Virus record (IMG/VR): IMGVR_UViG_3300021399_000139
Direction: 5' to 3' (one strand)
DNA: 20,000 bases
Origin: an uncultured virus (IMG/VR IMGVR_UViG_3300021399_000139)
Taxonomy: Duplodnaviria; Heunggongvirae; Uroviricota; Caudoviricetes
Shown here: piece after piece, positions 1-20,000 of the stretch
Numbering within the stretch: the first letter of the stretch is position 1
Layout of the letters: each line of letters opens with the position of its first letter
Notes under the pieces: model-generated
Databases searched by the model: none
What the model was told of the DNA's origin: nothing
What the model saw: the letters and a program-made list of their open reading frames with translations, nothing else
Position numbers and translations under genes: made by a program

Positions 1-166
1 AACATCGTCCTAATGAAGGCATGTATGTTTGAACTTTGACTTTCCATTTAAGATGTGGTTGCCAATACTCTCCACCAGGCACATATGCCCACATAGTCCA
101 AGCACCTTTTGAAACAAAAATGTTTCTAAATGCTAAATGTGATGCATATAGTAGAGAGTTATTCAT
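1..166 (-). CDS. hypothetical protein (3' end outside window), probably near-leaderless
   Basis: ATG at 166, open to window edge (MNNSLLYASHLAFRNIFVSKGAWTMW...); starts 9 nt after the -10 box of the promoter copy at 175-205. Confidence 0.55.
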   Translation of the reverse strand, partial: MNNSLLYASHLAFRNIFVSKGAWTMWAYVPGGEYWQPHLKWKVKVQTYMPSLGRC

Positions 167-208
167 AGCAGCGCAATTTTATCAAAAAACCTAGAGTTCG
201 TTAACTAA

Positions 209-236
209 AAAGTCTAGAGAAAAATCTCTAGACTTT
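209..236. terminator. intrinsic terminator hairpin
   Basis: AAAGTCTAGAGA-aaaa-TCTCTAGACTTT inverted repeat downstream of 261..707. Confidence 0.7.
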
Positions 237-260
237 GCATTCTTCAGATATGTCTATCAA

Positions 261-707
261 TTATTTTTGGTATTTCAATTGATATGCTCCAATGTCATCT
301 ATGCTGAGTATCTTTAGATGTCCAGGTATATTCTCTTTAATTATTGCTGGACGATCACTAAACCATATTATAGGTTTTTCTTCGACTGTTGTCAAATCTA
401 CAAGTCTACGCTGTAGACTTATTTGACGGTCATTGTAGTTAGTTAGATTTCCAGTCCACCAATCTTTTTCTGGAACAACATATCTAACCAAAGTTACTGT
501 CATGTTTGATGGATTAAAGTCTACGATTCTAGAATAGTCATAGTCAATTGTTGCATATAGTGAATTGTCAGTGAAGTTTGTGACAACTAGATTTGACTTC
601 TCTGCTGTGTCATAGTCAACAAATGTCAATCCTGTTGACGTCATGCAGCCTGTCAATGCCGCTAAAGCACATATGCCAATAAGATTTTTTAATGTTTTCT
701 TGTTCAT
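261..707 (-). CDS. lipoprotein
   Basis: Basic N-terminus, hydrophobic stretch and lipobox LTG-C (MNKKTLKNLIGICALAALTGC); RBS AAGGA. Confidence 0.75.
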   Translation of the reverse strand: MNKKTLKNLIGICALAALTGCMTSTGLTFVDYDTAEKSNLVVTNFTDNSLYATIDYDYSRIVDFNPSNMTVTLVRYVVPEKDWWTGNLTNYNDRQISLQRRLVDLTTVEEKPIIWFSDRPAIIKENIPGHLKILSIDDIGAYQLKYQK

Positions 708-725
708 AATTTTGTCCTTTTAACT

Positions 726-1316
726 TTAATAACTCAAATATTTTCCTTCTAGTAGATTCTTCAAAAAATAGTCAGTGTCTAGAAATGACAATATCGCTTC
801 AAGTTTTACAACATCAACTAGAAGTAGCTCTCCATTTTCAAGCATTGGCTTGACGTTTTTGTTGAATGTCTTCTAAGTGTCAAGCAGTCTATAGTATGTC
901 TTTTTTGCTATCTACTTGAACATCTCAGACTTGAAGAAGTTGGCACGTTCTTCTACAGTCATTTCAGCTTTTGGAGAATTAGCTATCTCAACTTGCCAAA
1001 GTGCCTTGTTGTTGTCAAATCTAAGACTATATGCCATGTCATCATCAACATTTACAAGCTTGAACTAGGCTATGTAGAAATACGAAGCTTCAACATCTTG
1101 GGTCAAACTCTTCTCTAGCTCATCTTTTTCTATCAAATGCTGGCCAACATCTTCAATTTGATCAGCTATAAACTTCCAATTCTGTCCAGAAGCAGAGCCA
1201 AAACATCTGGCAGACCTTAAGTCAAGTCCAGCAAAAGGTTCATTTGACATAGTCTAGTCATCTATGTCATCAGCTTCAAAAAGCACTTTGTCAAATCTAC
1301 TTACATCTATTGCCAT
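726..1316 (-). CDS. hypothetical protein, 196 aa, with four in-frame TAG codons (amber-recoded, probably Gln)
   Basis: ATG at 1316 to TAA at 726-728 in one frame, interrupted only by TAG at 1254-1256, 1065-1067, 912-914 and 873-875; fills the intergenic gap; the track ORF 1065..1250 is an internal fragment. Confidence 0.75.
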
Positions 1317-1367
1317 AACAAGATTATTTACCTCACGTTGCAGCAAAACTTGAGGCTATGCAAAACA

Positions 1368-1389
1368 AGCCCTACTCATAAGTAGGGCT
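1368..1389 (-). terminator. intrinsic terminator
   Basis: AGCCCTACT-cata-AGTAGGGCT with T-rich tail on minus strand, after 1430..2140. Confidence 0.7.
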
Positions 1390-1429
1390 TACTTATAGCA
1401 TATGCATTGATCTAGAAAAACTTAGGCTG

Positions 1430-2140
1430 TCAATTGCCTCCTCTCTTGAGGCTGTCAATCCAACCACACAGCTGTTCAAGAGCGCTCGACAGTCGATCAT
1501 AGCCATTCTTAAGATGTTCACATTCCTTTGTCTTCTTGTCAAGTTCAGCAGCTGTGTTCTGCTGATACTCCTGCTTGCGTGCAATCTGCTCTTTTAGATC
1601 AGCATTCTCTATTCTTAGGCGAACAATCTCTTCTTCATTGCCATAGTCAATAGTCTTCTTAGGCTTGTCAACAATGTTGTCAATCTCGTCAGGTGCATTC
1701 TTTACTGGACTGCTAGCATCTGCATTTTCATTTTGCTTAGGCTGTGCACCATATGACTGTGTTACAATGTCAGCAAACATCTTGACAAGACCGTCAATAT
1801 CAATCATGCGTGCCTTTTCAGTTTTGCTAGGCTGTGGCAAGCTAGCAAAATTAGGCACCTCTAGATCAGTGTTTTCATCGATAAGCCATTCAGCATAGTC
1901 TTTACCGTCATCAGTCAACCAATAGCCAGACGTGCCATTTAGAAGTCGACCAGACTTTATTAGGCCCTTGTTGCGCAGATTGTAGAATAGATTAGTTAAA
2001 GCCTTCTTGTCCTTTGCAATTCCATAGGCTATTGCGTCATCAATACAGCTTGCTATTGTCAACGTCTTAGTTGTTGCGCATTCATGCGAATACATGTAGA
2101 TAAGTAGCTTGTTCTTCTTAGTGAGATCATTCCAAGTCAT
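1430..2140 (-). CDS. winged-helix DNA-binding protein with C-terminal coiled coil
   Basis: LFYNLRNKGLIKS...GYWLTDDGKDYA wHTH-type wing motif; heptad-rich C-terminus; RBS AAGGAG. Confidence 0.65.
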   Translation of the reverse strand: MTWNDLTKKNKLLIYMYSHECATTKTLTIASCIDDAIAYGIAKDKKALTNLFYNLRNKGLIKSGRLLNGTSGYWLTDDGKDYAEWLIDENTDLEVPNFASLPQPSKTEKARMIDIDGLVKMFADIVTQSYGAQPKQNENADASSPVKNAPDEIDNIVDKPKKTIDYGNEEEIVRLRIENADLKEQIARKQEYQQNTAAELDKKTKECEHLKNGYDRLSSALEQLCGWIDSLKRGGN

Positions 2141-2202
2141 TTTGTCTCCTTTTTAGTTTGTTGTTTAATTTGCTGTTTGCCAAAAACTTTAGGCTATTGA
2201 TA

Positions 2203-2880
2203 TTAGACAAACTCCCACTTCTTATGGAGAATTCGGTCAACAGCGACAGTCTTCTTTGTACGAGTGCCATAGTCCTTCTCAAGAAGGATGTTCTTGCTAG
2301 TCACATGGGCAATTGTGTCATAGATTGGCTCCTTCTTCCAATTGTACCCAATGCGAAGCTTAGTTCCAACAACAAGCTTAGACTCAATCTCTTTGATGTT
2401 CTGAAAATACTCTTGCTCTTTGCGTTCACGTTCCATCTTCTCAAGCTCATAGCGAGCTTTATTGTATGCCCTGTATGCAGCTTTGTAGGCGCTTTCATCA
2501 AGAGCATCAAACCTCTTCTGGAGAGTCTTCAAACTAGAAGCAAGAGCTCCAGCAACAAGGTAGTAGTCAATAGCTGACTGGTCATTGCAGTCAAATGACC
2601 CAAACGTGCAGGTGTTCAGCTCAACTCTGCGCTTCTCGTCTTTGCTTTCCCAAGGAATGCGGAAGGAGATATCAATAGTACGGTTATGGCAGCTATGACA
2701 AGGGACAACAACTTCAGCAGACTCAAGACCATGCATCTTAAGAGAAGAAATATTGTCAATCTTCATCTCAGACATCACGCCAGAGATTATTGCTTGCATT
2801 TTGGCTTGAAGAGCATCTCGCTCAGCAAGATATGGCACCTTGAGCGATTCAACTTCTGCAAGAAGGGTGGCGTGGTCCAT
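2203..2880 (-). CDS. hypothetical protein (start corrected to MDHATLL)
   Basis: RBS AAGGAG before ATG 2880; the longer track start runs through the promoter. Confidence 0.8.
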   Translation of the reverse strand: MDHATLLAEVESLKVPYLAERDALQAKMQAIISGVMSEMKIDNISSLKMHGLESAEVVVPCHSCHNRTIDISFRIPWESKDEKRRVELNTCTFGSFDCNDQSAIDYYLVAGALASSLKTLQKRFDALDESAYKAAYRAYNKARYELEKMERERKEQEYFQNIKEIESKLVVGTKLRIGYNWKKEPIYDTIAHVTSKNILLEKDYGTRTKKTVAVDRILHKKWEFV

Positions 2881-2963
2881 CTGTTTTCTCCTTTGTTTGG
2901 TGGTTGTTGACAGTTGAATTATATCAAAAAGCCTAGAGTCTGTTAACTCTAGAACTGCAGATG

Positions 2964-3272
2964 TCAACTTGTTTCAAAGTTCCAGTCGAATCCAAGTGCA
3001 GACACATCAATTGAAATCTCAATCTTCACTGGAATGCTTGTCAATGAGTTCTTGTCTTCAAGATACTCCCAATAGCAAGTCTTCCAAAACTCAAGCGCAG
3101 TCTCTTTAGACTCAAACAAGTTGTCATATACACCCTCCTCCAACGGCGTGTCATGCACTACGCCATATCTTGTCCCTTCTGCAGTCTTATAGAAACCAAG
3201 AAAGTACTTGCGTCCTTTACGGTCGATAAGGCCAACTGTCCATCCTTTGAATGTCTGTTTCATAGTGCTCAC
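2964..3272 (-). CDS. hypothetical protein (alternative ATG at 3263)
   Basis: Co-oriented ORF overlapping upstream stop; GAGGAG upstream. Confidence 0.7.
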   Translation of the reverse strand: MSTMKQTFKGWTVGLIDRKGRKYFLGFYKTAEGTRYGVVHDTPLEEGVYDNLFESKETALEFWKTCYWEYLEDKNSLTSIPVKIEISIDVSALGFDWNFETS

Positions 3273-3502
3273 TTGCTCCTCTTCAGGCGGTCATGTTCAA
3301 TTGCGTACTGCATGTACTTGTTGATTGCGTTGTCAAGCTCTTCCCACCACTTGTCTTCAAGCTCAGGCTCTGTCTCATTCCTGATCTTAATCACTGCTTT
3401 GTACACCGCAGCATTCAGCTCAGCATCAGGAGCAAGCAGCTCCTCAAGCTCCTCTTCACGAGTCTTGGCTTCTAATGCAATTACTGAGTCAATCTTGACC
3501 AT
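3269..3502 (-). CDS. small acidic hypothetical protein
   Basis: RBS AAGGAG; Glu-rich helical sequence. Confidence 0.75.
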   Translation of the reverse strand: MVKIDSVIALEAKTREEELEELLAPDAELNAAVYKAVIKIRNETEPELEDKWWEELDNAINKYMQYAIEHDRLKRSK

Positions 3503-3520
3503 AGGAGTTGTTCTCCTTTC

Positions 3521-3715
3521 TCAAACTATGTTGTTGCAAGACACTGCTGGAGCATTAGCATTAGCGGGCTCATACTGCTTCTTGTTGTATGCTGACATTG
3601 CATCAAGCGTCTGCTGCAGCTCTTCAGCGTCTTTAGCGTAGATCATCTGTCCATTTAGGTCACACCAAGCGCAATTGCCATCTTGATGGATGTACACTTT
3701 GACTGTCTTCATCAT
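3521..3715 (-). CDS. hypothetical protein
   Basis: RBS AAGGAG; co-oriented. Confidence 0.75.
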   Translation of the reverse strand: MMKTVKVYIHQDGNCAWCDLNGQMIYAKDAEELQQTLDAMSAYNKKQYEPANANAPAVSCNNIV

Positions 3716-3750
3716 TGCTTCTCCTTTAAGTTCTTTTGCTCTGTTTTTTG

Positions 3751-3993
3751 TTATCTCAATGCTCTGATTTCTACATCATCAGCAAACAACTCTTTAGCGG
3801 GTTTAGATGACACAAGATGCACTATGTCAGTGTAGAATCCAGATGCTCCATCACTTGGCTCTCCACAGTTCACTAAGTCAAGAATTTCATTAGTTGTCTC
3901 TTTCTCAATGACTTGATACAGCTTTCCTTTTCTGAGAATCAAGACATGGTCATCTTTAGTGTCTTCAACGTGTGTGAATAGTTTTCTAGACAT
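3751..3993 (-). CDS. hypothetical protein
   Basis: Follows promoter copy 4030-4060. Confidence 0.7.
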   Translation of the reverse strand: MSRKLFTHVEDTKDDHVLILRKGKLYQVIEKETTNEILDLVNCGEPSDGASGFYTDIVHLVSSKPAKELFADDVEIRALR

Positions 3994-4080
3994 AGATATA
4001 ATCTTTCTTTAGTTGTTTGTTGACAGCGGAATTATATCAAAAAGCCTAGAGTCTGTTAACTCTAGGCTCAACTTATGTTG

Positions 4081-4545
4081 TCATACCCACTTTATTGTCC
4101 AATGCCATTTGAACCGTGCCATCTTCTCTTCACAGCCTCGCCAATTGTACTTCAAGCTAACTGTGTCATCTATGCCATCTATCTCAATTTGACCAATGGC
4201 TTTGAATGTTGTTGGGGCTTTTATCCAATGCTCTCCAGTCACTTCTGCATCAGGAACCTGTCTTGAAGATGGTCTATGGACTTTGTTTGCCTTGAATAGA
4301 CTATTGAGATCAAGAGGCACATGGACCCAAAACTTCAATCCACGTGGGCATGAGATTGAGTCAGCAAGAGATGACACTGCACCATCAATAGATGTAGACA
4401 CGCATATACGAGGGACTTTCCAGTCTTCACCTTCCATGACACGCATCTTGTCCATTTGCCGCGGCTCAAGAGTCTTGCCATCTATGTTCTCTTCAGACAG
4501 ATGGAATAGCTTGAATGGCTTGTCAAAATGGCGCTTGCTGTCCAT
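4081..4545 (-). CDS. putative ADP-ribosyltransferase-fold protein
   Basis: LFHLS ... PRICVSTSIDGA ... VPDAEVTGEHW pattern resembles ART strand-1 His, strand-2 motif and terminal catalytic Glu; start MDSKRH inferred. Confidence 0.5.
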   Translation of the reverse strand: MDSKRHFDKPFKLFHLSEENIDGKTLEPRQMDKMRVMEGEDWKVPRICVSTSIDGAVSSLADSISCPRGLKFWVHVPLDLNSLFKANKVHRPSSRQVPDAEVTGEHWIKAPTTFKAIGQIEIDGIDDTVSLKYNWRGCEEKMARFKWHWTIKWV

Positions 4546-4559
4546 TTGGTAATGTCGTC

Positions 4560-4802
4560 TTACCGTTGGTTGCTGCAGAAGCCATGATACGTGCAATTGA
4601 ACCCTACTTCACAATACCGGCACAGGCCAAAGTCAGTGTTGCATATAGGTAGTTTGCCAGCTTCGCGCTTTTGGTACGCATTCACAAAATTACTATACAC
4701 ATGCGCAGAGCCAGTCTCTATGAGGTACTTGCTGAGCCACGACCAGTCAGATGGGGTCATCGTCAGGTCTTTCATCTTCTGCGTTATGCCGTAGTAAGTC
4801 AT
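4560..4802 (-). CDS. hypothetical Cys-rich protein
   Basis: Follows promoter 4835-4865; C-terminal Cys cluster. Confidence 0.7.
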   Translation of the reverse strand: MTYYGITQKMKDLTMTPSDWSWLSKYLIETGSAHVYSNFVNAYQKREAGKLPICNTDFGLCRYCEVGFNCTYHGFCSNQR

Positions 4803-4850
4803 TTGTTTTCTCTTTTAAGTTCTACTGACAGTCGAATTATATCAAAAAGC

Positions 4851-5171
4851 CTAGACTTTGTTAACCAATGGAGTTAGACCATGCAAGTCTGCTGTTATGT
4901 GCAGCTCATCAAGCGAGTCAGATATGGCCAATGCTATTTGCTTGTCATAAGGATCTGAACAAATTTCAAGTACTACCCCATACAATACATATAGTTCTTT
5001 GTCAAGACTGTTGTATATCTTGCTTATTGTTAGACTGTCAAAGCAGAGAAAGTTTAAAGACCACCCTCTTAAGAAGTCTAATATTGTGAACTTCTCAATC
5101 TCATATCTATAGTATTCTTTAAAATTGCTGTTGTTGAAATCTATGCTAGTGAATATCATATTGTACTGCAC
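4851..5171 (-). CDS. hypothetical protein (GTG start; ends at TAG, or 3 codons later at TGA if read through)
   Basis: Fills gap; AT-rich; weak RBS. Confidence 0.55.
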   Translation of the reverse strand: MQYNMIFTSIDFNNSNFKEYYRYEIEKFTILDFLRGWSLNFLCFDSLTISKIYNSLDKELYVLYGVVLEICSDPYDKQIALAISDSLDELHITADLHGLTPLVNKV

Positions 5172-5198
5172 CCAAAAAGCTTAGGCTATACCATTAAA

Positions 5199-5221
5199 GC
5201 TGAGAAGGAATCCTTCTCAGC
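5199..5221 (-). terminator. intrinsic terminator
   Basis: GCTGAGAAGGA/TCCTTCTCAGC hairpin followed by TTT on minus strand. Confidence 0.65.
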
Positions 5222-5266
5222 CACTTGACTACTCCAAAGTCAAGATTTTTGTCAACCAACTAGGAG

Positions 5267-5836
5267 TTATGCAAATTCATTTACTTTCTTCTCAGCATTG
5301 TCAAACTCATACTTCATCTCTTCTTCATCTACGCAGACAGGGATGCTAGTTCCACCTACCTCATCATAGTGAAGGTCAATCTCTTCGCCAAGGTTGTCAT
5401 ATACAGCTTCTGCTCCATATATTCCAAAACGAGCATCAACGCTCATCCACATACGCTGCTTCTCATCCCACTTCTCAACGATGATGCCATACACATGGCC
5501 ATTGTACCAGTCTTCATAGAGGCGGTGCTCAATCTCAGCAAACTCCTTGAGCTTCGGAAGAGTCCAGTAGGAAGGGTCTTCAGCAACCATCTCCTTGCAG
5601 CGCTCAGCTGTCGTGAAGAACCAGATAGACTCATGTCCATACGGCTGGAACTTCCACTTGTAGAGAGCATTCTCAGGGATGTGGTCTTCGTCTTCAGCCT
5701 TCTCAAAGACAAGGTCTTCATTGTCGCAAGGCTCACGAGGACTGGTCTCACGCACAATCCTAATACGGTAGTCAGCAAGACGGACTTTGTCAGAGTTTTT
5801 GAGGTAGATGCGGATGTCATTGGACTGCTTGCTCAT
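5267..5836 (-). CDS. hypothetical phage protein
   Basis: Promoter 5874-5904, RBS AAGGAG; WYNGHVYG...FGIYG motif. Confidence 0.85.
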   Translation of the reverse strand: MSKQSNDIRIYLKNSDKVRLADYRIRIVRETSPREPCDNEDLVFEKAEDEDHIPENALYKWKFQPYGHESIWFFTTAERCKEMVAEDPSYWTLPKLKEFAEIEHRLYEDWYNGHVYGIIVEKWDEKQRMWMSVDARFGIYGAEAVYDNLGEEIDLHYDEVGGTSIPVCVDEEEMKYEFDNAEKKVNEFA

Positions 5837-5916
5837 TTGCTTTCTCCTTTAGTTTAGGTTGATTGACATGACTAATTATATCAAAAGTCTAGAGATTTGT
5901 TAACTCATTGCTTTCT

Positions 5917-6306
5917 TCAAATAAATGCCATCATACCATTTGTCGCCTTTACAAGTGGAGTCGAAGAATGAATTTTGCCATAGTCTTCTTCTGACATCCC
6001 AGGACCACCGATAAATGTATAAATAGCTTTCGCAAGTTGATCCACTTTCGCTCCATCAACCCCACGAACTCGTATCTCAAACACTGCCGATTCAGACTCG
6101 TCTTCATCACACTGTATACCAATAGTCTCCTCGTATATTGGCTCCTTGCTGATAATCGAGCGGGCCTCGTCATCACCACCCAGTCCTGTGCATTTGACAG
6201 CTTTAGCGATCGCCTCTTCGTCCGACTGTGCCTCGATCTGCGACGCAAATGCTGTTGGACGGACACGGACAGTGTATAGATTCAAGTTTTCAACTTTGTT
6301 TGCCAT
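5917..6306 (-). CDS. hypothetical protein (start corrected to MANKVEN)
   Basis: RBS AAGGAG before ATG 6306; promoter 6340-6370. Confidence 0.8.
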   Translation of the reverse strand: MANKVENLNLYTVRVRPTAFASQIEAQSDEEAIAKAVKCTGLGGDDEARSIISKEPIYEETIGIQCDEDESESAVFEIRVRGVDGAKVDQLAKAIYTFIGGPGMSEEDYGKIHSSTPLVKATNGMMAFI

Positions 6307-6397
6307 GTTGCTTTCTCCTTTAGGTTTGGCTGACAATTAAATTATATCAAAAGACTAGCAGTACGTTAACTAAAAGTTAAGCATTCAAATGCTTAGG

Positions 6398-6643
6398 CTA
6401 TGCATTTGTCTCTATGTCCATGTCAATCTGCTTTATGTCATGGACATATATGTGTGGAGTCAACATGTGGCGAGATGCAAACACCCGCTGAGCTTCCATC
6501 AAGTGGCTAGCTAGGACAAAGGCTTCTTGCATCTCATCTAAGTTGAAGGTCACTTTGCCTTCTTTAGGGTCGATGAACGAACCAAGCACATACCTAACTC
6601 TAAATACATGCTTTGGCGGCTTCTTCTTGAATATGTTGAACAT
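6398..6643 (-). CDS. hypothetical protein
   Basis: Co-oriented ORF; ends at TAG (TAA 7 codons later). Confidence 0.7.
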   Translation of the reverse strand: MFNIFKKKPPKHVFRVRYVLGSFIDPKEGKVTFNLDEMQEAFVLASHLMEAQRVFASRHMLTPHIYVHDIKQIDMDIETNA

Positions 6644-6655
6644 AGTCTTCTCTAT

Positions 6656-6961
6656 TTAATACTTCTTCAGTTTGCCATCACGAGTGAACTTAGTCTGGAC
6701 AAGCTTGCCATTGACATACCGCCAAAACGTAGCTTTAGGGTCAACCATTCCATCAAAACGGGCAATGCCTATTGCTGCGCGCGCTTCACGCTTAGCTTGA
6801 GCCACAGAAGTAAATGGTGTCCCAATGAGGTAGTCATTATAAGGACCATCGGTGCACAAGAGGTCTTTTCCATCCATTAGATAAGACTCGCCATTCTTGT
6901 CATGGTTCCACCAAGCTACAGAACCATCATCATCTGAGTGGACTCTAATGTAGATTTCCAT
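6656..6961 (-). CDS. hypothetical protein
   Basis: Promoter 6994-7024, RBS AAGGA. Confidence 0.8.
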   Translation of the reverse strand: MEIYIRVHSDDDGSVAWWNHDKNGESYLMDGKDLLCTDGPYNDYLIGTPFTSVAQAKREARAAIGIARFDGMVDPKATFWRYVNGKLVQTKFTRDGKLKKY

Positions 6962-7045
6962 TTGCGCTGTCCTTTAGGTTTAGTTGACAGCATAATTATA
7001 TCAAATGTCTAGAGATTTGTTAACTTACTGTGGCACCATAAAAAC

Positions 7046-7636
7046 CTACAAGAACTTATATGCCTTCTTGCCAAGACGCTTCAGCTCAGCCTCAATCTTC
7101 ATGGCAAGATCGCACTCCTTTACCATGTAAGGGTAGATGTCAATGCCGACGTTGACATTGAGGACATCACAGCTGTTGTCGAGCTTGAAAGCCCACTTGT
7201 CATGCACATGGCCACAGATATTGACATACACATAATGCTTTGTTGCGACGAGCGGAAATAACATTGCTTCTTGGCTGAATGACGGATAGTGCTGGACAAT
7301 GCAGTCAATCTTGCCAACTTTTCGGAGCAAGACCTTGCCAGCAGTGCTGCAGCGGTTGTTCTCGTCGTGGTTGCCTTCAAGGAGAACTACGTTGGCTGTA
7401 ATCTGGCTGAGCGCGTCTTTTGCAGATATCTGGTCTTCACGCACGCCGGTGCCGCGGTCAAGGCCACGCTGGATGAAGTCACCAACATGGATGATAGTGT
7501 CAGACTTCAGCTTAGCGCGCTGGTTTGCCTGCTTGATGTAGACCTCAGACATGCGCTTAGCTGACTTGAAAGGCCGCTTGCAGACCTTGAGGATCAGCTC
7601 GTCATTGAGGTGCCAGTCTGATGTGAAGAAGTCCAT
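7046..7636 (-). CDS. calcineurin-like metallophosphoesterase
   Basis: All five motifs present: SDWH, VGD, GNHDE, HYP, GHVH. Confidence 0.9.
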   Translation of the reverse strand: MDFFTSDWHLNDELILKVCKRPFKSAKRMSEVYIKQANQRAKLKSDTIIHVGDFIQRGLDRGTGVREDQISAKDALSQITANVVLLEGNHDENNRCSTAGKVLLRKVGKIDCIVQHYPSFSQEAMLFPLVATKHYVYVNICGHVHDKWAFKLDNSCDVLNVNVGIDIYPYMVKECDLAMKIEAELKRLGKKAYKFL

Positions 7637-7647
7637 TGCTCAGTCCT

Positions 7648-7833
7648 TTAAACCAAGTCTACAATGACAGACTTGCCACCTGCAGTTATCTTAAGACGGG
7701 CTTTAGTCTCACCACTGTCAATGCGCGTGCTAATCTTGCTAGCAGTGAAGTCTAAACTGCAGCTGCTAGGGTCAACCTGGTACTTGACTCCATTTATCTC
7801 AAAATAAAGTTCCATTGACATGTCCATTGTCAT
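7648..7833 (-). CDS. hypothetical protein
   Basis: Promoter 7860-7890, RBS GAGGAG. Confidence 0.7.
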   Translation of the reverse strand: MTMDMSMELYFEINGVKYQVDPSSCSLDFTASKISTRIDSGETKARLKITAGGKSVIVDLV

Positions 7834-7889
7834 TCTCCTCTAAGTTTTGTTGACAGTCTAATTATATCAAAAGCCTAGGAATTTGTTAA

Positions 7890-8111
7890 CTATGGCATGA
7901 CTTCACCAAGCTCAGGCTTGCGCTGCCACGTATTGCCATATTCAGTTGTGTAGCCTAGCTCAACGCCATCACTGTGGTTGATGTGGAGCTCTCTAAGCTT
8001 CTTCTCACACATCCTGATGCAAGTGTCCATAGACTGGTACTTCTTGCTCTGGAATGTCTGGCGCTTTGGAAGGTGAATCACAAAGTAGAAGTCATGCATG
8101 TCATTGTCCAT
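7890..8111 (-). CDS. hypothetical protein, paralog of 14147..14389
   Basis: Shared pattern YxxxxxCxxxC...N..D.V.L..T...G..W. Confidence 0.7.
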   Translation of the reverse strand: MDNDMHDFYFVIHLPKRQTFQSKKYQSMDTCIRMCEKKLRELHINHSDGVELGYTTEYGNTWQRKPELGEVMP

Positions 8112-8176
8112 AGCTCTTCATTCACTTAATGGTTGACAAAGAGATTATATCAAAGACATCAAGGCTTTGTTAACTT

Positions 8177-8377
8177 TCAATCTTTAGTTGCAACTATAAA
8201 AAGAACTATCAGTGACAAGATGACTAAAGCTGCAGGAATCCACAGAGGACTCAGAACCCACCACCATGACCATTCTGCTACAGGTCCAATCTGTGCAAGC
8301 TTCAGTGCGATGAACACTATTGCAAGTAGACCACAAAAGCTGACTCCACCTGACCTAAACGTCTTTTTCTCACTCAT
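8177..8377 (-). CDS. small membrane protein with two TM helices
   Basis: LLAIVFIALKL...WSWWWVLSPLW; promoter 8430-8460. Confidence 0.8.
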   Translation of the reverse strand: MSEKKTFRSGGVSFCGLLAIVFIALKLAQIGPVAEWSWWWVLSPLWIPAALVILSLIVLFIVATKD

Positions 8378-8461
8378 TTTTTGTATTTCCTTTTTATTTC
8401 ACGAATAAATTTGATTAATTGACACAACTAATTATATCAAATGTCTAGAATTTTGTTAACT

Positions 8462-8635
8462 TCAACAATTAAACATCTCCTCTTGCTCTCTAGTCATCTT
8501 CTTAATGTAGCAAGAGTCTTTACAACCTTCAGCTCGAAGCTTAGACCTAATCTCCATAGCATAAGACTTAGCTTCATCTTTAGTGTCACATACGGAATCG
8601 AGTCCATCATCTACAAACACTGCATACTTAGACAT
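8462..8635 (-). CDS. hypothetical protein (start corrected to MSKYAVF)
   Basis: GAGG RBS; ATG directly after upstream stop. Confidence 0.65.
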   Translation of the reverse strand: MSKYAVFVDDGLDSVCDTKDEAKSYAMEIRSKLRAEGCKDSCYIKKMTREQEEMFNC

Positions 8636-8636
8636 T

Positions 8637-8840
8637 TCATCGCCTCTTTCCATGCAGTCTATTGTGCTTAGCTTCCTTCTTGAGGAGTGCCTTGAACTTC
8701 TTGTCATTGGCACAGATTTCAGGGTCTTGCCGCCTAGCTATAGCATCACGTCGGCTCTTAGACCTTTCAAGGTTGTTCCTATTCATTCGATTGCTCTTCT
8801 TAGGAGCTTTGCCAAATCCTCGATACCTCATCTCTTTCAT
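8637..8840 (-). CDS. small highly basic protein
   Basis: Promoter 8872-8902, RBS AAGGAG; Arg/Lys-rich. Confidence 0.75.
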   Translation of the reverse strand: MKEMRYRGFGKAPKKSNRMNRNNLERSKSRRDAIARRQDPEICANDKKFKALLKKEAKHNRLHGKRR

Positions 8841-8897
8841 TGCCTTCTCCTTTAAATTTGGCTGACAGTAGAATTATATCAAAAGCCTAGAAGTCTG

Positions 8898-9257
8898 TTA
8901 ACTTTCGCTGTTAGGCGAATGTATGTCCCACCAAATGCCAAGCATATTCTTGTCTATGCCCATTGCCATTTCATAGTTCTGCAGCGCTTGACTGCCATCA
9001 ATGAAGTTGCACCTGACTTTGCCTATGACTACCCAGATCTTTCCGCATTTGACAATCTCATATGACTCAACTTTGTTGAAAGGTGGATGCCCTCTGCACT
9101 CAGCAACTTCCATCTCTTCAAGCTCTTTCATGAGGTGCTTTGCAAGGTTCACTGTCACAGCCCATGAAAATGCCCCTTCTCTTAAGTGTGTCTTGCAGTA
9201 GTCTGCAAACTCCTTTGGAAACATGGGCGCCTCTTCACTCTTCATGTTGATGGCCAT
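8898..9257 (-). CDS. hypothetical protein
   Basis: Overlaps deaminase end; stop TAA lies inside the next GTTAAC. Confidence 0.7.
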   Translation of the reverse strand: MAINMKSEEAPMFPKEFADYCKTHLREGAFSWAVTVNLAKHLMKELEEMEVAECRGHPPFNKVESYEIVKCGKIWVVIGKVRCNFIDGSQALQNYEMAMGIDKNMLGIWWDIHSPNSES

Positions 9258-9618
9258 TTCCTGGCATCAAAGAGACTATCTTTATGCCATACTTAGCAGC
9301 AGCGCGTTGACAGACAGGGCACGGATCAATTGGCCGAAGATTGCCAGACCTTCCAACTCGGCATATGACAATAGTCTTTATAAGTGATCCATATCGAGCA
9401 ATTAGCCGCCGCTCGGAATGTTCGGCTGTGCCTGCTCTGCCAATCTTCTCTTTCTCTAGCACATTCCAGTTCTTAGAATGAGAGTTTGTCACATGGCCAA
9501 GAATGTCACCTTTAGAGTCAAAGGCGATTGCCGAAATCTTATATGTGCAAGGGCTATGTGCAGCCTTCTCTTTAAGAAGATTTTCAATAGCTATAGAGAC
9601 ATCTGCTTTTCGTTTCAT
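9235..9618 (-). CDS. Zn-dependent cytidine/dCMP deaminase-like protein, apparently leaderless
   Basis: HSE (HxE) and PCPVC (PCxxC) motifs; ATG 8 nt after TATAAT, no RBS. Confidence 0.8.
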   Translation of the reverse strand: MKRKADVSIAIENLLKEKAAHSPCTYKISAIAFDSKGDILGHVTNSHSKNWNVLEKEKIGRAGTAEHSERRLIARYGSLIKTIVICRVGRSGNLRPIDPCPVCQRAAAKYGIKIVSLMPGNGHQHEE

Positions 9619-9668
9619 ACAGCATAATTATATCAAAAAACTTAGGCTATGTTAACTATACAAAACCA

Positions 9669-9690
9669 GCCTTAGACACATGTCTAAGGC
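9669..9690 (-). terminator. hairpin / probable terminator
   Basis: GCCTTAGACA-ca-TGTCTAAGGC. Confidence 0.6.
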
Positions 9691-9709
9691 CGGCCATCAA
9701 TTCTAATGC

Positions 9710-10168
9710 TTAGGCAAAAGCACTAGTAGCTACCCTATATGCTTCCATTGCGGCTTTATATGCTTCCATTGCTGCACCATAGGCCTTCTTCCATGCGGGC
9801 TCGACACATTCGGCGCTGTCATCGTCAATGCCATCACTGCCATTGCCGAAGATGTTGCCATTGAGATTTTCAGCAACAAAGTCACGACCAAGCTTAGTAA
9901 GCACATAGCCATTAGTGCGGTCATACGAAATAAGATTCGACCACAGAAGCATCTGGAACACACATGCATAGTAGCCATGCCGAGAAGGAAGGCCAAGCTT
10001 CTTGAGTATGGCAGCGCGAGAAGGCATATTGCCATTAGAAAGAAGCTTAAGCACAGCGCCATAGCCATCATATGTGTTAGGCCTTGTAAACGTAGGGCAC
10101 TTTGGGCTGAAATAGCAGTGCGCTGCTGCAGTCATGAAGTTTCCACGAGCAATGTCAATTGTATTCAT
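9710..10168 (-). CDS. winged-helix protein with acidic linker and Ala-rich C-terminal helix (start corrected to MNTIDIA)
   Basis: LLWSNLISYD..NGYVLTKLGRDFV wing motif; RBS AAGGAG. Confidence 0.7.
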   Translation of the reverse strand: MNTIDIARGNFMTAAAHCYFSPKCPTFTRPNTYDGYGAVLKLLSNGNMPSRAAILKKLGLPSRHGYYACVFQMLLWSNLISYDRTNGYVLTKLGRDFVAENLNGNIFGNGSDGIDDDSAECVEPAWKKAYGAAMEAYKAAMEAYRVATSAFA

Positions 10169-10248
10169 TTGTATTCTCCTTTGTTTGTTGTTTGTTGACA
10201 GCAGAATTATATCAAAAAACTTAGGCTTTGTTAACTTCATTGTTCATT

Positions 10249-10293
10249 AAAAAGCCTTAAAGCAAAAGCCTTAAAGCAAAAGCTTTAAGGCTT
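10249..10293 (-). terminator. terminator hairpin with a tandemly duplicated arm
   Basis: AAAAGCCTTAAAGC twice, then AAAAGCTTTAAGGCTT. Confidence 0.65.
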
Positions 10294-10311
10294 AATCATA
10301 ACTGCACTTGC

Positions 10312-10764
10312 TTAAATGCTAGCCATTGCTATCTTGTATGCTTCCATTGCCGAAGAATAAGCGGCCATTGCAGCATCATATGCGCTTAGCCAAGATGAAG
10401 AACCATTAGATTCAGCATTGCTAGCATCATTGTCTTCATCATCTTCGTCGTAGTCTTCAGAACCATTAGTGTTGTTGTCTCCACCATCAATGTCGTCCAA
10501 ATCAATGTTCTTTACAATATTCTCTACAATTGACACCTGTTCAGGCCACCGCACAACGAAAAATGGTCCAATCTTATCAACCAATGAATTACGGTAATTA
10601 TAATAAAGTGCATTATATATAGACTTGTACTCTGGCAAAAACTTATAGAAGAAGTAGTCACGTTCATCTAGCCAATCAATGACTTCATTTGCATTTGCTT
10701 CATGGTCAATGTAGTAAAGTGCCACAAGTACGGCCTTAGAAAGCGGTAATTCCTTAAGTTCCAT
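10312..10764 (-). CDS. putative winged-helix (HARE-HTH-like) protein with acidic tract and Ala-rich C-terminal helix
   Basis: LSKAVLVAL...ANEVIDWL...SIYNALY...LVDKIGPFF; D/E/N-rich linker. Confidence 0.6.
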   Translation of the reverse strand: MELKELPLSKAVLVALYYIDHEANANEVIDWLDERDYFFYKFLPEYKSIYNALYYNYRNSLVDKIGPFFVVRWPEQVSIVENIVKNIDLDDIDGGDNNTNGSEDYDEDDEDNDASNAESNGSSSWLSAYDAAMAAYSSAMEAYKIAMASI

Positions 10765-10863
10765 TTTGTCTTTTTCCTTTCGTTTGGTTGTTTGGTTTGG
10801 TTGACAGTGTAATTATATCAAATCCTAGATGTTTTGTTAACTTATCTTGAATTGTGTGCAAAA

Positions 10864-10885
10864 AGCTGGGACAAATGTCCCAGCT
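10864..10885 (-). terminator. intrinsic terminator
   Basis: AGCTGGGACA-aa-TGTCCCAGCT with T-tract on minus strand. Confidence 0.75.
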
Positions 10886-10934
10886 ATGTGCTTGACGACT
10901 CCTATTGTCAAGACTTTGTCAACCAAACAAGCGC

Positions 10935-11204
10935 TTAGCGCTTAGGAGTCCAAATCTTAGAGATGTCGCGGCCATACTGGGCATTGAGACGCATATGCAA
11001 GCCACGAAGAGCAGGATAATTGCCAATGTCTTCAGGACGAAGATATGTGTTGCGAAACACCTTTTCACCAGTACTCTCATCGATGCCAGCATAGATTCCA
11101 CGAGGGAACATGATGACTGTCTCTCCACGAGAGAACCGCTTCTTGTTGAAGGCGCGGCCAGCCCACTTGGCACGGATTAATGATGCAGACTTCTCATTGA
11201 ACAT
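10935..11204 (-). CDS. hypothetical basic protein
   Basis: Promoter 11240-11270, RBS AAGGA. Confidence 0.75.
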   Translation of the reverse strand: MFNEKSASLIRAKWAGRAFNKKRFSRGETVIMFPRGIYAGIDESTGEKVFRNTYLRPEDIGNYPALRGLHMRLNAQYGRDISKIWTPKR

Positions 11205-11298
11205 ATGTTTTTCCTTTCAGTTGTTTTTACTGACAGCGAAATTATATCAAAAGATCCGCATTTTGTTAACTCATTTTTTTCATTATGTGCAAAAGAAA

Positions 11299-11322
11299 AG
11301 CCAGCTCTCTTTCAAGCTGGCT
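11299..11322 (-). terminator. intrinsic terminator
   Basis: AGCCAGC...GCTGGCT with T-rich tail on minus strand. Confidence 0.6.
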
Positions 11323-11348
11323 CCATAGTCGAACTATTGAGCTTCGAC

Positions 11349-11507
11349 TTAGGCCTTCTTAGTCTTCTTCGGCGTCTTCTTAGTCTTCACTGCGGCCTTC
11401 TTGACTGTAGTCTTCTTTGCACTCTTAGCGCACTTGCAGGCGCATGCCTTCTTCTGTGTACGACGGGCCTTCATGAAACGGCCTGTCACTGGATCTCTCA
11501 TTGTCAT
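11349..11507 (-). CDS. histone H1-like Lys/Ala-rich peptide, 52 aa (not in ORF track)
   Basis: MTMRDPVTGRFMKARRTQKKACACKCAKSAKKTTVKKAAVKTKKTPKKTKKA; strong AAG codon bias. Confidence 0.75.
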   Translation of the reverse strand: MTMRDPVTGRFMKARRTQKKACACKCAKSAKKTTVKKAAVKTKKTPKKTKKA

Positions 11508-11549
11508 TTTTTTCTCTTTCTTTGTTGTGTCTTGCTTGTTGCAAGCTGT

Positions 11550-11957
11550 TTAAGTCTGCTCTACCAAGATTTCTCCTGGCCAATCTTCCATTGCTCTCTC
11601 AAAAGAGTCTACAATGCTAGGCGAAAGTCCATGGACATTTTGGAAATTGCCACAGCACCTATAGACATAGAACTCTGCTCCAAACTTCTCAGCGAGTCTC
11701 TTGTATGCTTCTATGAACCGCATCTTAGTGAACGTATTGCATATGACAACATCAAATTTGTTGCTTAAGGCAGTCTTGCACATGTCTAAGCACCAAGCAA
11801 CTGCTTTTGGCATGTTGTCCTTGCTCCACTCGTACTTTCCATCATGGATGTGGTACATGTCATTCTCTAGATGGAATGTTCCAGGAAACATTCGGTATGC
11901 AGCCTGGGTCTTGCCACTGCCCGGTTTTCCCCGGAAAAGTATGAGACGGTTTGCCAT
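11550..11957 (-). CDS. P-loop kinase (AAA_33 / polynucleotide-kinase-like)
   Basis: LILFRGKPGSGKT Walker A, VVICNTF, QNVHGL; start MANRL inferred. Confidence 0.8.
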   Translation of the reverse strand: MANRLILFRGKPGSGKTQAAYRMFPGTFHLENDMYHIHDGKYEWSKDNMPKAVAWCLDMCKTALSNKFDVVICNTFTKMRFIEAYKRLAEKFGAEFYVYRCCGNFQNVHGLSPSIVDSFERAMEDWPGEILVEQT

Positions 11958-11962
11958 AGCTC

Positions 11963-12157
11963 TTAGATGTTGAATGTCTTGCCCATCCAACGATAGACAT
12001 TTTGGTTTCTAGTCTTTCCCTTGTCGTCAATGTATGTCTTTGACGAAGCGCCAAAGGCTATTTCAACATTAGGTGTCCCTTTTGGAAGAACACACTTCTT
12101 TCCATCATATACAGGGTACTTCAAGGTGTATGGACCAGCAAACTTGTAGTTAGACAT
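11963..12157 (-). CDS. hypothetical protein
   Basis: Promoter 12190-12219; RBS AAAGGA 7 nt before ATG 12157. Confidence 0.7.
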   Translation of the reverse strand: MSNYKFAGPYTLKYPVYDGKKCVLPKGTPNVEIAFGASSKTYIDDKGKTRNQNVYRWMGKTFNI

Positions 12158-12222
12158 ATTCAATTCCTTTGATTGTTGTGAACATTGATATTATATCAAA
12201 TTGCTGGCTCTTTGTTAACTAA

Positions 12223-12262
12223 ATGGCCCAAGAGGAAGAAAGGAGTAGTCCTCTTGGGCCAT
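12223..12262 (-). repeat. hairpin element, copy 1 (34 bp identical to 17707-17740, inverted)
   Basis: GCCCAAGAGGACTACTCCTTTCTTCCTCTTGGGC in transcribed orientation. Confidence 0.85.
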
Positions 12263-12390
12263 AACTGTCAACCACCATTTCAAATGGCCATGTGGATTTC
12301 TAGGCTTTCATTTTTCCCGGCTGTTTATCTTATAGGGTTCTATAAGATAAACTAGAGCACGAGTTTTCAGTCTAGGCAAAATATCTAGAA

Positions 12391-12558
12391 TCACTTCTTA
12401 AGCACTTCCCTAAGACGCGCAGGAATCACGGCTTCTCGATTGCATTGGTCACAGCACCTGTCATTCTCATCTTTCGAGACAGGATATGGGTTGTTTCCGT
12501 ATCCATTGAACGTCTTGCCACAGATGCAGCACGTATATGTATTGTCGCTCTTAGCCAT
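12391..12558 (-). CDS. small zinc-finger protein, 55 aa (not in ORF track)
   Basis: MAKSDNTYTCCICGKTFNGYGNNPYPVSKDENDRCCDQCNREAVIPARLREVLKK; two CxxC motifs. Confidence 0.8.
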   Translation of the reverse strand: MAKSDNTYTCCICGKTFNGYGNNPYPVSKDENDRCCDQCNREAVIPARLREVLKK

Positions 12559-12570
12559 ATCCTAATTCCT

Positions 12571-12831
12571 TTACTTGATTTTCTCGATTGTCACGAGGTC
12601 ATCCCCGAATTGTAGGGTTGCTTTCCTAAGATTAGTAAAGTTAAATATGTTTAGCAGGTCAGAAGTGAATTCGGGCTCATCGGCGAACTCATACTCAAGA
12701 ACGTACTCAATCCAATTGCCAATTATGTCAATCTCCTTCATCTCCTGCTCAATGTCTTTCTTGTCAAAGACTGTGTTGTAGTCAGGATTGGTTGGACAGC
12801 TGACTTTCAGCTTATTAGTCTCAGTGTACAT
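12571..12831 (-). CDS. acidic hypothetical protein
   Basis: Promoter 12863-12893, RBS AAGGAG. Confidence 0.8.
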   Translation of the reverse strand: MYTETNKLKVSCPTNPDYNTVFDKKDIEQEMKEIDIIGNWIEYVLEYEFADEPEFTSDLLNIFNFTNLRKATLQFGDDLVTIEKIK

Positions 12832-12895
12832 TGTCTTCTCCTTTAGGTTTGGTTGACAGACAAATTATATCAAAAGCCTAGATATTTGTTAATTA

Positions 12896-12925
12896 AATTG
12901 GCAGACTTAGTCTAGTCCGCCAATT
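12896..12925 (-). terminator. hairpin / probable terminator, related to 14107-14137
   Basis: AATTGGCAGACT...AGTCCGCCAATT. Confidence 0.6.
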
Positions 12926-12952
12926 CAGCAAAAGTTTAGGCTATGTGTTTTC

Positions 12953-13642
12953 TTAGGCTGTCAACTTCGCAATCTCAGCCTTCTCTTCCTGGACAGACTT
13001 AGCGATGCTGTCCTGGAGCTCTTTCTCAAGCTTTGCTACTGCTTCATTCTTGGCGCGCTGGAGGTCAGCACGCTGCTGCGCATACTTTGCGCGGATTGAG
13101 TTTGCTGTCTTCACCTTGATGATCTCCTCATCTGTCCGCTTAGTGCCAAAGACACGGCAGATGGTGCAAGCATCATACTTAGTGACACCAACACTGCGTC
13201 CAAGCAGAGCTTCATAAGTGCAGTAGATGTCAGCGACTGTCACAACAGGACCATATTTCTCATCAGCATGGCCAAGATACAGCGAAGTGCCGTCAATGTT
13301 CTTGCGGTCCCATTCACCAAACTCACGGCGATCTCTGCGCTCATCATTGACAACAGCCTTGATCTTCCGAGCAATCCAATTCTTGAACTCAGCATCAGAC
13401 ATGATGTAGAAGGGATTGATGTACCACCTGCTGCAGTATGTGCTGCTGCTGTTAGCGTTCACATTGATGATGACTTCACCATCATCAGCGGTCTTGACAT
13501 CAAAGTTAGTCCAGTACTTGTCATAGCCAGGGCTGTTCTCCCACTTGCCGTCACTGAGCTGGCCACGGACGCTGTCAATAACTTCATGGGCCTGTGCTCC
13601 ATAGAGTCCAGTATGGATAGTGCGGATGTTTGTGGTGTTCAT
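12953..13642 (-). CDS. hypothetical protein with C-terminal coiled coil
   Basis: Promoter 13675-13705, RBS AAGGAG; GQLSDGKWENSP motif. Confidence 0.85.
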   Translation of the reverse strand: MNTTNIRTIHTGLYGAQAHEVIDSVRGQLSDGKWENSPGYDKYWTNFDVKTADDGEVIINVNANSSSTYCSRWYINPFYIMSDAEFKNWIARKIKAVVNDERRDRREFGEWDRKNIDGTSLYLGHADEKYGPVVTVADIYCTYEALLGRSVGVTKYDACTICRVFGTKRTDEEIIKVKTANSIRAKYAQQRADLQRAKNEAVAKLEKELQDSIAKSVQEEKAEIAKLTA

Positions 13643-13711
13643 CTTTTTTCTCCTTTAGGTTTGATTGACAAGACAATTATATCAAAAGCCTAGAGATTTG
13701 TTAACACTTCG

Positions 13712-14035
13712 TCAGACATACAGCTCATAATCATGCACATATCCAACATCACGAGACCCAAACATGACCTCAATGCAAGCACCTTTCTTCAAGCCATTTG
13801 CCTTGAAAGCACGTTTGACTTCAGACTCCCATCTGTCAGTTGGATCTTCTCCTTCCTGGCTAAGCCACCTGACGTGTCCAACACCATTCTCAATGTAGGC
13901 ATTCCAATCTTTACCACGAAGCTCGTCATCAAAGCGTGATTCATTGATGCACATCTTGTCAAACTTTGGATAAGGCGCTCCACGGTATTCTGGACCAATG
14001 ACATTGATGCCGATTGTCTTTGTGCGCTTGTTCAT
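13712..14035 (-). CDS. hypothetical protein
   Basis: Promoter 14074-14104, RBS AAGGAG. Confidence 0.8.
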   Translation of the reverse strand: MNKRTKTIGINVIGPEYRGAPYPKFDKMCINESRFDDELRGKDWNAYIENGVGHVRWLSQEGEDPTDRWESEVKRAFKANGLKKGACIEVMFGSRDVGYVHDYELYV

Positions 14036-14106
14036 TAGCTTTCTCCTTTCAATTATTTTCTGTTTACGAGACTAATTATATCAAAAGCCCAGAAATTTGT
14101 TAATTA

Positions 14107-14137
14107 AATTGGTAGACTAGAACTAAGTCTGCCAATT
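14107..14137 (-). terminator. hairpin / probable terminator
   Basis: AAATTGGTAGACT...AGTCTGCCAATTT. Confidence 0.6.
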
Positions 14138-14146
14138 TCGTATTCG

Positions 14147-14389
14147 TCAATCAGCAAATTCACCCTCTTCAGTGACTTCCCACTTGCCATCAGCATTTGT
14201 CATGAACAGCTTGACGTCACGGTCATCGTAGTTCACGCCCCATTCTGCACAAGCTGCCTTGCATTCGTCGACACACTCTTCAATTGTCGCATAGTCAATG
14301 CCGGTGCACTTGATGCCGTTTGCAGGCACAGGAAGACGTGGATGTGTTGATGGAATTGGAAACTCAAAGCTGTATGGCGTCTTGTTCAT
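14147..14389 (-). CDS. hypothetical protein (TIEECV family)
   Basis: Promoter 14422-14452, RBS AAGGA; paralogs at 7890 and 19900. Confidence 0.8.
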   Translation of the reverse strand: MNKTPYSFEFPIPSTHPRLPVPANGIKCTGIDYATIEECVDECKAACAEWGVNYDDRDVKLFMTNADGKWEVTEEGEFAD

Positions 14390-14535
14390 CGGCTTTTTCC
14401 TTTATGTTTGGTTGACAACAGAATTATATCAAAAACATTAGGCTATGTTAACTCGAAGGCTATATGCAAATACTAGTCAAAAAGTTAACAAATTGTTTTA
14501 CTTTGACATATCAGGTGTGCCATATCGCAAAATAC

Positions 14536-15009
14536 TTAGACTATATGAAGTCTGCAAGCTATTGTCTTGTAGTCATCTTCAGTGATGTAGAGCTCCTGAT
14601 GCGAGAAGTTAATTCCACCGCACGGAATGTTGAGATGGAGAATGCGGTAGGCCACATCGCTTGGCTTCTTAGTGTCAGAGCAGAGATCAGCCTTGAAGTG
14701 ATTGCCTTTGCCATCTAGACGGCGCTCAGTGTAGCCAAACTCCTCTGTAGCTTCATAGTATCCAGGATTCGTGAAGTCTTCACTCCAACCACGGTGCACA
14801 GGATCTTCAGCTACGCATTCTCTGACTTCAGTGAAGTTCTTGCAGCCGCGCCACGCCAAAATAGGTGTCTTCTTGACGCCAGCTTGCGCTAGCTCCCATT
14901 CTGTTGCATTGCTGCGCTTAAGGACTGCTCCAACAGTTATAGGTGAAATGTATGCTATTGCATCACAGTTGATGTCAGATCCATCAGACAGCTTCACGAA
15001 CTTGCTCAT
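14536..15009 (-). CDS. hypothetical protein
   Basis: Promoter 15045-15075, RBS AAGGAG. Confidence 0.8.
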   Translation of the reverse strand: MSKFVKLSDGSDINCDAIAYISPITVGAVLKRSNATEWELAQAGVKKTPILAWRGCKNFTEVRECVAEDPVHRGWSEDFTNPGYYEATEEFGYTERRLDGKGNHFKADLCSDTKKPSDVAYRILHLNIPCGGINFSHQELYITEDDYKTIACRLHIV

Positions 15010-15154
15010 TTTTTGTTTTCTCCTTTAGGTTTGGTTGACAGTCTAATTATATCAAAAACGTTAGGCTATGTTAACTCTATGCGCATAATTCGGCGAGTTA
15101 ACAGATTTCTAGACTTTTGATATACAGCTGTGGCAAAAATGGCAAAAAAGAAGA

Positions 15155-15179
15155 AGCTGGACTATTGCTAGTCCAGCTT
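15155..15179 (-). terminator. intrinsic terminator
   Basis: AAGCTGGACTA/TAGTCCAGCTT with T-rich tail on minus strand. Confidence 0.7.
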
Positions 15180-15221
15180 GCACATGACTCACTTAGCATT
15201 AATAAGAGGAGCTAAGATCCT

Positions 15222-15557
15222 TTAGGCCATTCCACAGACTTTGTTCAACAACTTCCTTCCTTTCAAAGTTGTTCCATACCACACTTTTGAATATGAATTG
15301 CGGATTCCAGCATACATAGTGGTGTAAGTCTTGATGTGTTCAGGAGTACTGTATTTCGCAAGATATCCTTGCTTTGCAAGAGCTACAACTTCCTGGGCAA
15401 TGGCAGAATATCCAGCCTTAGGGTATATCTGCTGGATAGTCTTAGGGCTGTCTTTGCAGAAATTGAGGATACGGACATAGTCTGACTTTTCTGAGGCTCT
15501 CTTAAAAGTAAGTTTGATAGATGTATAGCGGTTTTCAGGGATATTAATGAATTGCAT
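15222..15557 (-). CDS. winged-helix protein (start corrected to MQFINIP)
   Basis: ILNFCKDSPKTIQQI...LAKQGYL...WYGTTLKGRKLL. Confidence 0.65.
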   Translation of the reverse strand: MQFINIPENRYTSIKLTFKRASEKSDYVRILNFCKDSPKTIQQIYPKAGYSAIAQEVVALAKQGYLAKYSTPEHIKTYTTMYAGIRNSYSKVWYGTTLKGRKLLNKVCGMA

Positions 15558-15726
15558 TTTGTGTTTTCCTTTCATTTAATTTGATTGACAGCGTAATTAT
15601 ATCAAAAAACTTAGGCTGTGTTAACTCTAAGAGTATGCATACACATTAATGCTGAAGTTAACAAAACAGTTCTACTTTGATATAATAACTCACTATGCGT
15701 GCAAAATGCTTAGGCTATGTCAAAAA

Positions 15727-15752
15727 GCGAAGGCGGCAAATGCCGCCTTCGC
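15727..15752 (-). terminator. intrinsic terminator
   Basis: GCGAAGGCGGC-aaat-GCCGCCTTCGC with T-tract on minus strand. Confidence 0.8.
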
Positions 15753-15763
15753 CATATGCTATG

Positions 15764-16264
15764 TTAAGCAGGAATGGCCGAGATGATGTTCTCAATCGAG
15801 TAAGTCTTCCACTCAACCACAGGCTTGTCACTCGGCTTAGCCGAATACTTCGGGAGGTAGTTGGCCTTGAGGTCAGCGACCTGCTCCGGGGTGGCTTCGA
15901 CTCCATTGATGTAGTACGTCGAAGTACGGTCTTCGAAGCGGCTAAGCGCAGCATAGAACTTTCCAGGCGTCGCATCGGCTTCCATCAGCCAATTGGTGCC
16001 ATTGACGTAGTGCTTGCCACTAGGCTTCTGGGCTTCGAAGTCACGAGGCTTGCCGGCCTCTTCGAGCTTGTCATTGACTTCCTTTTCATAGTTGACGCCA
16101 AGGCTTGCCGTGAAAGTCGAGCAGACTTCGACAGTGAAGTTCGTCGGCTCCTTGGTAGTCCTATTCTTCTTAGTCAACGCCGGATGCGTTACTGTAGCAA
16201 ACTTGAAGCGCTTGCAGTTGGGATGCGATTCAGCGATGGCAAACACGATTTCAGTGAGGTTCAT
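15764..16264 (-). CDS. hypothetical phage protein, probably highly expressed
   Basis: Promoter 16308-16338, RBS AAGGA, own terminator; C/G-ending codon bias. Confidence 0.85.
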   Translation of the reverse strand: MNLTEIVFAIAESHPNCKRFKFATVTHPALTKKNRTTKEPTNFTVEVCSTFTASLGVNYEKEVNDKLEEAGKPRDFEAQKPSGKHYVNGTNWLMEADATPGKFYAALSRFEDRTSTYYINGVEATPEQVADLKANYLPKYSAKPSDKPVVEWKTYSIENIISAIPA

Positions 16265-16345
16265 TTGCTTTTCCTTTCGTTTAGTTGTTTGGTTTGATTG
16301 ACAGCGTAATTATATCAAATTCTAGGCATTTTGTTAACTATAATC

Positions 16346-16528
16346 TCAACGCAGCTCGGGATTTTCATCCATCCACTTGGCCATCTTAGGGTCGAACGTC
16401 TTGGCAAGGGTCTTAAGCTCGGTGAGCTCAGATGCATTGAGAGGAGCCTGGCGGAACATAGTCTTTAAGTAGTTGAAACGAGCACGGGTAGTTTTGGTAT
16501 TGGTATTTGTATTAGTGTTGTTTTTCAT
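16346..16528 (-). CDS. hypothetical protein with N-terminal NT repeat
   Basis: Promoter 16556-16586, RBS AAGGAG. Confidence 0.75.
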   Translation of the reverse strand: MKNNTNTNTNTKTTRARFNYLKTMFRQAPLNASELTELKTLAKTFDPKMAKWMDENPELR

Positions 16529-16789
16529 GCTTCTCCTTTATTTGATTGACAATGCAATTATATCAAAAGTCTAGAGATTTGTTAACTGTTGTTTGCATGA
16601 TATTGAAGTTAACAAACAAAAAAGGTTTTGATATAGATGACAATTCACCATGCACAATATACGCTATATATCAAATGCGGGCATTTTGTTAACTTATATA
16701 GAAAACATGGACTTATAATTCAAAGTTAACAAAACAACAGCCATTTGATATAATTTCAACGTCAACCAAATAAGAAAGGAGAAATAAAG

Positions 16790-17104
16790 ATGATTACTGC
16801 TAAAGAAGCCCGCAAGCTCACCGACGAAATCCTCGAGCCGGTCAGTGGTTCAGTTGAGTTCAAAGCCATTATGGCTGCAATTGAGCGTGATATTCGAAAG
16901 GCCATTGCAGATGGTCGTCAGAGTATAGAGATTATTTCGTATACGCTTCAGGTTCTGAACAACTACAAGTTCCCAAAGTGCATAAACCGCAGCACGATTG
17001 ACGGAGACCATTTCTGGTGGCCCTACGTCAAGGCTGAGCTTGAGGCCAACGGATTCAAGATTTCGAAGACGATGACTTGCGACCACTATATCGTCTCATG
17101 GTAA
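16790..17104 (+). CDS. hypothetical phage protein
   Basis: Promoter 16725-16755, RBS AAGGAG; MITAKEAR...VSW. Confidence 0.85.
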   Translation: MITAKEARKLTDEILEPVSGSVEFKAIMAAIERDIRKAIADGRQSIEIISYTLQVLNNYKFPKCINRSTIDGDHFWWPYVKAELEANGFKISKTMTCDHYIVSW

Positions 17105-17120
17105 GCTGAAAGGAGAATAC

Positions 17121-17345
17121 ATGGACGCACATACATACATTCACATCAATTTCATAGGTGTGAAATGGCCTAGATTCTCACTTCCTAGCAATTTCTCTAA
17201 AGACATACGCGGAGAGTTCTTGCTTAGTCGAGATGGCAACCTCTTCTCTAAAGAAGACCTCAAAGACATTCTTACAGCATGGCTCTATGATGAGTTCAAC
17301 GTCTGCCCTCTTGACTTTGACTTTGAGCTTGCAGCTGAAAGTTAA
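17121..17345 (+). CDS. hypothetical protein
   Basis: RBS AAGGAG; stop inside the next GTTAAC. Confidence 0.75.
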   Translation: MDAHTYIHINFIGVKWPRFSLPSNFSKDIRGEFLLSRDGNLFSKEDLKDILTAWLYDEFNVCPLDFDFELAAES

Positions 17346-17401
17346 CAAAGTCTCTAGAGTTTGATATAATTCCATTGTCAACCAAACAACAAGGAGAAAA
17401 C

Positions 17402-17668
17402 ATGAAGCTGAAGAAAGCGCACCTTGTATACTTCGTCCAGAAAGACACGTCTCGGCGTATGGACTACCGCTTCAACTACCAGCGCACTCCTGAGTCTGCA
17501 CTCAAGTACCACATTGGCCAGTGGATCCGTGGTAACAATAACAAGCTTAAGAAACGCATCTTCTTGAAGGGATATGACACTCGTGAAGAGGCTGAGGCAC
17601 TTGCTTCGAGATACAATGAAGAGCTCATGAAGAGCTGTCCTTGGAATAAGTATGAAGTCGTCAAGTGA
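17402..17668 (+). CDS. hypothetical basic protein (start corrected to MKLKKAH)
   Basis: RBS AAGGAG before ATG 17402. Confidence 0.8.
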   Translation: MKLKKAHLVYFVQKDTSRRMDYRFNYQRTPESALKYHIGQWIRGNNNKLKKRIFLKGYDTREEAEALASRYNEELMKSCPWNKYEVVK

Positions 17669-17705
17669 AAGAAGAAAGACAATTATCTTGAAGATTTTCT
17701 CATTA

Positions 17706-17746
17706 AGCCCAAGAGGACTACTCCTTTCTTCCTCTTGGGCTTTTTC
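17706..17746 (+). terminator. terminator hairpin, copy 2 of the 34-bp element
   Basis: AGCCCAAGAGGA-ctactcctttct-TCCTCTTGGGCT then T-tract. Confidence 0.8.
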
Positions 17747-17818
17747 TGTGTCTATATATCAAAAGTCTAGAAGTCTGTTAACTTCAAGCGCAGCATATTT
17801 CGATGTAAATAGAGAGAA

Positions 17819-18013
17819 ATGGAAATATTCAATATAGCTCTTTCAATAATCTGGATAGGAGGAATATGCACATTTGTTGTTCTTTCTGCCATTGACATAT
17901 TTGTGTTCTCTATCAACGCAGAAGACCCTGTTGAGCCATCTAAGAGAATGTTGTTTGCAGCTTTAGCGCTTTTGTTTGGAATAACGGCAAAAATAGCAAA
18001 AGTCATCTCATAG
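17819..18013 (+). CDS. small membrane protein with two TM helices (ends at TAG, or at TGA 18025 if read through)
   Basis: Two hydrophobic segments; preceded by GTAAATA rather than the early promoter. Confidence 0.65.
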   Translation: MEIFNIALSIIWIGGICTFVVLSAIDIFVFSINAEDPVEPSKRMLFAALALLFGITAKIAKVIS

Positions 18014-18087
18014 ATTATTGTGTGAAAGTTAACAGACTGTAGGCATTTTGATATAATTCTATTGTCAACCACAGTAGAGGAGACGCT

Positions 18088-18306
18088 ATGCCAACAAAAA
18101 TCTCTATTCCAACTACGCTTTCTTGCAGCATCCTCAATGGCACGCCTAACCGCACTATCGTCAGAGGAGCCAGAATGACTGGTTGGGAAACACTGGCTGC
18201 CATAGCTGAAGCAAATGGCAGAAGTGTGAATGACATAGCTATTCCAACTAGTGTGTGCATCTGTGAAGACCATATAGTTGTGAACACGCATGCTGTATTA
18301 GTCTAA
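18088..18306 (+). CDS. hypothetical protein
   Basis: Promoter 18028-18058, RBS GAGGAG. Confidence 0.75.
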   Translation: MPTKISIPTTLSCSILNGTPNRTIVRGARMTGWETLAAIAEANGRSVNDIAIPTSVCICEDHIVVNTHAVLV

Positions 18307-18386
18307 CTAATGGGTTAACAGACTCTAGACATTTTGATATAATTAGTCATGCAAGTCAACCACTAAGCAAAAGGAGAAAAGAAGAC

Positions 18387-18623
18387 ATGTACATCCGGCA
18401 CATCAAGCAGACTGACTATCCCAACAACACGACTAAGCTTGCTATCCCTTGCCCTTTCTGTGGCAAGACGACTGAAGTCACGGTTGACACTCAGGTATTT
18501 CTCTCTGGTCTTTCTCGCTACAAGGATGGAGAACTTGCCCAGAATGCATGGCCTTCATTTTCTCCAGATGTTCGTGAACTTTTCATCTCTGGCATGTGCA
18601 GCGAGTGCTGGGACAACATGTAA
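18387..18623 (+). CDS. zinc-ribbon protein
   Basis: CPFCG and CSEC motifs; promoter and RBS AAGGAG. Confidence 0.8.
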   Translation: MYIRHIKQTDYPNNTTKLAIPCPFCGKTTEVTVDTQVFLSGLSRYKDGELAQNAWPSFSPDVRELFISGMCSECWDNM

Positions 18624-18748
18624 GAGAGGAGTGCACAAAGCGCCTTTACACGGGAAGTTTGCCCAAAGAATTCGACTGCAGAGAAGTTAACAAATCTCTA
18701 GACTTTTGATATAATTCTCTTGTCAGCCAAACCTAAAGGAGGTGCAGT

Positions 18749-18922
18749 ATGGACAAGAAGCTCTTCAAATTCACGTTTGCCCTTGTCAACAAAAACACGA
18801 ATGACAAGACTATGGAGTTGTCATTTGCTGAAGACAGCTATGTGAAAGCTGTTGAACGGCTTCCTAGTCTCGTCCATCCCAGCTTTGAGGCACAGCTTAG
18901 CTCAGTCACTCCTAATGAATGA
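18749..18922 (+). CDS. hypothetical protein, 57 aa (not in ORF track)
   Basis: Promoter 18686-18716, RBS AAGGAGG; MDKKLFKFTFALVNK... Confidence 0.75.
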   Translation: MDKKLFKFTFALVNKNTNDKTMELSFAEDSYVKAVERLPSLVHPSFEAQLSSVTPNE

Positions 18923-18937
18923 CGTACAATATCTTAT

Positions 18938-19399
18938 ATGGTTAAAGTCATTGACAATTCAAATCTGCTAGATGTCCAAACGGGAATCATCTGCCATCAA
19001 GTGAACTGTGTTGGTGTAATGGGAGCCGGCCTTGCTCTGCAGATACGGAATAGATGGCCAACAGTCTATGATGCATATAGAGAAGACTGCAAGATATTTG
19101 AGAAAGACCCTAAGAAGCTTCTTGGCCACATTCAAGACATTCTAGTCAATGACAACTTAGTTGTTGCAAACTGCTATGGGCAAGTATTTCCTGGAAAAGG
19201 GTGCATGACTGACTATAGAGCGTGGGACTTGATCTTAGACAAATTGTCAGACCTAAGCAGCTATTTCAATCTTGACTTGCATTTTCCTTGGATGATTGGT
19301 TGTGGTCTTGCGGGTGGAGATTGGAAGACAATGTACAGTAAGATATCAAGCAAGTTTGCAAAGTCTGCAACATTGGCAGTTGTCCACAAGCTGAGTTAA
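18938..19399 (+). CDS. macrodomain ADP-ribose hydrolase (Poa1p/TARG1/DarG-like)
   Basis: ICHQVNCVGVMGAGLA and PWMIGCGLAGGDW signature motifs. Confidence 0.9.
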   Translation: MVKVIDNSNLLDVQTGIICHQVNCVGVMGAGLALQIRNRWPTVYDAYREDCKIFEKDPKKLLGHIQDILVNDNLVVANCYGQVFPGKGCMTDYRAWDLILDKLSDLSSYFNLDLHFPWMIGCGLAGGDWKTMYSKISSKFAKSATLAVVHKLS

Positions 19400-19457
19400 C
19401 AGATCTCTAGACTTTTGATATAATTTCGACGTCAACCAAAACAAAAGGAGAACACAA

Positions 19458-19565
19458 ATGGCAATTGAGCAGATTGAGTACTGTGGTGGATGCAAGCACT
19501 ATGAGCACTGCATCTGTCTTGCAAAAGAAGGACGGCTCACGTCTTGTCTCGCAAATAAGGAGTGA
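19458..19565 (+). CDS. Cys-rich micropeptide, 35 aa
   Basis: Promoter 19395-19425, RBS AAGGAG; MAIEQIEYCGGCKHYEHCICLAKEGRLTSCLANKE. Confidence 0.7.
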   Translation: MAIEQIEYCGGCKHYEHCICLAKEGRLTSCLANKE

Positions 19566-19570
19566 CACAA

Positions 19571-19690
19571 ATGCATGTCTTGAAGTTTGTCTTGGCACTT
19601 GTTGGATTGTTTGTATTGCTTGAGCTGTCAACCACGTTGGCATTCTTTCTCATCATAGTACTGCTTTGGTTGGCAACAGGAAAGTCTTGA
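19571..19690 (+). CDS. hydrophobic membrane micropeptide, 39 aa
   Basis: RBS AAGGAG; MHVLKFVLALVGLFVLLELSTTLAFFLIIVLLWLATGKS. Confidence 0.65.
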   Translation: MHVLKFVLALVGLFVLLELSTTLAFFLIIVLLWLATGKS

Positions 19691-19692
19691 CT

Positions 19693-19818
19693 TCTCTCAG
19701 GTGAGAGACTATAGAGCTAGAAGTAGAGTTTTGCCGTGCTCTATGCTTGAAGACTAGTTGAAAGCGTGGGTAGAACAGGTGGCCTAGCACCTGCCATGCA
19801 AGTAGACTAGTCTTCAAG
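19693..19818 (+). ncRNA. candidate structured RNA (three stem-loops)
   Basis: Nested inverted repeats with G-U pairs and a GAA/AGUA internal loop; no terminator U-tract. Confidence 0.45.
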
Positions 19819-19899
19819 GGCGTACTGTAAAGTTAACAGACTTCTGGACTTTTGATATAATTAGTCTCGTAGACAGAAAACAATTGAAAGGAGAAACAA

Positions 19900-20000
19900 A
19901 TGAACAAGACATACCACTACGAGATTCCTGCGAGCCAGTATGATGGCATGGTCAGCTGCGAGTTCAACACCATCGAGGAATGCGTCGAATCCTGCACATC
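19900..20000 (+). CDS. hypothetical protein (TIEECV family), truncated by window end
   Basis: Promoter 19832-19862, RBS AAGGAG; MNKTYHYEIPASQYDGMVSCEFNTIEECVESCT. Confidence 0.8.
   Translation, partial: MNKTYHYEIPASQYDGMVSCEFNTIEECVESCT

Follow-up and report, generated by a model that had tools for sequence, protein, structure and literature searches.

In large lytic phages that have equal host-type promoters by the dozen, the turning down of early genes is known mostly from protein systems, an example being RegB of phage T4, which cleaves at GGAG. The shut-off of early T4 mRNAs by this protein nuclease has been described (PMC9697503). The 3'-UTR motif UCCCCUG of the icaR mRNA of Staphylococcus aureus pairs with the Shine-Dalgarno (SD) sequence of the same mRNA (PMC3868564), the aapA/IsoA and hok/Sok type I toxin mRNAs combine metastable hairpins with a long-distance 5'-3' interaction that occludes the SD (PMC6733600), and a 14-bp pairing of the 5'-UTR with the 3'-UTR in the Bacillus subtilis hbs mRNA modulates cleavage by RNase Y (PMC5737220). 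In virulent Pseudomonas phages, putative UTR-derived and antisense RNAs have been reported, their function being left open (PMC10914365). The PeSL cassettes of T4-type phages are shuffled, with joints at their heads (PMC2839356, PMC4122927), and the word 'antisense' does not occur in PMC2839356. A term search of a phage sRNA review found no passage on the targeting of early leaders (PMC12197685), and a literature search by titles and abstract openings, of limited coverage and with few subscription papers, returned no phage tail aimed at the phage's own early leaders.

The window analysed here, a 20,000-nt stretch of an uncultured member of the Caudoviricetes (IMG/VR record IMGVR_UViG_3300021399_000139), is the early region of a large phage and is made up of short genes, each preceded by a near-identical head. 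A Pfam family is absent at the cut-off for 21 of the 23 window genes tested, and a few have PHROG matches. A script search found 31 heads carrying TGATATAAT in the window, nearly all with TTAACA-17-TATAAT; in most of them GUCAAY comes 6 nt further on and is followed by an A/C-rich stretch up to AAAGGAG, which bears out the sequence-only reading that most cassette mRNAs begin with a common leader. The 31 heads surrounding the element described below have -35 and -10 boxes 17 nt apart, followed by an SD and a start codon. Each head is an imperfect inverted repeat, and the complement of the leader start therefore reads GTTGACA, a -35 box. The DNA of the window is present in gut metagenome runs, no RNA run being among the 13 listed, and three contigs from a metagenome scan (L001-L003) are 100% identical to it across both copies of the element, which rules out an assembly artefact for either copy. 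In contigs of related phages the joints fall at heads and the cassette order is different; heads are exchanged among relatives.

Gene-less or variant heads were also seen in the window at 15096 (+), 15656 (+), 17783 (-), 14483 (+), 16607 (+), 16694 (-) and 206 (-). Several have an altered -10 box, and some are placed tail to tail with an ordinary head and fire into the terminator of the neighbouring cassette; short antisense RNAs may arise from them. AGCCTAA, a spacer fragment of one head subtype, stands alone at 1428, 2195, 5187, 6399, 12942, 12959 and 15716 (-), at gene ends and behind terminators, and may mark recombination scars or a protein site; it is also present behind a hairpin near 2880 in a distant relative (G001, see below). 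For the gene at 3269-3502, the complement of the RBS stands between the RBS and the ATG, directly ahead of the latter (3503-3520, minus strand), forming a local SD-masking hairpin, and two neighbouring, unrelated-looking proteins (9708-9805 and 10328-10383) have in common a repeated AAMEAYK end after an acidic linker.

The element itself is real, repeated, retained and larger than first described. Copy 1 (5224-5266, minus strand) follows a 189-aa gene (5267..5836) which has no Pfam or PHROG family and 166 metagenomic homologues, and whose promoter head and leader (5837..5905, minus strand; TTAACA-17-TATAAT, leader from about 5869) are the predicted cis partner of this copy. In minus-strand order, the stop codon (5269-5267) is directly followed by an anti-SD, CUCCU (5262..5266), whose partner is the AGGAG of a leader or the module's own GGAG, then by the anti-leader GUUGGUUGACA (5250..5260), the complement of the first 10-11 nt of the early mRNAs, which includes TTGACA. 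Next come a CUUGAC/GUCAAG hairpin, here called hairpin B (5224..5244), which carries GGAG at 5235-5232 and starts at +23 after the stop, and a GC-rich terminator-like hairpin (5196..5222). The terminator proposed earlier for this place is thus present as a GC-rich hairpin, but its tail has only three U residues and the terminator scan of the window did not call it on the minus strand.

Copy 2 (10891-10949, minus strand) lies behind an 89-aa gene (10935..11204) of no family, unrelated to the copy 1 gene. Both copies sit between a stop codon and a terminator-like hairpin and comprise an anti-SD, an anti-leader and a GGAG hairpin. In copy 2 the anti-SD CUCCU (10944..10948) lies inside codons T86-P87, and a small 6-bp hairpin with the stop codon as its loop (10929..10943) brings it beside the anti-leader, so that the pairing geometry is as in copy 1. 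The anti-leader (10917..10928) is a 12-nt exact complement of the consensus leader start; hairpin B with GGAG (10891..10912) again starts at +23 after the stop, although the spacers flanking the anti-leader differ by one base each between the copies; and the terminator hairpin (10860..10885), with a 5-U tail, is absent from the minus-strand terminator list of the window scan. The head of cassette 2 (11205..11271, minus strand) has a self-folding GUCAGU-variant leader that evades both copies. A head search found no internal head-type promoter in either host gene. In 21 homologues of the copy 2 protein with 70-100% identity, T86, P87 and K88 are at least 90% conserved and R89 is invariant, in contrast to most of the 20 preceding residues, which are variable; the conserved T-P-K-R fits a constraint on the RNA, but could be due to one on the protein. 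A composite pattern of the element, derived from these two copies, occurs twice in the window and in none of 200 shuffles. A candidate third copy at about 19660-19690 binds leaders more strongly than its own shuffles, in a comparison that scored the shuffles on 16 of the 31 leaders and the observed sequence on all 31, and was rejected as it lies inside the codons of a short ORF and has no hairpin B. Behind the stop codon of the ORF at 912-1037 there is another CTTGAC...GTCAAG pair, its halves 24 nt apart (849-884, minus strand); an anti-leader is absent there.

The post-stop sequence of copy 1 had been described as complementary to the leader and RBS of the cassette mRNAs, and this is upheld by the sequence directly and by its duplex energies. 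When the 40 nt after the stop were compared for 47 hand-listed 3' regions, copies 1 and 2 took ranks 1 and 2, with median duplex energies of -16.7 and -15.8 kcal/mol against the 31 leaders and the next region at -11.3. With 15 of 30 leaders, the anti-leader of copy 1 forms a run of 10-11 contiguous pairs (16.1 bits on the leader matrix); with 14 of 30, that of copy 2 forms one of 12-14 (19.8 bits). With self-structure included, the median net binding to the 30 leaders with an RBS (15692 being left out) is -13.0 kcal/mol for copy 1 and -10.9 for copy 2, compared with means of -4.7 and -4.3 for dinucleotide shuffles, none of which (0 of 60 for each copy) reached the observed value; the enrichment over shuffled controls proposed as a check of the sequence-only reading is therefore present in both copies. 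Net binding has a median of -14.6 and -12.5 kcal/mol (copies 1 and 2) for 20 consensus leaders, a class defined by the same motif that the element matches. The corresponding values are -6.3 and -5.0 for the 10 other heads, -4.2 and -2.9 for 13 RBS regions that have no promoter, and -5.9 and -5.5 for 28 leaders from a relative. The seed is thus complementary to several other RBS regions beyond chance, as in trans-acting sRNAs, and the earlier suggestion that many early mRNAs could be paired in trans fits both copies energetically, the support being one of energies.

Two terminator-like hairpins with an identical 34-nt core, at 12223-12262 (-) and 17705-17745 (+), also carry an anti-SD, open in a 12-nt loop that presumably resembles the 3' tail of 16S rRNA. 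Ahead of the first lies an anti-leader (12266-12275), and the second is faced by the antisense head at 17783; their GACTACTCC recurs in copy 1 on the strand opposite to the mRNA. Net leader binding of these two hairpins is not clearly above that of shuffles.

The module is predicted to adopt two folds. In the free state the anti-SD is paired with the module's own GGAG, with a pairing probability of 0.95 in copy 1 and 0.96 in copy 2, and hairpin B lies 2.4 and 2.9 kcal/mol, respectively, above this fold, forming in both copies once a leader engages the anti-SD. The CUUGAC/GUCAAG hairpin with GGAG in its loop, as first read, is accordingly there in the sequence of copy 1 but is not its free-state fold (probability 0.05). 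The 3' half of the module costs 2-3 kcal/mol for every target class alike, so in this energy model it raises the threshold for binding without sharpening the choice of target; masking as a device for selectivity is unsupported by this uniform penalty. Between copy 1 and copy 2 the masking helix has no two-sided compensatory change. A stop-codon read-through pseudoknot was also rejected, as the first helix is 3' of the stop in copy 1 and 5' of it in copy 2.

Retention of the element was followed in contigs of related phages. Copy 1 could be aligned in X4 at 5056-5337 (35 differences, 1 gap) and in X6 at 5056-5345 (27 differences, 1 gap), and copy 2 in X4 at 10860-11278 (29 differences, 3 gaps), X3 at 10771-11237 (18, 1) and X6 at 10811-11300 (33, 3); the comparison covered 4 of the 13 listed metagenome runs, and 40 of its 930 differences were itemised. 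Judged from these alignments, the element is kept in place, at the level of the region, at about 7-12% divergence. Beyond these contigs, IMG/VR returned no match to the element pattern or to the head patterns, none among 11 candidates with the copy 1 protein alone and none among 34 with the copy 2 alignment; GTDB genomes returned none to the head pattern and none among 82 by alignment; and in GenBank phages the window had no match by protein or by DNA. At 15 loci of a second gene family (36-41% identity), comparable head arrays were absent in a motif scan and, at 6 of the 15, likewise by ORF listing.

One distant relative, G001, was found. Its homologue of the copy 1 protein has 57% identity and its gene has no such tail, and an IMG/VR search with the G001 head pattern returned G001 itself only. 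The heads of G001 (L005-L008) have TGGCTG at the -35 position, versus TTAACA in the window, and the same TGATA extended -10, a difference that points to a host sigma factor of other specificity. Immediately behind one stop codon (about 21643-21711, or L006 2643-2711, minus strand) lie twin hairpins whose anti-SD loops are 13 nt long, and a single hairpin with an anti-SD loop of 13-14 nt follows another stop (near 2900, or L005 about 2880-2930, minus strand). These hairpins match the two RBS classes of G001 itself and are the top three of 150 rows; the ranking also contains spurious ORFs, leaves self-structure out of account and is tied at ranks 3-4. A further G001 cassette is a clear candidate for 5'-3' pairing with itself: in L004 (701-1693, near 14614), the leader (667-688) and post-stop sequence (1696-1717) of a lysine-rich 330-aa gene pair at -37.7 kcal/mol, compared with a median of -7.7 for other leaders, and none of 500 shuffles reaches this value (best -35.5). 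As far as these predicted pairings go, leader-complementary tails are found in this phage family both in a form directed at the leaders as a class and in a form directed at the own leader.

On the model that follows from the predicted pairing, the element is most likely a putative RNA brake on early translation. It would be a portable anti-leader module that two early mRNAs carry as their transcribed tail and that damps the translation of early genes by base pairing; we infer its transcription as a 3'-UTR from its position between stop codon and hairpin, behind strong heads. While unbound, the module would keep its anti-SD folded onto its own GGAG. On meeting a consensus leader it is predicted to pair 10-14 nt at the 5' end and 4-5 nt at the SD, the displaced strand refolding into hairpin B. 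Tuned to the consensus and not to a single partner, it could address many early mRNAs, copy 1 also its own leader, and it could act either while still attached as the tail of a whole mRNA or as a stable piece of the 3' end. Paired mRNAs would be translated less or decay faster, and the outcome would be a negative feedback in which early protein synthesis falls as early transcripts accumulate, cassettes with variant leaders being spared. More speculatively, the ribosome, as it terminates, may be enabled by the fixed spacing of +23 to switch the fold, so that the seed is exposed. It is quite improbable, on present grounds, that the tails form a complete two-state switch timing the early phase, in which the ribosome ending the carrier gene would melt the masked fold, the GGAG hairpin at +23 would trap the displaced strand, and the freed seed would silence consensus-leader mRNAs, leaders of variant sequence, among them the one in front of one carrier gene, being immune.

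That the element works by RNA pairing in some mode, either on the leaders as a class or on its own mRNA, is probable; that it damps early translation across the class is a tentative proposal, held at somewhat less than an even chance. Action across the class is favoured by the presence of two copies behind unrelated genes, by their leading ranks among the 47 regions and the failure of all 60 shuffles to match either of them, and by the better binding of consensus leaders than of other heads, promoter-less RBS regions or the leaders of a relative. It is further favoured by the same two predicted folds in both copies, by retention in X3, X4 and X6, and by the G001 tails that fit their own RBS classes. 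Its main weakness is stoichiometry, as two copies stand against 30 equally strong heads in the window, and such a mode works only if the tail is stable, is recycled or exists in more copies elsewhere. It is also weakened by the uniform cost of the 3' half, by the lack of a tail on the 57% G001 homologue, by the uncompensated masking helix, and by the intramolecular partner of copy 1, which should win.

In a doubtful, though not negligible, alternative, each copy clamps only a leader of the same molecule. As soon as its mRNA had been completed, copy 1 would close its own leader and SD by folding back and thereby limit the protein dose; copy 2 would clamp the next cassette in read-through, or would be the relic of a former consensus head that recombination has exchanged. 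In the predicted fold of the full cassette 1 mRNA, 16 leader positions are paired to the tail, compared with none in 18 of 20 controls in which 22 nt were shuffled. The longest helix, of 11 bp, is reached by two leaders, among them the own leader of copy 1, whose pairing, at -19.0, is the strongest own pairing among the 47 regions, although this leader ranks only 8 of 30 by energy. The own leader of copy 2 ranks 29 of 30, so pairing with the own mRNA cannot be a function common to both, and the 5'-3' pairing proposed in the sequence-only reading is retained as a prediction for copy 1 and fails for copy 2. In a read-through transcript, copy 2 is predicted to close the leader (10806) and SD of the next head 3' of it (10765..10842, minus strand), but in X3 and X4 a different cassette lies beyond copy 2. 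The self-pairing G001 cassette and the swapping of heads among relatives, seen in the contig joints, speak for clamping in cis; the need for one module to have two different cis partners speaks against it, and since the cis option differs between the copies, pairing with the consensus leader is the only mode that they have in common.

An unlikely alternative places the element at the DNA level, as a shrunken head of the same orientation that kept its -35 box and spacer and lost the -10 box, being either a relic or a site whose three TTGAC half-sites would be recognised by sigma region 4 or by a regulator of the phage, with the complementarity a by-product of the imperfect inverted repeat of the head. 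The sense strand of copy 1 is indeed the best non-head match to the -35/spacer matrix, at 12.8 bits, but a chance match in a coding region reaches 11.4 bits, the 34 head-like sites score 18-36 bits, and copy 2 scores 4.8. Half-head fragments after stops are abundant in the region, and GGTTGACA occurs in a promoter-like context at an unrelated phage locus (L035). Against this, UUGG/CUCCU lies upstream of the -35 in both copies and never in heads, and no -10 box is present on either strand, including at 16-18 nt; the latter led to rejection of the element as a PeSL or other early promoter head and sustains the earlier statement that copy 1 is not a normal cassette head. Retention of the anti-SD by different means in the two copies likewise disfavours a promoter relic. 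The module may have originated from a head, in which case the UUGG extension and two independently placed anti-SDs would be unexplained.

Very unlikely is a feature of the plus strand, such as what is left of an inverted head, or a decoy or weak terminator acting on antisense transcription that enters the gene from its 3' end. Leader and SD can be read on the plus strand, 5224-5244 is listed by the scan as a plus-strand terminator-like hairpin, and antisense heads are aimed into terminators at 15096, 15656 and 17783. However, copy 2 is not called as a terminator, the SD of copy 1 is only 2 nt from the next ATG, and the 8-nt gap from TTGACT to the -10 position is unlike that of a decayed head. 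A head-type plus-strand promoter exists at neither copy, and this agrees with the initial observation for copy 1, ahead of which lie two 9/12 consensus matches (5084-5113 and 5134-5162) in a scan that gave 59 matches in the window versus 38.7 in shuffles. The inverted cassette head remnant, raised at the outset as the reading that would overturn an antisense element, is thus at odds with both the spacing and the promoter search. Scarcely credible, finally, is an attenuator in which the loop GGAG is the real SD of a 12-codon ORF (5224-5186, minus strand) governing read-through across the copy 1 terminator, since GGAG, 7 nt and GUG are found in copy 1 but the corresponding position of copy 2 lacks a start codon, and the anti-leader would be left unexplained.

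Several known classes of RNA were also considered and rejected. A type I toxin-antitoxin mRNA does not fit the 189- and 89-aa proteins of no family, which are not small membrane toxins, and head searches of the window found no antisense head at either cassette that could supply a cis antitoxin RNA. RNA motifs bound by CsrA/RsmA have several ANGGA loops, and the element has one GGA loop per copy, outside an ANGGA context and paired in the free fold. Likeness to integron attC sites or CRISPR repeats was not seen by eye, nor was there an Rfam match: none in the window at the gathering threshold, and two weak ones at E up to 5 over 5000-12500, neither on the element.

If the proposal holds, a 50-nt tail that reads a shared 5' end would turn early genes down without a protein, and conservation of the transcribed part of the head would be explained. 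Such a brake would survive the shuffling of cassettes, its target being on every head. A translation-coupled switch, if real, would be the RNA counterpart of RegA/RegB. Plasmid reporters suffice as a test, so that phage culture is unnecessary, and a self-masked repressor that reads 5' ends would be a usable design for synthetic circuits.

By analogy, the module may work like the 5'-3' pairing of icaR and aapA, the UTR helix of hbs, or a 3'-UTR-derived sRNA, and these are likenesses rather than assignments to a class. As in icaR, the 3'-UTR of copy 1 carries an anti-SD complementary to, and predicted to close, the RBS of the same mRNA; unlike icaR, copy 2 cannot pair with its own leader, and in place of a single gene with a long UTR there is a 45-60-nt module behind two unrelated phage genes that matches the shared 5' end of many mRNAs. 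The aapA and hok mRNAs and the module have in common a distant anti-SD and alternative folds, but the alternative fold here masks the anti-SD and not the SD. The helix between the hbs UTRs is of similar length, and an effect of the module could likewise be on stability; hbs, however, is a chromosomal gene and its helix is not directed at a shared leader. With CisR (PMC13250501) and a lambda sRNA (bioRxiv 10.1101/2024.10.31.621285) the module shares the succession of seed, hairpin and, here putative, terminator at an mRNA 3' end, whereas the targets predicted for it are early leaders of the phage itself, taken as a class, and a separate RNA is putative. The PeSL cassettes resemble the surroundings of the module in their repeated sigma-70-like early heads, SDs, stem-loops, genes of no family and shuffling at heads, and differ from the element in that it has no -10 box. 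T4 RegB and the module address the same problem, the switching off of early mRNAs as a class, by a nuclease in T4 and, as proposed here, by RNA pairing.
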